Positions 1-64,000 of a stretch of 64,000 nucleotides of DNA are shown here, piece by piece. The notes under the pieces are model-generated. The model did no database searches. It had not been told where the DNA came from and saw only the letters and a list, made by a program, of their open reading frames with translations. The stretch is taken from the sequence record MW021758.1; one strand, 5' to 3'. The translations under genes were made by a program, and so were the position numbers. Every line of letters begins with the position of its first letter. Position 1 is the stretch's first letter.

Positions 1-2217
1 TTACCAAACGCGGTGGTTGGTGTCGCGACAGATGCCAATTTCGCAAGCGTAGAAGTCAGTGATTTCCAATACCGCTGGAGCTTCACCGGCTGCAATGCCA
101 AAGTTAGTCATCTCGATAGAGACACGAACCCACTCGGTACCCGGAGGACAAAGTGGCAGGTATTCACTCGTACCCAACTGCGTCATGCGCATACCTGGAG
201 TAGTCTGAGGCGTGGTCTTAATACCCTGAAGACCGGCGTTCCAAGTTTGACGTTGCTCGCCCAACGAGGTGATGCTGTTGTCCTGAGCTACGTAACCCAC
301 TACACCGAAGCAGTTAGTTGCAATACGTACATCGGTCATGTCACGGTTACCGTTAACGGTCAACTGAGAACCGTACCAGTTACCCGCTTTACCCTTAGTG
401 TAGAAACTGAAGGTCTTGGGTGCCTTGGTAGTATCTGAACTGGTGATCACTAACTTGTTGCCGTTAGTAGTCACTTTGAACAGAGAAGTCTCAGTAGGAG
501 AAACCACAGTACCGCCAGAGCAACGAGGACGGTTGATGGTCAAGTAACCAACGTTGTTAGGGTTAGGGGAGATTAACATGTTAGCTCCCTTACCTAGCGT
601 GTAGTTACGCCACATGTCCTTATAACGACCTGGATAAGACTCAGTGACTTTGATGAAGCAGCCATTAGTCCAACTACCGGAGAATCGGTTCAAGTCAGGG
701 TTAGGGACGTAGAACCCTTCCAGATAGACCTTGGACGACAGGTCGGCAGAAGTATCTTCGAAGTAGTAGTTGTGTACCAGGTGCGGTGTCGTTTCGTTAG
801 GTTCGACTGTACTTGAAGTAGTCAAGATCCACTGACATTCGTAGAGCTTGATAATACCCGTACCTCTCCATACTGGACCTGACCACCGGCTGTTCAAGTT
901 ACCATATTCGTTACCGCAACCATACATCAGAACCGTACAGTTATCGATATTGAATAAACCTTCTTTCTCAGCATTAGCCAATTGGTCAGCTTCGGTTTTG
1001 TAACCGGAGTAGTCGAACGAGCAACCGTGGAAGGTCATCGACATACCTGTGTTCAGGTAAGGGCCAATGCCGTCACCGAAGATACACTTAGTCCATACCA
1101 GAGTTTCCCCGGCGTTTGCAGACTTAGGTGCGTTGATTGGCAGACGGCAGCCTTGAGTGGTGCACTGGAACCAGTTGTTCAGGTAGCAGTTATCGCCCAG
1201 ATCCCAAGCAATGTCGTGACGGTTGATTGAGATGTTGTTGAAGTTCAGGAACGCTGCGGACAGACCGTGAATGTTACCGGAAGTCGTTGAGACGTTGATA
1301 CCCTTCTGCTTCAACGCTACGCTGGATAACATGCGCAGGTTGCTCAGTGTAGAGTTACGGTGACCGTAGACTACAGAGACGTTGGTCTGACCGACAGCAC
1401 CGCCAGTGAAGTCCAGCAAAGTACCACGGAAGTCCCAGCTCACTGCCCACATGCGAAGCCATACTGGTTTCTTACAGGTACGAACGCCACCTGGACCTAC
1501 CATGGTGATGTAAGCTGGAGTAGTCGGCAACCAGGTCTGCCACCACTCAGTACCTTTTACTTCCACCCACTCAGCGGCTTTGTTCAGCGTCAGACTATAG
1601 TCTGCGATATCCATTACTGGATCGAAGAACCAATCGGTTTCAATAGTACCACCGGAGATGTCACGTTTGAAGCGCTCACCTGTGTTGGTAACGACGCACA
1701 TCACGCCGTCGTCTTTGGTGGTTTTGTCGTTAGCGTCGTAAACCCAATCGCCACCGTTTTTGTACTGGACGTTACCCTGGCGGAAGTTACGCATACGTAC
1801 GACTTGGCCGTCAACTTGCGGAGCCATGATACGCATCTGGTCAACAGAAGCTACTGTGTTAGATTGCTCACCGATAGCGAGCATATAGAGCGGGGTAGCC
1901 CAGCGACGAGGTTGACCTGATTTGTCGAGGATAACTTCAGATACGCCGTTTTTGTTGATGTAGCCGTTTACAAAGCGTTTTGAGTTATCGGTGTAAACAT
2001 AGAAGCGCTCTTCAGGGAAAGTCCCTGCCAGGCCTTCTGGGATGGAATTATAAGCATTATCAAAATCCAAGGTGGCACGAATGTCACCGACGGTTGCCGC
2101 TACGGTTTCCGGATTGTTGGTTTTGATTTGAGAAATCGGGGTTAAGTCGGCATCGTTGATCGATCTCGTAGAACGTGGGAGTTCCGAAATACGATTGCCT
2201 AAGCTTGAGTTAGCCAT
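1..2217 (-). CDS. Tailspike / putative polysaccharide depolymerase (738 aa, complete)
   Basis: N-terminal ISELP motif; GGDWVYDANDKTTKDDGVMCVVTNTGERFKR segment typical of tailspike particle-proximal domains; then Asn/Gly/Cys-rich beta-helix-like sequence (GDNCYLNNWFQC, GETLVWTKCIF). Stop codon sits at base 1. Confidence 0.75.
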   Translation of the reverse strand: MANSSLGNRISELPRSTRSINDADLTPISQIKTNNPETVAATVGDIRATLDFDNAYNSIPEGLAGTFPEERFYVYTDNSKRFVNGYINKNGVSEVILDKSGQPRRWATPLYMLAIGEQSNTVASVDQMRIMAPQVDGQVVRMRNFRQGNVQYKNGGDWVYDANDKTTKDDGVMCVVTNTGERFKRDISGGTIETDWFFDPVMDIADYSLTLNKAAEWVEVKGTEWWQTWLPTTPAYITMVGPGGVRTCKKPVWLRMWAVSWDFRGTLLDFTGGAVGQTNVSVVYGHRNSTLSNLRMLSSVALKQKGINVSTTSGNIHGLSAAFLNFNNISINRHDIAWDLGDNCYLNNWFQCTTQGCRLPINAPKSANAGETLVWTKCIFGDGIGPYLNTGMSMTFHGCSFDYSGYKTEADQLANAEKEGLFNIDNCTVLMYGCGNEYGNLNSRWSGPVWRGTGIIKLYECQWILTTSSTVEPNETTPHLVHNYYFEDTSADLSSKVYLEGFYVPNPDLNRFSGSWTNGCFIKVTESYPGRYKDMWRNYTLGKGANMLISPNPNNVGYLTINRPRCSGGTVVSPTETSLFKVTTNGNKLVITSSDTTKAPKTFSFYTKGKAGNWYGSQLTVNGNRDMTDVRIATNCFGVVGYVAQDNSITSLGEQRQTWNAGLQGIKTTPQTTPGMRMTQLGTSEYLPLCPPGTEWVRVSIEMTNFGIAAGEAPAVLEITDFYACEIGICRDTNHRVW

Positions 2218-2282
2218 TAATACCTCTAGCGTCGAGACTGGGGTTTCGTGTCAAAAAAGAAAGAATTACATATGAACATAGA

Positions 2283-2309
2283 CTCCCCCAGACCATGAAG
2301 GTCCGGGAG
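2283..2309 (-). terminator. Stem-loop between adaptor gene and tailspike, followed on the minus strand by TATG motifs and a U-rich tract
   Basis: ctcccc-cagacc/ggtc-cgggag inverted repeat; A-tract at about 2253-2263 on the plus strand. Confidence 0.5.
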
Positions 2310-2322
2310 AGCAACTATGCGA

Positions 2323-2889
2323 TTAATTACCGCCTTGTTCAGTGACGATGAACTTATCGTTCTCGGTCGTAATCGCTTTACCAGATTCGGTAAGGATTGC
2401 GCCGCGTGGCATTTTCATGCCGCCGGTGATGGTGATGTCCAGGTTACCGCTCCAGACGTGGGAGTTGTAATCCGTACCTGCTTTAGTCTGTACAGTGACG
2501 ACCGCAGTTTCGCCTTCCGGGATGAACGGCAGAAGTTCAGTTGCGTTAGCTACGTCAACTTCATCGATGTAGATTTTGTATTTGGTCTGAATCAGCGGCA
2601 GCAGATCCGTTACGGTGTTGGCTGTCTCTGGCAGGATCAGGGAAGGGCCCTGGGCGCCCAGCAGTTTGTTCAGATCGATACGGGTATACGTGAACACACG
2701 TTGACCGCTATAAGGGCTACGACCGGTTACAGGAACGCTCACGCGTTCTTCAGTACCAGGAACAGTTGCGCCTTTAACGTCGCCAAACGTCAGGTAGCTG
2801 GCGTTCAGTGCTGGGGTCACGTTGTTCTGTACAGTGATGAGATCAGCAAGGATCTCAAATTTAGGGCGTCCGAATAACTCAACGTACAT
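2323..2889 (-). CDS. Virion structural protein, possible tailspike adaptor (188 aa)
   Basis: SPYSGQRVFTYTRIDLNKLLG motif resembles the paralogous baseplate-type domain also seen at 55015-58729; C-terminal ILTESGKAITTENDKFIVTE repeat. Confidence 0.55.
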   Translation of the reverse strand: MYVELFGRPKFEILADLITVQNNVTPALNASYLTFGDVKGATVPGTEERVSVPVTGRSPYSGQRVFTYTRIDLNKLLGAQGPSLILPETANTVTDLLPLIQTKYKIYIDEVDVANATELLPFIPEGETAVVTVQTKAGTDYNSHVWSGNLDITITGGMKMPRGAILTESGKAITTENDKFIVTEQGGN

Positions 2890-2933
2890 GGGTAAACTCC
2901 ATTGAAATAAAACTTTTAGTTCAGCTCATAGAA

Positions 2934-3500
2934 TTAACAGATGCCAAACAAGTCTTCGAATGCTTTCTTAGGGAAGCTTAAAGGACGGGTCTGTTTAGCT
3001 TTGACTTTCCCGTAAGCCGATATATAACAAGTACCCAATAAAGAAGAGTCAGGGCGCTCCAGTGCAACGAACAATACGTTATCGCTACGATAACCGTATA
3101 CGTCGTAGATCTCATCTTTATTTTTTGCCGCTTTCCCTGCCAGATATTTAAAGCCAGGGAACAGATCTTCTACTGCACGCCCAAACTCACTGTCCGTTTT
3201 CAAGTTGGGGATCTCGCGGTACTCACCTTCAGTAATACGTCGATTGGTCAGACAGAGTCTTCGGGTAGGTTCCATCATCTGCCGAGGTGTATGCATGAAT
3301 AACTCATGTACCACATGGGTCAGTTGACTTACGTTGGTGTCGTATAACTCACACAAAGGTTTGAGTGTTTCCGACATACGCAAATGTTCCATGAACAGGA
3401 CAGGATTAACTTTAATCGTATCCTTCAAACGTTCACGTTCTTCATTTACCTTCCGCTTCTCCGTTCCCGGTTCTCCGGGTCGACGAGTGGTGACTGCCAT
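2934..3500 (-). CDS. Hypothetical protein (188 aa)
   Basis: ORF tiles with neighbours on the minus strand; no recognised motif. Confidence 0.6.
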   Translation of the reverse strand: MAVTTRRPGEPGTEKRKVNEERERLKDTIKVNPVLFMEHLRMSETLKPLCELYDTNVSQLTHVVHELFMHTPRQMMEPTRRLCLTNRRITEGEYREIPNLKTDSEFGRAVEDLFPGFKYLAGKAAKNKDEIYDVYGYRSDNVLFVALERPDSSLLGTCYISAYGKVKAKQTRPLSFPKKAFEDLFGIC

Positions 3501-3871
3501 TGTGGTTCTCCGCGATCAATAAAGAGTATCCCTTCTTTTTCACATAGTTTACGAAGGGGTCTTTTCAGCAAGTGGCGATGGCAGAACTTACCATGTCCGC
3601 AGTAGCAGGTTAATGCAATCCGTCGCTGTCTAATCAACCACTCGAAAGGCTCAGGGTCTTTCCTGTAGCGTTGTCGTAATAGTCGATAGTAAATCTCACC
3701 ATATTCCCTGGAGTTAATTAAGCCTTGCTTATACGGATAGAGCAGTTCGGCCGATGGTGCAAATACTCTGTCGCCAGATTTCAGAGTAATGTCATAGAAG
3801 AGGACGTCGCTATTATGCCATTCTCTCCAATCCTGAATTCTTCCTGTAAAAACTTCTAATATCTGAGTCAT
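3446..3871 (-). CDS. DUF488-like protein (141 aa)
   Basis: IALTCYCGHGKFCHRHLL Cys/His motif and FAPSAELL segment; GGAGG Shine-Dalgarno upstream. Confidence 0.6.
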   Translation of the reverse strand: MTQILEVFTGRIQDWREWHNSDVLFYDITLKSGDRVFAPSAELLYPYKQGLINSREYGEIYYRLLRQRYRKDPEPFEWLIRQRRIALTCYCGHGKFCHRHLLKRPLRKLCEKEGILFIDRGEPQWQSPLVDPENRERRSGR

Positions 3872-3906
3872 CCAAAAATTCCTCCTATAGACATCTCAGA
3901 ACATTG

Positions 3907-3974
3907 TAAAAAAAGACAAAAAAAGAAAAGCAGCAAAAAAATAGAGAGGGGCCCGATTCCTTGGACCCCTCTCT
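3907..3974 (-). terminator. Strong intrinsic terminator
   Basis: agagagggg...cccctctct stem (3943-3974) with a long A-tract on the plus strand (U-tract on minus). Confidence 0.75.
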
Positions 3975-4095
3975 GATACCCGAAGGTACCCTAAAGGTCT
4001 TTCGACTTTTCTCCAAACATTACTGACTAAGTCTGCTTACTCAGTAAAATTCAGTTATAGGGGAGAGGAGCTTTTGCTCCCCTCCGTCTATTGGA

Positions 4096-4668
4096 TTAAC
4101 CAGCCTTTTTAGCTTCGTCTGCTTTATAAGCAGCATCCAGCCATTCGGCATCGTTCAGGCCGTTTTCAGCCGCCAGCTTGCGGTTGATGATTTCGGTCAG
4201 ATCCGGATCGTTACGGGTTACGGCGAAGTGGATCGCGCGCAGGTATGCCAGCCACAGATCGGTTTCCAGGAAGCGGTATTGCGCATCTTCCAGTTCGACT
4301 GTAGTCGAATAGATCTCGCCGTGTTCGGCGCTGGCTTGTTTGGTGAAGGTTGCGTTGCATTCGGTAGCCAGCTCAGCTGCCAGCTCTTTCTTCAGCGCGT
4401 GACCGGTAGGAGGCTCGATGCCCAGGCCGAGGAACAGGGAGTGAGTCAGGATCATCTTACTTACGCGATCCAGGTACTCCTGATGCTTTTCGCGGTTTAC
4501 GCGGCGCGTTGCCGGAGTGGCATCAGTTTCGATCATCGTTGGATACGTTTGGTCGATAGCAACGAAGTCGTTACCGTTAACGTTACCCAGCAGAGATTGG
4601 CGAACTTCCTTACCCAGGTTCTTTGCTTCTTCTACTGCTTTATCGATGATGGTATTGGTAGTCGTCAT
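4096..4668 (-). CDS. Hypothetical protein, likely early (190 aa)
   Basis: Clean ORF with strong C-ending/optimal codon bias; GAGG upstream of ATG. Confidence 0.75.
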   Translation of the reverse strand: MTTTNTIIDKAVEEAKNLGKEVRQSLLGNVNGNDFVAIDQTYPTMIETDATPATRRVNREKHQEYLDRVSKMILTHSLFLGLGIEPPTGHALKKELAAELATECNATFTKQASAEHGEIYSTTVELEDAQYRFLETDLWLAYLRAIHFAVTRNDPDLTEIINRKLAAENGLNDAEWLDAAYKADEAKKAG

Positions 4669-4755
4669 GACAATAGACCTCAGTCTTTTTTGTTTCTGGA
4701 GAATTATCGGGAGAGGTAATCCCCTCCCGTTTGTTTCAACGCCGATCTGTTTCGA

Positions 4756-5211
4756 TTAATCGAACAGAGTCGTGCGGGTCTTCTCAGTCAGCGCCTGGCG
4801 AACCGCCGTGTGATCTTCGTGCTCTTTGCGACGATACACGGTGCTGATGGAAGGATCTTTCATGGTGCCGTCTTGCTTACGGCCGGTTGGTGCGGTGTAG
4901 TTGAACGCCATCTGGGTATTACCAGTGGCGACTACGCCGGCAACGCGTTTCACTTCTTTGTTGGACTTCAGGAAGTCGATGGCGTTTTCGCCGCCGGCCA
5001 GCATCAGAGAAGTTGCGAAAGCGCTTTCGTAGTTTTGGACAGATGCGAAGTGCTCTTTCACTTCTTTCGGTGCGTTGTCCAGGAAGGAATTTTCTGCGAC
5101 GGTCATTACGCCGTGTTCGCTGATAGTCATGTTCTCTTTCAGCTTGTCAGCCAGAGTACGGATGTCGGCAGAGATTTCCAGGGTTACTTCTTTTGCTTTA
5201 ACGTCAGACAT
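4756..5211 (-). CDS. Hypothetical protein, likely early and highly expressed (151 aa)
   Basis: Strong codon bias; GGAG RBS; first gene downstream of the early-promoter-like element at 5281-5308. Confidence 0.8.
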   Translation of the reverse strand: MSDVKAKEVTLEISADIRTLADKLKENMTISEHGVMTVAENSFLDNAPKEVKEHFASVQNYESAFATSLMLAGGENAIDFLKSNKEVKRVAGVVATGNTQMAFNYTAPTGRKQDGTMKDPSISTVYRRKEHEDHTAVRQALTEKTRTTLFD

Positions 5212-5280
5212 TGTTTTAACTCCATATGGATTTTTATCGAAAGGTAAAATAGCGGATAAGAAAGTGCACTCTATTATCCG

Positions 5281-5308
5281 CTTGCAAAGTAGTGATATAT
5301 ACTTGAAA
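5281..5308 (-). promoter_or_regulatory. Putative early (virion-RNAP) promoter, copy 1
   Basis: Minus strand TTTCAAGTATATATCACTACTTTGCAAG; the TATATCAC core matches the phiKZ early TATATTAC consensus; 25/28 identical to 43246-43273. Confidence 0.7.
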
Positions 5309-5318
5309 TTATTTTGAT

Positions 5319-6104
5319 TTAGTCGCGCAGGCAGAGCATCAGATAAGTCGTGATGAATTCGTCAGTCCCAGTACGAATATCAATCCCGCCGTTTTGAGTA
5401 CGGTCTGTTGCTGCCGCTACGGTTTTATAATGGCCGTAGAAGATGCGTGCATCTGCTGCCAGGATACCGTAGATGATTTCGAACAGAGCAAACGTACAGC
5501 GATTAACCAAGCCGTTTACGTCGTTCTCTTCGTGCTGATACTTCTTACCTGCAGTTACCCAGGTATCTTTAAATACCGTGGCGTCGGCAATGTTAGAGAT
5601 AACATCCGGCGTGTAGTTACGCAGATAGTTGAAGACGTTAGTAGCCAGAGAAGCGAACATCTGGTCACGAACATCTTCCTTAGCTTCGTTGTAATCCATA
5701 ACCAGTGAGTTACTGTAAGCAGTAATCATGGTACCGGTAGTACGCAGAGCTTCGGTAGGATTCAGTCCCTGGGTTTTCTTCATAGCAGCACCAACCGCTA
5801 CTTTGAAGTCCGCCAAGTTAGCCAGGTTCAGCAACTTAGGGTTAACCGAAAGGATAACGGAATCCTCTCCGTCTTCGTCGACCTGATAATCGCTAACGTC
5901 ACCCTTGGCAACGATACGAATCTTAGGGTTGACGTTGAATTTCTCATCAGTCAATGCTGCGATCAGTACTGCGTAGTTATAGACGCCACCCAGAACTTGC
6001 TCGGCTACACTTTTAACCGAGTTAGCAACAGCCAGTTTCTTTTGAGAGTTATTCAGACCAGAACGAGGATCGTTAAGTGTCTGAACCATTTTGTTCTCAA
6101 TCAT
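5319..6104 (-). CDS. Hypothetical protein (261 aa)
   Basis: Long ORF with AAGG RBS, flanked by a terminator and a promoter. Confidence 0.7.
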   Translation of the reverse strand: MIENKMVQTLNDPRSGLNNSQKKLAVANSVKSVAEQVLGGVYNYAVLIAALTDEKFNVNPKIRIVAKGDVSDYQVDEDGEDSVILSVNPKLLNLANLADFKVAVGAAMKKTQGLNPTEALRTTGTMITAYSNSLVMDYNEAKEDVRDQMFASLATNVFNYLRNYTPDVISNIADATVFKDTWVTAGKKYQHEENDVNGLVNRCTFALFEIIYGILAADARIFYGHYKTVAAATDRTQNGGIDIRTGTDEFITTYLMLCLRD

Positions 6105-6152
6105 CTTTAGTCCAACCTTTTTGGTAGTTCCACATACCAGTGGAGTAACTGT

Positions 6153-6186
6153 AAAAAATAAAAGAGGGACCGAAGTCCCTCCTCTT
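6153..6186 (-). terminator. Intrinsic terminator with UUCG loop
   Basis: Minus strand agggac-TTCG-gtccct followed by a U-rich tract. Confidence 0.7.
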
Positions 6187-6881
6187 TATACGGTAGGGTT
6201 AGTCCCTTTAGTCAGCCAATCTGCGCCTAAGGTGTTCAACGTACCGCCTCTGCTCAAATAGACGTCCAGTGCTGCGCGGTTGCAATAGAGTGTATCGCGA
6301 ACCTCGATAGCATCGGTAGCGTCTAAGATAACTTTATTACCCCAGTTAATGTTAGGGTTACGGGTCAGTGCTTGTCGCATTGTGTAACCTACAACTTCAC
6401 GAGTGGAGAGCATTTCTTTACGACGGTAACGGGATTCGTTATCGTCCTTGCCTTCCAGTTCTGCGGCGAACATCTCTGCCATGTAATAAGCCAACCAGAG
6501 CTGATACGTGGCAGGGGCACTCGTAGTCATCTGGTTATCCAGCCTCGGACGTAACATGCCCGCAGCGAGCGTTGTAACGCCGTAGAAGATATTACCCAGA
6601 GTAGAGTTCACTGAGTTATCCGGTAAGTCCATGATAGCTTTACGAACGAGTACTGGATCACCGAATTTGTTCTGTGCAACTAAGTAGTCAGCCAACTTCT
6701 TACGGAAGTCAACTTCACGATATTGAATTACCCAAGAAATGATAGGGATCGATTTCCAGGGTTTTGTTTCTCCGACAAAGTCCACGACGCGCGGTGTCTT
6801 TGTCCAGGGTGCTGCTGGGTTGATAGCCTGGATTACACAAGGTAATTTAGGGTCATCGTAAATACCTGCTTCAATGGCCAT
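6186..6881 (-). CDS. Hypothetical protein (231 aa)
   Basis: Long ORF between two terminators; no recognised motif. Confidence 0.7.
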   Translation of the reverse strand: MAIEAGIYDDPKLPCVIQAINPAAPWTKTPRVVDFVGETKPWKSIPIISWVIQYREVDFRKKLADYLVAQNKFGDPVLVRKAIMDLPDNSVNSTLGNIFYGVTTLAAGMLRPRLDNQMTTSAPATYQLWLAYYMAEMFAAELEGKDDNESRYRRKEMLSTREVVGYTMRQALTRNPNINWGNKVILDATDAIEVRDTLYCNRAALDVYLSRGGTLNTLGADWLTKGTNPTV

Positions 6882-6928
6882 GTAAAGGTTCCTTTATTGG
6901 TAGGCGCTAGGCTCTATATAATTTGCCG

Positions 6929-6966
6929 AAACAACAAACAAAAAGAGAGAGGCAAACGCCTCTCTC
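6929..6966 (-). terminator. Intrinsic terminator ending the RNAP-protease operon
   Basis: gagagaggc-aaac-gcctctctc stem with an A-tract on the plus strand. Confidence 0.7.
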
Positions 6967-6977
6967 CCTATTTTGCT

Positions 6978-7727
6978 TTACCAACGAGTAATGGCACTCG
7001 AATGATTGCGCACGTATTCGCGGCGATCAATGGCACGGATAGCTTCAACGGTCTGCCCCAAAGAACTTTCCAGAGCAACTTCTTTCTCAGTGTCATTAAC
7101 CATGCTACGAATAATCTCAGGGAACACTGCTGCCAGGTCCATAGATTCACATGCAGGTGCATTGTATTTGGTAGCGATCGAGATACCCGGTTCGTTAACC
7201 ACGTCAAACGTAATCACGTTGTCCAGATATTTACGACGTTTACCGCCTACGATACGGTCAGTGGCCATCGAACGAATGCTGAATGCCAGATTCTCATCTG
7301 GGTTAGCCAGGATACGTTCAACAACCGGTGCATGTACGCCCGTCGGACAGACTTCACCGATAATCGCAGTAACAACCTGACCGTTCGGTAAACGATAGCC
7401 AGGAACGATAGTTACTTTACGAATATGGATAGCCCAGTTACCTTCGTCAATGGTGTGGATGCGTTCCACATACTGACGGTAGTCGCGGCAGTTATATTCT
7501 TTCGGGTGACCTAATTCACCACGAAGGAAGCCCTGTACGATACGGCGCTGGAAAATACTACCTGGTTCGAAGAACCGCATAGCACGATCCATGTCGTAGA
7601 CTGCGCCAATACTGTTAGGGAACTCCAGAGCACCCAGAATAACTTCGAGATAGTTATTGTCCAGGCGCTTGATCTCCCCTACCTTGTTTACCCCTTTCAA
7701 GGCAGTTACTTCAAATACAGATCCCAT
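6978..7727 (-). CDS. Prohead (head maturation) serine protease, phiKZ gp175 / T4 gp21-like (249 aa)
   Basis: GELGHP (His), FSIRS (Ser) and FDVVNEPG (Asp) catalytic motifs; C-terminal ACES/ALES putative autocleavage sites; conserved position downstream of virion RNAP genes. Confidence 0.9.
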   Translation of the reverse strand: MGSVFEVTALKGVNKVGEIKRLDNNYLEVILGALEFPNSIGAVYDMDRAMRFFEPGSIFQRRIVQGFLRGELGHPKEYNCRDYRQYVERIHTIDEGNWAIHIRKVTIVPGYRLPNGQVVTAIIGEVCPTGVHAPVVERILANPDENLAFSIRSMATDRIVGGKRRKYLDNVITFDVVNEPGISIATKYNAPACESMDLAAVFPEIIRSMVNDTEKEVALESSLGQTVEAIRAIDRREYVRNHSSAITRW

Positions 7728-7734
7728 GATTTCT

Positions 7735-8448
7735 TCACCAGCGCTTTATAAATGAATTAACGTCATAGGAAAGTAAATGCGCCTTGCTCTGCTTGGAGAC
7801 AGTGAATTCTTTAGAATCCAACTTACTGACTTCAACACCAGATCGTTTAAACCTCTCCTCGAAATACGAGTTAAGGTGAGGAATAACGATTCTCCAATAA
7901 CCGGGAAATAACGTCAGATGACGATCAAAGATCATCGGTTCCTTTTCGACGTGTAAGAATAACTCGGTTACAATAGTTCTGTCCTCTTCCAACTTAACAT
8001 CGTTGATAAAGAACTTCCCTACGACTTCGGGGATATACGGTTGGTTAGGGCCCTCGTAAGGAACCAACCACCTTTCCTCACACCACTTCGAGATAGGAGC
8101 CATACGCGGACTAGGCTTTAAAGCGACCTCGTTAGGGATGGCGTAAATGGTGTAACCACCTAGCCAATCATCGTCACCTGCACAAGTGGCTTCTTTTTTA
8201 AGGAAGTCGTTAATCGCTACGGCATAGCCGCGTAGGCAATCCAGTAAACCGACCCCCGTGCAAACACGAGGGACGTATTCATCTTCTCCTTTCATCGTCC
8301 GCTGAATTGGACGAGGAACGAACTCTCGAATATTCGGGTTTGGGGAGATGTGGAGCAAGACCGGATTCGACTTGTCAATCTCCAGACCTTCAATGACATA
8401 CGGAGGAAACTTAAGTAAGTACTCCATTAACCCGAGTTCGATGTCCAT
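7735..8448 (-). CDS. Hypothetical protein, possible ADP-ribosyltransferase-like fold (237 aa)
   Basis: The ORF itself is solid. LLHISP...F-PR...PRVCTG...CL...EERWL pattern; the fold call is inference. Confidence 0.45.
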   Translation of the reverse strand: MDIELGLMEYLLKFPPYVIEGLEIDKSNPVLLHISPNPNIREFVPRPIQRTMKGEDEYVPRVCTGVGLLDCLRGYAVAINDFLKKEATCAGDDDWLGGYTIYAIPNEVALKPSPRMAPISKWCEERWLVPYEGPNQPYIPEVVGKFFINDVKLEEDRTIVTELFLHVEKEPMIFDRHLTLFPGYWRIVIPHLNSYFEERFKRSGVEVSKLDSKEFTVSKQSKAHLLSYDVNSFIKRW

Positions 8449-8450
8449 GG

Positions 8451-9176
8451 TTACGTCCTCAGGATCGCTTCGATCGGTTGAATTACCGTGTTAGGGTTAA
8501 CAATCGCCGAATCCAGACCATCTGCGGTATAACTACCGGAGATCTTGGTCGTGGTATCCGTAGAACCATCCACTACGTTACGCAATGGAATCCATGAATA
8601 AGGAATCGTGTAAACGTCAGAATACTTCTTCACGCTTTGACGCAAAGGTAAACGACGGTTACTGTCCTGGCGGGCGATCTGCGCTACGATCATTTCACCG
8701 ATAGACGGTGTGGCCACCAGATGCGTCCCGGTATAGTACGGGGACAGGGTAAAGAAGTTGGAGAGGTCGGTGTACGACATAAACCAAGGGATACGTCCGC
8801 GCGCCAATACTTCTTCGAACAGATAATACAGCAAGGTGTTGTCTTTCAGCAGATCCAGGGAAGCAAAGACAGTTTGTCCAGGCTTGTAGGTCAGCTCGTA
8901 ATAAGAAACGCCTTTGATCTCAACTGTCTTGATCGAAGCAGGTTTGGTACGGAACATACTTGGGGTAGTCGTAACTGCGTAACTGCCGTCCGGGTTAATC
9001 ATTGTAAAGAAGCCAACGATCAGGGTTTCAATACCCATGGAAATCAGCTTCTTAGAACGAAACGACTCTTGAATCTGAATACGGCAGCCGGTCTTAGTGA
9101 CCAGGCTGCCTTGTTTAGTTTCTTCGAGTGTAGCCTTGACAGCATCTGCATTACGCTTTAATGCAGAGATATCCAT
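8451..9176 (-). CDS. Probable small virion RNAP subunit (beta' C-terminal part; SPN3US gp244-like by position) (241 aa)
   Basis: IGEMIVAQIAR resembles RpoC HIEVIVRQMLR; TTTKISGSYTADGLDSAI resembles RpoC [20 protein letters not shown]; lies between a head protein gene and the protease. Confidence 0.55.
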   Translation of the reverse strand: MDISALKRNADAVKATLEETKQGSLVTKTGCRIQIQESFRSKKLISMGIETLIVGFFTMINPDGSYAVTTTPSMFRTKPASIKTVEIKGVSYYELTYKPGQTVFASLDLLKDNTLLYYLFEEVLARGRIPWFMSYTDLSNFFTLSPYYTGTHLVATPSIGEMIVAQIARQDSNRRLPLRQSVKKYSDVYTIPYSWIPLRNVVDGSTDTTTKISGSYTADGLDSAIVNPNTVIQPIEAILRT

Positions 9177-9185
9177 TGGCTCTCC

Positions 9186-10667
9186 TTACGCGGTGACGTC
9201 GAACTGGGATACCAGCCATTTAGCCAGGTAGATAACAGCTGCACGATAAGCTGCGTACTCCGGCTTTTCTTCGCCCTCTTCGATATCGCGTTCGATGATA
9301 TCGATGATGGAACGGGTATCAATGAAGTTAAAGATACCGGTGGTGGCGATGTTCTTAACCAGGTAGAACAGGTTAGGTACGCCGGCCATGTCCCAATCGC
9401 CATAAGCGTTCAGGCCACTTGCGTTCAGGTTATCGAGGATAGCTTTAACGCGGGCGGTACGATCGTAGCCGTCTGGCAGATAATCGTTCGGCAGCGCTTG
9501 GAGTTTCTGTTCGATAACCGGGGCGATGATATTTTTCAGGCGCAGCTGGAATCCTTTCTCAACGAAGTCGTTGCGAGACTTATCCAGTTGTTCCCACAGG
9601 CCTTGATAGAAACGTGCGTTGGTGATGAAGGACTGCAAGTCCATCTTAGCACCACGAGGATCCATCATGCCGCCAATGATGATTTCAGGAGTAACGTCCT
9701 GAGCCAGGGCATTGGTGTAAACGATTTCGTTAACCAGGATACGCGCTTTGCTCGCATCGGTAACGATACCGCGCTGGTCCGCCCAACGGATGATCAGACG
9801 TTGACGTTTAACGTCGTCAGTGAAGTTACGGATCAGGTTTTGGATCTGTTGACCCATGGAGAGTTTCATCCCCTGGATAACGCCTTTGTACTGATCCAGC
9901 GACATGCCGGTGCCTGGGATTACGTTGTCCATGAAGCTATCGATCAGGAAATACCCAACGATGGCCAGGTCAACGATACCTGGGTTAACCAGAGAGAAGC
10001 GATAGCCGTCGCCAGACTTGACGATCATGTTGTAGATGCCGCGAGAGACTTCGTCGTTGGCCTGGTTAAAGGTACCGCGGAAGAAGGCTTCGTACATTTC
10101 CACAATGCGGCTGTGGCCGTATTTAGCGATGGTGGCTGCCATTGCATCGTCCAGCTCAGGTAAACCGGTACGCAGGGCATTGATGAGCTCTGCATCGGTC
10201 TTAGCCGGGGCGTCTTTGATCAGACGAGCAAAAGGTACGTTACTGTTCATTTTACCGAACAGTTCAGCAACTACTGGCAGGGTGCTCAGGTCACCGATAC
10301 CGACAGGAACAATTTCGTATTCCAGTGGTTCAGATTCCTGAACTTTATCCATCAGGGTCGCAGAGGTTTCAGTGATGAACGGGACGACAACGTCACGTAC
10401 ATATTTGATCTGACGAACCAGAGCGGGGCCGACGGTAGCAACGACGTCAGAGATTGCTGCGTCGTGGAGATCGAACCCGTCAGCTTCACGCGCTGAGGCA
10501 ACGATCATTTCTTGGGCGAAGGATTCCAGCGAAGGGCCTTCGGTCTGAAGAACAGGTGCCGAGTTAACGACAGCTTCTTCCAGGATAGAGTTAGGGCGAG
10601 GAGTTACGCAAGCACATTCGTTGCTTACAATCATCTGAGCCAGTTCTACTGATTTATTACTGAGCAT
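9186..10667 (-). CDS. Virion head/ejection protein, likely protease-processed (493 aa)
   Basis: Conserved position between RNAP beta and the protease; N-terminal PSLES putative S-x-E cleavage site. Confidence 0.6.
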   Translation of the reverse strand: MLSNKSVELAQMIVSNECACVTPRPNSILEEAVVNSAPVLQTEGPSLESFAQEMIVASAREADGFDLHDAAISDVVATVGPALVRQIKYVRDVVVPFITETSATLMDKVQESEPLEYEIVPVGIGDLSTLPVVAELFGKMNSNVPFARLIKDAPAKTDAELINALRTGLPELDDAMAATIAKYGHSRIVEMYEAFFRGTFNQANDEVSRGIYNMIVKSGDGYRFSLVNPGIVDLAIVGYFLIDSFMDNVIPGTGMSLDQYKGVIQGMKLSMGQQIQNLIRNFTDDVKRQRLIIRWADQRGIVTDASKARILVNEIVYTNALAQDVTPEIIIGGMMDPRGAKMDLQSFITNARFYQGLWEQLDKSRNDFVEKGFQLRLKNIIAPVIEQKLQALPNDYLPDGYDRTARVKAILDNLNASGLNAYGDWDMAGVPNLFYLVKNIATTGIFNFIDTRSIIDIIERDIEEGEEKPEYAAYRAAVIYLAKWLVSQFDVTA

Positions 10668-10852
10668 TACGCAATCCCCTGGTCAATTTTCTGATTACGG
10701 ACTTCGCTAGCAATTGCAGCGGCCAAGTCTTCCTCAACGTTAGCGCCTTCTGGGATAATGAAGTCTTCGCTTTTCGCGTTCTTCAGTACACGCTTCCCAG
10801 CCTCGAGGATATTCGCCAATGACAGGACGGTAACTGCCTGATTGTCGTTCAT
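10667..10852 (-). CDS. Small virion-associated protein (61 aa)
   Basis: Stop overlaps the start of the next gene (TAATG coupling); GAAGG RBS. Confidence 0.65.
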   Translation of the reverse strand: MNDNQAVTVLSLANILEAGKRVLKNAKSEDFIIPEGANVEEDLAAAIASEVRNQKIDQGIA

Positions 10853-10879
10853 GTTTTGAAACCTTCCATCAAAAAGTAA

Positions 10880-10903
10880 GCTGGGTAGGGGCCCCTACCC
10901 AGC
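10880..10903 (-). terminator. Perfect 24-bp palindrome / terminator-like hairpin after RNAP beta
   Basis: gctgggtagggg|cccctacccagc; short A-tract at 10871-10875. Confidence 0.55.
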
Positions 10904-10920
10904 GGCTACGTAACTACTGA

Positions 10921-12072
10921 CTACTCTTCGTTGTAAGCGTTTAGCATCGCAGTGGCAATGTGTTGGAGAAGGATGTTAACCATCCCCGACATCATCGCTG
11001 AGTTTACGATACGTGCGTTTACAGACTTGTACGAGAACTGGAGATCTACGTCCCATGGTTTATCGCCAGGAATCACTGGACCGACAGTACGGCACTTACC
11101 AGTGAACACCCCAGACACCACGGACTTTTTCTGGTTACCCACCACGATCTTGTCCCCGTCACCCATAGAGCGGTCATGGGTAATGTAGATACGAATCGCC
11201 ATCATATCAATCTCAATAGAGAGACCGTCCAATCGCGTAGGCGTGAAAATCTGCCCAGTCTTCGCTTCTGTACCACCCAAAGCCTTAGAAAGCTTGGCGC
11301 GTTGGTTATCGTAGTAATCCGCAATTTTCCGTAATGAAGGAGACATGTCTTCCTTCTCACCGAAATAGATTACCTCGATTTTCTCGATATCTCCTACATA
11401 CTTAGCACGCGGAGCTGGAGAACCCAAACGTTTCAATGCTTCCAAAGTGGACTCGTCGAACAAATCACTCGCAGAAGAAACCTCATCCTCAATGTAGCCG
11501 AGAACCGTTTCATTATCTACATGTTCGCCAACCGCTACCAGATTACGAATACCCTGGTTAAAGTTAACCAAGATAGTACGCGTATGGCTAGTCGGCGTGT
11601 GCAGACGTTTAGAGAGTGATTCGGAGATCAAACTCGCATCCTCAAAGGTCGAGTTGTTTTCCATCAGTGCGATGTTAGCCAGAGTACCTGACTTCCACAG
11701 CACCTGAGTCGGGTCACGCCAGTCGCGCTGGAAGAACCCAGGATGGTAACTTACGATCTCACCTTCTACTACTCGCTTACCCACTTCCAGTTCAGATACT
11801 ACGGCGTGTGGAACAACGTGACCAGTTACCACACCGAAGCGACGACCTAATTGGATACGCTCCTCACCTAATTTCTCATCGTCGTATTTTACGACCATGT
11901 AGTTAGGGCCTTTCTCGGTCACTACCCCTGGGCCTTTAGCCGCGGTAGCGAAGGTATCGTCAACACGGTGAGCCATGACTTGCTCGTACCCAGTACGGAT
12001 AGGAGAAACCATTGCGTCACTAGAAGCGATAACGTGAGATTGCTGAATAGAGATGAAACTTACTCGCTTTGG
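10921..12072 (-). CDS. rpoB: Virion RNAP beta subunit (phiKZ gp178-like), exon 2 (383 aa)
   Basis: PKRVSFISIQQSH (RpoB ANRALMGANMQRQ), RTGYE, NSTFEDASLIS (GYNFEDSILVS) and GDKIVVGNQKKSVV (GDKMAGRHGNKGVI). The ORF-track start at 12111 lies inside the intron. Confidence 0.9.
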   Translation of the reverse strand, partial: PKRVSFISIQQSHVIASSDAMVSPIRTGYEQVMAHRVDDTFATAAKGPGVVTEKGPNYMVVKYDDEKLGEERIQLGRRFGVVTGHVVPHAVVSELEVGKRVVEGEIVSYHPGFFQRDWRDPTQVLWKSGTLANIALMENNSTFEDASLISESLSKRLHTPTSHTRTILVNFNQGIRNLVAVGEHVDNETVLGYIEDEVSSASDLFDESTLEALKRLGSPAPRAKYVGDIEKIEVIYFGEKEDMSPSLRKIADYYDNQRAKLSKALGGTEAKTGQIFTPTRLDGLSIEIDMMAIRIYITHDRSMGDGDKIVVGNQKKSVVSGVFTGKCRTVGPVIPGDKPWDVDLQFSYKSVNARIVNSAMMSGMVNILLQHIATAMLNAYNEE

Positions 12073-12496
12073 TCTAGTCGTCAATGAATTCGCTAAATTC
12101 ACCTGCGGCATTACCCGCTACCCTAGCTGTTAGCTAGTTCAGGAGACTATATCATCGCCCTATTCTTTAGGGCGCTCTCTATTTCGACCCTCGCTCGAGT
12201 GGTCTACTCTACTCCGTTACATGCTACACATCCGTGTCATGTCGTTTCGATAGTCGTTGAACGTTCCCCGTGGTATCTACGATACGGTAGAGGCTTCGCT
12301 GCGAAAGATCGGATTGGTTACCGAACTCGATTCCCCATTGTACATCCACACACTTTTTAGAGCATTCACGTTTGTCCTTTCGAACTCCGTTGTAGCAGTG
12401 TGGCTTTAGTGGGTTCCCGCAATTAAGAGAGTTATTCGACTGGGGTTACTCCCAGAAGCGACCCGTACTTCAGTTAGTGAACTAAAGTAAATATTG
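12073..12496 (-). ncRNA. Group I self-splicing intron, IA2-like, ORF-less, 424 nt
   Basis: Minus strand: P element UUAAUUGCGGGAA; R UUCAACGACUA; S GAUGAUAUAGUCU; P7 A(C)GACUA/UAGUCU; P3 CUCUCU/AGAGAG; P8 CGCCCUA/UAGGGCG; P7.1 and P7.2 hairpins; P1 CGAU|C/GGUCG with a U-G pair at the 5' splice site. Removal restores the YDD-PKR motif. Confidence 0.92.
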
Positions 12497-15400
12497 ATCG
12501 TCGTATGTCGCAAATGGAGCTACGAGCGCTGACGTACTCAGAAGGTTACCGACACCGTTCTTCGGATCCGGATCAACAGTTGGAACTGCTGTACCACGAA
12601 GCGAGGTCAGGTTAGGGTTAGCGGTAAGGAATGTGTTAATCCCTACGTCACCGTTATCCACCGATGCTTCTGCACGAATACCGATATCCGATTTATGGAA
12701 CGCACGAGTACGGCGAACCATTGCACGTTTAGACCGACCGCCTGTACCAGAGTAAGTTACGTTCTCTTTCTCTTTAAGGTTGTGGATTGGGTTAGAATCC
12801 TCAACGATGGCGACGGATGGATCACGCTGGATTGCCGCCAATACTTCAAACGGCGGGATATCGATAGTTGCACGGGAACTAACAGGCTGACTGGCGTAAG
12901 AACGATACGCGTTGGACAAAGTACGGTAGACTTCGCCAGGCATACGTTCGTAACCACGGAACAGAGAACCGTCTGAGGAAATATCACTCGGATAGTTATC
13001 GGTCACCAGATAGAAAGCTGCCTTGATGAACAGGTCGTTCAACTCGGTCGGTTCTTTCATATCGCGCAGTACGTCAATAGCGATAGGATCTAAGAACAAC
13101 GCATTGATGTTGTCGATCTCACGCACGTAACGCGCACTCAGGTTAGCCATACCGAACAGCAGGTTAAAGGTGTCCGGATTGTCCAGCTCTTGTACAGAGA
13201 AGCTACGGAGGTATTTCTTCCAACGTTGGAGGGAAGCCCAAATCAGACTACTATTACCACCGTGGACAGGGAAGCGCCAAACTTCATCAGCAAAGACTAA
13301 CTCGAACGTACCTGGGACAGGCTCGACGCGAGTGCCTTTAACACGACGCTCTGGTTTTACTGGGAGAGTGTTCATCAACTTAGTGATGCCCATGTGATAC
13401 ATGAGGATCGCAGCCATCGGAATCTCTTCGCCCATGATCTTAACGATCACTTGCTCAACCGGAAGTTTCTCATCAGGTAATCCCAACATCTCGTTGATAG
13501 AACCTAACACATTACCTTTAGCGTCGACGAGCTTACCTTCATTATTCATGAAGATGAACTCTTTACCTTTGCGACCAACTGGAACCCAGCCCTTCGCCTT
13601 AGCTGCCACTACGACGTCTTCCGTGTAGTTATTCGCCAGGTTAGGGTAGTCGAATGTAAACAGGATTCCATTCAGTACAAAGGAGACGAACTCTTTTGCC
13701 AATGCGGAATATTCGCGCGGTACGTCCTGATCTTCCGTGAATGTATTGCCCAGTACCAAATCGGTAACGGTAGGGACGTCGAGCTGACTAGACCTTTCGA
13801 TCAGGTCAACGAGGACATGGCCCAAATCTTCACTTGCGCGCGAAGAGCGCTCAACGAAGAGTTTACCGTAGTACGTAGACAACGCCACGATGCTCGGAGA
13901 GATCTTACGGATTGGTTTATCGAACTTAAGTTTACGCATGAAGTACTTAGTGCCATTCACGCGATACTTACCATTCTTATCCACTGCCGGTAATTGGAAG
14001 CGGATAGTAGAAGGACTACCATAGACCGGCACGACTTTAATCGTGTAGTCGTAGAGGTCGTTCAACGCATCGGATTTCTTCTCGACGCGATAATCCGTAA
14101 TTGCCAGACCTGCCTTCTGTAAACTGACGACCATGTTTGCAACATCTTTCTGGAAGACATTACTGATGTAATCTTGGTCGTAGTTCAGTAAGGTAGACTT
14201 CAACATGGTCTTATCGACCACGTGAGGGATGTCCGGAATCTCTTTCGCTTTAAAGTCCCACAGTTGCTCGTGAGGGATCTTCATGAAGTCTTCCAGTGTA
14301 CCTTCACCGAATGGTGCTTTGATACTCTTGAAGCTGTTAGCGAGGCGTACATGACGTTTAAACTCGTTACCCGAGATAAGTCCTTTACTCAGGAGATCAC
14401 GAGAACGTTTTTCAACCGGTTTGATCAACGGGTTGTTGGTATCGATGACTTCCTCTTCCGATTTACCCGGAGTAGGCTTGTCTACTACAACAGTCGTTTC
14501 CTCTGGCTGGAAACTCGTGGTCGCCGTGACGTCGGTATTTTGAATTGGCGTTTCGCTGCGCTTAGTTGCCAAAATCTCACGAGGAGTTTTGGTTACACGC
14601 TGAGCGCTACGACGAAGACGTGCGATGTCACTTTCGCCTTTGTCGCCAACGCTGACATCTACATTCGGGTCGCCAGGTTGTGGTTCAGGGACTTTAATGT
14701 CACTGACTTCGGCTTCACCTGTTTCTACAACTTCTTCTTCAACAGTGATTTTGTCGGATACCGAAGTCGTCGTTACGATGTTCTGCAAGTAGCGATCCAT
14801 CGTCTGAGACATTGAACCGAAACCGATACCGCGCTCGTTCTCTTCCGACTTAACCCATTGGTCAAGTTTATCGAAGGAGAGCAGGCTGAACTTACCGTTA
14901 CGCATGACAACCAGGTTAAGGTTCTTCAATGCATTACTTGGGATGGAACCCAGGATGGATTCATCGCGGTTCTCTGACATCCACTTCCAAAGATCAGAAA
15001 GGAACAGAGACGCGTCATCTTGGAAGTAACCCAGGCGAATACGGTTCATCGACTCAACTGCTACGATCGGATCGTCATCGCCCATTGAGAGTGAAGATTC
15101 ATCGAAGGACTCGAACGCAGGTTCATCACCCCAACCTAACGCACTGGCATCAAACGCCTCGTTGGAGAACGCAGTACCCTGGCCAGTCATGATACCGGGA
15201 TAGAGGTTATCGTAGTACCGTGCGATAGTATCGCCTTGTTGGCTCTGCAGATTACTTTGCTGAGCCTGACGCGCATCTTGAATTACATCGTAGGCTTCAA
15301 CCGAGACGTTCAGGTATTGACGTGACGGTAATACATCCGGCAGAGTAAGGAAGAGGAACTGGGGACGACTAGACTGTTCGCCGAAATATTTGACACGGTC

Positions 15401-15856
15401 AGCAAACGTCTTCATCAGGTTTTGGAAACGGAACCACCGGGCCATTGGGATCGGTTGGTATTTCCATTGCATCGGGATCAAAGCGTAGTTAACAACGATT
15501 GCAGTTTGACGATCGTCTAACGCTCTGGCGATGTCTGTAACGCGTCTGTAGCGACGATTACGAATCAGCCACTGGCGCTTCAGGTTCTCTACGTTAAAGG
15601 CGCCACGACGGCGAGGAGCGCCTTCATGGGAGGTCATATCGGTAACCTGGTCTACGTAGGGACGAAGACGTTCATTGATAATCGGGAAGAACTGATCGTC
15701 CGGGCCTAAATCGGAAACCGACTGAGGCAGGTAGTGAACGATCGCTCCACGAGGGAGTTTGAAGTTCTCCAGATTAAACAGTTTCGGGGTAGTTAACCCC
15801 GAAGTAGAACGTATACCGAATCGTTGATAGAGTTCGGGATAAGTAATGTTACTCAT
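12497..15856 (-). CDS. rpoB: Virion RNAP beta subunit (phiKZ gp178-like), exon 1 (1120 aa; spliced product about 1503 aa)
   Basis: GKYRVNGTKYFMRKL (RpoB GTFIINGTERV), VTYSGTGGRSKRAM, RAFHKSDIG and PFATYDD (PFLEHDD); ATG at 15856 has GGAG at usable spacing. Confidence 0.9.
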
Positions 15857-15885
15857 TGTCAGAGACACTCCTAAGAGTAATTAAT

Positions 15886-17523
15886 TTATTTCGGCCCGCC
15901 AGTGATATTACGGAGTACCAAGTCGAGGTTATCTACGTCAGCAGAAAGTGCCAGGCTACCTCGAGCAGATACGTACCACTCTTTCTTACTCTTGATGAGT
16001 TCGTACTCTTCCAGAGAATCACGACCGTACACTGCAGTGAAAGTACAACGGTCACCGTCATAGTCCGCGCCCAGCGGGGCGATACGTGACGGGTGTGGAC
16101 TGAGGGTCATATAGTGAGTCGCTTTTTGCGACTGGTCTGGGAACTCATTGGCAATGAAGTCCGGACCAAGGCGATGCCAGCTTTCGTCCAACTCAGGGAG
16201 AGATTGCGTCTTCTGAGTTGTCTTACAATAGATGTTTCCTATGTAAGTAGAGCCTGGGCCAGTTACCGGATAACGGGTAACGATACCGGCCATTTTGTGC
16301 CACTCACGATAACCGCTCAGATAATAAAGAGAGGTCATGTTAATAGGGTAGACATACTTTTTGTCGAACCCTTGAGGTAGCTCATTAATATCTGCAAAGA
16401 AACGCCAACCTTGTGGGCCAGCATAAAGCAGACCAAGGTAGTAGCCATCGACCATAATTGGACGCTGACGGAAACCTAGGATCTTGTACCGGGTAATCTC
16501 TGCATCGATACCCTCTTTAGTCGTCCAACGAGTGACGGACTCTGGAGAAGGTTTTACGAATACTGCGCGCAGTGTCTTAGGATCGGTCAAGCGAACTTCA
16601 TCTTCGGTGTTACCGGAGAATACCTGGCCAACCCAACCGTTACGAATGAAGTAACGTGTCTTAGGAAGTACTGCTTTAATTACTTGATACAGACCGAGCT
16701 GGACGTCGTTGATGACTGGAGTACGGTTAGAGCCCAGGCGATCAGTACCTACGTTCATCGGCGTGATTACGTTAGCGGTACCGTTCAGGATTTTACGAGA
16801 TGCCCACTTGGACAACGCAAACCCCTTCTTGCCTTTAATCATGTTAAAGACGTACTCAAAGATCTCGTTGAAGTTACGTTGTAAACTCAGACGAGAATAG
16901 TTGATGATTGGGTCATTGCGGTTGGTGGATGAACCGGAGATACCGTTAGCGATGGAAATCATTGCACGGTAGAATTTGTTGATCTCGTCTTCTGAGGTTC
17001 TTCCTGTGCCCGGTTCAACAATCAGGTCACGTAAACCTGCCGGCATCACCAAGATGCGTTCGAGCATTGCTTTATTACGGTTTTCGTTAATCAAGCGAAC
17101 GCGAAGGTTACGGATCTCAGAATCGCCTTCCTCTATAACGAGGTTAGGGAAATGTTTAACGAAGAAAGCAAAGCCTGTTTCACCAACCGTCTCATCGGCT
17201 GGGATGAAGTCTTTTTTCTCTTCGTCAAATATCGCGTAACGAGTACCTTCGATAATTTCGGTATAGAGACGTTTCAATGTCCCCAAACGTTTGTAAATCA
17301 AAGGGTGGAAAATGGACGTGTTTAAATTAATATAGCTGAATCTTCCGTCACGTTCTGGGCTACCTAGCGTACCGTAAGTCTCTACGCTAAACAAACCGTC
17401 CCGGTTGAAGTTACGTGTGCCCGTTTCGAAAATTTCAGTTGTGGTCGTTGCTCGCATGGAACGAATAAGTTCTGGAGTAACGTCCATAATGAAAATGTTA
17501 AAAGGCATTTCATTGAGACGCAT
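15886..17523 (-). CDS. rpoC: Virion RNAP beta' subunit, N-terminal/catalytic part (phiKZ gp180-like) (545 aa)
   Basis: DGLFSVETYG; VMPAGLRD; catalytic LGADYDGD (NADFDGD) motif; divergent from the tape measure gene as in phiKZ. Confidence 0.92.
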   Translation of the reverse strand: MRLNEMPFNIFIMDVTPELIRSMRATTTTEIFETGTRNFNRDGLFSVETYGTLGSPERDGRFSYINLNTSIFHPLIYKRLGTLKRLYTEIIEGTRYAIFDEEKKDFIPADETVGETGFAFFVKHFPNLVIEEGDSEIRNLRVRLINENRNKAMLERILVMPAGLRDLIVEPGTGRTSEDEINKFYRAMISIANGISGSSTNRNDPIINYSRLSLQRNFNEIFEYVFNMIKGKKGFALSKWASRKILNGTANVITPMNVGTDRLGSNRTPVINDVQLGLYQVIKAVLPKTRYFIRNGWVGQVFSGNTEDEVRLTDPKTLRAVFVKPSPESVTRWTTKEGIDAEITRYKILGFRQRPIMVDGYYLGLLYAGPQGWRFFADINELPQGFDKKYVYPINMTSLYYLSGYREWHKMAGIVTRYPVTGPGSTYIGNIYCKTTQKTQSLPELDESWHRLGPDFIANEFPDQSQKATHYMTLSPHPSRIAPLGADYDGDRCTFTAVYGRDSLEEYELIKSKKEWYVSARGSLALSADVDNLDLVLRNITGGPK

Positions 17524-17567
17524 GGTAAACGTGCTCCTCTCAAACTTTAGTTAATAAAGGTAGTGTA

Positions 17568-20500
17568 ATGGCTAAAAAAGAAAAGGTTGATCTCGGTCGT
17601 GCTAACGAATACGACTTCGAGGAAAGTTGGGGCAATGACCTCAACTATAATGACCTGCAGCCTGACAATAAAAGCAGGGATCGTAACCCGACAATTCGCG
17701 TAGGTAAAACTGTACTTCGCGAAATGGGTAAGAGTACGCTAACGACTACCATGGCGAGGGAAATCCTCAAAGGTGCGTTACCTCCCTCTTTCTCAGTCAC
17801 TTTGGAAAACGCAGACCGTGCGGCGTTAGGTACCAAAGAATTACTGACCGACGTACGAAGAGAAGCAGGGCCTGCTGTACGTGAATTCAAAGCTGCTGCT
17901 CGGTCACTAAACCGATTGTTCCCTAAGAACCCATTCAACAAGCGCTTGGCTAAATGGGGACAGGAGAATAAACAGAACCCTTATTCGCTAAATAACATTA
18001 ACGTAGAAGATGCTGTTGCTTCTCGTGTCTTGGAAGAAGTTTTCGCTAACCAGGAAAACGATCGCTTACAAGATCAAGCGGATAAGACAATTGATCGTCT
18101 CAGTGAACTGAAATATCGTCAAGTAGTTGCGGATAGCCTTTTCGGTATCCAGAACGAACTCAGTAAACAAACCGCGTATACATTCAATGTCCAGCGTGCG
18201 TATCAAAAGAAATCGTTAGAGCTCCGTATTCGTCAGCTCATGGTTTCTCGTGCGACATTGGACGTAGCGCAGAAGTCTGCGATTGAAACGTCTAACCTGT
18301 TACGTGACGTAGTCAAGAACACCGGCTTACCTGAAGTTGTTAAACAACGTCAGAGTGAAGAGTACATGCGTTATGCGCGTGAAGGTGTCTTTGGCAAGAT
18401 CAACCAGACCATTGGTGAGTGGACACGTAACTACCGCACCAACATCACTAACCGTGCTAAGAGCGCGGTATCTCGTCAGATCCAAAACTTCCAATATGGT
18501 TTAGAGACTGCTAACAGCGGTCTGGAAGGGATGGAGATGCAGCGTGAGCTGTTGGAGTCCATGGGTATTGATCCATTGGAATTCGCAGCAGGTGCGGTCG
18601 GTAACCAAGCAGCTCTGCGTGGTGGCCGTTGGTTAGGTCGTCGTGTTCGTAATAACCGTTTCCTTAAAAGGACAGACGGCATATTCCAGCAGGCTAACTA
18701 TCTCTTCAATAACCGTGAACGTCTGCTTTCCGAATACGGTAGTAGCGGTCAATCATACGGCCGTTGGCATTCCCCGGTAACGAATCTCCTGAAAGACGTA
18801 TTGCGTTCAGGGTACCGTGACCAGGGAACCGTAAGAGCAACTGGACTCAATGGACTGAAGGATAGTGCGATCGGCTTTGAAGATCGTAAACTCCGTGCTC
18901 TGGAAGAGATTATTCCAGGCTACCTCTCGCGGATATTACATAGTATCGATGGTATCCGTACTGGAGATAAAAATACTCCTCGTGTCGTTTACAATCAACA
19001 ACGTGGTACATTCACGACATTTAACGAGTCCGTAGAAGACACGCATAATTCTCTCATCGGTAAAGATGAGATCGAACGTCAGCGTCGTACCATGTCTTCT
19101 TTATTGAAGTCGATTGACCCTAACGATTCGTTGAGTCCTCAAGGTAGGGACGCTATTATTCGTGAGCTGATGCGTCGGGGCAGAACCAGTGCTGCGTTCA
19201 ACCCTAACAAGCTCATGAACTTAAACGTTTCCGGTATGTCCGAAGCCGATAAGGATACGTGGCGTAAACTCCTCGTAGAGCGCTACGGGATGACTCAGGG
19301 TAATGATGGTCGTTATTCGACTAACATCTTCTCTGGTCGTAACCAAAACCTTAACCGTGATGCTGGGTTATTCAACTACGGTTCAAACCAAACCGTTGGG
19401 ATTTATAATCGTGCACATGCGTTGGCGAGTACCGGTGGAATCGAAGCATTAATTGCAACAGGCGCAGTTAAGTTCCGTAACGGTCGTTGGGATATCAATC
19501 CTGACTACTACGGTAATCGTACTGATAATGAAGGGGTTGAAAATGGTGAAGGCGGTTTATCAGGATCTCCGTCACAAGCTCCATCTATTTCGTCGTTGCT
19601 TTCTGGAAACACTGGGCCTCTTGGTGCTGCTCGTTTTAGCCAGCTTCGTAATTATCCTGGACCTAGTTCTATTAACTATTCTGCTCGGGTTGACAACAAT
19701 TCGATACTTGACCTCACTCGTCGTCGACAAGCTGAGAAAGGTAACGGGGTAGTTTCTGCCATTGAAGAACAAACGGCTAAGTTGTTGGCTCAGTTGGGTA
19801 TCCAACAAGAGTTCACGCATCACGCTGTAGGTTCGTTGGCTGACAACGTTGAAGCTATCCGGTCTATCATCGCCGCTGGCGGTATGGGTGGTGGTTCAGG
19901 CGGTGGTGGAGAAGGTACGGGCTCCTCTACTTCAAGTGCTGCTCGCGGTCCTTGGTGGAGACGTGCTCTCAGCACAGCATGGCGTGGGCATAAAGCAGTA
20001 TGGAACGCTACTGGATTACCTTTCCGTGCATTCAATGCCGCTCTGCGCAAATCGATCTCTCCTGCTATGGCGGTAGGTCGTACTGCCATGAACGTTCTCA
20101 CCGGTGGATTGACTGGTGTAATTGGTCGTGCTCGTGATCGGTTCAGTGACGTTTACATCCAAGGTGCTCAAGGATTTAAAAAGGTCATCAGTAAGGAAGG
20201 CTTCGGGACTGGTCGGTACATTGATCAGAACTCCGGTAAAGTTATTTCCTCTATTAAGGATATCACCGGTCCGGTATTTGATACCGTTGAGCAAACACAA
20301 GTTCTGAGTGCGGACGATGTCAAACAAGGTCTGTTCAATAAGGACGGTAAACGCCTCTCTGCCAATATCTTTGGTACAGTAGGTAAAGTGGTTGCTGGTA
20401 TCCACAACGCAACAGGTGTTCCTTTCAGGATGGCTACTGGTGTTGCGCGCGGTTTCCTTAATACGGCCAAACGACTGCTGAGCAGAATGCCTGATGTTTA

Positions 20501-23500
20501 CGTAGCAGGTGAGAAGGCTCCCCGGCTTTACAGCTCTAAGCTGAATGCTGGTGAATACTATCAAATCGCTACAGGCAAGATTGTTCGTAGTCCAAGGGAC
20601 ATTGTTGGCGACATCGGTGAGATGGATCCTACTACCCGTCAATTGCGTCCTGTACTGCTCGATAGCGAGATTCGCGAGAAGGGGATTGTAGATCGTTCAG
20701 GTAAACCTATCCGTAGCGGCTACGGTACCGTAGGGGCGTTAATTACCGGCGGTGTTGGTACTGCGTTCCGTATCGGTAAAGATCTCCTGAGTCTTCCATG
20801 GAGAGCGGCTAACGGTGTTGTAAACATGGCAGGTAATGCCCTGGGTGCAATTACTGGCATTGGTCGTCGTGGCGGTAAAGGTACCGATAAACAAACCTTC
20901 TGGCTGAAACGTATCTATCGTCTGTTAGCTAACCAATTCACTGGACAGAATCCGTTGGAAGGGTTGGGTGATAGCGTAGAGGATCTGCGTAGCGGTGGTC
21001 AAGGTGCGCTTTCCAAACTGACCGGTTGGGCACGTAATGTCGGTAAGAACTCTATCGATCGTGCTAATGACATCAGAGAACGTTTAAGTGCTCGTGCAGG
21101 TAGTTGGTTAAACCGTTTGAAAGATAACGGCGGGAAAGCTGCAGACGTAGCCAAAGCTGAGAAGGTTGCTGCTAAGACTGAGGGCGGCTGGTCTAAACTT
21201 ATCTGGATGGCTCTGTCTGGTATCGGTGCTGCTATTGGCGGCATTCGTTCTGGTCTGGGTAAATTCGCAGGTTGGATCAAAGACTTGCCTAAATGGTTGG
21301 CGCTTCGTAAAGGTGCTGATGCTCTAGGTGACATCGGTGATTTGGCAGGCGGTGGTCGTAAAGGCGGTATCCTTCGTCGTGGTGGTCGTCTCTTAGGTAA
21401 GGTTGGTCGTTTGGCTGGTCGCGGTGCATTGGCAGCAGGTCGCTTTGCATTAGGTGGCGCAGGTACAGTTCTCCGTATGGGTGCAGCTGCACTCGGTGGA
21501 TTAGTCTCTGCTCCTGGTCTGGCTATTGCCGCTGCTGTAGCAGGTACAGGTTACCTGATCTATAAAGGTTGGCAGATGTACAGTAACCGCATGACTCCAC
21601 TTCGTGACTATCGCATTGCTCAATATGGTGCCGATGTTAACGATGGTGAATCTCGCGGTAAGATCTTGGCGTTAGAAGAAGCTGTACTCAAGAAAACGAC
21701 GGTCATGCCTAACGGCGGTGTTCGTATTGGCTCTCTTGAGTTCGAGTCTCTCCTCGAGTCGTTCGGTATTGAGTTGCAAAACCAACGTCAGGTCGTAGAG
21801 TGGATGCGTTGGTACAACAAACGCTTTGTTCCGGTGTTCTCTAAGAACCTTACGGTACTCCGTAAGATGGATCCTAAAGCTAAGTTGACTGATGCTGACT
21901 TCCTCGAACCTGGACAACGACCACAGTTCGCAAGGGAAACCTTTATCGAAAGTTCTGGTGAAAACTCACCTTACAACATCTCCGCCTCACCGTTCCCTGG
22001 TAAGCGTTCTGTTGTAGGCTCTGGCTATCCGGCTAAATACCGCGATATCGTTATCGAGAAATATTCCCAGCAAGAGAAGGCGTACCAGTCGAAGAAATCT
22101 GTCGACCAAGCTAAGAGTACGTTTGCGACTAAGCCGATCACTCCTGTTCAGAATGCCCTGCGCAATATGCAACAGCAAGATGACCGTGCCATTAACCCAT
22201 CAACTGATCTGTTCTACAGCCCAGGTGATAAAGTCAGTATTCCTGGCGGTATCACGGGTAACGTCCAGCAAGACGAGATGATCCAAATCTCTAACCGAAT
22301 TGATGACCTCAGTTCTATCCGTGTAAAAACGTATGGTCTTAATCAATTAGTGAAAGAAGACGTCAACTTGCTGCTGGTAATGGAATCCGAGCTGATTAAA
22401 CAGGTTCAGTACAATGCTAAGTTCCAAGCTACCTTCAATGGTGACATGGATAAAACCTTCGCATTGTGGGCACCTCGGTTTGGTATCAACACCGCAGATA
22501 AGGAAGCGAAGACTAACTGGATGACTTGGTTCCAGCATCGTTTCTTACCGGCCTTCTTGAACTTCTGCGCTCAGGCTAAAAAGATTTCTCCACAGACATC
22601 TCCTATTGATTCTTGGAAAACGCTTAAGTCTACTGATCTCTTGAAGATTGCTAACTTCCTGGTTGGCGCTAAGACTGAGTTCAATGGTAATACGTATTCT
22701 GTCTGGCAAGTACTGGCGTCTCCATGGCCAGGTCGTCGGATGAATGCGGATTCCAGTTCCGTGAACGATAACCTCGACTCGTTGAGGGATCAGTCTAAGA
22801 AAGAAGTTTATCAAGAGAAAGTCCGTACCCAGAAAGAGATCGACAAGACTACCTTTGACGGTAAGAAACTTGACGACACTAAGACGGGTCAAGCGATTAA
22901 GATGGCGTTGCAAAACCAGATTGCTGTTTCTGGCAAGTACAGTGGATCCGCTCAAGGTGGTAACACTAACTCGTACTCAACCAGTTACGGTACTACGGGC
23001 ACGTCGTTCGAGAACGCTGGGACTTCAGGTATCTACGGTAATGAGTTGCAACATGGTACAGGTACTGGCGGTAGCGTAAATGACCTTCCTCAGTCCCAGG
23101 GCAGAGGTTGGGCAGAGAACCGCGATCTCATCGTGGCTGCTGCTCGGATGGTAGGTGTGGATGCCGGTGCTCTTGCTGCGATGGTTGCACAGGAGTCGAG
23201 GTTTAACCCGGCTGCCAAAAACCCTAAGTCCAGTGCCGCAGGTTTCGGTCAGTTCATCGACTCGACTTGGAAGGAAATACTCCCTACTCTGGTTAAGAAG
23301 TACGGAGTTAACCCTAACGCTACTCAGATGGATCCTCGTGCTAACATGTTAGCCACAGCTGAGTACATGCGTAAGAACCAAGAAGCTTTAGGTAGCATTG
23401 GTCGTCCATTGACTGCAGAAGACCTCTACGCTGCTCACTTCCTAGGAACGGGCGGTGCACGTAAGATGCTAAGTAAATCTGACGATACGGATATTCGTCA

Positions 23501-24209
23501 GGCGATGACCGACTACGATAAGGTATCTAAGGCTAACCCGGAGATCTTTAACGGTGTTAGAACGGTCGGTGATTTCCGGAGAAGTCTGTCCGGTTATCTG
23601 AACCGTAATGGTGGTCAGTACGTGGATGAAGCTAACGCTCTGTCTAATCGTGCTGCTTCCGAAGCGGGCGATCGTAACGTAGGTGGTACGCCAACTACTC
23701 CGGCTCTCCCTGCTGAAACACCAACTACCCCTGGTGCTACTGCATCAACTCCTACCCCGTTCGATCCTAAAGGTGCCTTGCCTAAAGGTAGTACGTTGGG
23801 TACGCCTAACTTTACCGGTTCTACTGATACGGTTCCAACTATCACTGCACCGAGTACTGTGGCTCCGGAGATTGCTGCAGCGCAAGATCAGCGTAATGAA
23901 AGTCGTGAACTCCAACGCAGCTCTGTCACTCGTAGACAAGAAGTCGTGAGGGAGAAAACGAAGAGTGAGATGAGCTCTGTTGATTTTATGAAGGATTCAC
24001 TCACTTATCAGAAACTGACCAGCGAAAACACCACAGGTATTCTCAATGCTCTCCTTAAGCACTTAAAAGGAAGTAAGACTCAAGGTGAAGACATCCCGGC
24101 TAACTCCAAGAACTCTGATACCGATGATTTACTTCGTCGGACATCGACTTCTGGAGGGATGCCAGAGAAGACTGGCGGTTTGCCGTTCGATACCCGAGTG
24201 ACACGATAG
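17568..24209 (+). CDS. Tail tape measure / ejection protein with C-terminal lytic transglycosylase (phiKZ gp181-like) (2213 aa)
   Basis: Very long Gly/Ala-rich ORF; SLT motifs AQESRFNP, SSAAGFGQFIDSTW, YAAHFLGTGGA near 23170-23460. Confidence 0.9.
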   Translation: MAKKEKVDLGRANEYDFEESWGNDLNYNDLQPDNKSRDRNPTIRVGKTVLREMGKSTLTTTMAREILKGALPPSFSVTLENADRAALGTKELLTDVRREAGPAVREFKAAARSLNRLFPKNPFNKRLAKWGQENKQNPYSLNNINVEDAVASRVLEEVFANQENDRLQDQADKTIDRLSELKYRQVVADSLFGIQNELSKQTAYTFNVQRAYQKKSLELRIRQLMVSRATLDVAQKSAIETSNLLRDVVKNTGLPEVVKQRQSEEYMRYAREGVFGKINQTIGEWTRNYRTNITNRAKSAVSRQIQNFQYGLETANSGLEGMEMQRELLESMGIDPLEFAAGAVGNQAALRGGRWLGRRVRNNRFLKRTDGIFQQANYLFNNRERLLSEYGSSGQSYGRWHSPVTNLLKDVLRSGYRDQGTVRATGLNGLKDSAIGFEDRKLRALEEIIPGYLSRILHSIDGIRTGDKNTPRVVYNQQRGTFTTFNESVEDTHNSLIGKDEIERQRRTMSSLLKSIDPNDSLSPQGRDAIIRELMRRGRTSAAFNPNKLMNLNVSGMSEADKDTWRKLLVERYGMTQGNDGRYSTNIFSGRNQNLNRDAGLFNYGSNQTVGIYNRAHALASTGGIEALIATGAVKFRNGRWDINPDYYGNRTDNEGVENGEGGLSGSPSQAPSISSLLSGNTGPLGAARFSQLRNYPGPSSINYSARVDNNSILDLTRRRQAEKGNGVVSAIEEQTAKLLAQLGIQQEFTHHAVGSLADNVEAIRSIIAAGGMGGGSGGGGEGTGSSTSSAARGPWWRRALSTAWRGHKAVWNATGLPFRAFNAALRKSISPAMAVGRTAMNVLTGGLTGVIGRARDRFSDVYIQGAQGFKKVISKEGFGTGRYIDQNSGKVISSIKDITGPVFDTVEQTQVLSADDVKQGLFNKDGKRLSANIFGTVGKVVAGIHNATGVPFRMATGVARGFLNTAKRLLSRMPDVYVAGEKAPRLYSSKLNAGEYYQIATGKIVRSPRDIVGDIGEMDPTTRQLRPVLLDSEIREKGIVDRSGKPIRSGYGTVGALITGGVGTAFRIGKDLLSLPWRAANGVVNMAGNALGAITGIGRRGGKGTDKQTFWLKRIYRLLANQFTGQNPLEGLGDSVEDLRSGGQGALSKLTGWARNVGKNSIDRANDIRERLSARAGSWLNRLKDNGGKAADVAKAEKVAAKTEGGWSKLIWMALSGIGAAIGGIRSGLGKFAGWIKDLPKWLALRKGADALGDIGDLAGGGRKGGILRRGGRLLGKVGRLAGRGALAAGRFALGGAGTVLRMGAAALGGLVSAPGLAIAAAVAGTGYLIYKGWQMYSNRMTPLRDYRIAQYGADVNDGESRGKILALEEAVLKKTTVMPNGGVRIGSLEFESLLESFGIELQNQRQVVEWMRWYNKRFVPVFSKNLTVLRKMDPKAKLTDADFLEPGQRPQFARETFIESSGENSPYNISASPFPGKRSVVGSGYPAKYRDIVIEKYSQQEKAYQSKKSVDQAKSTFATKPITPVQNALRNMQQQDDRAINPSTDLFYSPGDKVSIPGGITGNVQQDEMIQISNRIDDLSSIRVKTYGLNQLVKEDVNLLLVMESELIKQVQYNAKFQATFNGDMDKTFALWAPRFGINTADKEAKTNWMTWFQHRFLPAFLNFCAQAKKISPQTSPIDSWKTLKSTDLLKIANFLVGAKTEFNGNTYSVWQVLASPWPGRRMNADSSSVNDNLDSLRDQSKKEVYQEKVRTQKEIDKTTFDGKKLDDTKTGQAIKMALQNQIAVSGKYSGSAQGGNTNSYSTSYGTTGTSFENAGTSGIYGNELQHGTGTGGSVNDLPQSQGRGWAENRDLIVAAARMVGVDAGALAAMVAQESRFNPAAKNPKSSAAGFGQFIDSTWKEILPTLVKKYGVNPNATQMDPRANMLATAEYMRKNQEALGSIGRPLTAEDLYAAHFLGTGGARKMLSKSDDTDIRQAMTDYDKVSKANPEIFNGVRTVGDFRRSLSGYLNRNGGQYVDEANALSNRAASEAGDRNVGGTPTTPALPAETPTTPGATASTPTPFDPKGALPKGSTLGTPNFTGSTDTVPTITAPSTVAPEIAAAQDQRNESRELQRSSVTRRQEVVREKTKSEMSSVDFMKDSLTYQKLTSENTTGILNALLKHLKGSKTQGEDIPANSKNSDTDDLLRRTSTSGGMPEKTGGLPFDTRVTR

Positions 24210-24219
24210 TCTAATAATT

Positions 24220-24249
24220 GGGAGAGGGTAACTCCTCTCCCACCTTTTT
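24220..24249 (+). terminator. Stem-loop with short U-tract between tape measure and hub genes
   Basis: gggagagg...cctctccc followed by accttttt. Confidence 0.55.
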
Positions 24250-24264
24250 CATCGAGGACTTAAA

Positions 24265-26433
24265 ATGGCCCAAGTTAATAGCGACGTTATCAGCGATAGC
24301 GATTGGATACGACAGGGATTGTTACTCCCTGAAGGTGCTATCGAAGAGGACGATATGTATTATCGCACATTCACCAGTGCCTATTACAAGTACACCGATA
24401 CAACCATGGGTGGTAACTTTGCCATCAATGCTCCGCCGCAGTATTGTAACCACGGCGACCCGATCCTTAAACGCTATGTGGATATCGGCGAAGGGATGGG
24501 ACACTTCTATTCTGAGAATATCGATGACAACGCAGTGTTGTTACACATGCGCTTCGGTATTCCAATCTTTAACTCCCTGAGCTCGTTCTTCTCGAACTTC
24601 TATAGCTCGGACGATTCTCGACTTGTTCGTACCGGTCGTGGTCAGAGTATTGGTACTTTGATCGGTAAAGCATTGGGGTGGGCATTCTCTGTAAGGTTCG
24701 TTCCGTACATCCTTACTTTCTCAGCACTGAAATGGTTCTCCGGTACAGTTTCGACTAAGTTCTATTACCTGAAGCCTGAAATGGGTTTGTACTGGAAATA
24801 TGTTAACGACTTCGCTAACACCATCGGTACTAACCTGGACATGGTTGCTCAGCCTGCTGACGCATGGCTGCAGTTGGCTAACACCGCTGACCTAAACGGT
24901 ACTGCGGGGATGGCAACTGACCCCGGTACAAGTAGCCTCGAAGCGGCTGCTAAGAACGCTTTCCAAGTAGGTGCAAGGGAACGTCAAGCATACGACGCTA
25001 TGATTCCTCCGGTCTACCGTAGTGAAGGCCTGACAGGTATCGACGTATACGCTGTGGCTTCTCGTGCTCAGGCCTATGCAGATGCTTGGCATAACGCAGT
25101 TAACCAGATTGCTGCTAATAACCAGAGCAACGGTAATGGCGTAGTGGGTGCCATCTATAACTGGATGACATTCGGTGGCGCTAGTGCGACACTGGGTCGA
25201 GCTCGTCGTAAAGAGTACGCAACTACTGAAGATTTCCTGGATGCCTACTTTAAGGAATCCGATGGCCAGCTTCGTCCGGTTGTTACTGTTTCTACTGGCG
25301 GCGCTAGTGGGGACACAACAGCTAACACTGCTGCTCCTACTAGTGGCGGTGAGGCAACTATCGATACTACAGCTCCGGTAACTGCAACTGACGAGAACGG
25401 AAACCCGGTCAATGATCCAGGTATGATGGAATCGTTAGGGAACAGCATTGAGGCAGCTTATGAGTCTGTTAAGGACTACTTCTCAAGCGATACTTTAGAA
25501 CGTGCCTGGGCTACCTTTAAGGCTGCACAGCACGATGGTACGCAGTGGGTGAGTTTCCGTATCGATGGACGTCAATCGGCTAACGAAAGTTTCAGTAACT
25601 CCGTACGTGCTTCCGATTTGGAATCCGCAATCAACTCCACGTCTGAACGTGCTCGCTCCATGCGCTTCAAATTTGCCGACGGTAACTTCTCTGACATTCC
25701 AGGTATTGGGATGATCATGGATACGATGAAGGATATTGTCTCGGGTGTTGCTGACTCCTTGCATATCTCCGGGTTGGGTGTACTGGCAGGTAACGCATTT
25801 GCTGATATCCCTAAACACTACGATACGTCTAGTGCTACGTTTAACCAGATGTCGATTACGATTCCTCTGAGGGCGTGGTGCGCTGACAACGTGGTTCGTT
25901 TCCAGAATGAGATCTTACCACTGGTCATGTTGCTTTGCGGTGTTCTGCCTCGTGCAACGGGTGCTGCTACTTACGGTCAACCATTCATTGGTGAGTTCTA
26001 TTGCCAAGGTCGGTGTTCTATTCCGTTAGGGATGATCACTGCGGTAGATATTACTCGTGCTACGTCTAATATGCCTTGGACTCAGAACGGCGAATACCTG
26101 GGCGTAGATGTTCGATTGACTATTACTGATCTTTCTTCAGTAATGTCGATGCCAATGAACGAGGCGTTCGGTCTGCGTAGTTTCGACCCAACCAACTGGA
26201 GTCGTATGCTCTTCCCTCAGGATTCTTCCTACGGGTCTTATACGAGCGTTCTCTCTAGCCTGGACTTGCAGACTCAGGTCTACATGCTAAGTCGTTTCAA
26301 ACGTAACTGGAACCGTAACCTGGCAGCATTTGATAAGTTCTTCTCGTACAGCAACGTAGTGAACACCATCTTCTCGGGTAACCGAGTAGGGTCTTTGCTT
26401 TCTGCGTTGTCACGAACCGATCGTGGTCTGTAA
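24265..26433 (+). CDS. Baseplate hub / tail initiator protein (phiKZ gp182-like) (722 aa)
   Basis: Directly downstream of the tape measure; GGNFAINAPPQY, FADIPKHYD and C-terminal GMITAVDITRA...W...G...VDVRLTITDL tube-like motif. Confidence 0.75.
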   Translation: MAQVNSDVISDSDWIRQGLLLPEGAIEEDDMYYRTFTSAYYKYTDTTMGGNFAINAPPQYCNHGDPILKRYVDIGEGMGHFYSENIDDNAVLLHMRFGIPIFNSLSSFFSNFYSSDDSRLVRTGRGQSIGTLIGKALGWAFSVRFVPYILTFSALKWFSGTVSTKFYYLKPEMGLYWKYVNDFANTIGTNLDMVAQPADAWLQLANTADLNGTAGMATDPGTSSLEAAAKNAFQVGARERQAYDAMIPPVYRSEGLTGIDVYAVASRAQAYADAWHNAVNQIAANNQSNGNGVVGAIYNWMTFGGASATLGRARRKEYATTEDFLDAYFKESDGQLRPVVTVSTGGASGDTTANTAAPTSGGEATIDTTAPVTATDENGNPVNDPGMMESLGNSIEAAYESVKDYFSSDTLERAWATFKAAQHDGTQWVSFRIDGRQSANESFSNSVRASDLESAINSTSERARSMRFKFADGNFSDIPGIGMIMDTMKDIVSGVADSLHISGLGVLAGNAFADIPKHYDTSSATFNQMSITIPLRAWCADNVVRFQNEILPLVMLLCGVLPRATGAATYGQPFIGEFYCQGRCSIPLGMITAVDITRATSNMPWTQNGEYLGVDVRLTITDLSSVMSMPMNEAFGLRSFDPTNWSRMLFPQDSSYGSYTSVLSSLDLQTQVYMLSRFKRNWNRNLAAFDKFFSYSNVVNTIFSGNRVGSLLSALSRTDRGL

Positions 26434-26476
26434 AAACACAAAAAAAAGAAAGGGCATTGCGCCCTTTCTTTGTGTC
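26434..26476. terminator. Bidirectional terminator
   Basis: aagaaagggc-attgc-gccctttctt flanked by A- and T-tracts between convergent genes. Confidence 0.75.
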
Positions 26477-26482
26477 CCCTTT

Positions 26483-26941
26483 TCAGGAGACACGACCAGC
26501 CCAATCTTTCTTAGGCCAGTGACGCATACGCCAATAGACGGTATGCGCAGATAAACCGAACTTAGCGGCGAATTCAGGAACCGTATAGAGAACACCTTCC
26601 CACTCAACCCGTTTAGAATTACTACGGTGACTGTAAGGACGGTTCTTACTGTACTGTGCGCCTTTAGGTCCGATCCAGATAACGTTCCCTGGTTCGAATG
26701 GACGTTGGTTATCCAGACGAGCTAGTCTGTAGTGATTACTTGGCGGCTCTCCGTTATCCATTAAGAAGATATCGTAGGATTCCAACCAAGGCTTGTGTGT
26801 CTCCTTCGAGAACTTGTCGAGTAACTTACTCCACTCAACGTAAGATGAACGTGCGACTTTATCGTTGAATTTCTCTTGTTGGAGTTTATTGGATTTCTTT
26901 AAAATATCTGCTACGAAACTATTCACGACTCCCCCTATCAA
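26483..26941 (-). CDS. Degenerate HNH-endonuclease-like protein with C-terminal HTH (152 aa)
   Basis: W..SYDIFLMDNGEPP..YRLARLDNQRPFEPGNVIW follows the F..DMG.RP...LDRID..Y.P.NCRW pattern; VEWEGVLYTVPEFAAKFGLSAHTVYWRMR HTH. Confidence 0.65.
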   Translation of the reverse strand: MIGGVVNSFVADILKKSNKLQQEKFNDKVARSSYVEWSKLLDKFSKETHKPWLESYDIFLMDNGEPPSNHYRLARLDNQRPFEPGNVIWIGPKGAQYSKNRPYSHRSNSKRVEWEGVLYTVPEFAAKFGLSAHTVYWRMRHWPKKDWAGRVS

Positions 26942-27333
26942 TGAATGGATGGTTTATAAAGGCCTTCTGGACGAATGGTGAAAAACTTCTCTTCACCGAA
27001 ATAGTCGACGACGTGAATTGTGTCGCCAATGCGGCTGAGTATCTTTAAATAGAAGCACGCCAGTTGAGCATCTTCCCCTGCACCCTGAACGACCTTTTCG
27101 ATAAGGTGTCTGTGGATGTAGTTTACGCAATACTTGGTAGGGAAGTTCTTACGCTCATCAATCCGGAATACGCCACAAATCCCTCCACGATCAGAATCGT
27201 CGCAGACAATGGACGCGACTACATATTCGCACCCTTCCTTGATACTCAACAAAGAATCGATCGGTTTGAACAAGACCTTCTGATCGCCATCTTCCAACGT
27301 GTTATAATGGACAGTGATAACACCTGGTTCCAT
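26938..27333 (-). CDS. Hypothetical protein (131 aa)
   Basis: GGAG RBS; translationally coupled to the downstream HNH-like gene. Confidence 0.65.
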   Translation of the reverse strand: MEPGVITVHYNTLEDGDQKVLFKPIDSLLSIKEGCEYVVASIVCDDSDRGGICGVFRIDERKNFPTKYCVNYIHRHLIEKVVQGAGEDAQLACFYLKILSRIGDTIHVVDYFGEEKFFTIRPEGLYKPSIH

Positions 27334-27345
27334 GACTTTCTCCTT

Positions 27346-27942
27346 TTACTTTTCAATTGCTTCTAAAATTGACAACCCGCGGCGGAGTCTGCCGTAAATA
27401 GTTCCAGTAGAGATATCTAGTCTACGGGAAAGTTGTGCCACCGTTTCATTGGTATCCGGGTGCTTGTGTTTGGTATTGTAGTAAAAGACTTTACGTTTAC
27501 CAGTAGGCATCTTACTCCACTTACAGTTATCCTTGTTGTAAGGTTTATTAGCGTCGATGCGATGCAAGTAATATCCTTTACCTGGCTTCTCGCCTAAATC
27601 TTCTTTGAAGTTTTGGTATTCCAACCAACGAGGATCGACCTGCTCAATACCGTTACCTTCTGCAGCGTTGAAGGTGCGATTATAGATGAGGTTATACCAG
27701 GCAGTCCAAGTATAATCTCCGTTTTTCTTTTTACCTGTGCCCTTATGCTGAGCACGGGCTTTCTCGACCTTCAGACAGCCACATGACTGTTTTCTACCGG
27801 AAACCAAGTTACCGGTGCATGAATAAGTAATAACGCCACAGGAGCAGATACACTTCCATCTGGAGTGTCCTGACATACCTGACAATCCAACTACAGTTAA
27901 ACGACCGTATTGCTTATTAGTTAAATCTTCAAAAGCTTTCAT
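27346..27942 (-). CDS. HNH homing-endonuclease-like protein (198 aa)
   Basis: YGRLTV...WKCICSCG...SGRKQSCGC zinc module; WLEYQNFKEDLGEKP...LHRIDANKPYNKDNCKW; C-terminal HTH TVAQLSRRLDISTGTIYGRLRRG; AGGAG RBS. Confidence 0.8.
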   Translation of the reverse strand: MKAFEDLTNKQYGRLTVVGLSGMSGHSRWKCICSCGVITYSCTGNLVSGRKQSCGCLKVEKARAQHKGTGKKKNGDYTWTAWYNLIYNRTFNAAEGNGIEQVDPRWLEYQNFKEDLGEKPGKGYYLHRIDANKPYNKDNCKWSKMPTGKRKVFYYNTKHKHPDTNETVAQLSRRLDISTGTIYGRLRRGLSILEAIEK

Positions 27943-27975
27943 GAATAACTCCTTTTAGGTAATAACTCGACATAG

Positions 27976-27999
27976 CCCTCCTCCCAAACAGGAGGAGGG
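27976..27999 (-). terminator. Stem-loop after virion protein gene
   Basis: ccctcctcc...ggaggaggg inverted repeat. Confidence 0.5.
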
Positions 28000-28004
28000 A
28001 TCTA

Positions 28005-29075
28005 TTAACTAAAAGCACCCATTGGGTACATTGTGCGTGCAATCGAATTGATATCTTGAGATGGGTAGCGATCAGCAATTTTAATCTGGTACGCGTACTC
28101 AGGTCTTGAAATCAATACCGCCTTTGCTTTCGTCGATGCATCACGGAAGACCGAGATGTTACGATTCAGGTAAGGTGCTCCGACTGCTTTGTTCCAATCT
28201 GGATTGAGGAAGTTGAGCGTATCAATGAGAACGTCAGCCTCAGCCTTATACTCGTTAGGCGTTGTGCCTACCGGATAAGTATAGTTGGTCAGAATATCCC
28301 GAATGATGTTAGGGTGCCTTACCATGACGTAATTGGCGCCCAGGTTATGGACGATGGAATTGATCGTCCGAATGTCGCCTGTCAACAGAGCTTCTTCAAG
28401 CCCGTTAGACAATGACCGCATCAGGATAGGGTTACCTGGATCTGATTGGTAAACGCCATCGATGATGTTGGTCAATCCCAGAGAAGATGAGTTCTCAAGG
28501 ATACTTCCTTTCAGAGAATCATTGGCAAACTTATCCACGATATTTTCGTAGGTTTGTTTACCATCGTACAGCAAACGGTTAACTGAGTTGATGAAGTCAT
28601 TAACGACGTTACCGTAAGTACCGGCAGTGACGTCATACTTCACGCCATTGATAGTACTGAACGTATCGTTTACTGACTGGTTGATTTCGTTTAGTGTACT
28701 GGTAGCTGTAGAGATAACATTATCGCTAATCCCACGGATGCTATTGATGTTAGTACCAATCTCATCCGACAGCTGTTTAGTTAACGCCGTCGCGTCATCC
28801 TTGATTCCTTTAGCCGAAGTCAAGGCATCATTCAACGACCCCAGGTCAAAGATCTTCGTGTTCAACAACCAGTCTTTGGTTGCGCCCAGTCGATCCAAGA
28901 TACCATTGCGCATGTTACTGAGAACTTGCTCTTGGGTTTTACCGTAGCCGTCGACGGCCACCATACTGTCGTTTACTGATGTGGAAAAGATGGAGGAGGA
29001 TGTCTGGACTGTATCCCTGACTTCACCCGCACTATCCTTTACCGTATTTTTGAAAGCGTCTATGCTAAGGGCCAT
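28005..29075 (-). CDS. Virion structural protein (356 aa)
   Basis: Long ORF with an S/T/N/D-rich helical N-terminus; the function is inferred from context only. Confidence 0.55.
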   Translation of the reverse strand: MALSIDAFKNTVKDSAGEVRDTVQTSSSIFSTSVNDSMVAVDGYGKTQEQVLSNMRNGILDRLGATKDWLLNTKIFDLGSLNDALTSAKGIKDDATALTKQLSDEIGTNINSIRGISDNVISTATSTLNEINQSVNDTFSTINGVKYDVTAGTYGNVVNDFINSVNRLLYDGKQTYENIVDKFANDSLKGSILENSSSLGLTNIIDGVYQSDPGNPILMRSLSNGLEEALLTGDIRTINSIVHNLGANYVMVRHPNIIRDILTNYTYPVGTTPNEYKAEADVLIDTLNFLNPDWNKAVGAPYLNRNISVFRDASTKAKAVLISRPEYAYQIKIADRYPSQDINSIARTMYPMGAFS

Positions 29076-29078
29076 TAT

Positions 29079-29333
29079 TTACTCCCTTGATAATAACCGA
29101 GTGATGAAACCTCGGAACCCTGTTGCCTTTTGTCGTTGCGCTAATGCGTGACTGAACGTATCAGCGATTGCCTTAATCTTCTCTTCTCGACTGGCTAGAG
29201 TAGACATGATTTGTTTAACGATTCTTTCCATGAATTCTGCAGTGTCGGCTTTCGTAGGGTTAGTTTCCATGAAAGAATCCACTTGCGCGTAAACATCATC
29301 CATTAAGGCTTTGGTATTGAAAGCTTTAGCCAT
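29079..29333 (-). CDS. Hypothetical protein (84 aa)
   Basis: GAGGA RBS; tiles with neighbours. Confidence 0.65.
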   Translation of the reverse strand: MAKAFNTKALMDDVYAQVDSFMETNPTKADTAEFMERIVKQIMSTLASREEKIKAIADTFSHALAQRQKATGFRGFITRLLSRE

Positions 29334-29393
29334 CGGAATAGTCCTCGTTGTAAGTGCATAGGAAACGAGTTCAATCCAATAAAGGACAGAATA

Positions 29394-29415
29394 AAGAGAG
29401 GCTTTCGCCCCTCTT
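29394..29415 (-). terminator. Stem-loop terminator
   Basis: aagagaggc-tttc-gcccctctt with an A-rich flank on the plus strand. Confidence 0.55.
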
Positions 29416-29422
29416 GTATTTC

Positions 29423-30181
29423 TCAGTCGTCCTGCTCGTCACCACCTGCGATGTACAGATGATTACCTTCCATTCTTACTTCGTGGTGAGTAATCTGTTC
29501 GCCGGGGAATTCGAGTTCCAACGTGAAGTAAATCTGAGCCGGGTTAATGACCTTCAAACCCTTGGTAAAGATTTTAGAGGACATGTCTGGGTTGTTTAGC
29601 CCGCGATTGACATTCGACCTCTCACTACTACGCAACTTGTTTTTATCATCGAAATCATTACCGGGGTCTTCCAGATAGGATTTCATGGCGCGATTCCAAT
29701 CTTCCTCAGTCGGCGTTACCGTCTTACGGATATCAAGGAACAACTGATGAAGTACGTTTAAACGCGTTGGGTATTTTTCATTGTGGTAATGCTGGTACAG
29801 GTCTTCTGGATCCATCTCAACTTTATGGGAGGTCTTAGACCCGTCCAAATGAACTAAGAGGATAGTGAACTTCAAGTGCTTTGGATTCAACACTCTCAAT
29901 CCCTTGATGAAAACCTTGATGGACATCTCAGGGTGAGTCAAACCACGATTAAGGTTAGACCGTTCGGATGAACGACCACGAGATGTTTGTGTCACCTCAT
30001 TACGGGGATCTTTAAGATACCGGTTCATGAGGTTAGACCACATAGCTGAGTTAATCGCGAGATCACCTTTGACCTTCCTGAACATCAACGCCAGCAGATT
30101 CATTGGTCCGCTGTATTCATGGTCAGAGATCCGGTGAGTTTCTTCAGCCGTGCGAAACCGGAGGGGCAGTCCAGGACGCAT
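29423..30181 (-). CDS. Hypothetical protein with two tandem homologous domains (252 aa)
   Basis: YLKDPRN...RSSERSNLNRGLTHPEMSIKVFIKGLRVLNP and YLEDPGN...RSSERSNVNRGLNNPDMSSKIFTKGLKVINP. Confidence 0.75.
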   Translation of the reverse strand: MRPGLPLRFRTAEETHRISDHEYSGPMNLLALMFRKVKGDLAINSAMWSNLMNRYLKDPRNEVTQTSRGRSSERSNLNRGLTHPEMSIKVFIKGLRVLNPKHLKFTILLVHLDGSKTSHKVEMDPEDLYQHYHNEKYPTRLNVLHQLFLDIRKTVTPTEEDWNRAMKSYLEDPGNDFDDKNKLRSSERSNVNRGLNNPDMSSKIFTKGLKVINPAQIYFTLELEFPGEQITHHEVRMEGNHLYIAGGDEQDD

Positions 30182-30199
30182 GTATAATACCTTTTAAAA

Positions 30200-30712
30200 T
30201 TAACCGTATTTACGTAAGTGCAGTTCAGCCAACGTTAAACAATCGCAATGAATTGTGTATAATAAATCAAGATACACGCGATAGCGAACTTTATTGACTC
30301 GGTCTTTTACCTCATCTAAATATTCTACGTTGACCTGCACCATCGTTGTTATCGCCTTAATAAAAGCATAATAATCAAGACGGTTCTTTTCACTATCCAC
30401 AAGCCATGTTCTGAGCTCAAACTTGTTGAACTTACTCAGTCGACTGAAGTGCTCGAACTCTTCTGCATTGAGAATTGCGTCGTTAGCAACAGCCAACTTC
30501 TCCAGCAAGAACTCAGGTTCATGGTGCATCTGGATAAGGGTGCCATAAATGCTTAACCCGTTTTGTGACTCATCGAGTGTAGCGGATACAGCTTCAAATA
30601 CAACACGGATAGTTTCTGGTTCAAATTCAATTTCTCCTTCTGGGGAGCTCAGCAGTGACAAGGCCTTCTTCACCTTACGTTTACGCATGAACTCGTTGAT
30701 GAACGAAAACAT
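30200..30712 (-). CDS. Hypothetical protein (170 aa)
   Basis: GAGG RBS; downstream of the early-promoter-like motif at 30754-30769. Confidence 0.7.
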   Translation of the reverse strand: MFSFINEFMRKRKVKKALSLLSSPEGEIEFEPETIRVVFEAVSATLDESQNGLSIYGTLIQMHHEPEFLLEKLAVANDAILNAEEFEHFSRLSKFNKFELRTWLVDSEKNRLDYYAFIKAITTMVQVNVEYLDEVKDRVNKVRYRVYLDLLYTIHCDCLTLAELHLRKYG

Positions 30713-30753
30713 AACAGTTTCCTCGCTTTAGATTTAATATGCCTATCATTAAT

Positions 30754-30769
30754 GTAATATATGTTTAAA
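30754..30769 (-). promoter_or_regulatory. Putative early promoter, copy 3
   Basis: Minus strand TTTAAACATATATTAC with an exact TATATTAC core. Confidence 0.6.
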
Positions 30770-30774
30770 TAAAA

Positions 30775-31299
30775 ATGGAGCTGACTATGTCTGGATATGA
30801 AAAGGTTGAAACCTTCGAAGAGGTGAAGGAAGGGGAATTCCAATCTTCTCGTGTCGCTGAGGGTTTCCCTGGTAACGACGATGATCGTTTAGAGTTTACG
30901 CAGAGTATCCGCATGATGGCGGTAAATCAGTTGGTGACGGATGGTAAAGTCCCTACGGATAAAGACTCTATCAACAGCCTCAGTAAACTGCTCGACGGTA
31001 TCGATAAACAGGTCATCGGCAAGAAACGTATTCAGGTGGCTGACAAGGCCAACGAGAACGACGAGCGTATTGCTCACTTGCTGGAAGAGATGTCTACTCG
31101 CGTTGTACGTGGTGAAACTCCAATCGAGTCGATGTATGCAGGTAAGCCTACTCGAGACGATAAAGTCTTCTCCCTGAACATGGCGGCTGAGTTTGACGAC
31201 ATTGATGACTCTGAACTGGTCATCGATAAGAAAGAGGAAAGTTCCTCCGAGTTCTTTGAACGTATGGAAAACGCTCACGAAGACCTGCGTAAAGGCTAA
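30775..31299 (+). CDS. Acidic hypothetical protein (174 aa)
   Basis: Codon-biased ORF ending at a convergent terminator; the start may be the second Met (30787) after GGAG. Confidence 0.7.
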   Translation: MELTMSGYEKVETFEEVKEGEFQSSRVAEGFPGNDDDRLEFTQSIRMMAVNQLVTDGKVPTDKDSINSLSKLLDGIDKQVIGKKRIQVADKANENDERIAHLLEEMSTRVVRGETPIESMYAGKPTRDDKVFSLNMAAEFDDIDDSELVIDKKEESSSEFFERMENAHEDLRKG

Positions 31300-31303
31300 C
31301 AAG

Positions 31304-31327
31304 GGTGGAGGGTAACTTCCCTCCACC
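31304..31327. terminator. Stem-loop between convergent genes
   Basis: ggtggaggg-taactt-ccctccacc. Confidence 0.6.
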
Positions 31328-31334
31328 TATGACG

Positions 31335-32036
31335 TTAAAACGGCGTGTTGAAGTACTCAGTGCTAATATAGCGCACTGACATGGACGGGCTAACATATTG
31401 CTCAGCCAATCGGTGAACGTCATCAATAACACCCTTAAACAAAGCGAAGTCTTCTACGTCCGGCTTACACTGGAACAGCTGAGGTCCAATCAACTCCAGT
31501 TTCAACATGTTGCAATCTTCTTCCGTTTGCAAATGAAGATCAATCCAATTGATCATGTCGTAGTTGATGAAGTGGGTGAAGCTCTCAGTTACAAACTTGG
31601 GCGTAAGTAACTTTGGGGCTCTTCTAATAAATCCGACAGGGATATTTGGCGGAACTAAGTGAGAGAACATCTTAACGAAGTCTGCTTTCACTTTCGACGT
31701 CATGGAATAAGGCCACTCGTTAATTACAATCTCCATATTGGATTTTGAAATCTCGTTCCTTGGCCCTTTATCTGCATCCAGTGCAACTTCCAGTATAACG
31801 TTAACTAACTTAGAACGGATTGAACGTTTAAGCGTTTCGTTATCGCGATTAGCGTAAGCTGCTCGCCACTGGTCTTCAGTAATCCCCAGACCTTCCCAAA
31901 TTACCCAGTCACCACGCCGGCGTCCATATCCGTTTTTAATCAGGTTAATACCCTTCTTCTGATTCAACCGCAATGCCGTTGAAAGTCGAGTATCAAAGAG
32001 ATCGTCCATACTGAGTAGTATCTTAACGCGATCCAT
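31335..32036 (-). CDS. Conserved hypothetical protein, possible HAD-like N-terminus (233 aa)
   Basis: ILLSMDDLFDTRL start motif; coupled to the upstream gene. Confidence 0.6.
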   Translation of the reverse strand: MDRVKILLSMDDLFDTRLSTALRLNQKKGINLIKNGYGRRRGDWVIWEGLGITEDQWRAAYANRDNETLKRSIRSKLVNVILEVALDADKGPRNEISKSNMEIVINEWPYSMTSKVKADFVKMFSHLVPPNIPVGFIRRAPKLLTPKFVTESFTHFINYDMINWIDLHLQTEEDCNMLKLELIGPQLFQCKPDVEDFALFKGVIDDVHRLAEQYVSPSMSVRYISTEYFNTPF

Positions 32037-32515
32037 TAGATCTCCTTCCAGATCTCCACTAGCCCCAGAGTTAACAGAGGAATGATCCAGATGTTATCTC
32101 TGAAAAGGTTAGAGACGTCTTCGTAGGTTGTCTGCCAGATCGTATCGTCTGTCGGCAGTACCGATAGATTAGGGCGGCTAGCCATTGAACCCGTGCGTCC
32201 CCAGCTGCCATTTGAAATACTGGCGGCATACGAGTCTGCGATAGCGAAGAGTTCGTCTTTGGTAAAGATAGCCAGTGCAGCGTACCGCATACCCATCACG
32301 TATTCTGTCAGCTCTTCGTAAGCAAACATTTCCTTGGCTACTGCCGTTAGGCTTTCTTTGGTAGTCAGGGTGTGAATATGGGACATGGCAGAGAACCGGC
32401 TAGCGAAAGCTGCGATGCGATTCAACGTCTGCTCGTCACTACCATAACGACTCATGTATCGCTCATGATAGTCGTTTACCTGGCCGGCAAGCAACTCTAA
32501 ATGTTCTTTGATCAT
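32036..32515 (-). CDS. Hypothetical, probably virion, protein (159 aa)
   Basis: ATGA overlap with RNAP beta C-terminal gene. Confidence 0.6.
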   Translation of the reverse strand: MIKEHLELLAGQVNDYHERYMSRYGSDEQTLNRIAAFASRFSAMSHIHTLTTKESLTAVAKEMFAYEELTEYVMGMRYAALAIFTKDELFAIADSYAASISNGSWGRTGSMASRPNLSVLPTDDTIWQTTYEDVSNLFRDNIWIIPLLTLGLVEIWKEI

Positions 32516-33189
32516 AAACCTTTGTCCAGCGTGTTATCCAGGTGAGCAACACGAAGAATGGTAGCAAAGTTACGAGTAGCTGTTACACCACTACCATACT
32601 CTTTCGCTACTTCTACACTACCCTCACCAGTGAGAGCGATGTCTTCTTCGAACTTAAGGTTAGCGGCTTCGTCACCGCCACGAACAGAGATCGTTTCCAG
32701 AATGACTTTAAGGAAGCCACGGCCACGCAGGTTGTTAGTTTCCACGAAGGACAGCTTAGAACCTTTGGACGGCCCTGTTACCTGACCAGTCAAATCGTCT
32801 ACATGAGTAGTATCGTCTGGGATAGATTGTTTATCCTCGATCATCTGCTGGAGACGAACAACACCTTCACGAACGATCATGTACCGAAGCGGAGTAACGA
32901 ACTCACGGTTAGTCTCCGGGTCAGTCATAATCAGGTGATGGAAGAACTCCACGCCCCATTTATCACCGATCGCTTTGAAGTGAGCGTTGTTCAGCGTGAT
33001 CCCTGAGATGTTAGGAATCGTTGCAGAAATAACAGGGCGACCGGCTGCGATCTGTCCCATCAATTCTTCAAACTGCTGGTCGCTCAACTTTTCCAGGTCG
33101 GCTTTGAGCATGGTGTCGTTGCCGGATTTTGGAAAGAGTTCTGCCATTAGCTTTACGCCAAGTGCTGTTGCCTTTTCTCTGTTTTTCAT
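32512..33189 (-). CDS. rpoB: Virion RNAP beta C-terminal subunit (phiKZ gp149-like) (225 aa from MKNREK)
   Basis: VRLQQMIEDKQS...DDLTGQVTGPSKGSKLSFVETNNL...LETISVRGGD matches RpoB KLNHLVDDKMH...[26 protein letters not shown]...EMLTVKSDD. Confidence 0.85.
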   Translation of the reverse strand: MKNREKATALGVKLMAELFPKSGNDTMLKADLEKLSDQQFEELMGQIAAGRPVISATIPNISGITLNNAHFKAIGDKWGVEFFHHLIMTDPETNREFVTPLRYMIVREGVVRLQQMIEDKQSIPDDTTHVDDLTGQVTGPSKGSKLSFVETNNLRGRGFLKVILETISVRGGDEAANLKFEEDIALTGEGSVEVAKEYGSGVTATRNFATILRVAHLDNTLDKGL

Positions 33190-33562
33190 TTTTAGGAATC
33201 TCGATAGTGAATGCGCGATGTGCGACGTCATAACGATGTGCGTTCTGTACAACGTGAGCAGTTCCTTTACTCTTGCCATCCCAGAAGGTTGCACAATGCG
33301 TGGCGATCTCTAACATCTCTGCATTACGAATGTATCCCGCACTCGGACCGAGGTTGTCCCAATCTGCGGTAAAAGTTAAACACTTATAACCACGACGCAA
33401 AGCATAGAGGAAAGCTAAGTAATCAGTTCCCTTAGCGCCCCCTTCGATGATAATAACTTCATCTTTAGGGAAGCGCTTCAGGAGCTTATCCATCAACTTA
33501 GCGAATTGATAGTATCGGATGTATCCCCTACAACCCGATACCATGATTTTATATTTGGCCAC
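33068..33562 (-). CDS. SLOG superfamily (YspA/DUF2493-like) protein (164 aa)
   Basis: IMVSGCR, IIIEGGAKGTD, ADWDNLGPSAGYIRNAEM and FWDGKSKGT motifs. Confidence 0.8.
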   Translation of the reverse strand: MAKYKIMVSGCRGYIRYYQFAKLMDKLLKRFPKDEVIIIEGGAKGTDYLAFLYALRRGYKCLTFTADWDNLGPSAGYIRNAEMLEIATHCATFWDGKSKGTAHVVQNAHRYDVAHRAFTIEIPKNEKQRKGNSTWRKANGRTLSKIRQRHHAQSRPGKVERPAV

Positions 33563-33577
33563 ATCGATGACCCTCAG

Positions 33578-33859
33578 TTACCAGTATCGTAAGATATAGG
33601 TAAGCACTTTGGAGTTGAAGCTATCCAACCAGACGTCAATACCGCGATCAACGGGAAGGGTTTCGCAATATCGCGATGCTTCAGGGGAATCGTTCTTGAG
33701 TACCCCTGACCAGAACTCGTTGATCTCTAGCATTTCCGCTTTGTTACTTGACCGTACTCTTTCACGATGTTCGAACGAGCTTTCAAAGCGGTTCGCAATC
33801 CGATTAGAATACTGCGCAAGTAACATGGCCATGTGGAAGCGTGCTTCTTGACGTACCAT
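33578..33859 (-). CDS. Hypothetical protein (93 aa)
   Basis: AGGAG RBS; tiles between the RecA-like and SLOG genes. Confidence 0.65.
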   Translation of the reverse strand: MVRQEARFHMAMLLAQYSNRIANRFESSFEHRERVRSSNKAEMLEINEFWSGVLKNDSPEASRYCETLPVDRGIDVWLDSFNSKVLTYILRYW

Positions 33860-33874
33860 GTTACTAGCTCTCCT

Positions 33875-35299
33875 TTATTTTTTCTTCATCCAATACGGCT
33901 TGTAAGTACCGGCAGCGATATTGATCAGGTCAAGTGCGGACAGGTAATGCTTCTCTTCCTTGATCTCTTCAAACTGCCAATAACCGCGAGTAGTTTCCAG
34001 CAGTTCGTTGATGTCGTATCCCTGCTCCTTCACCTTCGCAATGATATCAGTAGGCGGCACAGTAACGTGCGGACCGAGATACCACATGAAGTTACTGATC
34101 TGGCACATACCAGCGGTCAGCTCCAGAGCACGACGAAGTTTGTAGTCTTCATCGATTTTATCGCGTACGGCATTACGGGTGAATTTCACTTCCGGGTAGA
34201 TCAACAACGACATGTTGGTGTTGTTAGAATCCATGCCCCAGTATTTGTTAGTATCGCGCAGATAGTGCAGCAGCGTGAGGTGCTCTTGCAGACCTTCTGT
34301 CTGAGAGAAGATCAGCTCGAAAGGCGCGCCCGATTGACCGAACTTACCGCGCAGGTTCATGCACGATACTTTCACCAGGTCTTTATCGTCCTTAGACCCA
34401 GCTTCACCGCGACCATAGATTGGAATGCGGTTAGAGTCAGTCAGAGGAGTACGTTTGTGCACCATCCACATGTTATTTGGTACGAACGTGAACTTCTCTG
34501 TGGCGTTCTTCAGACCTTTACCTGCTGCCAGGTCAGCCATGATCTTAGACGGCGGAGAGTTGGGATCCATGTTCACTTTAGAACCGATGTGTGCGGTCAT
34601 GAAAGTAAACATAGAGTGGCGGCCGTTCAAACTTGGCATCTGCATCATGATCTGAGTCTTGTATCGACCGTCGTTCATGAACATCATGTTGTTGTCTTTG
34701 TGGCCGATCTCAACGTCACCGAACTTCTGTTCGATTGCGTCAAAAGACATCATCGACCAGCTATCGATCTCTTCCAGCGTTGGCGGGAACATCGTAATAG
34801 ATGAACCGTCCACGTTAACGAAAGGAGTGGTCAACTGACTGACTTTGTTTTTCTTGTCAGTCTTAGCGTCGCCGTATTCCTTACGAATGTCCCAGTATGC
34901 GTTACCGGACATTTTCAGCATGTTAGAGAAGAAGAACTTATCGTTCTCTTCCATACCTTCGGCCTGGATCTGTGGGCAGCGAGCCGCACGGTACATCAGA
35001 CCGGATACGTCTTTAGAACCTTCAGTCTCGTAGTAGAAACTGTTGGTGGCCGCGTAGTAGTTCTCCTGCGCCTTCAACATGAAGTAATCGGACAGGGTAG
35101 ATTTGAACTGGTTGTTCTCGCCTACTACAGCATTGATATAAGAGAAGCCGCCGTTGAGGATCATCTCTCCGTGTTTACCTGGTGTATAACGACCAGAGAA
35201 GTGGTCGAACAGACACCCTACGTTTAACTTAGGTGTTGTAGCGTCTGCAGCTTTGTCCTTCCCGACTACGCCGCCGATACTCAAGCTGAAATTACTCAT
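33875..35299 (-). CDS. uvsX: RecA/UvsX-like recombinase (phiKZ gp152-like) (474 aa)
   Basis: LNVGCLFD...ILNGG...AVVGENNQFKST Walker A variant; YETEGS; EIDSWS Walker B; FMTAHIG; KNLRGK-like MNLRGKFGQSG. Confidence 0.85.
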   Translation of the reverse strand: MSNFSLSIGGVVGKDKAADATTPKLNVGCLFDHFSGRYTPGKHGEMILNGGFSYINAVVGENNQFKSTLSDYFMLKAQENYYAATNSFYYETEGSKDVSGLMYRAARCPQIQAEGMEENDKFFFSNMLKMSGNAYWDIRKEYGDAKTDKKNKVSQLTTPFVNVDGSSITMFPPTLEEIDSWSMMSFDAIEQKFGDVEIGHKDNNMMFMNDGRYKTQIMMQMPSLNGRHSMFTFMTAHIGSKVNMDPNSPPSKIMADLAAGKGLKNATEKFTFVPNNMWMVHKRTPLTDSNRIPIYGRGEAGSKDDKDLVKVSCMNLRGKFGQSGAPFELIFSQTEGLQEHLTLLHYLRDTNKYWGMDSNNTNMSLLIYPEVKFTRNAVRDKIDEDYKLRRALELTAGMCQISNFMWYLGPHVTVPPTDIIAKVKEQGYDINELLETTRGYWQFEEIKEEKHYLSALDLINIAAGTYKPYWMKKK

Positions 35300-35404
35300 T
35301 CGTTATTAATCCTGTTCGATAAAGAAACTTGTGTTCATTCTAATGGAGGGATACATTTATTTTTATGTTGAAGTCCCTTCATTTCGGATCTAAAGGTTTA
35401 TTCC

Positions 35405-36274
35405 ATGAAAAAGCATTCCCTTTCTCTTATTAAAGCTGAGCAGGCCGCTTTGGTCGAGTTGGTCAAGGTTGTCCCTATGACAGCTCCGTCTAATGAAGCA
35501 CTAGCTCTGCATCGTCCTCTGATGCCACTGATCAATAAGTTCAGTGACTTCCTTAAAAAGGTTTCGAGCAGCTTCTCCATGGATATCGAGCCGGAAGCGA
35601 CCGATGTGCTGGCGACTCGTGATCCTAACATTGCTAAACTGCAGCAGCGTTTGGCAAACGTACCGTATATCGATATCATCGACCAACGTGTACCGGTTAC
35701 CCCTGGCCTGGATGTTACCTGGCTGGAATACCTGGATGCATATCGTCATCCGGTAGAGTTCTCTATCAACATGTACGACAACTACCTGAAGCCGTTCGAG
35801 AAGTTCCTGGCTACTGCGATTACTAGCCCTGAGCAAATGAGCGCGGTTGGTAAGATCATTACGATCAAACAAGCTGACGTTCAAGGTATGCTGAAAGCTA
35901 TCGCTGAACCTGTTTCCGGTAACCAGCGTACCGTTATTCGTAAGTACGGCGATTGCGCTCAGCGTAACGCTGACACGATTGAAGCCATGAACCTGACCAA
36001 AGCCATGGGTGAAGGTCTGAGCAGCTCTAACATGGATCTGGTGAACGCATCTGTCGATAACATCGGTAAGATGCTCGATACCCTGGCTGTCCAAATCAAA
36101 GACAGTAACCTGCCGTATCGTTTCAATCCTAAATCCATCAAAGAACTGTCCGAAGTTACTTACGACGTTGCAGAGATGGTTGAGCTGTACGCAGCGGTTT
36201 ATACTCGCTTCGCTAGCCACAAACAAGCAATGGATGACACAGCTAAAAAACTACTGTCTGTCCTGCCTCGCTAA
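35405..36274 (+). CDS. Virion (head) protein with putative N-terminal propeptide (289 aa)
   Basis: APSNE-A putative cleavage site at about residue 31; TATG upstream at 35364. Confidence 0.55.
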   Translation: MKKHSLSLIKAEQAALVELVKVVPMTAPSNEALALHRPLMPLINKFSDFLKKVSSSFSMDIEPEATDVLATRDPNIAKLQQRLANVPYIDIIDQRVPVTPGLDVTWLEYLDAYRHPVEFSINMYDNYLKPFEKFLATAITSPEQMSAVGKIITIKQADVQGMLKAIAEPVSGNQRTVIRKYGDCAQRNADTIEAMNLTKAMGEGLSSSNMDLVNASVDNIGKMLDTLAVQIKDSNLPYRFNPKSIKELSEVTYDVAEMVELYAAVYTRFASHKQAMDDTAKKLLSVLPR

Positions 36275-36293
36275 GCAATAAAACAAATAAGGG

Positions 36294-36319
36294 CCCAGAG
36301 AGCTTTACGGCTCTCTGGG
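36294..36319. terminator. Bidirectional terminator
   Basis: cccagagagc-tttacg-gctctctggg flanked by A- and T-tracts. Confidence 0.7.
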
Positions 36320-36341
36320 TTACCTTTTTCTATTTTCGATA

Positions 36342-36764
36342 TCAACTAACAAAATGACGATTCGCTGAGGCGAGATCAGTGACCCGTTGAAGATCATTCT
36401 CGAAATTAAAGTTGTTCCCTTGGTGATCGTATTTCAACCACGTGGGCAGCAGCTGTGAATAATAGCGTACCAGCCTTTCAGGAGGAAGTGATTCCAAACG
36501 TTCGCGTTTTCTTTTGTCCCAAAGGATTTCGGGAAGGATCGCAGCTAACTGAAGACCGCGGCAATCGATCGCGATATTCATTTTCTCGTTCAGTTCTTCC
36601 ATGGAGGTCGTTACACTTTTCTTCTTACGAAGAATTGCGTAGAGTGATCCGAGGACCAGCATACGCCGGCCCTTATCATTCAGATACTTTCGACCTATTA
36701 AACAAAACAACAGTTTGATCATAGTTTGCCTGTAAGCTCGTAGAGATTGGAACTTAAAGAGCAA
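36342..36764 (-). CDS. Hypothetical protein (140 aa)
   Basis: Overlaps the RNase H 3' end; ends before the terminator. Confidence 0.6.
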   Translation of the reverse strand: MLFKFQSLRAYRQTMIKLLFCLIGRKYLNDKGRRMLVLGSLYAILRKKKSVTTSMEELNEKMNIAIDCRGLQLAAILPEILWDKRKRERLESLPPERLVRYYSQLLPTWLKYDHQGNNFNFENDLQRVTDLASANRHFVS

Positions 36765-38299
36765 CTGAATAACAGCTCTCCGTTCTCTTCTACGATCGTA
36801 CCATAACGGAATGCGGTCGGTGCTACTGGCCAGGTAATTGCGTAGACTTTCGTCTCCGAAGTACCAATTGCGTTTAAGGTATTACGCAGTGGGATATCTT
36901 GACCCAACTTGAGTTTAACCTTAGTCTTGCCTTCCTTACCTCCCATGAGATAATTCAGCTCGACCGTAAACGCTTTATGCGGAGGGTTGATAGCATCGGT
37001 AGGTTTAGTTACCGGCTTCTTGTTACCTTCCTGCGTTGTAACCAGGCACTTATCCGTAATGTCAGTAACGACCACAGATGAGTTACCTTTCAGATATTTC
37101 TCCAGTACGCCTACCAGACCATCGAACTTGTCGAGCAGCGTATATCCGAGATACGTTGGACGTAACTCTTTAAGGACGGGTACTTTATCCGGAGTCGACA
37201 GCAAATCGCGAGACTTATCATCCCACAGCACAGCTTGCCCGTGAGTTAACAAGTTAGCGTAACGTTCAGGTTGAAGGATATTTTCCAAGTACCCCAATGT
37301 CATCACGTTGCTGCCATCGTAGAACTGATTCTTCAGAAACTCCCCTAATAACTCCAGTACCGGCTCTGGCTCTTTCATTAGCAGAATCGATACCTTAGCA
37401 GTAGCGGTCGATTTACCGATCAGGTCTTCCTCATCCTCAGCTTTCCCGTGATTGCCGAAGAAGTAAAAATGACGTTCGTCGAAGTCATATTTGTTGGAAG
37501 CACGATCGTTGGTCGCATACCACCAACGTTGCTCTAAGAGACGATTACTTATTTTCGTTTTCTGAATATACCCTTTTGCATCACTTACCAGGAACTTCGC
37601 AGTGCCCGGAACATCACGCTGCAGGATCATCGCACAGTTAGCGTTGTAGTCGGCTTTCTCGTTACCCGCATCGCCACTGTGGCCGTATACGTGAGTGAAG
37701 AACAACTCGGTATGATTGGCAGCTACTACACGATCGTACAATTCGTAGATCTGCTTCCAATATTCCCAGTTAGGAGTAATAATCCCTTTAGAGTTCTTAC
37801 CACCATTACGTTCCCAACCCTGGCGCCAGACCAACAGACCTTTCAGAGCGTACTCTGAGTCAGGTAAGATGAAGGCTTGCTTAGGTTGGAATTTTTCGAT
37901 GAATTGCAGAGCGACCATTAACCCGGTCATTTCTGCGTAGTTATTCGTAGTGGCATGTTGCCCACCGTAGAAATCAAGGTAATGCATTGGTACTACTGGT
38001 GCCGCGTCCGGGTTTACCGGGTACGGAAATAAAGGGGTACCTTTCGAACCTTTGTAAGTGCGATCAGTACCCAAATTACGAGAAGGAGTTGTTGTACGGC
38101 CATCGACATACCCGTAGTTACTCGGGACACCTTTGGCCTTTGTGAATTCGTTCTTCTTCTCTTCTACCAGCGGATAAACGTAACCATGGATAGACCAACC
38201 CGATAACAAAGTATCCTGGTTAGAGCCACCATCGGTGTATAACACCGCGTTAAATTCACCCGGTGCCCAAAGGCCCTCTTGGATGTCGTCGATAGTCAT
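36719..38299 (-). CDS. rnhA: RNase HI with C-terminal extension (phiKZ gp155-like) (526 aa)
   Basis: LYTDGGS, TNNYAEMTG, PDSEY, THVYGHSGDAGNEKAD acidic catalytic motifs. Confidence 0.9.
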   Translation of the reverse strand: MTIDDIQEGLWAPGEFNAVLYTDGGSNQDTLLSGWSIHGYVYPLVEEKKNEFTKAKGVPSNYGYVDGRTTTPSRNLGTDRTYKGSKGTPLFPYPVNPDAAPVVPMHYLDFYGGQHATTNNYAEMTGLMVALQFIEKFQPKQAFILPDSEYALKGLLVWRQGWERNGGKNSKGIITPNWEYWKQIYELYDRVVAANHTELFFTHVYGHSGDAGNEKADYNANCAMILQRDVPGTAKFLVSDAKGYIQKTKISNRLLEQRWWYATNDRASNKYDFDERHFYFFGNHGKAEDEEDLIGKSTATAKVSILLMKEPEPVLELLGEFLKNQFYDGSNVMTLGYLENILQPERYANLLTHGQAVLWDDKSRDLLSTPDKVPVLKELRPTYLGYTLLDKFDGLVGVLEKYLKGNSSVVVTDITDKCLVTTQEGNKKPVTKPTDAINPPHKAFTVELNYLMGGKEGKTKVKLKLGQDIPLRNTLNAIGTSETKVYAITWPVAPTAFRYGTIVEENGELLFSCSLSSNLYELTGKL

Positions 38300-38355
38300 T
38301 CGATAGCTCCTGATATTATTTACAAACTAACCGGAACCATCGTATTTTTTAACTA

Positions 38356-38787
38356 CTACTTTCCGTTCGGGTTTACTTTGTTACTCTGGTCAATCATGTG
38401 ATGGGTATTTTCGTTACAATCGGTTGGATGTTTGTCGCAGAGCTTCTTGACTTCGGCCCGAAGGTTGTCGTTCAAGAAATCCTTCTCAACACTTTCCCGA
38501 ATAAGTAATCGCACATCTTTTTCGTACGTTTCGCGAGAAACAACACCAATCGAAGATGGTAAGGTTTCGACTTTCCTTTCATCTACGCAAACCATGTTGC
38601 GATCAACGAACTTGTTATACCCAAGGTATACGCCAGCTACGATGATGAAAATGGTCAGTACGGAGATGATCGTACGGTACTTCGTCCTTTGCTTCTTGGT
38701 TGGGGGTCTCCCTTCCACGTCCGCTCTATACTGCTCCCTAATGAAGTAGTACAGGTACGGGATGATTCTCAAAATCAAAAGGTTCAC
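38356..38787 (-). CDS. Single-pass membrane protein (143 aa, GTG start)
   Basis: Basic patch KKQRTKYR, then hydrophobic TIISVLTIFIIVAGVYLGY; Cys-containing C-terminal domain. Confidence 0.6.
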   Translation of the reverse strand: MNLLILRIIPYLYYFIREQYRADVEGRPPTKKQRTKYRTIISVLTIFIIVAGVYLGYNKFVDRNMVCVDERKVETLPSSIGVVSRETYEKDVRLLIRESVEKDFLNDNLRAEVKKLCDKHPTDCNENTHHMIDQSNKVNPNGK

Positions 38788-38844
38788 GGCGGAAGCCTCC
38801 TGCGTTGCAAATTATCATAATTTTATTTTTGGAGAAAACTGGAT

Positions 38845-40146
38845 ATGTTGACACTGTACGGCTTCGTCAATATTGCTAACTTCATCGACAACGTCCCAGG
38901 ACAAACGTCCACCGTCGGTGAGATTACAGCTCACTCCGCTACGTATAGTAGCGAGAAAGGTCTGTACCGAATTCAGGATTATCCTGACGTCAGTCTGATG
39001 ACCTTCGATGTACGCCGGGACGGTCAGAAAGTAGACCTTAACTTGGCGTATTACAGCATCACCCTACAAATATCCCAATGGCTTTATACCCGTAGTATTC
39101 AGGGCCTCATTGGTAAAGATACAACCGGTCTGCTTCAGGCGTTGAATACTCAATTCGCCACCATTGCGGAATTCCGTAGTGTAGGTGAAATTGTTACTCA
39201 CCGCAACTATAATTTCCCAAGCAGTATCCAATATCGCATCTCCACCGCAGGTGAAGAGAATGAGGTCTATATTTGGTACGCTGACGCCAACTTCCGTACG
39301 GAATATCCGAACTTCGAAATTGACGTCGTCCCACCAGTCGATGATATCGACCTTTTAATGGGTAGCGGGAATGACGTACTCGATATTCTGAAGGCGATTA
39401 CGGTTAAAAGTCACTCGGATCGTATCCAGGCTAAAATAGGGGATCAACCCCAAACAGAAATTTGGACGGGTAACTTTACCTGGGTAGATCGCACCAACGA
39501 TGAAGTGCGTTACCTGGCCCCGTTTACTGCAATCATTCGTGGCTTTGCCGGGTCTAACTTAGACCACATTAAAGATGCGCTGCGTGAGTACATTTTAAGT
39601 AACTCGAAATACGGGCGTGACGAGTGGGAAAAGGTTCTACCTGACCTGTTCACTCCAACTGAGTTTTACTTGGTACCTATCTGGGATCGGTATTCCTTAC
39701 CTAACCAGATCGAATCAACTGGGTTGTATTCCCCGACTGTACCAGTCAAGGACATTCCGGTTTATTCGGCTAAGTACTTCGTTGGCTACGATCCTGCACA
39801 CGTGGCGGAGAACTCGTGTATCTCTGGTTCAACTTACCAGAACATCGCGTTCCTCTCTTGCGGCCATATTCGCAACTACGCAGTGGGTAGTAACTTCGAC
39901 GCACTCTGGCCTCAGTACGCCGCTATCTCTACCGATAGCCCTGAGTTCAGTAAGATCCCTCCTGCTACTCGCGAATTCATCATTGCCATGGTCGCGTTGT
40001 TTAAAGCAGCAGAGAAAGCGACAGCAACCAGTGTCATTCCAACTGGGATGACCCGTACTGTTCGTGGTGGCATCTACTATCTCACAACAACAGTGGGCGC
40101 AGTGCAGTATTTGGCACCAATTAAAAACGGGTTCTCTAAGGACTAA
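38845..40146 (+). CDS. Virion structural protein (433 aa)
   Basis: GGAG RBS; long ORF; phiKZ-like context next to RNase H; function inferred. Confidence 0.6.
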   Translation: MLTLYGFVNIANFIDNVPGQTSTVGEITAHSATYSSEKGLYRIQDYPDVSLMTFDVRRDGQKVDLNLAYYSITLQISQWLYTRSIQGLIGKDTTGLLQALNTQFATIAEFRSVGEIVTHRNYNFPSSIQYRISTAGEENEVYIWYADANFRTEYPNFEIDVVPPVDDIDLLMGSGNDVLDILKAITVKSHSDRIQAKIGDQPQTEIWTGNFTWVDRTNDEVRYLAPFTAIIRGFAGSNLDHIKDALREYILSNSKYGRDEWEKVLPDLFTPTEFYLVPIWDRYSLPNQIESTGLYSPTVPVKDIPVYSAKYFVGYDPAHVAENSCISGSTYQNIAFLSCGHIRNYAVGSNFDALWPQYAAISTDSPEFSKIPPATREFIIAMVALFKAAEKATATSVIPTGMTRTVRGGIYYLTTTVGAVQYLAPIKNGFSKD

Positions 40147-40149
40147 TAA

Positions 40150-40758
40150 ATGGTAGTGAAAAATACGCCTTCGATACCGATGCGTGGTATCTGGAGTCTG
40201 AAGTCCCCTTGGGCTGCTGACCCTACTCTTCTCTACACTTGTATCGCTCTTCGCAAGTTCCGAGAAATGATCTCTCTCGATGGTGTGGATATCTTCAAAG
40301 TCCATTATCAACCTAAGGGATTGAGTCAGGAGAAGTACCAAGAAGACTTAGCTGCCGATGCTACAATGTGCGTACTCTCGAGTGACGCCGGTGCAGTTAT
40401 TCAGGTTCCTGATACCTACATTGAGAAGTATCCTGGGATTGCAATGTCCAACTATGGGATTGCGATTATCTCGGCTCAGTTGGGTCCGATTCCTCTGAAC
40501 GTCTCGTTTGATTTCTTACTGGAACAAGTAGGTAATGTTATCAGCGATACGTTTGGTGTAACGCCTACGATGAACCTGGATCAAATCCCTGCGACTACTG
40601 CTATTACTCCAGAAGATGCCGATGCTCTGGAAGCGGCTCGTCAAGCTGCTATCAAAAACAGAACATCGACTTACGCTCAGTTACTCCAAGAGCAACAAGC
40701 CAATGCATCCCTGAGACAAACTGTAGCAGAGTTACAAAAGCTGTTGACTAAGAAGTGA
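40150..40758 (+). CDS. Virion structural protein with C-terminal coiled coil (202 aa)
   Basis: Co-transcribed with the previous gene; AARQAAIK...LRQTVAELQKLL heptads. Confidence 0.6.
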   Translation: MVVKNTPSIPMRGIWSLKSPWAADPTLLYTCIALRKFREMISLDGVDIFKVHYQPKGLSQEKYQEDLAADATMCVLSSDAGAVIQVPDTYIEKYPGIAMSNYGIAIISAQLGPIPLNVSFDFLLEQVGNVISDTFGVTPTMNLDQIPATTAITPEDADALEAARQAAIKNRTSTYAQLLQEQQANASLRQTVAELQKLLTKK

Positions 40759-40765
40759 TCATAAA

Positions 40766-40789
40766 CCGGAGGACCGTAAGGTCCTCCGG
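40766..40789. terminator. Perfect-stem hairpin between convergent genes
   Basis: ccggaggacc-gtaa-ggtcctccgg. Confidence 0.7.
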
Positions 40790-40798
40790 CTATGTTTG

Positions 40799-41470
40799 TT
40801 ATTCTGGTTTGGCTGGATCAAGCTCAGGTGCGTTGGCGGCATCTTGGTCGATGGTCACGGCGCTGCGGACTCTGTTCAATACAGCTTCGTTCTCAGCTTC
40901 CAGTTCGATACGACGTTCCGCCAGCTTATCGGCGTACATGGCAACAATCTCATCAACTACCGATTTGATCTCAGAGAAAGTATCCGGGAATTGGATGCTC
41001 GGCTGACATTCGTCGTTGAAGGTAACGATGATTTCGTAGTTAAGTGCCAGAGCGGCCATGATAGCAAAGAAGCTGTTGATCTGATAGGAGATGTTACTCC
41101 CTACCATGTAGATCGAGGCAATCTGACCCCAGTCGAATACGTCGTTCGGATCAGACTTGAAGTTAGTTACTGGGATAGAACGCCAGCCTTCGCCTAACTT
41201 AGCGTCCAGTTGTTTGTAAAGATCAGCAGGGTCTTTAGGTAAGTTTTCGTACTTACCTTCTTCCATCATCTGGGTGCTGATCAACGCCAGGATTTTATGG
41301 GTAGTTGGGCTAACTAATGGCTGGAGAGTAGCCATCTCCAGGATGTTGTATTCTTCGTCGATGACGAGTTGGAAACCGTAGAGAGAATCGAGAGCTTCAC
41401 AGAAGCGAGTCTTCATCTCGGACAGGAGTTCTTCTTTGGTGATAACGGTCATGTTGCTATCCTCTAACAA
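40799..41470 (-). CDS. Acidic hypothetical protein (223 aa)
   Basis: Clean ORF; the true start may be the second Met after GAGGA. Confidence 0.7.
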   Translation of the reverse strand: MLEDSNMTVITKEELLSEMKTRFCEALDSLYGFQLVIDEEYNILEMATLQPLVSPTTHKILALISTQMMEEGKYENLPKDPADLYKQLDAKLGEGWRSIPVTNFKSDPNDVFDWGQIASIYMVGSNISYQINSFFAIMAALALNYEIIVTFNDECQPSIQFPDTFSEIKSVVDEIVAMYADKLAERRIELEAENEAVLNRVRSAVTIDQDAANAPELDPAKPE

Positions 41471-41522
41471 AAAAAGAAAAGATAAAAGAAGTAGGTACTA
41501 GGATACCCCGAAGGGTATCCTA
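41468..41522 (-). terminator. Intrinsic terminator with UUCG loop
   Basis: taggataccc-cgaa-gggtatccta (41499-41522) with A-rich tract 41468-41490. Confidence 0.7.
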
Positions 41523-41551
41523 GCGTAGCGCATCGCGCCGATTTGTTTGGT

Positions 41552-41794
41552 TTATTCTGCTACGTCAGCTTCCGGAGCTTTACGGAAGTCAGCGTCAGAC
41601 AGGAACGCTTCTTCCACCCAGGTGCCTTCGTCAGATTTACTGGCAGCCAGAACAGTTTTGCCGGCGGCTTCTGCGGTGGTGGTCCAGGCGAAAGTTTCGA
41701 TCGCAGCTTCTACGACGCCGTGTGCGTCTTTGCCAGTTGCAGTTGCCAGAGTTTCAACTTTGGATGCCAGTACTTCGTTCAGTTCGATTTGCAT
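41552..41794 (-). CDS. Small acidic Ala/Glu-rich protein (80 aa)
   Basis: AGGA RBS; strong codon bias. Confidence 0.7.
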   Translation of the reverse strand: MQIELNEVLASKVETLATATGKDAHGVVEAAIETFAWTTTAEAAGKTVLAASKSDEGTWVEEAFLSDADFRKAPEADVAE

Positions 41795-41869
41795 GTTGAT
41801 ATTTCCTATTTGAGATTGAGTGATTTACAGTTTGTACATACTACGGATAATGACGTTATTTACTACAAG

Positions 41870-42565
41870 TTACTTGTTGTTAACCCGACGGCGGATTAAT
41901 TTGGAAAGCAGATCGTTTTTACCCTGGGGTTTTGGATTACCTGGGATAAACGGTGCTTCGTCGTGGATAGGGAAGATGCGAGATTTATCTTTCCCTGTGG
42001 CTGCGCCGATGACTCGGAGGTCTTTGGTCAGAGTACTAAACCCTTTATTCTGGCCGCTGTGCATTGCGCCGGAATTGGAGTACAGGCCGGCCGCTTCCCT
42101 GTGGTACAGACCTGCGGCTTCTTTCAACTGCTCTTCGATTTCCACAGTAGACCACCGAGGAGTAGATCCGAAAGCAACGTCGCCATTTGAAAGGAACATC
42201 AGACCATAACTTTTAACTTCGATCAGACCATCAGTTATCCCCTTCGAGATAACTTCATCGTACTGAACTTTCGCCTTAGCAATCAGTTCATTGACGCGCT
42301 GGCGGTTCATCCAGTGGTCGCCGGAGTAATGGTTAATCTCGGCCTTAAGGTTATCAATCTCAAGACGGAGATCTTCCTCTGCCTTGGTAGTCTGCACCTC
42401 ACGTTCGACTAACTTGGTTTCCCCATTTTCATCGAGCACGAATTGACGCTTTACTACCGTGTAAACATCGGCAGGGTTACGATTTTCCAGTAGCTCACGC
42501 AACTGATTTTTCAGATCACGGCGGCGCTGCATCTTTTCTACTAAAGTTAACTCTTTAGTTTCCAT
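41870..42565 (-). CDS. Hypothetical protein (231 aa)
   Basis: Long ORF downstream of the early promoter; coiled-coil N-terminus. Confidence 0.7.
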   Translation of the reverse strand: METKELTLVEKMQRRRDLKNQLRELLENRNPADVYTVVKRQFVLDENGETKLVEREVQTTKAEEDLRLEIDNLKAEINHYSGDHWMNRQRVNELIAKAKVQYDEVISKGITDGLIEVKSYGLMFLSNGDVAFGSTPRWSTVEIEEQLKEAAGLYHREAAGLYSNSGAMHSGQNKGFSTLTKDLRVIGAATGKDKSRIFPIHDEAPFIPGNPKPQGKNDLLSKLIRRRVNNK

Positions 42566-42571
42566 CTGGAA

Positions 42572-43213
42572 TTACTCCGCAGAGATGTAAGCGAAAGTAC
42601 CCACCGCACGACCTGGCAGGAAGTGAGTTTCTTTTGCCGACTCTTTCAGCAGGACGGTGATGAAAGTCATCATCCGGTACAGTTCCATAACCGTGCAGCT
42701 TTCCTGAACCATGAAGTTCAGGTTAACCATTTCACCCGGCAGGTCAACTTCGGCCAGTTTGGCGCGAACATCGTTCAGCAGTTTCTCGGAGACTTCCGGC
42801 GGAATGCCTTCGATGAAGTGGAACAGGTTTTGGGAGAACGGTTGTGCATCACGGATCTCCATGGAGAAACCGAAGATTGGAACCATGCGCAGACCGGATT
42901 CGGCCAGGAAGCGATCGTACACTTCCGACAGATTGGACATAGGGACGGCTGGGACTTTGCTGGCGACGTTATCGCCATAAGTCTTAGCGATGACATCGAT
43001 CATGTCCTGGAACGACTCCAGGTTACGCCAGCCATCCATTTGATGGGTAGTGAAGTCAGAGAGGTTTTCGCTGATATCGATTTCGCTGTTCAGCGGCGCC
43101 GGGCGGACGAAGAAGGTTTGATGTTGAACGCTGGTTGCACCACCACGATCGACTTTGCCGTAAGTTCTTAACAGAGGTTCGAGCTGCTTAATAGAACGCA
43201 TAATTTTCTCCAA
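42572..43213 (-). CDS. Hypothetical early protein (213 aa)
   Basis: GGAG RBS; strong C-ending codon bias; first gene after the promoter at 43246-43273. Confidence 0.75.
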   Translation of the reverse strand: MEKIMRSIKQLEPLLRTYGKVDRGGATSVQHQTFFVRPAPLNSEIDISENLSDFTTHQMDGWRNLESFQDMIDVIAKTYGDNVASKVPAVPMSNLSEVYDRFLAESGLRMVPIFGFSMEIRDAQPFSQNLFHFIEGIPPEVSEKLLNDVRAKLAEVDLPGEMVNLNFMVQESCTVMELYRMMTFITVLLKESAKETHFLPGRAVGTFAYISAE

Positions 43214-43245
43214 TAATTAAATGTTTATACTCTTTAAGTTATCCA

Positions 43246-43273
43246 CTTGCATAGTAGTGATATATGTTTGAAA
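43246..43273 (-). promoter_or_regulatory. Putative early promoter, copy 2
   Basis: Minus strand TTTCAAACATATATCACTACTATGCAAG; 25/28 identical to 5281-5308; immediately downstream of a terminator. Confidence 0.7.
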
Positions 43274-43287
43274 ATAAATGGGAATAG

Positions 43288-43309
43288 GCAGAGAGGAAAA
43301 CCTCTCTGC
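43288..43309 (-). terminator. Stem-loop terminator
   Basis: gcagagagg-aaaa-cctctctgc. Confidence 0.65.
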
Positions 43310-43315
43310 GCTATG

Positions 43316-43477
43316 TTAGTCATTAACAATGTTGTTGATGAATACGCCCAACCAACAGATCAATAACGATACAATCAACACTGGGTTATTAAAATCAGTA
43401 CTGACTGCATGTCCGGTAACGTACGCCAAAGCAAAGAAGAACACGAGGCGTAGCAGGCGATGTTTAATCTTACCCAT
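43316..43477 (-). CDS. Small two-TM membrane protein (53 aa), below the ORF-track cutoff
   Basis: Translated by hand: MGKIKHRLLRLVFFFALAYVTGHAVSTDFNNPVLIVSLLICWLGVFINNIVND; GGAG upstream; fills the gap between SbcC and the terminator. Confidence 0.6.
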   Translation of the reverse strand: MGKIKHRLLRLVFFFALAYVTGHAVSTDFNNPVLIVSLLICWLGVFINNIVND

Positions 43478-43490
43478 CTAGTCATACTCC

Positions 43491-45971
43491 CTAGTGGAAG
43501 CTAATGACCTTATTGGATTCTTCCCGAGGTTCACGGTAGTTGAAGTCGATGATATCAGGGAATGGAAGTGCTCCATGCGAACCCTCGTGGTGAGAGATCA
43601 GGAAGACTTGACTGAAGCGTTCGTTTTCAACTGAACCACTGATGAAGTTAATCAGTTTGGCTTTATGCGCAGGTTGCAGAGGACGGTCAACTTCGTCAAG
43701 TAGCAAAGGTACATTAACTTGATTAAGGTACATCATGGCGGTGACTTTGAAAGCAAAATCAATAATGCCAATCTGACCATCTGACGTCTCTTTCACATCC
43801 GGAACGATAGAGTCAGACTCAGGAAGGTAGACAGGGAACACGTAGCTCAATTCTGAGTCCGTCGGCTTACCCATCATTATTTCCATCGGGTAAGTCCAGA
43901 TCTCTGCGATGACTTCATTCATCTGACCAACAAAGGTTTCAATGAACTCTGACATCTGCTCAGCAATAATCCCTGACTTCGGAGAAAGATCCTCAACGAT
44001 CTTAGAATATCCAACAATGAGTCGTTGCTGTTCAGCTAACTGTTTCTCGTTGTCGGCAATCTGGTCACGCAGAGTCTTCACATCATTGAGCTGTTTACTG
44101 ATCGTACCGATGTGCCCTTGTAGATCAGCAATGAGAATCTTACGGACTTGGTTGAATACGTTATTGATTGTCCGGTGCCCTTCAGTGCACAGGTGTTCAT
44201 AACGCTCTTCCAGTTCGCCAGCTTTCTCATTAAAGCGAGCAATTTGACGCGCCTGTTGTTCCATTCCATTAAGAACGACAATGAGTTTATCTTGTTCTAC
44301 CGCATTATCGGAGAGACGTACGCGAAGATGTTCCATACGTTTCTTCAATTGATCAACACCGGTAACATTGTTATCTCTCAGACGCTGGAGGATAGTTTCT
44401 GTTTCCTGAATGACCTTGCGGGAGTTCTCGATTTCTACAAAGCGTTCCAAATCTTCAATCAGGTTGTGAGCCATGCCCACAGCCATTACGGGCTGCTCGG
44501 AAATGTTAATCTCGTGATGGATCTGATTAAACAGCTCTGATGCTGCACTACAACCTTTCTCCAAGGAGATAACTTCACGGTAAAGGTTACTCCACTCAAC
44601 GATCTCCTGCTCGGTTGCAGTGAGCTCTGAGAGGTATTTGTCACCCTTAGCGATCTGTTCGTTCAACTGACTAATCTTAGCCACTAAACGAGGCTTATCT
44701 TCCGGCTTAGTACCAGGAGTCCATTGGTAACTACACTGCGGGCAATGGATCTGTTCGCCTTTAGTGAAGTGTTCCAACTGCTCTTCTGCACGTTGCCGCT
44801 GGAAGACTAATGCGTTATACGACTCTTTACCGTTACGGATACGACGTTGGATTTCTTCCAGATTGTTTCTGGTGTACTTACCTTCCGTGTTGGGCGTTAA
44901 GGAACTGAGCGCATCAGACCAACGAGTAAAGACTCGTTTGAGTTCTTCCTTCGCTGCTCCAAAGTTCATCTCAGGACTATAGATGTCAGGACGGAACATG
45001 TAGTTGTCGGCTGAGTGTTCTAAACGAGCGATACGTTTGAGATGGTAGTCCCTTTCGTCTTGGAGTTTCTCAACGTTCTCCGCCGAGCTATCCCCTAAAC
45101 GTTTAACAGTATCGTCAAGGTTGTCATATTCTTCCTGTAACGCTGCTCCTTGCGTTCTTAGCTGATTAAGCGATAACCGTAGCGTTTCCATCTTCTGATT
45201 GAACACAGCTTCATCTGCTGCGTCTATGGGACTATCTGGAAGGTATTTCCCCCAGTTCTTTAAATCGCCCTCAGTAAACCGCATCCATTGACCCATAATC
45301 TGGTCAATTGTCATCGACGTCCCATTCTGCTCGCTGTAGTCCGTCAGTAACTCAGTAACCTTCCCTTGGTACTCAGCTAAACGAACCTGAAGCATTTCGT
45401 ACTCTTCATCGGAGAGATTCATGGTCTGCTTATTTACCAGTGAATCTTCCAACATTCGTTTTGCCCCGGTGGCATCACGGAGTTTGGTACGTGCCTTATT
45501 AAACAGGCTATACGCTAGAGTCAAGTCTTGGTTAATAAGTTGACTAAAGACTTCTTGGCGCTTCGCTGGAGACATGGTAGATAAGACGAGCTTATCTGTA
45601 GCTATCTGATGAGACAGCTCAGTGATGTTCAAATGCTTGGCGAGTAAGTCCTTTTGAACAACCAGCGTACCGCCTTCATTAAGGTTTACGCCTTCTTTCC
45701 AGAACTCATGCTTACTCCCTGAACGGAAGTCTGACACGCATTCGTAGTTGACTCCGTCAAGTTGTAATTTTCTACGCGATTCCCCGTTTTTGTAGAAAGA
45801 AGCGGAAGGGGAAGGGTATGATGTCAATTCGTCCAGGAGTGCTGACTTACCTGCTCCATTCGGCCCGACGATCACCTGATAGGATGATTCGGGAGTATAG
45901 ACGATTTGATCGATCAAGCCAGACTTAAAGCGTTTGTTATGACTAATCGATACTTCTAACAATTTAAGCAC
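43491..45971 (-). CDS. sbcC: SbcC/Rad50-like SMC ATPase (phiKZ gp165-like) (826 aa)
   Basis: Walker A GPNGAGKS; coiled coils; zinc hook CPQC; signature TSDGQ; Walker B LLLDEVD; ISHH. Confidence 0.92.
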   Translation of the reverse strand: MLKLLEVSISHNKRFKSGLIDQIVYTPESSYQVIVGPNGAGKSALLDELTSYPSPSASFYKNGESRRKLQLDGVNYECVSDFRSGSKHEFWKEGVNLNEGGTLVVQKDLLAKHLNITELSHQIATDKLVLSTMSPAKRQEVFSQLINQDLTLAYSLFNKARTKLRDATGAKRMLEDSLVNKQTMNLSDEEYEMLQVRLAEYQGKVTELLTDYSEQNGTSMTIDQIMGQWMRFTEGDLKNWGKYLPDSPIDAADEAVFNQKMETLRLSLNQLRTQGAALQEEYDNLDDTVKRLGDSSAENVEKLQDERDYHLKRIARLEHSADNYMFRPDIYSPEMNFGAAKEELKRVFTRWSDALSSLTPNTEGKYTRNNLEEIQRRIRNGKESYNALVFQRQRAEEQLEHFTKGEQIHCPQCSYQWTPGTKPEDKPRLVAKISQLNEQIAKGDKYLSELTATEQEIVEWSNLYREVISLEKGCSAASELFNQIHHEINISEQPVMAVGMAHNLIEDLERFVEIENSRKVIQETETILQRLRDNNVTGVDQLKKRMEHLRVRLSDNAVEQDKLIVVLNGMEQQARQIARFNEKAGELEERYEHLCTEGHRTINNVFNQVRKILIADLQGHIGTISKQLNDVKTLRDQIADNEKQLAEQQRLIVGYSKIVEDLSPKSGIIAEQMSEFIETFVGQMNEVIAEIWTYPMEIMMGKPTDSELSYVFPVYLPESDSIVPDVKETSDGQIGIIDFAFKVTAMMYLNQVNVPLLLDEVDRPLQPAHKAKLINFISGSVENERFSQVFLISHHEGSHGALPFPDIIDFNYREPREESNKVISFH

Positions 45972-46032
45972 GAGAGTTCCTCAGTTTAAACTATTGTCTT
46001 CAACCTAATTCAATCGAGCGTAGAAATAAACC

Positions 46033-47022
46033 ATGAGTGATATCGCATCTAAGTTCTTCGGTATCGTTGCTGAGAACAAACCATTGACAACGAATAACAT
46101 CATGGTGTGGCCTGTAGAGATCGCACCCTGGATGCAAGGTGCTATTCGTTCTAATCCACAGACTCTGGAGATAGAAGGTAAAGACAGTAGGGGTAATCCC
46201 GTTCACGTAAAAACATTTACAGATACTGTCATTGAAGCAGAGTGGCGAGGAACCGATAGTAGCTGGACAACTGCACCCGATGTACAACGTGGTGAGGTTG
46301 TTGAATTAATCCGTTATGCTGACCAGAATAAATATTACTGGCGTGAACGTGGTGACCAGATTAATCTTCGTCGTGGTGAAACTAAACGACTGATGGTGTC
46401 GGGTAACCTGAGCGCTAACGGAGAAGCACCTAACCCCGACACTCATTACATGCTGGAAATCAGTGGACACGGTAAGGGCATTACTATCTCAACGTCACAG
46501 GCTAACGGAGAGGTGGCTAAGTATCATGTTAACATTAGTGGCGGTAACGGACTCATCAGTATCGGCGATGACCAGGGACAAGAACTCTACCTGAATACTC
46601 GTGAGAAACGAGTACGGATGGTAAACTCTGATGGTACGTTAGTTGAGATTAAAGAGAAAGATCTCCTAATGAATGCTGAGGAAGATATCGGTATTGTTGC
46701 TGGCGGTAATATCTACATCTCTTGCAACAACTTTAATCTAGAGGCAGCTGATAGCCTTAAGTTTAATGTTGCTAATGACGCTGACTTTACCGCAACCAAG
46801 ATTTCCCTCAACGGACTGATTGCGCTCAATGGACCCATTATCCAAGAGAAGTCAAGTAGCGGAGACTTCACAGCTAAGATGAAAGGGCCACTGGAAGTTG
46901 AGAAGGTAGTGAAAGCCGAAGACTTCGAAACCAGCACTGGCGGAATTACACTCCGGTACCACGGACATAAGGGCGTCCAGACCGGATCCGGCGAATCTGG
47001 TACTTCTGTACCTAAGCGATAA
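46033..47022 (+). CDS. Baseplate central spike (phiKZ gp164-like) (329 aa)
   Basis: OB-fold-like TAPDVQRGEVVELIRYADQNKYYW; beta-helix-like repeats; terminal YHGHKGV HxH tip; divergent from SbcC. Confidence 0.8.
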   Translation: MSDIASKFFGIVAENKPLTTNNIMVWPVEIAPWMQGAIRSNPQTLEIEGKDSRGNPVHVKTFTDTVIEAEWRGTDSSWTTAPDVQRGEVVELIRYADQNKYYWRERGDQINLRRGETKRLMVSGNLSANGEAPNPDTHYMLEISGHGKGITISTSQANGEVAKYHVNISGGNGLISIGDDQGQELYLNTREKRVRMVNSDGTLVEIKEKDLLMNAEEDIGIVAGGNIYISCNNFNLEAADSLKFNVANDADFTATKISLNGLIALNGPIIQEKSSSGDFTAKMKGPLEVEKVVKAEDFETSTGGITLRYHGHKGVQTGSGESGTSVPKR

Positions 47023-47033
47023 TGCAAACATAG

Positions 47034-47069
47034 GGAGAGGGCAAACGCCCTCTCCGCTATTTTCTTTTT
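47034..47069. terminator. Terminator between convergent spike and fibre operons
   Basis: ggagagggc-aaac-gccctctcc followed by a T-rich tract. Confidence 0.7.
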
Positions 47070-47595
47070 ACGGCGGATCTCCGTAGATGACTCGGTCTAA
47101 CCGAAGCCAACTATACGTCTTACCGTCACCTTGGTTAGAGTTACCGTAGTTCCACAGACGGAGCACGTGACCTGGCTGTACGTTACAACCCATTACCGGA
47201 GATTGTTGTTCACCAGTGCGGTCATCCGCTTTCCATTGAACGCCCGGATCGCTCTCTCCAATGCCAAAGTTACCACCCGAACCATGGAGAGAACCTTGCC
47301 ACTTAGAAATGTTGAAGGAGAATACAATCCCAATAATGGGGCGGTAAATCTCCAGCCACCAATCCGCGTAGCAAACAGTACTCCCCCAAACAGTCCCTGG
47401 CATCCCGCCACCACGACCCCAAGCCATTACGGTTTGGTTGTAGATAGGCATCTGAGCATTGGCTTTATCCCAGACAGGCCACCACTTACCGTTGGTGTTA
47501 GTGTAGATCTGTTTGACGTTTCGCCAAGCACCACCACTGTTAACGTATGCTCTATTACAGGGACGCCAAGCGCCCCCTGAGTTAACGTAAAGCAC
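47068..47595 (-). CDS. Tail fibre tip / adhesin-like protein (175 aa, GTG start)
   Basis: N-terminal Trp repeats YVNSGGAWR x2 and NTNGKW; directly follows the fibre gene. Confidence 0.6.
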   Translation of the reverse strand: MLYVNSGGAWRPCNRAYVNSGGAWRNVKQIYTNTNGKWWPVWDKANAQMPIYNQTVMAWGRGGGMPGTVWGSTVCYADWWLEIYRPIIGIVFSFNISKWQGSLHGSGGNFGIGESDPGVQWKADDRTGEQQSPVMGCNVQPGHVLRLWNYGNSNQGDGKTYSWLRLDRVIYGDPP

Positions 47596-47606
47596 GATTA
47601 CCTCGC

Positions 47607-48959
47607 TTAACCTAACTGGTACCAGATATGGTCGCCGCTAAATCCGTTAGTCGAACCAGGACCGTTCCAACTGATGGTGCGTTGGGCTTCGTGGAAACGA
47701 CGAATGGATAGAGGGGAAGCAAAGGTGTTATTGCTCCACCCGGCCGCTGCTGTCCCTTCGTTCGCTGCACCCCAGTTAGGAACGTTCCCTAAACCAACTT
47801 GGGCTGCCGTAACTCCATGTGGGTTATCGCGACGGTTAACGTGCGCTGCAACTGCTGGATCCGGGTTGCCCGAGGTATAGATACGTCCCAACTGAGTACT
47901 ATCAACTTGAGCAATCAGACCACCTGCTGACCAACCGATCTGCACCGTGTTATTCAGCATGTTAACGCCGCCACCCTGTTGAACCTGACGAACGTTAGCC
48001 ACTGCACCTAAACCAACTTGTGCGGCAGTTACGCCGTGCGGGTTGTTTCGGTTAGCGATGTGACTACTGATCTTAGGATCGATGTTCAGGGTGTTAAACT
48101 TAGTGATCGCTTGCCAAGTGCGCAGAGCTGTCATGACCACTTCGTTAGCAGTACCTGCCTCAGCTTCAGGTTGAGTTGCAGGGCGGTAGTTCTCCACTGC
48201 CCCTAGACCGACTTGTGCTTTGGTGGTATTGTGCGGGTTATCTTTATCCCCGATGTGTTTATCGGTACGATCGCTTAATGCCTTCAGATCGAGGTTAGTC
48301 GAATCGACACGGACGTTGACGGCTTCAATACGAGCAGCCAACTCATTGTCCATGTTGTGGAGGTCATTCAGGTTGTCGTCCAGATACTTTTTGATTCGCT
48401 CAATGTAATCGTAAAGTACATCGTGGGAGCTGACGTCACCTTGGTAGATAGCCTGGACGATATCTTCCAACGACATGACCACGTATTCCAAACCGTAAAG
48501 GTCGGTTGCAGAGGTCAGGTGTTTTGATGGGTTGAACTCAGTTGGTTTCCCCAGGATATCATCCCAGCGAACTGGGCGGTTGTCCTGTTGGATCTCATTA
48601 AGGAGTTTACCAATCACGTTAACGGAAGTACTGTACGGGCCACCGACAACTTGATAAGTCAGGTTAACATCGGTGTGATCCAGGTTTAGAATCTGAACCA
48701 TGGTACAGACAGGCTTACCGATACGGAGCTCAGCCTCTTGTTCAGGATAAAGCAACTTATAGTCGTAATCCCGAACCAGAACTTTGGCGGTGATTGCATC
48801 AGTCACCACCATCGAGTCGGAATAGTACGGCCCGGCATATGGAGCTAATGCACGGTTGTATTCACGACCAACGGTACGGCGTTCATTGATGATACGGTTA
48901 GTAATCGCATTACCTGTCGGGTCATACGGGTACTTAACTACTTCAACGTTCGTAGACAT
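47607..48959 (-). CDS. Tail fibre protein (450 aa)
   Basis: Three H..xxNPH.xT.AQVGLG.V.N repeats; QQGGGVNMLNNTVQIGW...QVDSTQLG; C-terminal GDHIWYQLG. Confidence 0.8.
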   Translation of the reverse strand: MSTNVEVVKYPYDPTGNAITNRIINERRTVGREYNRALAPYAGPYYSDSMVVTDAITAKVLVRDYDYKLLYPEQEAELRIGKPVCTMVQILNLDHTDVNLTYQVVGGPYSTSVNVIGKLLNEIQQDNRPVRWDDILGKPTEFNPSKHLTSATDLYGLEYVVMSLEDIVQAIYQGDVSSHDVLYDYIERIKKYLDDNLNDLHNMDNELAARIEAVNVRVDSTNLDLKALSDRTDKHIGDKDNPHNTTKAQVGLGAVENYRPATQPEAEAGTANEVVMTALRTWQAITKFNTLNIDPKISSHIANRNNPHGVTAAQVGLGAVANVRQVQQGGGVNMLNNTVQIGWSAGGLIAQVDSTQLGRIYTSGNPDPAVAAHVNRRDNPHGVTAAQVGLGNVPNWGAANEGTAAAGWSNNTFASPLSIRRFHEAQRTISWNGPGSTNGFSGDHIWYQLG

Positions 48960-48970
48960 TGTTTACCTCG

Positions 48971-51199
48971 TTAAACAGAGACAGGTTGCGTGATGGCGAA
49001 GTACTCTTCTGGTGCAGTCACCGCGAAGCACTCCCCGGTAGCGTAGTTGTAGCAACGACGACCGGCAGTCAGATCATTACTGATCATTTGCGAATCGTTA
49101 GTAGTCACTACTGTCCAGGTGTTGTTACTGAACGTGTAATCCAGGTAATCGATAACATCAACGATTTTCCCAGTAAAGGCAGGCATGGAGACAGGAGTAA
49201 ACTCCGTCGGCGCACTACCTACGTTCACGTAACCTGCACGCCACGTATAGTTGGTCGCATTGAAGACCAGCGCAGAGATATCGACGTTGACGGTGGTTGT
49301 ACCTACGGTCACGGCGATATTCTTACCTGAAACTGTACACGTTACTTGAACCGAAGTACCGGTCAGAGAAGCCAAGGCTACGTCTGGGCCGTAAGTCCAG
49401 TTTTGGTTTTCGTACGTACCCAGGTAACATGCTTTGTTCTTAAAGAAGATCGCAGCGTATTTAACTGGGTCGGTATCTGTTCCTTGATAACCGAAGATGA
49501 AACCTGGTTGAATCCCGGTGCTACTTGCATCAACGAAAGCACGCTGATAATAAGTCGCCGGAGAAGGAGACAGAATGACACTGACAGCGGAGTCACGGTT
49601 AAACGGTGACTTGATGGTGCGCAACGTACTTGTCCAGGTGTTGTTCAAACCACTCGACAGGTTAGGCATCGTCGCAACAAACATCGTCGCAGGGAAACCT
49701 TTAGCCAACGTATCCATGTAAGCTGGTTGGATACTGTAAGCTTTCACCAGATCTTTATTAAGGATTGCCAGGTTGGTTCCCTTAGGATCCATGTAGACCT
49801 GGGTTTTACTCGGATCGATAGCTTCGGCGTCGGTTGCGAAACCGGCGTTAACTACCAGACCCAGACCCACGTCGTCTTTGGTCATGTTCAGACCATTGGC
49901 AATCTGCTGGTCGATATATACACGAGCAACAGCACTCCACCAACTACCCAGGTTCTGAGGAGAAAGATACAGGTCAGAACGAGTCATGGCGTTTGCATCA
50001 GATGCGTTAGCCATTGCGTAGTTGTTCACCAAGTCCAGGCCTACTTGAGCAGCTGTAACTTCGTGAGGGTTATTGTGGTTGTTGATGTGTTCGATCAGCG
50101 GTTGTTCGGAGCCGTTCTTCAGCGCCAGGTTGACCAAGTACGGAGACATGAACGTATTTCGGTTCACACCACCAATTGCTTGCTCTTCCGTGGCCATTGG
50201 GAAGTTAGGTACGTTACCCAAACCTACCTGGGTTGCAGTAACATTGTGCGGGTTGTCCTGGCGATCGGTGTGCGAACGCATCAGAACTGGAACCAGAGTC
50301 TGTACCAACGTAGTGGTTGTACTCGGTACCATGTAAAGGTTATCGGCTACGCCAGCAGCTGCTTCGTTTTGGTTGGCAGCACGCCAGTTGTTAACCAGAC
50401 CCAAACCAACTTGAGCCGCAGTTACGTTATGCGGGTTACTGTCGTCTGCTTTGTGGGCATCGATAACCGGGATAACGTTCGCGTTAGTAAATTGCTTCGT
50501 ACGGAGAGCGGTCATGTAGTAGGTATTATCCGTACCACCTTCCGCTTGCTCTTTAGATGCAGGTACCAAGTTACCCAGCTGGTCAATACCCAGATCTGCC
50601 AGGGTAATGTGGTGCGGGTTGTTGTGGTCCTGGATGTGCTCCATCAACGCTTCCATCGCTTTGACGTTACCTTCACGGATAGCATCAGCAATGTTGTAGT
50701 TAGAAGCAACAACCTCTGACATCCCTACCATGTCTTCAGCGTTAACACGGTGAGGGATCGGCGGGAACTCAGTTGGCAAGTCTACGATAGACCCCCAAGT
50801 GACCGTGCGCGGGTCGATCTGTTTGTTAGCGAGGATCTCAAGAACTTGAGACTCACTCAGAACGAATTCACCACCGAGAGTCTGGTAATCGATCTCGATA
50901 TTACCCGACAAAGTACGGTCGTTAAATACGATCGCACCATAGACTGGTTGCATACTGCCACTTACCAGGATCTGGTCGAAACGGAAACCGAAATAGTAGT
51001 CTACGTTAGGACGCAATCTTGCACCGGTAGAGGAGTTACGAACAACGATGTCTCTTCGGAAAAAAGGAGCAAAGCGTGGGACGACAAAGTTAAAATCTGT
51101 ACCATTAACGGCAGTAATGGTATGTGGTTCTGATACGATCTTGTTCTCGGGATTTGTCCCGTATGGATCAAAGTCGTACTGATACTTAGTATTGTTCAT
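48971..51199 (-). CDS. Tail fibre protein (742 aa)
   Basis: YQYDFDPYGTNPENKI N-terminus paralogous to the next gene; about five NPH..TAAQVGL repeats; variable C-terminal domain. Confidence 0.8.
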   Translation of the reverse strand: MNNTKYQYDFDPYGTNPENKIVSEPHTITAVNGTDFNFVVPRFAPFFRRDIVVRNSSTGARLRPNVDYYFGFRFDQILVSGSMQPVYGAIVFNDRTLSGNIEIDYQTLGGEFVLSESQVLEILANKQIDPRTVTWGSIVDLPTEFPPIPHRVNAEDMVGMSEVVASNYNIADAIREGNVKAMEALMEHIQDHNNPHHITLADLGIDQLGNLVPASKEQAEGGTDNTYYMTALRTKQFTNANVIPVIDAHKADDSNPHNVTAAQVGLGLVNNWRAANQNEAAAGVADNLYMVPSTTTTLVQTLVPVLMRSHTDRQDNPHNVTATQVGLGNVPNFPMATEEQAIGGVNRNTFMSPYLVNLALKNGSEQPLIEHINNHNNPHEVTAAQVGLDLVNNYAMANASDANAMTRSDLYLSPQNLGSWWSAVARVYIDQQIANGLNMTKDDVGLGLVVNAGFATDAEAIDPSKTQVYMDPKGTNLAILNKDLVKAYSIQPAYMDTLAKGFPATMFVATMPNLSSGLNNTWTSTLRTIKSPFNRDSAVSVILSPSPATYYQRAFVDASSTGIQPGFIFGYQGTDTDPVKYAAIFFKNKACYLGTYENQNWTYGPDVALASLTGTSVQVTCTVSGKNIAVTVGTTTVNVDISALVFNATNYTWRAGYVNVGSAPTEFTPVSMPAFTGKIVDVIDYLDYTFSNNTWTVVTTNDSQMISNDLTAGRRCYNYATGECFAVTAPEEYFAITQPVSV

Positions 51200-51265
51200 A
51201 TTAGCCTCAGTTCATCCATCGGCCGATGGGTAACATACAAATGCGTCGCCTAAACAGGAGAAAGT

Positions 51266-52516
51266 ATGTACCAGATAGTGACCGCGCAAGCTATCCCTAA
51301 GGGGAATTACGGTGACTGGCAGAACGTTAACCTAAAAGGGATGCGTTTGAATGACATTTTCCAACTGTATCACCTTTGCATGGTACAGTTGTTCGACACC
51401 GATAAAAATATTACAGGTTGGTTGGACTTGTACCAGCTTCCCATTCAATTAAGAACTTCACCGGCTGAAATAGAACGTTGGTTGGAAATCACTTCCCCAC
51501 TGAATCTCTACGAAGATGATCCTACGGGGATGAAAGGTGAGCACTACGTCAGAGCTATGTTTGCTAATGCCTTTGAAATGAAAACCACTGGCATTAACTT
51601 TAGCTTTGCTGAAAGTGAAAACCTTCTTCCCGACCAGCGTGTCGATATCATGCTTAAAAAAGATGGTATTGACGACTATGAAAGAATCGTCCGTAACGCC
51701 TTGTTTACAACTAACGGTTTGATTTTCCGGGCAGATACTTTACCTACTGGCGGCATTGCCTTATTAGGGGCAGGCGCGGCAGCAGCGAAGTACAACGACA
51801 ACCGAGTGGGTATCCTTGACTTCAGTAGTATTGCCGAAATTAAGACATACAACATCACGGATGAAATGATCCGAGGTGGCGGTAAAGATTTACCTCTGTC
51901 CCGTGGCTTCTTTATTGATACTCCGGAAGACCTCATCGGTAAGACGGTAGGTATCGTTGTAGCAGGTCAAATGCATCTGTTGAACGGCACTCTGTCAATC
52001 GTAGGCGATCGTCGCGTTAAGTTCAACACGCAGTTGTTGGATTTCCCTGACATCTTCTATACGACTTATGGTACATTGGATTTGAGTTCGATTCCTCTGT
52101 CTAAAGATGCCAACTCACCAGACCAATTCGTCACCAGTCAATTCACCTCTGACGATTCAATTAAAGCATTCCTGAAATTGTCTCAGTCATTCCTCTTCAT
52201 TATCCAAACCAATAACATCACGGTTGAGAACTTGAAGATTAAGGAAACCGAATTGCCAGGTATGTACTTGACACCTGGTCAAGAGTTACCTGACCTACCG
52301 CTTCAATTGGGCAGCGGTTTCTTGGTTGAGTACAACGTAGAAGAACGCGATGGCTTCTGGGCGATCGGCGTGCCTCGTCACGACTACTACAACTATATCC
52401 GCCACAGTACTTCTGTCACCGATGCTACGGTTATCCGTGACCAGCGTTATGGGTATAAACGTGCGTGGCGTTCTCGGGCTGGTTTCTTACTTATTAAACG
52501 AGTGAGCGTGCTATGA
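51266..52516 (+). CDS. Virion structural protein (416 aa)
   Basis: AGGAG RBS; divergent from the fibre genes; function inferred from context. Confidence 0.6.
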   Translation: MYQIVTAQAIPKGNYGDWQNVNLKGMRLNDIFQLYHLCMVQLFDTDKNITGWLDLYQLPIQLRTSPAEIERWLEITSPLNLYEDDPTGMKGEHYVRAMFANAFEMKTTGINFSFAESENLLPDQRVDIMLKKDGIDDYERIVRNALFTTNGLIFRADTLPTGGIALLGAGAAAAKYNDNRVGILDFSSIAEIKTYNITDEMIRGGGKDLPLSRGFFIDTPEDLIGKTVGIVVAGQMHLLNGTLSIVGDRRVKFNTQLLDFPDIFYTTYGTLDLSSIPLSKDANSPDQFVTSQFTSDDSIKAFLKLSQSFLFIIQTNNITVENLKIKETELPGMYLTPGQELPDLPLQLGSGFLVEYNVEERDGFWAIGVPRHDYYNYIRHSTSVTDATVIRDQRYGYKRAWRSRAGFLLIKRVSVL

Positions 52517-53121
52517 ATCCTAAAGGGTTGATCTCCGCATTCCTTGGCCAGTATAAACTCTACATTTACATTGCGTTGATTGCGATTGCCTCTACCTACA
52601 TTGTAGTTAAGGTTAATCAATACATCAACGCACAAGTAGAGAAGCGACTCACTGATGCACGTAACTCAATGCTCTCTGAATTGCAGAAAGGCCTTCAAGC
52701 CGGTTTGGACGATAAACTGAATGGTCTTAGTAAGTCAATGGATGACGGTTTCGATAAACTCAATAAAGGCCTTAATGATGCTAAAACGAATATTGATAAG
52801 CAGCGCACTCAGCTTGACAGTATTGGCGATGTCTGGTTGCGCGTTGACGCCACCAAAGGCGCCGACGGAAACGCTGGAGATAAAGGTAAAGGAAGTCAAG
52901 TTACCGGAAGTCCAGCCGGAAGTAATGGAACCTATTACGCCAAACTTCCAGAATCGTCTGTGCAATTTCTTAAAGGGGAAGCCTATCGAGCAGATCAATG
53001 CGCCGTGTATCTAGGTGCAGCTCAAGAAGCTCTGGTGCAGTATAAAGGAGCGTTTGAGAAGTATCAGCAATACGTTCGCGAAGCTTTAGATCAGGCAAAG
53101 AAAACCCACGATGCAAAATAA
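52513..53121 (+). CDS. Inner-membrane spanin (Rz-like) (202 aa)
   Basis: N-terminal TM YIYIALIAIASTYIVV; periplasmic coiled coil; VWLRVDA motif; C-terminal RADQC; contains an embedded lipoprotein ORF. Confidence 0.75.
   Translation: MNPKGLISAFLGQYKLYIYIALIAIASTYIVVKVNQYINAQVEKRLTDARNSMLSELQKGLQAGLDDKLNGLSKSMDDGFDKLNKGLNDAKTNIDKQRTQLDSIGDVWLRVDATKGADGNAGDKGKGSQVTGSPAGSNGTYYAKLPESSVQFLKGEAYRADQCAVYLGAAQEALVQYKGAFEKYQQYVREALDQAKKTHDAK
52775..53014 (+). CDS. Outer-membrane spanin lipoprotein (Rz1-like), embedded in another frame (79 aa)
   Basis: MMLKRILISSALSLTVLAMSG-C signal peptide/lipobox; Pro-rich linker; two C-terminal Cys; AAAGG RBS upstream. Confidence 0.75.
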   Translation: MMLKRILISSALSLTVLAMSGCALTPPKAPTETLEIKVKEVKLPEVQPEVMEPITPNFQNRLCNFLKGKPIEQINAPCI

Positions 53122-53146
53122 GGAAAGGGGCAAACGCCCCTTTCCT
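53121..53146. terminator. Bidirectional terminator
   Basis: aggaaaggggc-aaac-gcccctttcct between convergent genes. Confidence 0.7.
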
Positions 53147-53722
53147 CTATGATTGATCAGTTTTGTTTCGGTTACGTACAACGCTGACTATTTCACCAAT
53201 CGTACCGTTCTTCAGGTTATCCCCGAATACAGCAGAAAGGATATCTCGTCGTTCCTTGTTGATGATGCCCATGTAGTACCAAGCGATACACATGGTAGGA
53301 ATAATCACCGTAGCGACCAACATGGTGCTGGGGAATTCTTTCCGAGCGATAGAGACGATAACCGTTGCGGCTGTGATTGCGATGTTGCAACCAGCCATAA
53401 CCAGACACATCAGTACACCCATCCAGTTACGTGCCATTCTTTCACCAGGGCTTGGTTCGGTCAGGTCACGTATCTCTTTCTTCACACCACCCGCATTGTT
53501 GATCTTCGTGTCACTGATCTCAATGTCACGGATCTGGTTGCGGATAGTTTCGTCGACAGTGTCCAGTTTTCTCTTGAGGGCATCTGCCGTCATCGGACCA
53601 TGGTAGTCCGTGAGGTTCAATGCTTTACCCAAGAGTTTATCGAGAGCCTTGCCGTCCGTCGTAACCAAATAACCAATACCGATCGAGCCATAACTACTAT
53701 CGAGGAGTTCGCCCAGCTTCAT
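53147..53722 (-). CDS. Two-TM membrane protein, holin candidate (191 aa)
   Basis: Hydrophobic MGVLMCLVMAGCNIAITAATVIVSIA and TMLVATVIIPTMCIAWYYMGI; convergent with the spanins. Confidence 0.5.
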   Translation of the reverse strand: MKLGELLDSSYGSIGIGYLVTTDGKALDKLLGKALNLTDYHGPMTADALKRKLDTVDETIRNQIRDIEISDTKINNAGGVKKEIRDLTEPSPGERMARNWMGVLMCLVMAGCNIAITAATVIVSIARKEFPSTMLVATVIIPTMCIAWYYMGIINKERRDILSAVFGDNLKNGTIGEIVSVVRNRNKTDQS

Positions 53723-54347
53723 TTTCGATTACCTGCAATATTTTGGTTAACACAATATCCTGCAGATTCTCGATAGTATCAGTGCCATCTAATACGGAGT
53801 GGTCAACGGGAAGGCATTTGAAAGCCCATTCGTAACGTTCACGATGAGTGTCAAAGTCTTCCAGTATTCGTTTCTCGATATCGTCCAACTTACCGTCATT
53901 ACATTCCATAAGACGTTCTTTAGCTGACTCTTTATCGATATCCAAGAAGAAGACATGATCTGGATCGCATTCGTAATCGCCAATAACTTCGTTGTGAATA
54001 TTGGCTGCTGCCCAACGATTTGATTCGTTTTCCGTGTAAGCGATTGTAGAATAAACCCATCGGTCGACTAGAACGATCTTCCCAGCCTCTACAGAAGGTT
54101 TAATCACATGCTCCAGGTGTTCGCTACGGCTAGCATTAAATAACAGCACACGGGACGATTCAGAGAGTTTCTGATAGTATTTAGATTCATCAAAGAGCAG
54201 TAAGTCTCGAATCTGCTCACCGATGAGGGTACCGCCCGGTTCACGACAAACTACTACATCGTAACCCATTTCCCTGAGACGTTTAGCTACACCATCCCGA
54301 CAAGTCGTTTTTCCTGCCCCATCCATTCCTTCGAAGACGAAGAACAT
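53697..54347 (-). CDS. tmk: Thymidylate kinase (216 aa)
   Basis: FEGMDGAGKTT P-loop; REPGGT; LLFNASR; VLVDRWVYSTIAY; PDHVFFLDI. Confidence 0.95.
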   Translation of the reverse strand: MFFVFEGMDGAGKTTCRDGVAKRLREMGYDVVVCREPGGTLIGEQIRDLLLFDESKYYQKLSESSRVLLFNASRSEHLEHVIKPSVEAGKIVLVDRWVYSTIAYTENESNRWAAANIHNEVIGDYECDPDHVFFLDIDKESAKERLMECNDGKLDDIEKRILEDFDTHRERYEWAFKCLPVDHSVLDGTDTIENLQDIVLTKILQVIENEAGRTPR

Positions 54348-54931
54348 GCATCCGCTCCTTCAATAATACATTTCATTTCACTAAGCCATTTATCCATAGC
54401 CCAGTGGCCAATTGCAACCGCATCGACTGCGTGCTCATCCAGATCAGAAATGGCAACATTCTTGATCATGGTTTTCATTCGCTCTATTGCCAGGCGAACG
54501 ATTAACTTTTTATCCGGACTATCCGAGTTACGTGCACCTACTGCTTTCTTAGCAGCACTTGGTTCAACGGTAAGTAAATGCATCGTGTCGTCGTAACGTT
54601 GTAAGGCACGGCGAATGGTGACAATACCTTCGATCAGCGAACGGTAGGCATTAACCGCTTTGAATTTAAGGAAGGCAGATTCGCAGACGACGAGATGTGG
54701 CTTGAACGTTTTGAGAGACTCTACGACAAAGTCCTCACAAAGACGGTGACGTGCTCCACGCTCCCCGAGGATCATGTACGGATGACGTTCATGAAGAATA
54801 GGGTCTGGTTTGAAAGTAGTTGCGTAAACCAGCGTTTCGGTCATGTTGATTAAGTCGTATTCAATTACTGACAAACCGAAACAACGGCTCCCTGGGTCGA
54901 TGCCGATAACCCTGAATTTTGTATCACCCAT
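54287..54931 (-). CDS. ruvC: RuvC-like Holliday junction resolvase (214 aa from MGDTKF)
   Basis: VIGIDPGS, VVCESAF, KKAVG and DEHAVDAVAIG acidic catalytic pattern; GAGG before ATG 54931. Confidence 0.85.
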   Translation of the reverse strand: MGDTKFRVIGIDPGSRCFGLSVIEYDLINMTETLVYATTFKPDPILHERHPYMILGERGARHRLCEDFVVESLKTFKPHLVVCESAFLKFKAVNAYRSLIEGIVTIRRALQRYDDTMHLLTVEPSAAKKAVGARNSDSPDKKLIVRLAIERMKTMIKNVAISDLDEHAVDAVAIGHWAMDKWLSEMKCIIEGADACSSSSKEWMGQEKRLVGMV

Positions 54932-54978
54932 ATGACCCTCTGGAAGATTTAATATAAAAAAATAAGTAAGCATAAAAA

Positions 54979-55000
54979 AGTAGAGGCCGAAGCCCCTACT
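54979..55000 (-). terminator. Terminator with UUCG loop
   Basis: agtagaggc-cgaa-gcccctact with an A-tract on the plus strand. Confidence 0.65.
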
Positions 55001-55014
55001 TTTAATTATCGTCA

Positions 55015-56163
55015 TTAATATTCAGATTGGATGTCGTAACGCAGCACGGCATTGCCGCGAAGTACGCGTTGAGAACTCAACTTAACGCCAACCGAAATAG
55101 TCCAACCATGGATCGAACGTTTCTGTTCAATGCTCTGGATGGTCGCATTCAAGAAGGAGTTAAAGAGGTTAGACTTGTTAGTCTCACCCTGCAGCTTAGT
55201 CCAGTTAGACTGGATCATGCTAACAATGACGTTCACCAAGTTAACGTCCGTGATCGTATCGCCTAAACGATAAGTACGGATTGCACGTTGGTAATCAGAG
55301 AAGTCCAGCGGGTAGGTCGTGCTGTACGCAGAAGTTTGACCTGCGCCAGTACCACTCGGATAATCCAGACCGGCCAATGCAAAGACATTGAGTTTAGTCA
55401 AGTCGTAAGCAGGAGGATACTCCAAGCCCTGGAGATCACTAGTTTGGAATTTGCTGATGTCTGTCATCGGCGGATATTCCAGACCTTCCAGATCTGTGGT
55501 ATGGATAATAACACCCAAGTCGATATCGTCTGGGTATTCCAAACCTTCGAGATCGGTGATCGTAATGATCTTACCAAGATCGAAGTATTCTGGGTAATCC
55601 AATCCACTCAATGTACCATTGACCAATTCGTAGAAGACGCCTTTCAGCTCTTCTGGATGGAATCGATCCAGTGTACCATCTGGGATAAGCGTTTCCAGCG
55701 AGGTCTTCATGTTACGGAGCTTGAATCGGCAAGTCCCTGTCCAACCCCAACTGGAGTCAGCAAATGGCCATTCGATCAATTGCTCGTGGTCACCTACTTC
55801 GATAGACATGTCCAGTAGACCTGGAGCAAAGTCGTAATCTTCGAATGGAGGTAACCCGTATGCACGAGAAAGCTCTTTGAGCACCGCGCGGTTGTTGTAG
55901 CCTGAACCTACCTGAATCTTTACGTCGATCCCTTTAAAGAGGAGATCGTAATCGCGTTTGAAGAAGCGGATATCACGTAAACCAAAGTATCGACCAGAAA
56001 GATCTTTCGTCATCATCGTTTGACGACGGTCTAATGCATCGTAGCTGAGCCACGTGACTTCGAGGTTGTCCTCGGTAAAGTCTGCACCAAACTGAGCATT
56101 CTTCTTATTGATTAAATCGATAACTTCAGCCTTGATGGTATCGTGGCCAAAGATAGTACTCAT
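55015..56163 (-). CDS. Baseplate-associated structural protein with internal repeats (382 aa)
   Basis: Paralogous N-domain (Y.G...F.R.DL..LF.GI, W.G); five L-x-G-L-x-Y-P repeats. Confidence 0.65.
   Translation of the reverse strand: MSTIFGHDTIKAEVIDLINKKNAQFGADFTEDNLEVTWLSYDALDRRQTMMTKDLSGRYFGLRDIRFFKRDYDLLFKGIDVKIQVGSGYNNRAVLKELSRAYGLPPFEDYDFAPGLLDMSIEVGDHEQLIEWPFADSSWGWTGTCRFKLRNMKTSLETLIPDGTLDRFHPEELKGVFYELVNGTLSGLDYPEYFDLGKIITITDLEGLEYPDDIDLGVIIHTTDLEGLEYPPMTDISKFQTSDLQGLEYPPAYDLTKLNVFALAGLDYPSGTGAGQTSAYSTTYPLDFSDYQRAIRTYRLGDTITDVNLVNVIVSMIQSNWTKLQGETNKSNLFNSFLNATIQSIEQKRSIHGWTISVGVKLSSQRVLRGNAVLRYDIQSEY
55357..55611 (-). repeat. Five tandem 19-20-aa coding repeats (LSGLDYP, LEGLEYP, LEGLEYP, LQGLEYP, LAGLDYP)
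   Basis: Read directly from residues about 185-269 of the 382-aa protein. Confidence 0.85.
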
Positions 56164-56179
56164 TTACCGCTCCTTCGTT

Positions 56180-57118
56180 TTAAGCGCGTGGTGCGATATT
56201 CGCAGAGAACAACTGACGTGCGTTTTGAACGGCGTCGCGGCCTGAGCTGGTACCCACCGCGTCGGATGTCATCATCGGTTCGTTGGCACCCATTTCCAGA
56301 GTAATAACGAAACCGCGGTTATCGAAGGACATCTGACGATAAGTAGACAGGAAGGTCAGTACCTGGGCGCAGATAGCTTCAGTGATAGAGATAGCACCGC
56401 CGCCAGGACCAGGCGCCTGTACAACGCGTTTGAATGCCGATACCAATGCGATCTCAGAGATGATTGCGCGCTTCTCGTTACCGTACAGGATGCGAGATAC
56501 GTTGTTCAGCTCTTTAACGTCGTTGTCGTCGAACAGTACATCAGTAGTCAACGAAACGGTCAGAGTATCGGAGTTGGTAGTGACGGCTTCGTTGGTCGTC
56601 AGAGTTTTACGCTCAGGATACAGGTTGGAGTTGTTCGGCGTGTATTCGGTAGTGGTCGCAACGCCGTCTTTCACGGTAGTACGTTCCATACGCGGCTTCT
56701 TACCAGTCAGGTCGATGGCCTTGGCGTAGTAAGAGAAATAGTTGATCCCGTTGCGGTTCTCTGATTTACGAAGGCCGTACTTCTTACGCTCTTCTACAGA
56801 CAGGTCGTTAGACTCTTCACGCATGACAAACGGAATTATGTTGAACGGGGCGAAGTCACCGGCGGTATGTTCAGCTGGTTCGATAATAACTTCGCCATCG
56901 GAAGTAGGGACAACCCAGTGACCTTTGTCACCGATGCACCAGTAACCGAAGGTAGGCATTTCGTTAGATGCCAGCTTAGCATCTTCGTTAATACCCAGAC
57001 GCTGGTTGAGCGTCGTATAATCCAGAACTGTTAACGGGATACCTGCCAGCAAACACGTTTGCAGCATCCCACTAAGAACAGTGCGCGTAATCAAGTTGGT
57101 ATTAGTACTTGCGCTCAT
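56180..57118 (-). CDS. Baseplate/virion structural protein (312 aa)
   Basis: TLNQRLGI...PTFGYWCIGDKGH...PFVMR motif typical of phiKZ-like structural genes near the portal. Confidence 0.65.
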   Translation of the reverse strand: MSASTNTNLITRTVLSGMLQTCLLAGIPLTVLDYTTLNQRLGINEDAKLASNEMPTFGYWCIGDKGHWVVPTSDGEVIIEPAEHTAGDFAPFNIIPFVMREESNDLSVEERKKYGLRKSENRNGINYFSYYAKAIDLTGKKPRMERTTVKDGVATTTEYTPNNSNLYPERKTLTTNEAVTTNSDTLTVSLTTDVLFDDNDVKELNNVSRILYGNEKRAIISEIALVSAFKRVVQAPGPGGGAISITEAICAQVLTFLSTYRQMSFDNRGFVITLEMGANEPMMTSDAVGTSSGRDAVQNARQLFSANIAPRA

Positions 57119-57181
57119 TTTAAATCCTTAAAGCGATAGCTCTCTAGTGGAAAGCTAAATGAGGGGAAGGTGACATAAAAT

Positions 57182-57210
57182 AAGAGTCGGAGGGATGACC
57201 TCCGACTCTT
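57182..57210 (-). terminator. Stem-loop
   Basis: aagagtcggagg-gatga-cctccgactctt. Confidence 0.65.
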
Positions 57211-57220
57211 CGGTCAACTA

Positions 57221-57754
57221 TTACGCAGACGGTGCGTCAAAACCGCCCAGGTTCTCGCTGAAGGACTGGAGAGTCTGGTCGCCGGAAGTGATAGTGAATT
57301 CGCCGTTGAAGACTTTGTTGTCGGCTTTGATAGTGTAGACGTACGCTACAACTTCGCCTTCAGTTTTGTCTTCTTTGAACACGACGTCAGCAGCAACGAA
57401 TTTGTCCCAAACTGCTTTTACGCAGGTCAGGGCGAACGCGTCGCGGTTAGCCGGGGTCAGTGCGTCAGCAGACTTCAGGTTAACTGCTTTACGGGTCAGT
57501 TCAGAAGCGATGCTCAGACGATCGTAGTAGAACTCACGCGCGTCGCCTTTCAACAATTTACTGCCAGCCGCAGGGGTCAGACCGATAACGGTGTTACCAT
57601 CTTTCTCACCGGTGTTAGCGGCAGCAGGGGTGGTGACGGTGTAGTCGGTGGTCAGTTTGATTGTTTTCAGCTCTGGGATGGTAGTACCATTTACCAGGAG
57701 ACGAGTGAATTCATCATCGGCAGAGTTTGCCGGGTTAAACGCGATACGTGCCAT
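57221..57754 (-). CDS. Abundant virion structural protein (177 aa from MARIAF)
   Basis: Strong codon bias; AAGGA RBS; GNTVIGL...GDAREFYYDRLSI paralog motif; ends FSENLGGFDAP. Confidence 0.7.
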   Translation of the reverse strand: MARIAFNPANSADDEFTRLLVNGTTIPELKTIKLTTDYTVTTPAAANTGEKDGNTVIGLTPAAGSKLLKGDAREFYYDRLSIASELTRKAVNLKSADALTPANRDAFALTCVKAVWDKFVAADVVFKEDKTEGEVVAYVYTIKADNKVFNGEFTITSGDQTLQSFSENLGGFDAPSA

Positions 57755-57861
57755 CGGATAAATCCTTAAACAGGTTTTTAAAACATCCAGGGAAATGGAT
57801 GGTGGCAAAACGTTCTAAAGAAGAACATGCCTTCCATACTAAGCGAACAATAAAGCATAAG

Positions 57862-57884
57862 GCCTGCTGCATTTTGCAGCAGGC
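57862..57884 (-). terminator. Stem-loop
   Basis: gcctgctgca-ttt-tgcagcaggc. Confidence 0.55.
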
Positions 57885-57889
57885 TTCTA

Positions 57890-58729
57890 TTATGGCATGT
57901 TGTAATGCAGGATCAAGTGACCAGCGACGTTAGAGCAATACTCTTTATCCAGGTGGATAACCAAGCAGCGCTGATACGAAGTGTTCACGTATACCGGAGC
58001 CTGAGCAGTCGGGCCATTGTACCATACGTCAGCACCGTTAGCGTTCCACGGAGCAGGGGTAGGTTTCAGTACCCAGGTGTCTGGCGATTTACGGTTGAGG
58101 CTTTCCAGGAGTTCGCCTTGGATAGGATCGCCGTAACCAAACTGCTGAAGACCAGTGGCATCGTACGTGTAGTCATTGGCATACATGTACAGAGGACCTT
58201 GGATCTTCTCAGACTGGTTGGTAGGGTAAGCCAGGCCATCCAGGTCAGGGTTACGAATAACCGTCTCCAGAGCGATCTTAGGATCACCAATGGTAATCTC
58301 TAACTGACCAGTAAAAGCAGGACAGGTAGGTCGAACCACGATAACCGTTTTGGTCGGTAGAGTTGACAGGTTCAACACGCCGTCGTAAATATCGCCGGCG
58401 TCCAGCTGGAAGTTATAGTTACTGTTGATTTCTTTCAGTAAGTCAGATTTCTTGAACTTACCGTTAGGGGAACAGTAAACGCTGATCTCTTTAAAGATCT
58501 CGTTCAGTGCAGGACGGTTCCAGGTCAGGTTCTCTTGACCTTCACGGCCCATGCCAGGGATTGCTTTCAGAATACCTGCGGTGTTACGTAACGGGTCGCC
58601 ATTGGTGTTCTGGGTAAAGTTCGTTAACCTTACTTGATCTTCTGAGAAGTCCGCTTCCGGGTTAGCTTCTTTGATCAAGTCAAAGACTAATCGGTTAGTG
58701 GGCTTATTGTAGTAATTCGCGTTTGCCAT
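57890..58729 (-). CDS. Virion structural protein, same paralog family (279 aa)
   Basis: RNTAGILKAIPGMGREGQENLTWNRPAL...CPAFTGQLEI; IRNPDLDGLAYP; LILHYN C-terminus. Confidence 0.7.
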   Translation of the reverse strand: MANANYYNKPTNRLVFDLIKEANPEADFSEDQVRLTNFTQNTNGDPLRNTAGILKAIPGMGREGQENLTWNRPALNEIFKEISVYCSPNGKFKKSDLLKEINSNYNFQLDAGDIYDGVLNLSTLPTKTVIVVRPTCPAFTGQLEITIGDPKIALETVIRNPDLDGLAYPTNQSEKIQGPLYMYANDYTYDATGLQQFGYGDPIQGELLESLNRKSPDTWVLKPTPAPWNANGADVWYNGPTAQAPVYVNTSYQRCLVIHLDKEYCSNVAGHLILHYNMP

Positions 58730-58795
58730 TGTTGACTCCGATAGGCGTTACATTAGCTGAAATATTAACATAACAACCATCCTTGGTCGTTAAGA

Positions 58796-61366
58796 TTACT
58801 CGCCAAACAAAGCAGAGAAATCGTAAGGTGCTTTTGGTTCGCTATCAGGCGAATCGAAGCCAGGAAGTTCTTCCTCTATATTGAAGAGGTCAAACTCAGG
58901 TTCAATGTACCCAACGAAGCCACCCAGATTCTCATCGAAACCATCAGTCAACGTAGTTGGTTTAAATGGTTCAGGTGGATCGAAACCTTCGAGACGTTCT
59001 TTAAAGTCTTCCAACTCGTAAGGAACGATAGGCTCTAACCACAGACCTGGGAGTGGTTTATTGCCAATGACCAATTTCTCTGGGCCAGGGATAACATTCG
59101 TCCACAGCCCTTCAATATCGGTTTTGGTAATCTCGTTAGGTAAGTACTCATCTTCACGAGGTACGTGTACCCACAACCCAGGTAGCCTTGGGTTAGTGAT
59201 GACTTCGTTAATTGGACGAGCGGTTGCCAGATAAAGCCACAGGCCATCAAGATCATGCTTACTGATCTCAAGACCGATATCTTTAGCAAGCGAACCTTTG
59301 AACCTAACCTCAGCGATCTCAATCTGGTGACGAGTAGCAACATGGGTATCTGGCAGGAAGTTCACGGACGAGAACACACGGTAGAAGTGCGGTGCATGAA
59401 TATACTTCGAGCCAATCTCAATCCCTTCAAATGCAGACTTGTCAGGAGAGAGTTTACCACGTTGGTACTGGTTAATGATTTCAACGCGTTGGTCAATTTT
59501 AAAGTCGGCGCTAGGACGAGACTCGATGCCACCGAAACGAATCGCCAAGTTATCAACAATGATGTTTGGAGATGCGTTAGTTTTGTGGACGTACTGTACA
59601 GAGTAACTGGACAGCTGAGTCATGATCGCTATCATGGCGCTGTGTACATCGGACACCGATATCGTTGAGCGCAGGTTAGCACCCGTTGCAACTTCTATTA
59701 GCTGGAAACAGAAATCGGAATACGCTTCTGGAGAACTCAACTCCATATCCCAGTTCTTGGTGTGGAACCAGTCTGCGTATTTAATCGGTGTGGCTGACAA
59801 CTGACATTTCTTGTTGATGTAAAAGCGATTGGTCATCACTTCCATTTGGCCACGAGCACGGAAGTCTTGCTGACGCGTGTACATGACACGATGGGCGTTA
59901 ATGTTACTTTGAATCTGAGCTACAGTGTTGTAGAACGCTTCAGTCGAGATAATAGTAGACACCGGAGTATGCTCAGTCAGAGCCATCAGGATAGCCGCTT
60001 CACTGACATACTTAGGTTCGCACACACCACGCAGTTCAGAGAACTCAGGAGCTGCTAGACGTTGCACAAACCAGGCTGTCAGATCAGGGACGTCTTCCAG
60101 TACCATTTCAAACTGACGCATCGCACAGTAGACCCAAAGGATCAAGGCTTCCCTTACCGTCATCGACATGGCTTCTTGCGTAGCCGGGTTAGGGATAGTG
60201 ATGTTCGCTACGTAACGACCTTCAGTCGCCAGATAGATCCACTCACCCATTAACGTATCAACAAACTTGTGCGGTACAGAATCTGAACGGTCAATCATGA
60301 CCGACTCGAGTACCTTAGTAGGTAGCTCACCGGTAATGGCGTTAGCGACTCGAATAGGAACATCGATTTTCTGCTTGGCCAGATACTTATCGTTATCCTT
60401 AGCCGAGTTAACTTCGTTATCCAGAGCCTCCCCAATTGAGATTCGTTCGATACCTTGAACGGACTCTGCCAGGTAGTTCTTAGGATCCTTAGCTACTTCC
60501 CCTTCAGGGAGAATGGACTCAGGAACATCCTTCGAGTTATGGCGCAGGAAATAAGCTGTCAGCGGGATGTTACGGGCGGTCAGGATATTAAGGATAAGAT
60601 CATCAAAGGTAGTCGTTTTACCGGCGTGGTTATCGATGTAGCGAATATTACGGTACAACCACAACGCCTGGGTAATGTTGACGTAATCCTTGTACGCATT
60701 CAGACGACCGTGTGAACCAAGGTACGCCCAAAGGTGATAGCTATGCACGTATTGAGTACGGCAATAGTTCTCACGAATGCTGATTATCTCACCAACCAGG
60801 TGAATAAATAAAGTCCCAAAAAACGTCGCCGGGTAATATTTTTGTACAGCTGCAGCAAATACTAGATACCAACGATACGTAAACCGGTAAATCCATTCTT
60901 GGAGATCCTGGATCAAATACGTTTCATTGGGATCAACCTCGTCACTATCGTAATAAAGGATAGTGAAGTCCTTGGCATCAATCGCCTTGTCAATATCCAC
61001 TGGCCATAAAACACCCCGAATTAACAATTCCTGTTCTGGGTATTGTTCTACAAGTTCATTGTAGTAACGGGAACCGTACTTATAGGCTGCTTTAGTAGCT
61101 CGGTGGATTAAGAGGTTATCATATGTGAAGTCAATCTCCTCCAAGGTGTCCAAGGAGGTCACTTTCATTTGCTGATTACTGACATGATACTTGCCAGCAA
61201 GGTTCATGTAGTAACGCCAAGTGGATGGAACATTAGGGTCAACGGTGTAACCTATTTCGGTTAAATAATTGTTGATCGCTACCGCACCGGCGTTGAACTT
61301 GATTGTCATCGTCTGCGCTAGACTCATTGCGCCATCAACGTACAATCGTTGCGTGGTATCCGCCAT
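58796..61366 (-). CDS. Baseplate wedge-like structural protein (phiKZ gp128-like by position) (856 aa)
   Basis: WRYYMNLAGKYH, VTSLDTLEEIDF, WLYRNIRYI motifs; divergent from the portal; acidic C-terminal LxG(L/F) repeats. Confidence 0.75.
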   Translation of the reverse strand: MADTTQRLYVDGAMSLAQTMTIKFNAGAVAINNYLTEIGYTVDPNVPSTWRYYMNLAGKYHVSNQQMKVTSLDTLEEIDFTYDNLLIHRATKAAYKYGSRYYNELVEQYPEQELLIRGVLWPVDIDKAIDAKDFTILYYDSDEVDPNETYLIQDLQEWIYRFTYRWYLVFAAAVQKYYPATFFGTLFIHLVGEIISIRENYCRTQYVHSYHLWAYLGSHGRLNAYKDYVNITQALWLYRNIRYIDNHAGKTTTFDDLILNILTARNIPLTAYFLRHNSKDVPESILPEGEVAKDPKNYLAESVQGIERISIGEALDNEVNSAKDNDKYLAKQKIDVPIRVANAITGELPTKVLESVMIDRSDSVPHKFVDTLMGEWIYLATEGRYVANITIPNPATQEAMSMTVREALILWVYCAMRQFEMVLEDVPDLTAWFVQRLAAPEFSELRGVCEPKYVSEAAILMALTEHTPVSTIISTEAFYNTVAQIQSNINAHRVMYTRQQDFRARGQMEVMTNRFYINKKCQLSATPIKYADWFHTKNWDMELSSPEAYSDFCFQLIEVATGANLRSTISVSDVHSAMIAIMTQLSSYSVQYVHKTNASPNIIVDNLAIRFGGIESRPSADFKIDQRVEIINQYQRGKLSPDKSAFEGIEIGSKYIHAPHFYRVFSSVNFLPDTHVATRHQIEIAEVRFKGSLAKDIGLEISKHDLDGLWLYLATARPINEVITNPRLPGLWVHVPREDEYLPNEITKTDIEGLWTNVIPGPEKLVIGNKPLPGLWLEPIVPYELEDFKERLEGFDPPEPFKPTTLTDGFDENLGGFVGYIEPEFDLFNIEEELPGFDSPDSEPKAPYDFSALFGE

Positions 61367-61419
61367 GCGGCCTCCTGTCTTTATGCGAACACATGAGAGA
61401 AATAAGGATTTGGTAAATC

Positions 61420-64000
61420 ATGATAATGAAGAAACCTACTCTTACCAGTAGTGGTCCCGATACGAGTGTTCGGAGTAAACCCACGAAATGGTTAGAAAAT
61501 ACGCCTGCTGCCACGTCTATCATGACGAAGATGGTACGTGACCATTTAACCGGTGATCATAGCCAGGGTGAAGGTGTTAAGGTACATAATGAGACTATTT
61601 TCGACCACATCGTCGGAAACCGTGCTCAGAAGAACTTGGATGCAGAAACTATCCTGCAGCTGAGTAGCGATTTGAAACTGATCAAACAAATGATCATTTC
61701 CACCACCCTTTCTCCTGTAGACATGTTCGACGGCGAGCTGGTCTTTAAAACAGAAGATTCAGAAATTCGTCCTACTATACTGAATGAAATCACGGAAGTT
61801 ATCCGCGAACATTTCGGTGATGGTGGTTATTACCCTCTCCGCGATAAACTGCCGGAGATCATCGGTGAAGCATTGTTCGACTACGGTGCTTGGATTGGCG
61901 TTATCGTTCCTGAAGCAGTAATCGACGATATCATCAACGACCGTACCTATAACGGCGTCTCTAACGAATCTGCTGCAATGACCGACGAAATGTACGCGGC
62001 CCACATTGCATCACAGTTTAAAGACGGTACGTTGAAACATACCGGTAAAGGTATCTTGGGCGACCCAGGTCTTACTGAAGAAGAAGCCAAGAAAGAGAAG
62101 CGACGTGAAGTCAGTACTCCTAGCATGGAAAACTTCTTCTGGAACCCAGCCGGTGACCGTGAAACGCCTACGCGTATCAACGACGCATGTACCATTACCG
62201 ATAACATTGCAGTTCTCGGTTTAGGTAAGGTTCGTGACCGGATCAACCAGAAGCGAATGAACCGTTCTTTCCGTTCGACTACTCGTATTTCCAACGAGTC
62301 CTTTAGCAGCGGTAACGGTCATATCAAGGAGATCCGCACCCTTGCCAACAGTCTCTATCGCGACAACGGTAGTGCGATGGAACGTGTTAAGGTAATGACA
62401 ACGGCGGCTGAAGCTTCTCGTTCTTCTATTGGTCACCCGCTGGTTATTAAAGTACCAAGTGAATCTTGTATTCCGTGCTTCCCTAAAGGTGAGCCTCGCA
62501 ACCACTTAGGTTACATTATTCTCCTGGATGAACTTGGTCACCCGTTGGATGTAACCGACGAGATCGCTCGTGCTGTTAAGAACGGTAACAATGGTCTTAA
62601 CGGCGACAGTCAGATGAACCAGACCTCTTCACTTATTCAACAGACTAAGATGTTGGGTTCCGGTCTTTGCTACGATGCCGATAAAACTAACGCCGCTGAG
62701 CGTGTGCGTATCTTCGACCAGGTTCTGGAAGAGAACGTACTTAACCGTATTAAAAACGGTTTGCTCGGCCGTAACGTTAAGTTGGGCTGGAACGAAGATA
62801 TCATGCGTCTGTTCCTGTTCCGTAAGTTTGCTAACCAACGTACCCATATGGTATTCGTACCTGTTGAGAACGTTGCGTACTTTGCATACGACTACGACAA
62901 GAACGGCATGGGTAAATCCTTGATGGATGACATCAAGCAAGTATCCGCTCTGCGTGCAATGACAACTTTTGCTAACTTCATGGCTGGGGTTAAGAACGCA
63001 GTTGGCCGTACTAAAGTTACCATGAACATTGACCCTCGTGACCCTGATCCGGACAAAGCGTATCACGTCATGATCGATGAATTCATGCGTCAACAGGCTG
63101 GCGGTACTCCAACAGACGTAACGTCTGCTGCTGAGATGTTCCGTGTTATTCGTTCCATGGGTGTGGTTATTGAAGTCCAAGGTAACCCGCGTATGCCTAA
63201 CACGACTGTCGATGTTTCTGAGTTCCAATCTCAACGTCAACAAATCGATCCAGAGTTCTCTCGTGAGTTGCAACGTCAGCAATACATGGGTCTGTTCGTA
63301 ACACCAGAAATGGTGGACATGACTACCCAGGCAGACTTTGCTATCTCCCGCTGGACAACCAACCAGCTTTATGCAAAACGTATCATGATGATTCAGGATG
63401 ACACTTGCAAACACGGTAAGAAGTTTGTTAAGTCCTATACCTTGTCTGACGGTACGTTGGTTGGCCGTATCCAAGAGATCTTCCGTGAACACAACGACCA
63501 GCTCCCAGAAGAGTACCGTTGCAACGATATGGGTAACCCATACTCACTGCAATATACCGATGCCATTGAAGAGTTCTTCCGCGTCCTTTATCTGGAACTT
63601 CCTCGTCCTGAATCTAACCGGATCGAGAACCAGAAAGAAGAATACGACAAAGTCTCTCAATGGATTGATGACATGGTTGAGAACTACATCTCGCCAGAAC
63701 TCATCGGGCCTTCTCTGGGCGACGAAGACCAAGATAAGATCAATCACCTCAAAGCTAACGTGGCCGCTTACTTCAAACGTGAGTACCTGGCTAAGACGGG
63801 GATGGACTTTGGTCTGAGTGAACTGACTCGTGTAGGTAGCGAAGATAACCCTGCGATTGACTTCTCTAAAGAGCTGAATGCGCACATGGCTAACCTGGTA
63901 CATAACCTGGGTGACACCGCTGCAGTTATTCGTCAGCTCCGTGAGAACCGTTTGGAAGTTACGAAGGAAACTAACCCTGACTTGAGTCAAGCAATTGAAA
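61420..64000 (+). CDS. Portal protein (phiKZ gp129-like), truncated at the window end; absent from the ORF track
   Basis: Open frame from ATG 61420 (AAGGA RBS), translated by hand at several points: ILQLSSDLKLIKQMIISTTLSPVDM, ALFDYGAWIGVIVPEAVIDDIIN, KVPSESCIPCF, YIILLDELGHP, YFAYDYDKNGMGKSL. Confidence 0.85.
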   Translation, partial: MIMKKPTLTSSGPDTSVRSKPTKWLENTPAATSIMTKMVRDHLTGDHSQGEGVKVHNETIFDHIVGNRAQKNLDAETILQLSSDLKLIKQMIISTTLSPVDMFDGELVFKTEDSEIRPTILNEITEVIREHFGDGGYYPLRDKLPEIIGEALFDYGAWIGVIVPEAVIDDIINDRTYNGVSNESAAMTDEMYAAHIASQFKDGTLKHTGKGILGDPGLTEEEAKKEKRREVSTPSMENFFWNPAGDRETPTRINDACTITDNIAVLGLGKVRDRINQKRMNRSFRSTTRISNESFSSGNGHIKEIRTLANSLYRDNGSAMERVKVMTTAAEASRSSIGHPLVIKVPSESCIPCFPKGEPRNHLGYIILLDELGHPLDVTDEIARAVKNGNNGLNGDSQMNQTSSLIQQTKMLGSGLCYDADKTNAAERVRIFDQVLEENVLNRIKNGLLGRNVKLGWNEDIMRLFLFRKFANQRTHMVFVPVENVAYFAYDYDKNGMGKSLMDDIKQVSALRAMTTFANFMAGVKNAVGRTKVTMNIDPRDPDPDKAYHVMIDEFMRQQAGGTPTDVTSAAEMFRVIRSMGVVIEVQGNPRMPNTTVDVSEFQSQRQQIDPEFSRELQRQQYMGLFVTPEMVDMTTQADFAISRWTTNQLYAKRIMMIQDDTCKHGKKFVKSYTLSDGTLVGRIQEIFREHNDQLPEEYRCNDMGNPYSLQYTDAIEEFFRVLYLELPRPESNRIENQKEEYDKVSQWIDDMVENYISPELIGPSLGDEDQDKINHLKANVAAYFKREYLAKTGMDFGLSELTRVGSEDNPAIDFSKELNAHMANLVHNLGDTAAVIRQLRENRLEVTKETNPDLSQAIE

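Follow-up and report, generated by a model that had tools for sequence, protein, structure and literature searches.

The terminal G of group I introns (omega-G) is treated as a universal rule, and it has been built as such both into the tools that find introns and into those used for the design of circular RNA. To our knowledge only two natural exceptions to omega-G are known, neither of them convenient experimentally. The ND5-717 intron of sea anemones and corallimorpharians is an omega-A intron, the flanking exons of which are perfectly ligated in vivo (PMC8146996; PMC6545197), and these two papers bear out what the first-pass annotation of the DNA discussed here had stated, namely that omega-A is very rare and has a precedent in the coral ND5 intron. 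The intron Cbu.L1917 in the 23S rRNA of Coxiella burnetii is described as one that 'lacks the canonical omegaG' (Raghavan et al. 2007, J Bacteriol 189:6572). Our search of the literature for an omega-A group I intron in a phage found no report. In phage PhiPA3 the gp210 intron interrupts the gene for the beta subunit of the virion RNA polymerase, of which gp211 and gp209 are the two halves (PMC11620839).

The locus described here lies in the corresponding gene of a Serratia jumbo phage. Our preferred reading, to which we assign a probability of roughly 0.7, is that the gene carries a group I intron that works as a ribozyme, belongs to the phage IA type along with its relatives in Twort, phiKZ and PhiPA3, occupies the known homing site directly after two aspartates, has no endonuclease ORF and has A as its last nucleotide. 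A natural omega-A intron, as predicted here for a phage, is rare and has precedents. The intron is small and resides in a cultivable phage of a tractable host, and its relatives differ at the 3' end while sharing the guanosine pocket, the guide and the exons.

The interrupted polymerase gene and its junction

The window, by which we mean the whole stretch of 64,000 nucleotides that was analysed, is a 100% match, with the same coordinates, to Serratia phage vB_SmaM_Yaphecito (MW021758.1), a 275-kb jumbo phage of the genus Moabitevirus, for which no mention was found in the papers searched. On the minus strand GenBank lists gp15 (15856..12482) and gp14 (12111..10921), each as 'virion-associated RNA polymerase subunit beta', and the record of phage BUCT660 likewise annotates two CDSs. 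By orthology, gp15 and gp14 are one interrupted virion RNA polymerase beta gene, with the following predicted parts (here and below, a slash in a sequence marks the splice site):

12497..15856, minus strand: exon 1, virion RNA polymerase beta-like subunit, annotated as gp15; ends ...APFATYDD, with GAU at 12499-12497
12073..12496, minus strand: predicted group I intron of 424 nt without a homing-endonuclease ORF; boundaries from intron-free alleles, family from Rfam RF00028
10921..12072, minus strand: exon 2, beginning PKRVSFISIQQ..., with the stop codon at 10923-10921; GenBank CDS gp14

Both annotated reading frames extend into the intron: the last four residues of gp15 (QYLL) are intron sequence, and the start of the gp14 CDS is an ATG inside the intron (12111-12109), the first 13 residues (MPQVNLANSLTTR) being again intron sequence. 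For exon 1 there is an alternative GTG start at 15868. Compared with PhiPA3, exon 1 is 34% identical to gp211 over its last 400 aa and exon 2 is 40% identical to gp209, in an alignment that starts at residue 2. Since sequence searches of Pfam and the PDB with the exons gave no match, the proteins being very divergent, the identity of the gene rests on its orthology to PhiPA3 gp211/gp209 and on the annotations of the records. Upstream lies gp16 (15886-17523), a gene that bears the label 'subunit alpha', yet it has the beta' catalytic motif ADYDGD and a weak match to Rpb1 domain 1.

On the minus strand the 5' boundary reads ...GCG ACA UAC GAC GAU up to position 12497 and then CAA UAU UUA CUU UAG, with a stop codon in frame five codons past the 5' splice site. 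At the 3' end we find at 12084..12064 the same letters, UUG ACG ACU AGA/CCA AAG CGA, that had been read at first pass. The junction was compared with five intron-free homologues, which range from ~64 to 99% in protein identity. In Moabite, the exons of which are 99% identical to those of the window, a single CDS of 1503 aa without an intron reads GAC GAU/CCG AAG CGU, corresponding to ATYDD/PKRVSF, and YDD/PKRV is also found in two long Logan contigs and in two Klebsiella jumbo phages (~64-65% protein identity), all of them intron-free. Because the intron-free homologues read YDD/PKRV, we place the junction at GAU/CCA, the insert at 12496..12073 (424 nt) and its last base at A12073. The earlier proposal that joining GAU to CCA restores DD-PK-R and puts the predicted 3' splice site after A12073 is thus backed by intron-free alleles.

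Two other registers were considered and rejected. A slide by 1 nt (GAUC/...AC/C) is the sole alternative that gives the same junction, but the intron would then end in C (omega-C) and the U.G pair at the 5' splice site would be lost. Similarly, if the 5' splice site were moved one base ahead and G12074 used at the 3' end, which would give DE-PKR, the U.G wobble would be lost.

The 424-nt intron is identical, with 0 differences, in Yaphecito (USA), BUCT660 (China) and three independent Logan assemblies, SRR29074712, SRR29074720 and SRR18178461, and the flanking exons of the assemblies that share it show 8-11 differences from the window over 1500 positions. Since five assemblies carry the identical intron, and with it the same base, A12073 is not a sequencing error, and an error at 12073-12074, which the first-pass annotation had named as the finding that would overturn its reading, is ruled out.

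Around the insertion site synonymous changes cluster, intron-bearing alleles reading ACA UAC GAC GAU/CCA AAG CGA GUA AGU and intron-free alleles ACG UAU GAC GAU/CCG AAG CGU GUG UCG. The changes flanking the site (12064-12072 and 12497-12508) include a switch between the serine codons AGU and UCG. This cluster looks like a co-conversion tract or, alternatively, like the outcome of selection for resistance to a homing endonuclease.

Family and fold of the intron

Exactly the same DD/ site is occupied by four other intron types, all of which are omega-G and all of which have an HNH-type endonuclease ORF in the P1 loop:

Kodama intron: 1682 nt, 3' end ...UUUCUG/CC
Totoro intron: 1683 nt, 3' end ...UUUCCG/CC
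2050HW, Haymo and ParM-25 intron: 1371 nt, 3' end ...UUUUCG/CC
PhiPA3 gp210 intron: 1352 nt, 3' end ...AUCUCG/AU

An alignment of homologous introns in related phages had been suggested at first pass as a check, and in it the window intron ends in A where the same-site introns all end in G. The close omega-G relatives with an identical G-binding P7, the mosaic structure of the intron and the in-frame G12067, discussed below, are points that were missing from that annotation. Insertion directly after the conserved DD of the beta subunit, which is a feature of mobile introns of the PhiPA3 gp210 type, is present in the window. An intron-encoded HNH endonuclease was looked for in the window intron and not found, the only ORFs on either strand being of 41-53 aa. 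Within the intron, two short antisense ORFs (53 and 50 aa) at 12199-12409 on the plus strand are most likely spurious.

At the gathering threshold Rfam gave no match in the whole 64-kb window. On relaxed criteria RF00028 was the sole match in the 64 kb (12506..12123, minus strand, E=7e-8), with 37.5 bits against a gathering score of 50, and the homologous introns scored 46.4, 49, 61.5, 67.8 and 82.6 bits against the same model; long insertions lower such a score. Within the family, alignments of ~70% are obtained with introns of phages Twort, phiKZ and AR9. The assignment to group I is retained despite the missing omega-G, because omega-G is near-universal and not absolute, as is apparent from the omega-A of ND5-717. 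The predicted elements, in 5' to 3' order of the intron except that the guide is given first, are as follows:

12459..12464, minus strand: internal guide sequence GGGUCG, intron positions 33-38; same guide in Kodama
12466..12489, minus strand: closed P1 extension hairpin of 10 bp with a 4-nt loop; in Kodama and Totoro a 1242-nt HNH endonuclease ORF is found there
12426..12431, minus strand: P3 5' strand, CUCUCU; CUUCCU in Kodama, two positions differing
12251..12257, minus strand: P7 5' strand, A(C)GACUA; identical in Kodama, Totoro, 2050HW and PhiPA3
12181..12250, minus strand: two extra hairpins between P7 and P3' (P7.1/P7.2-like); 75% similar to an intron in another Totoro polymerase gene
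12175..12180, minus strand: P3 3' strand, AGAGAG; AGGAAG in Kodama, both changes compensating those of the 5' strand
12156..12174, minus strand: P8 hairpin, 7 bp, from a local fold
12144..12149, minus strand: P7 3' strand, UAGUCU; C12145 pairs with G12255
12140..12142, minus strand: P9.0 5' strand, CUG, within J7/9; register compared with relatives
12083..12137, minus strand: P9, P9.1 and P9.2 hairpins, from local folds
12073..12082, minus strand: 3' tail, GACGACUAGA; UAG (12076-12074) would form P9.0 with CUG, with A12073 at the omega position

In this arrangement the guide pairs through GUCG with the exon sequence CGAU, forming a U.G wobble (U12497 with G35) at the 5' splice site; G34 has intron C1 as its partner, and in P10 the guide nucleotides G34 and G33 pair with C12072 and C12071 of exon 2. 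In P7 the guanosine-binding pair consists of G12255 and C12145. Extra hairpins between P7 and P3' are typical of subgroup IA.

Since the minimum-free-energy fold of the whole intron was uninformative (z = -1.5), the helices were assigned by homology and by local folds, and in the resulting structure, drawn by hand, P1, the P1 extension, P2, P3, P4, P7, the P7-P3' hairpins, P8, P9, P9.1 and P9.2 all pair. Over intron positions 1-249 the window and Kodama are 95% identical, and the 11 differences comprise one at position 52, two in P3 and eight in a single hairpin in which pairing is kept (GUUC-GAAA-GGAC against ACUG-GAAA-CGGU). The two changes in P3, from CUUCCU with AGGAAG in Kodama to CUCUCU with AGAGAG in the window, are exactly compensatory. 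The P3 compensation and the intact predicted core helices indicate selection on the RNA fold, the comparison with Kodama being the strongest evidence, and the ribozyme looks functional.

Selection on the fold bears directly on the arrangement that the GenBank annotation implies, in which there is no splicing and two polypeptides assemble, one ending ...YDDQYLL and the other being the product from the ATG at 12111 (MPQVNLANSLTTRPKR...). An ATG in frame with exon 2 does occur 13 codons ahead of it, preceded at 9 nt by a weak AGGG, and the polymerase subunits of jumbo phages are naturally split at other positions. However, a run of 13 codons without a stop would arise by chance in about half of all cases, the omega-G relatives have no such ATG start, and both the ATG and the AGGG sit within the P9 and P9.1 stems; moreover, a break between two polypeptides would hit the most conserved motif. 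With the compensated P3 and the intact core helices on the other side of the balance, we consider an unspliced, two-polypeptide enzyme highly improbable.

The nucleotide at the 3' splice site

The outcome of splicing was recomputed for every G near the 3' splice site. As the first-pass annotation had stated, G12074 gives a frameshift with an early stop, which falls after 17 codons, and the in-frame Gs insert two or three residues, namely TR for G12079 and TTR for G12082. To these is added G12067, absent from the earlier list, which is in frame and deletes PK, while G12091 and G12100, also in frame, give longer inserts. The DD-xx-R spacing is invariant in all the intron-free homologues examined, and we take the motif to correspond to D674-D675...R678 of E. 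coli RpoB. Of these residues D675 is named in the PhiPA3 paper (PMC11620839).

The omega-A register had been credited at first pass with a P10 of CC with GG and with a C-G pair in P9.0. Both pair, and P9.0 gains a U-A and a G.U pair in addition. P10, the guide and the exon are the same in Kodama, where a G marks the site fixed by the same exons. In PhiPA3 and 2050HW, positions 2-3 of J7/9 (GA) form P9.0 with UC, the two bases before omega; in the window CU pairs with AG, with a third, G.U, pair, only when omega is at position 424 (A12073). This argument from P9.0 is a modest one, since Kodama and Totoro make just one of the two pairs.

Splicing at one of the in-frame Gs beside the two aspartates, either at G12079 or G12082 with TR or TTR inserted or at the downstream G12067 with PK deleted, would leave omega canonical, as a G, and the reading frame intact. 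G12082 comes straight after the P9.2 stem, with U413 and U414 in a position where they could pair with A359 and A358, and DD-TT-R would formally preserve the DDxxR pattern. The homologues, however, do more than preserve a pattern: exactly two residues separate DD from R, with fixed spacing to QQ, in all the intron-free proteins down to ~64% identity and also in the PhiPA3 orthologue. Neither the P10 pairing nor the P9.0 register of the family is available to G12079, G12082 or G12067. Likewise, the tail after P9.2, which is UGACGACUAGA in the window (11 nt, the same length as UGAAGAUCUCG in PhiPA3) and 11-12 nt in the relatives, would shrink to only 1-4 nt with G12082 or G12079. We therefore regard splicing at these sites as unlikely. 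An omega at A12073, as predicted, fits the family register of P9.0, the P10 pairing, the tail length of PhiPA3 and the conserved protein motif.

A different objection is raised by G12074, which adjoins the expected site and would suit a pocket that is G-specific. Splicing mainly after G12074 would produce a +1 frameshift and a truncated product, such that few or no transcripts yield the full-length beta subunit and the allele is leaky or defective. To this reading, too, we give a low probability: in the G12074 register neither P10 nor P9.0 pairs, five assemblies, from phages that form plaques or are abundant, carry the allele without change, and the gene product, a subunit of the virion RNA polymerase, is needed for viable virions, as shown in work on PhiKZ (PMC11620839).

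A change favouring A, that is G-C to A-U in the G-binding pair of P7, was looked for and not found; the omega-G relatives have the same P7, with its bulged C, and the same J6/7 and J8/7 as the window intron. In the Tetrahymena intron a change of omega-G to A in combination with a G-C pocket strongly slows or impairs exon ligation. With the P7 pocket unchanged (G-C), poor binding of A is to be expected, and compared with the omega-G relatives the second step would probably lose in speed or in accuracy. P9.0 and P10 are of only 2-3 bp each and G12074 lies directly before A12073, with which it could compete for the guanosine pocket, and some mis-splicing at this neighbouring G is possible. A slow or protein-assisted reaction that could time RNAP production had been suggested at first pass; slow splicing is plausible on the grounds just given, whereas the idea of timing found no support.

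The reaction that we propose for the omega-A intron would begin with the attack of free guanosine after U12497, which forms the U.G wobble with the internal guide. The tail would be held by P9.0 (C355-G423, U356-A422, G357.U421) and by P10 (CC of exon 2 with GG of the guide), which together would place the bond after A12073 in the active site, and the exons would be ligated to GAU/CCA, restoring the conserved DD-PK-R. That a 424-nt ORF-free phage ribozyme ligates accurately after a terminal A with an unchanged pocket, its 3' site being chosen by P9.0 and P10 alone, has in our estimate slightly better than even odds. Were this the case, the natural omega-G sisters with identical P7, guide and exons would provide a matched pair on the tolerance for omega. 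A slow second step might then be affordable, the phage nucleus being thought to separate transcription from translation, and the ORF-less allele might protect the polymerase gene against HNH endonucleases that co-infecting relatives bring with them.

A separate feature of the tail is that its GACGAC (12073-12082) mimics the end of exon 1, GACGAU (12497-12502), with possible pairing between tail and guide (C417-G38, G418-C37, A419-U36, C420-G35, U421.G34). In the omega-G relatives the conserved tail GAAGAU is likewise similar to their exon ends, GACGAU or GAUGAU. The exon-like tail could be a competitor of P1, or it could be a relic of the origin of the intron.

Mosaic origin and comparison with known introns

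Similarity to Kodama is lost from ~12247 onward, that is from P7.1 to the intron end. In a blastn search of 50,697 phage records the P7.1-P8 part gave a 75% match to the intron in the beta'-like gene of Totoro, and the other matches for the 3' part were short and in Acinetobacter phages; no close donor was found in these records for the 3' 175 nt, the part from P9 to the tail having no match at all. No further copies or variants of the tail turned up when IMG/VR, JGI metagenomes and GTDB genomes were scanned for exact patterns, and no other N-terminal variants were found in the 90% protein cluster. At intron positions 110-126 the window has a hairpin of the Totoro type, and Kodama has the type of the Totoro beta' intron. 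On these alignments the intron is a mosaic, the first 249 nt being almost the same as in Kodama and Totoro and the last 175 nt coming from a more distant member of the family, the two joined at the conserved P7. It is evident that modules are exchanged among these introns, the probable route being recombination at the conserved P7.

The Totoro beta'-like polymerase gene is split in its catalytic motif, NCDFDG/D, by a second group I intron of this phage (ON287372.1, region 10648-15740, positions 2318-3727 of the region), which is 1410 nt long, omega-G, and has an HNH ORF in its 3' part. Its P7.1-P7.2 module and one P5 hairpin are common to the beta-gene introns, which shows that introns of different genes exchange modules.

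A stretch of 46 nt from P7.2 to P3' has an 83% match to unannotated DNA of the 41-kb Acinetobacter podophages APK44, Ab_02_KEN_01 and AB_SZL2; the matches in these podophages are probably unannotated group I introns.

At the position of the 1242-nt ORF the window has the 4-nt hairpin loop (12466-12489), the result either of a clean loss of the ORF or of a state without the ORF that is ancestral. Yaphecito and BUCT660, which are assigned to two different Moabitevirus species, have this ORF-less intron in identical form.

For annotation the locus is instructive in that the curated Rfam threshold misses the intron and that the Yaphecito and BUCT660 records split one polymerase gene in two.

Among described systems, ND5-717 of hexacorals has A as its last nucleotide, like the window intron; precise ligation in vivo belongs to ND5-717, whereas splicing in the window is predicted from sequence. 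In other respects the two differ, ND5-717 being mitochondrial, giant, gene-containing and in some species back-spliced, and unrelated in both sequence and host. Cbu.L1917, the last base of which is reportedly A, is described as a bacterial self-splicing group I intron, of the same class as that of the window, but located in an rRNA gene of a bacterium and not in a protein-coding gene of a phage. Of the Twort introns (subgroup IA2), for which a crystal structure is known, one aligns at ~70% over 162 nt with the 3' core of the family; like the window intron they have extra hairpins between P7 and P3', but they are omega-G and reside in other genes.

The introns of Kodama and Totoro and of 2050HW, Haymo and ParM-25 share with the window the genus, the site and nearly identical exons, but their last base is G and their P1 loops contain an endonuclease ORF. 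Kodama is 95% identical in the first 249 nt, with an identical guide and P7, but from P7.1 onward all of these introns are only distant relatives. PhiPA3 gp210, finally, interrupts an orthologous gene (34-40% identity) directly after the two conserved aspartates, and it differs in having an HNH ORF, in ending in G (..GAUCUCG/AUG) and in its conserved tail UGAAGAU, whereas the window intron has no ORF, another tail and another J7/9. With P7, J8/7 and the P9.2 loop motifs in common, gp210 and the window intron belong to one ribozyme family.

Follow-up and report, generated by a model that had tools for sequence, protein, structure and literature searches.

A virion RNA polymerase beta gene in two pieces

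The DNA analysed here, called the window in the following, is a stretch of 64,000 nt from the jumbo phage Yaphecito of Serratia (MW021758). On its minus strand, the gene for the beta subunit of the virion RNA polymerase (RNAP) lies in two pieces that are separated by 424 nt (12496..12073; Table 1). According to the list of open reading frames (ORFs), the first piece (ORF 12482..15868, open from a GTG at 15868, with the annotated ATG at 15856) runs up to ..LVAPFATYDD, continues with QYLL and ends with a stop codon, and the second piece (ORF 10921..12111) reads MPQVNLANSLTTR-PKRVSFISIQ... The gene is continuous in the intron-less phage Moabite, which is about 99% identical in this region (GACGAT|CCGAAG, corresponding to ..ATYDD|PKRVSF), and in the alignment Klebsiella jumbo phages are also uninterrupted across ..ATYDD|PKRV.. 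The intact Moabite sequence thus places the Yaphecito insert at 12496..12073 with a length of exactly 424 nt. The final codon of exon 1 is GAU and encodes the second Asp of ..ATYDD. Throughout this study, intron positions (i) convert to window coordinates as 12497 - i.

The two pieces share the PHROG profile phrog_3148 ('RNA polymerase beta subunit') between them, with the division at 1050|1051. Neither a phmmer search with either exon against PDB sequences nor a Pfam search of the exons gave a match; the beta protein is too divergent for Pfam, and PHROGs were therefore required for the family assignment. GenBank lists gp15 and gp14 of Yaphecito as two distinct 'beta' CDSs, and a sigma-70-like promoter was not found on the gene strand. 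Inside the insert, the longest ORFs comprise 53, 50 and 41 aa and have no Pfam match. An earlier note on this DNA, made from the letters alone, had claimed, without giving the strand, a group I intron at 12073-12496 between ORFs ending in PFATYDD and beginning with PKRVSF, splitting the virion RNAP beta gene directly after the conserved DD, devoid of a homing endonuclease and prone to be annotated as two false genes, and all of this was confirmed.

Table 1. Coordinates of the divided beta gene, the intron and its structural elements in the window.
Feature	Coordinates	Strand	Basis
Exon 1, virion RNAP beta	12497..15856	-	ORF list; GenBank gp15; PHROG 3148 positions 2-1050; continuous gene in Moabite
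Group I intron, 424 nt	12073..12496	-	exact insert relative to Moabite and Klebsiella phages; Rfam RF00028; covariation
P1: exon CGAU + intron C (12500..12496) with internal guide GGUCG (12463..12459)	12459..12500	-	local fold (z = -2.9); covariation
UAG in exon-1 frame, intron codon 4 (..DD QYLL*)	12482..12484	-	ORF list; sequence
P2 hairpin (CUGGG / CCCAG)	12440..12455	-	covariation alignment; local fold
P3 5' strand CUCUCU	12426..12431	-	pairs with 12180..12175
P4-P5 domain	12300..12421	-	Rfam alignment; covariation; fold
P4	12421..12416 with 12305..12300	-	
P5	12413..12410 with 12337..12334	-	
P5a/P5b (extended P5, GAAA cap), including GUUC-GAAA-GGAC hairpin	12403..12346	-	
Extra hairpin in P4-P5 domain	12331..12308	-	
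P6, P6a, P6b	12261..12299	-	Rfam alignment; fold; P6a pairs compensated
P7 5' strand A-(bulged C)-GACUA	12251..12257	-	invariant in 6/6 aligned introns; pairs with 12149..12144
P7.1	12244..12215	-	fold
P7.2	12204..12186	-	fold
P3 3' strand AGAGAG	12175..12180	-	covariation alignment
P8 hairpin	12156..12174	-	5/6 pairs doubly changed among relatives
P7 3' strand UAGUCU	12144..12149	-	covariation alignment
Three 3' hairpins: P9 (12137..12123), P9.1 (12118..12105), P9.2 (12101..12085)	12085..12137	-	fold
3' tail, 12 nt, UUGACGACUAGA	12073..12084	-	terminal base 12073 = A
Exon 2, CCA AAG CGA = PKR.. to stop (10921-10923)	10921..12072	-	PHROG 3148 positions 1051-1422; aligned intact homologues

Group I identity and fold of the insert

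When both strands of the 64 kb were searched, the insert was the sole match of the Rfam covariance model RF00028 (37.5 bits, E = 5.6e-6; E = 7e-8 on the local 801 nt), and the model was covered over its full length (1-253). The score is below the gathering cut-off of 50 bits, so that a default Rfam scan returns nothing and the match is visible in E-value mode only. Relatives at the same site reach 46.4-87.4 bits, with the introns of 2050HW (82.6), PhiPA3 (67.8) and 201phi2-1 (87.4) above the cut-off. For the analysis of covariation, the P1-P8 structure with 73 pairs was projected onto an alignment that included five related introns, and slid partners and 500 shuffles served as controls. Paired cells amounted to 91.8% compared with 36-49% for slid partners, 27 pairs were changed on both sides compared with 4-14 in the slid controls, and none of the 500 shuffles reached the observed values. 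By this mapped pairing the conserved core, consisting of the P4-P6 and P3-P7-P8 domains and the P3/P7 pseudoknot, is present.

In detail, P1 has a U12497.G12462 wobble at the 5' splice site and encloses a 10-bp extension hairpin (12489..12466). A C->U change in the exon of 2050HW is matched by G->A in the guide, the P1 extension of Totoro shows C-G->U-A and U.G->U-A changes, and GAU precedes the intron in all 8 cases at this site. In P5b, the helix of Yaphecito and Totoro and that of Kodama differ by fully compensated changes. The predicted guanosine-binding site in P7 comprises the bulged C12256, A12257-U12144 and G12255-C12145, all invariant in the six aligned introns. Between P7 and the 3' strand of P3, at the point of P7.1/P7.2, the Rfam alignment displays an insertion of 68 nt. 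The three-hairpin layout of the 3' part is common to Kodama, PhiPA3 and 201phi2-1, and in Yaphecito the P9.1 loop contains an AUG (12111). Local folds reproduced P1/P2, P7.1/P7.2 and P9-P9.2; the minimum-free-energy fold of the whole intron was uninformative (z = -1.5) and mis-paired the P5b region with respect to the fold supported by covariation. The earlier note had spoken of a complete group I core with P7.1/P7.2 as marks of subgroup IA2 and had proposed a covariance-model search as a check. Every element that it listed was recovered, including the U.G pair, the bulged C and P1 to P9, and both hairpins appeared in the fold, but the 3'-terminal guanosine is missing, and the model search returned its match only beneath the cut-off.

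The introns of phages T4 (td, nrdB, sunY), SPO1 and Twort belong to subgroup IA2. They lie in other genes and share with the Yaphecito intron P7.1/P7.2 between P7 and P3', the bulged C in P7, and P9.1/P9.2. A direct BLAST match of the Yaphecito intron to these classical phage IA2 introns was not found; the same-site intron of 2050HW matches the Twort introns (71% over 184 nt), and Yaphecito and 2050HW are 77% identical over 111 nt. The Yaphecito intron is probably of the IA2 type and part of a lineage which occupies the DD| site of chimallivirus-type virion RNAP beta genes.

That the 424 nt constitute a group I intron at the DD| site is almost certain in our view. The opposite reading, namely a spacer or another mobile element between two true genes, with a likeness to the group I core that arose by chance, would accommodate the Rfam score below the gathering cut-off as well as the two genes of the GenBank annotation, but it is effectively refuted by the insert boundaries, the PHROG split and the covariation, and its probability is minute. 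The insert sits exactly within one codon-continuous gene, the gene strand is devoid of a sigma-70-like promoter, the E-value of the RF00028 match is low, and the first 249 nt are 95% identical to the intron of Kodama and Totoro, the 3' part of which matches introns that pass the cut-off.

Relatives at the DD| site, chimerism and probable spread

Introns of this kind are already known, and the DD| site of the virion RNAP beta gene is occupied in 201phi2-1, PhiPA3 and four IMG/VR contigs. The insertion invariably follows the second Asp of DD-x-(K/R)-R, as in ..ATYDD|PKRV of Yaphecito, ..SMNDD|MKRV of PhiPA3, ..IAHDD|MKRI of 201phi2-1 and the four contigs. Like the Yaphecito intron, that of 201phi2-1 (gp273/274) is free of ORFs (336 nt), follows GAU in the same gene (..AHDD|MKRIGF..) and has P7.1/P7.2 and the three-hairpin 3' layout. 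Unlike the Yaphecito intron, it ends in G (..AUAUCACG|AUG), has the higher Rfam score given above, is without the long P5 extension and the extra hairpin, and is not detectably chimeric; furthermore, its beta gene is a joined CDS in GenBank, compared with two genes for Yaphecito. Splicing at the DD| site of 201phi2-1 is backed by proteomics and two spliced long reads (PMC11512511). The gp210 intron of PhiPA3 (gp211/gp209) occupies the same site with a ribozyme homologous to the introns of 2050HW and Kodama (73% identity), but it is 1352 nt long, ends in G and harbors an ORF for an HNH nicking endonuclease in the P1 loop. A role of this endonuclease in competition between phages has been demonstrated (Birkholz et al. 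2024, Science, PMC11620839).

Within the Moabiteviruses, the site is empty in Moabite, contains the ORF-less intron in Yaphecito and BUCT660 and is occupied by two different endonuclease introns in other members, with the same site and exon flanks as in Yaphecito. Unlike the Yaphecito intron, these sister introns carry an ORF in the P1 loop, which encodes a 413-aa NUMOD1/I-HmuI-like protein in Kodama and Totoro (intron lengths 1682/1683 nt) and a 328-aa NUMOD4+HNH protein in 2050HW, Haymo and ParM-25 (1371 nt). From P7.1 onward, their 3' domains have no sequence relationship to that of Yaphecito, and they terminate in ..UUUCUG, ..UUUCCG or ..UUUUCG. The flanking exons are about 99% identical among these genomes, except for Totoro with about 84%.

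The Yaphecito intron is chimeric. It shares 95% identity with the Kodama intron over nt 1-22 and 23-249, including the same internal guide, and it is missing the 1265-nt endonuclease insert which Kodama and Totoro have in the P1 extension loop, between 12475 and 12474; nt 1-249 are the Kodama/Totoro intron minus this HNH-type ORF insert, and nt 250-424 are foreign. The breakpoint follows nt 249, and the foreign 3' domain begins at 12247, just upstream of P7.1. P3, which spans both halves, shows two fully compensated base pairs with respect to Kodama (CUUCCU/AGGAAG). Whereas nt 1-249 are homologous to the DD| lineage via Kodama and 2050HW, only the architecture and the tail motif UGA(A/C)GA link nt 250-424 to it, and these probably stem from another, as yet unsampled intron with this architecture. 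The P7.1/P7.2 region is 77% identical to the intron in the beta' gene of Totoro, and in a BLAST search of 50,697 phage records with the 3' half, only P7-P7.2 matched other introns. Neither a donor of the 3' domain nor a G-ending variant was found in IMG/VR pattern scans or in a scan of JGI metagenomes. In P3'-P8-P7', there is a weak likeness to a DNA-polymerase intron of an Acinetobacter Friunavirus, which differs in the tail.

Three haplotypes of the Yaphecito type were found, whose flanks differ by 0.4-0.8% and which share an identical tract of 1.6-2.7 kb with the intron at its centre (P(0) about 1e-6 to 1e-5). This shared tract suggests a recent spread, and since the flanks differ while the tract is identical, the element has moved into, and been kept by, several viable backgrounds. 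Spread among the Serratia Moabiteviruses could have proceeded by recombination or by homing in trans through endonucleases of relatives, whose target site the Yaphecito intron would also abolish. Synonymous changes cluster at -10..+15 around the insertion site; together with the shared tract and the different states of the site in near-identical genomes, they fit a mobile intron that co-converts its flanks. The missing endonuclease fits the loss or lack of one, with the ORF of the NUMOD/HNH type being present in the sister introns of Kodama and Totoro. New with respect to the introns known at this site are the chimeric structure, the identical tract in three haplotypes and the terminal A.

The terminal adenosine and the making of a beta subunit

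The junction demanded by the intact homologues leaves A12073, and not a G, as the last intron base (..CUAGA|CC). This A is identical in six records, whereas G is the last base in 9/9 delimitable relatives and, to our knowledge, in all classical phage IA2 introns (T4, SPO1, Twort). In this lineage, the tail beyond P9.2 consists of UGA(A/C)GA and about 5 nt, which puts the terminal position at 12073, and P10 (exon CC with guide GG) is compatible with the junction 12073|12072 only. A sequencing error as the cause is rejected, since the A recurs in three distinct haplotypes, which come from at least four sources. An exact-protein look-up of gp14 gave six places, all A-ending; because A->G at the terminal base is synonymous in the gp14 ORF, a G-ending variant would still have been caught. 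The A-ending intron interrupts an essential gene, and the phage lineage that carries it is viable, with at least three independent samplings.

Other boundaries were considered and rejected. A shift to the right by one leaves the mRNA unchanged, but the intron would then end in C, with splicing after C; moving the boundaries one position to the left would produce the terminal G, but with cleavage after A (without the U.G wobble) and a change of DD to DE. Use of the nearby G residues would add 1 nt (12074), TR (12079) or TTR (12082). In combination with the normal 5' site, the additional base from G12074 gives ..DDTKASKFHLYSAISRYRF*. Its rescue by a +1 ribosomal slip on AAA-G, leading to DDTKRVSF, is not proposed, and a stimulating element was not seen in the sequence; DDTKR is found naturally in homologues.

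In the Tetrahymena intron, a change of the terminal G to A blocks ligation unless the binding pair is altered too, and the G-binding pair in P7 of the Yaphecito intron is an ordinary G-C. For exon ligation, the terminal G takes the place of GTP at P7 (PMC3679873, PMC2588497), and by this established mechanism ligation after A should be poor. Given the A in place of the G of 9/9 relatives, it is not assured that the exons are ligated canonically at the correct junction, and, as the 3'-terminal guanosine is absent, we infer the splicing that builds the enzyme across a real mechanistic gap. In the proposed route, the internal guide in the primary transcript would pair with the end of exon 1 and form P1, GTP bound at G12255-C12145 in P7 would attack after U12497, and the freed exon 1 would be joined to exon 2 at 12073|12072. 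The product would be ..ATYDD-PKRVSF.. within a single beta subunit of 1507 aa, and precise ligation would yield the junction peptide ..LVAPFATYDDPK. The spliced junction, with 0-9 extra bases allowed, was searched for in JGI metagenome contigs and not found. All in all, the element is probably an IA2-type, chimeric and endonuclease-free DD| intron that ligates its exons into one beta subunit and has spread recently; ligation exactly at 12073|12072 is slightly favoured.

Two other outcomes have to be weighed, each of which we consider unlikely. In one, the ribozyme is active with the upstream G12079 or G12082 as its 3' terminus, so that beta would be longer by two or three residues (DD-TR-PKR, DD-TTR-PKR). 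These are the only frame-keeping G residues near the 3' end, the residue following DD is variable among homologues (P, T, A, M, S, G), and PhiKZ mutants of the second Asp (D1072A/G/Y) are viable (PMC11620839), but extra length at the junction occurs in 0/33 uninterrupted IMG/VR homologues in a tblastn-based comparison, and both P10 and the lineage tail argue for 12073 as the terminus. In the other, with a similarly low probability, correct ligation has been lost, either by arrest after the first step or by use of the frameshifting G12074, and the phage would live on a split beta as an intermediate of gene fission by intron decay. Its N-fragment would end in ..DDQYLL and its C-fragment would start at AUG 12111 (MPQVNLANSLTTR-PKRV..) with the N-terminus MPQVNLANSLTTRPK. 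Consistent with this, the A terminus in the six records adjoins G12074, the exon-2 frame is open over 15 intron codons including the AUG, a weak Shine-Dalgarno-like AGGG comparable to the AGGGGA of gp12 is located 10 nt upstream of it, and RNAP subunits of jumbo phages are naturally split, with intron-driven splitting having been proposed (PMC7598289). However, no helix of the ribozyme is disrupted and the compensated P3 bridges the chimera junction, 15 open codons with an AUG arise by chance in about 10-20% of cases by our estimate, the AUG is located in the P9.1 loop and the AGGG lies partly inside the P9 stem. Moreover, a homologue split at the DD| site without an intron was not seen, and the break would hit a conserved motif and add 4 + 13 foreign residues. 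The chance that the phage either ligates precisely after A despite the ordinary G-C site, or obtains a working RNAP from a mis-spliced (+2/+3 aa) or split beta, falls a little short of even.

For the annotation, gp14 and gp15 should be merged into a single joined CDS, in Yaphecito as well as in BUCT660, which has the same pair; in the present entries, gp14 has 13 false N-terminal and gp15 four false C-terminal residues. The DD| site of the virion RNAP beta gene is the place where the intron endonuclease of PhiPA3 attacks a competing phage, and an ORF-less intron at this site would give its carrier immunity to the nucleases of relatives without the cost of its own. The Serratia phage group therewith offers a natural system for intron invasion, endonuclease loss and module swapping. 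The only surprising point for RNA chemistry is the terminal A. Ligation after A, if true, would mean that a rule counted among the firmest in group I chemistry has an exception in nature, and a split beta, if true, would show, in a living phage, an intermediate stage of the proposed route by which intron decay splits RNAP genes.

The split beta gene and its boundaries

Over positions 10900-13500 the window matches Serratia phage vB_SmaM_Yaphecito (genus Moabitevirus, genome 275.5 kb; MW021758.1) with 100% identity and the same coordinates. An earlier note had read two RpoB-like ORFs as one gene, interrupted by 424 nt, which automated annotation would give as two, and database comparison agrees on each point; the gene lies on the minus strand. 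GenBank lists separate beta CDSs; the upstream ORF ends in ..LVAPFATYDD-QYLL-stop and the downstream ORF reads MPQVNLANSLTTR-PKRVSFISIQ... In Moabite, whose flanks are 99.0% identical, a single unbroken 4512-nt CDS carries the junction GACGAT|CCGAAG (..ATYDD|PKRVSF..), and because of this junction the Yaphecito insert is exactly 424 nt long. Two more distant Klebsiella jumbo phages read ..(A/S)TYDD|PKRVNF.. without interruption, and a single profile, phrog_3148 'RNA polymerase beta subunit', is divided between the first piece (positions 2-1050) and the second (1051-1422). Judged from these comparisons, both ORFs are halves of one gene, the break falling between two codons.

Pfam and PDB-sequence searches with both halves (window 10924..15868 (-)) gave no match; the halves are recognised only by phage-specific PHROG profiles. 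The adjacent ORF is named 'RNA polymerase subunit alpha' in GenBank; its catalytic motif GADYDGD and a full-length match to PHROG 2986 identify it instead as the N-terminal part of the virion-RNAP beta' subunit.

Coordinates of the split gene and related features (window positions unless another sequence is named)
Feature	Coordinates	Strand	Remarks
gp15	12482..15856	-	GenBank: 'putative virion-associated DNA-directed RNA polymerase subunit beta'
gp14	10921..12111	-	same GenBank name; adjoins gp15
Exon 1	12497..15856	-
Intron	12496..12073	-
Exon 2	10921..12072	-
beta'-N-like gene	15886..17523	-	just upstream of beta gene
RF00028 match	12506..12123	-	full model covered
Internal guide GUCG	12459..12462	-
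P5b	12374..12389	-
Bulged C of P7	12256	-
3' tail CGAC	12077..12080	-
Flanks with clustered differences	12487-12507, 12057-12072
Downstream insert, contigs L038, L040, L041	about 980-2590
Second group I intron, 2050HW (L007)	L007: about 2879-3147		beta'-like RNAP gene
Second group I intron, Yaphecito	genome 146833-147663		outside the window
Second group I intron, Totoro (L008)

Group I identity and fold

The insert's identity as a group I intron in the virion RNAP beta gene is supported by profile, covariation and folding data. An Rfam scan of the window at curated thresholds gave no match; with E-value reporting, RF00028 (Intron_gpI) was the sole Rfam match, at 37.5 bits (E 7e-8 locally, 5.6e-6 over the whole window). 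The covariance-model check named in the earlier note is thus favourable by E-value but remains below the cut-off of 50 bits, largely because of long insertions relative to the model (P5 extension, P7.1/P7.2). Introns at the same site scored 82.6 (2050HW), 49.0 (Totoro), 46.4 (Kodama), 67.8 (PhiPA3) and 87.4 bits (201phi2-1). The signature strings AAUUGCGGGAA, UUCGCAGC, GUUCAACGACUA and GAUAUAGUCU were all found.

The structure was drawn by hand and comprises P1 with a 10-bp extension, P2, P3, P4, P5/P5a/P5b, an extra hairpin, P6/P6a/P6b, P7 with its bulged C, P7.1, P7.2, P8, P9, P9.1, P9.2 and a 12-nt tail. P1-P8 were mapped on a MAFFT alignment with the Kodama, Totoro, 2050HW and PhiPA3 introns, all stripped of their endonuclease inserts, and with the intron from the beta' gene of 2050HW. 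Standard pairs occupied 91.8% of cells versus 36-49% with the 3' partners slid by 1-3 columns, both sides had changed in 27 of 73 pairs versus 4-14 in the slid controls, and none of 500 shuffles reached the observed values. The exon/guide pair changes from C-G to U-A in 2050HW, P5b is GUUC-GAAA-GGAC in Yaphecito and Totoro versus ACUG-GAAA-CGGU in Kodama, and P3 is CUCUCU/AGAGAG in Yaphecito versus CUUCCU/AGGAAG in Kodama. Local folding recovers P1/P2 (z = -2.9), both P7.1 and P7.2, and all three hairpins at the 3' end. Every element of the anatomy given in the earlier note is borne out. In a comparison of P5b with L003, L006 and L007, the beta-site introns of Yaphecito and Totoro share one version, and the Kodama beta-site intron has that of the beta'-site intron.

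The claimed absence of a homing endonuclease also holds, the longest internal ORFs (53, 50 and 41 aa) having no Pfam match. The Kodama and Totoro introns encode a 413-aa NUMOD1/I-HmuI-like protein and the 2050HW/Haymo/ParM-25 intron a 328-aa NUMOD4+HNH protein; both ORFs sit within the P1-extension loop.

The terminal adenosine

Every other intron of the lineage that could be delimited (Kodama, Totoro, 2050HW, PhiPA3, 201phi2-1 and those in L029, L031, L036 and L042, further compared sequences) follows GAU and ends in G. The Yaphecito intron follows GAU too, but its 3' end is ..UUGACGACUAGA|CCAAAG, with A12073 as last base, an A in 6 of 6 records. In the established mechanism of exon ligation, the terminal guanosine takes the place of GTP in the P7 site (PMC3679873, PMC2588497); the G-binding pair of Yaphecito P7 is the usual G-C.

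Viability of the lineage and the spread of the element require that one of the conceivable routes works. Ligation precisely after A12073 would yield the correct protein and fits both a 2-bp P10 (CC/GG) and the tail spacing of the lineage; its chemistry would be unorthodox, and we favour it with some reserve. A terminal G could be supplied in frame by G12079 or G12082, which would add TR or TTR to the protein, and this appears unlikely; G12074 would add one base and shift the frame. A mis-spliced beta protein, or two polypeptides formed without splicing, the second perhaps started anew at AUG 12111, which a weak AGGG precedes, seems at least as improbable, and the remaining probability falls to some other route. 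The tail CGAC is complementary to the guide GUCG, as is the end of exon 1, and could compete for it, or the match, of only 4 nt, may be due to chance.

Relatives, spread and modular composition

Introns of this kind are already known from 201phi2-1 and PhiPA3; the Yaphecito copy is a variant that lacks both an ORF and an annotation, is chimeric and has a non-canonical 3' end. For gp273/274 of 201phi2-1 the annotation gives a joined CDS 'interrupted by a mobile ...' element; the intron, delimited here, is 336 nt long, has no ORF and lies at ..IAHDD|MKRIGF.., directly after the second Asp (DD| site) as in Yaphecito, and two spliced reads as well as earlier proteomic evidence are reported for exactly that site (2024 long-read study, PMC11512511). 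PhiPA3, which gains an advantage over PhiKZ from its gp210 intron endonuclease (PMC11620839), was confirmed here to carry the ribozyme at the same site (..SMNDD|MKRVGF..). Among 44 IMG/VR loci encoding the virion-RNAP beta gene, 33 are uninterrupted and 7 carry an intron at the DD| site (the 2050HW, PhiPA3 and 201phi2-1 records and 4 new contigs); three of these seven introns have no ORF (336, 366 and 400 nt). In three uncultured jumbo-phage contigs an insert of ~1.6 kb lies four codons downstream of that site, following ..MDPKRV, at what seems to be another insertion point within the same conserved motif; one locus was assigned to none of these classes.

Nearly identical Moabiteviruses show four states of the DD| site: empty (Moabite), with the ORF-less intron (Yaphecito, BUCT660), with a Kodama-type intron (Kodama, Totoro) and with a 2050HW-type intron (2050HW, Haymo, ParM-25). 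The empty allele is set apart from all intron-bearing ones by a cluster of differences at -10, -7, +3, +9 and +12 to +15, all of them synonymous and including a TCG->AGT serine switch, versus about 1% difference in the remainder of the gene. Such a cluster, at most 15 nt from the insertion point, is compatible with co-conversion or with selection for target sequences that resist endonucleases. The exact gp14 protein occurs in 6 records of three haplotypes (Yaphecito; BUCT660 and SRR18178461; SRR29074712, SRR29074720 and SRR29074721), which diverge by 0.4-0.8% in the flanks and share an identical tract of 1644-2662 nt centred on intron and exon 2 (0 differences versus 11-14 expected, P about 1e-6 to 1e-5). 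By its sequence, this tract is probably the footprint of a recent transfer with co-conversion; the ORF-less intron may move through general recombination when infections are mixed, or with the help of relatives' endonucleases acting in trans.

Yaphecito intron nt 1-22 and 23-249 are 95% identical to Kodama nt 1-22 and 1288-1514, and nt 1-249 are thus the Kodama intron without its 1265-nt ORF-bearing insert. From nt 250, immediately after the P6'/P7 block GAACGUUCAACGACUAUCG, which is universally conserved, the two sequences are unrelated. P7.1/P7.2 are 77% identical to the second group I intron of these phages, and searches of 50,697 phage records, IMG/VR and JGI metagenomes gave no match to P8, P9-P9.2 or the tail. 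The 3' domain keeps the lineage's layout of three hairpins followed by UGA(A/C)GA and about 5 nt. Its Kodama-like 5' part and unrelated 3' domain of the same architecture mark this intron as a recombinant between two introns of one type; the P3 strands, one on each side of the breakpoint, are mutually compensated.

The second intron (Rfam score 58 bits) interrupts a metal-binding motif (..NCDFDG|D-MLGG..) and is absent from Moabite, Haymo and ParM-25; in Totoro its 3' part includes an HNH ORF. Intron modules are shuffled between the two sites. About 105 nt of the beta' intron (L007:2920-3026, in 2050HW) share ~97% identity with introns from Twort-like, Kayvirus and Silviavirus phages of Staphylococcus, which implies that phages infecting Gram-negative and Gram-positive hosts have recently exchanged ribozyme modules.
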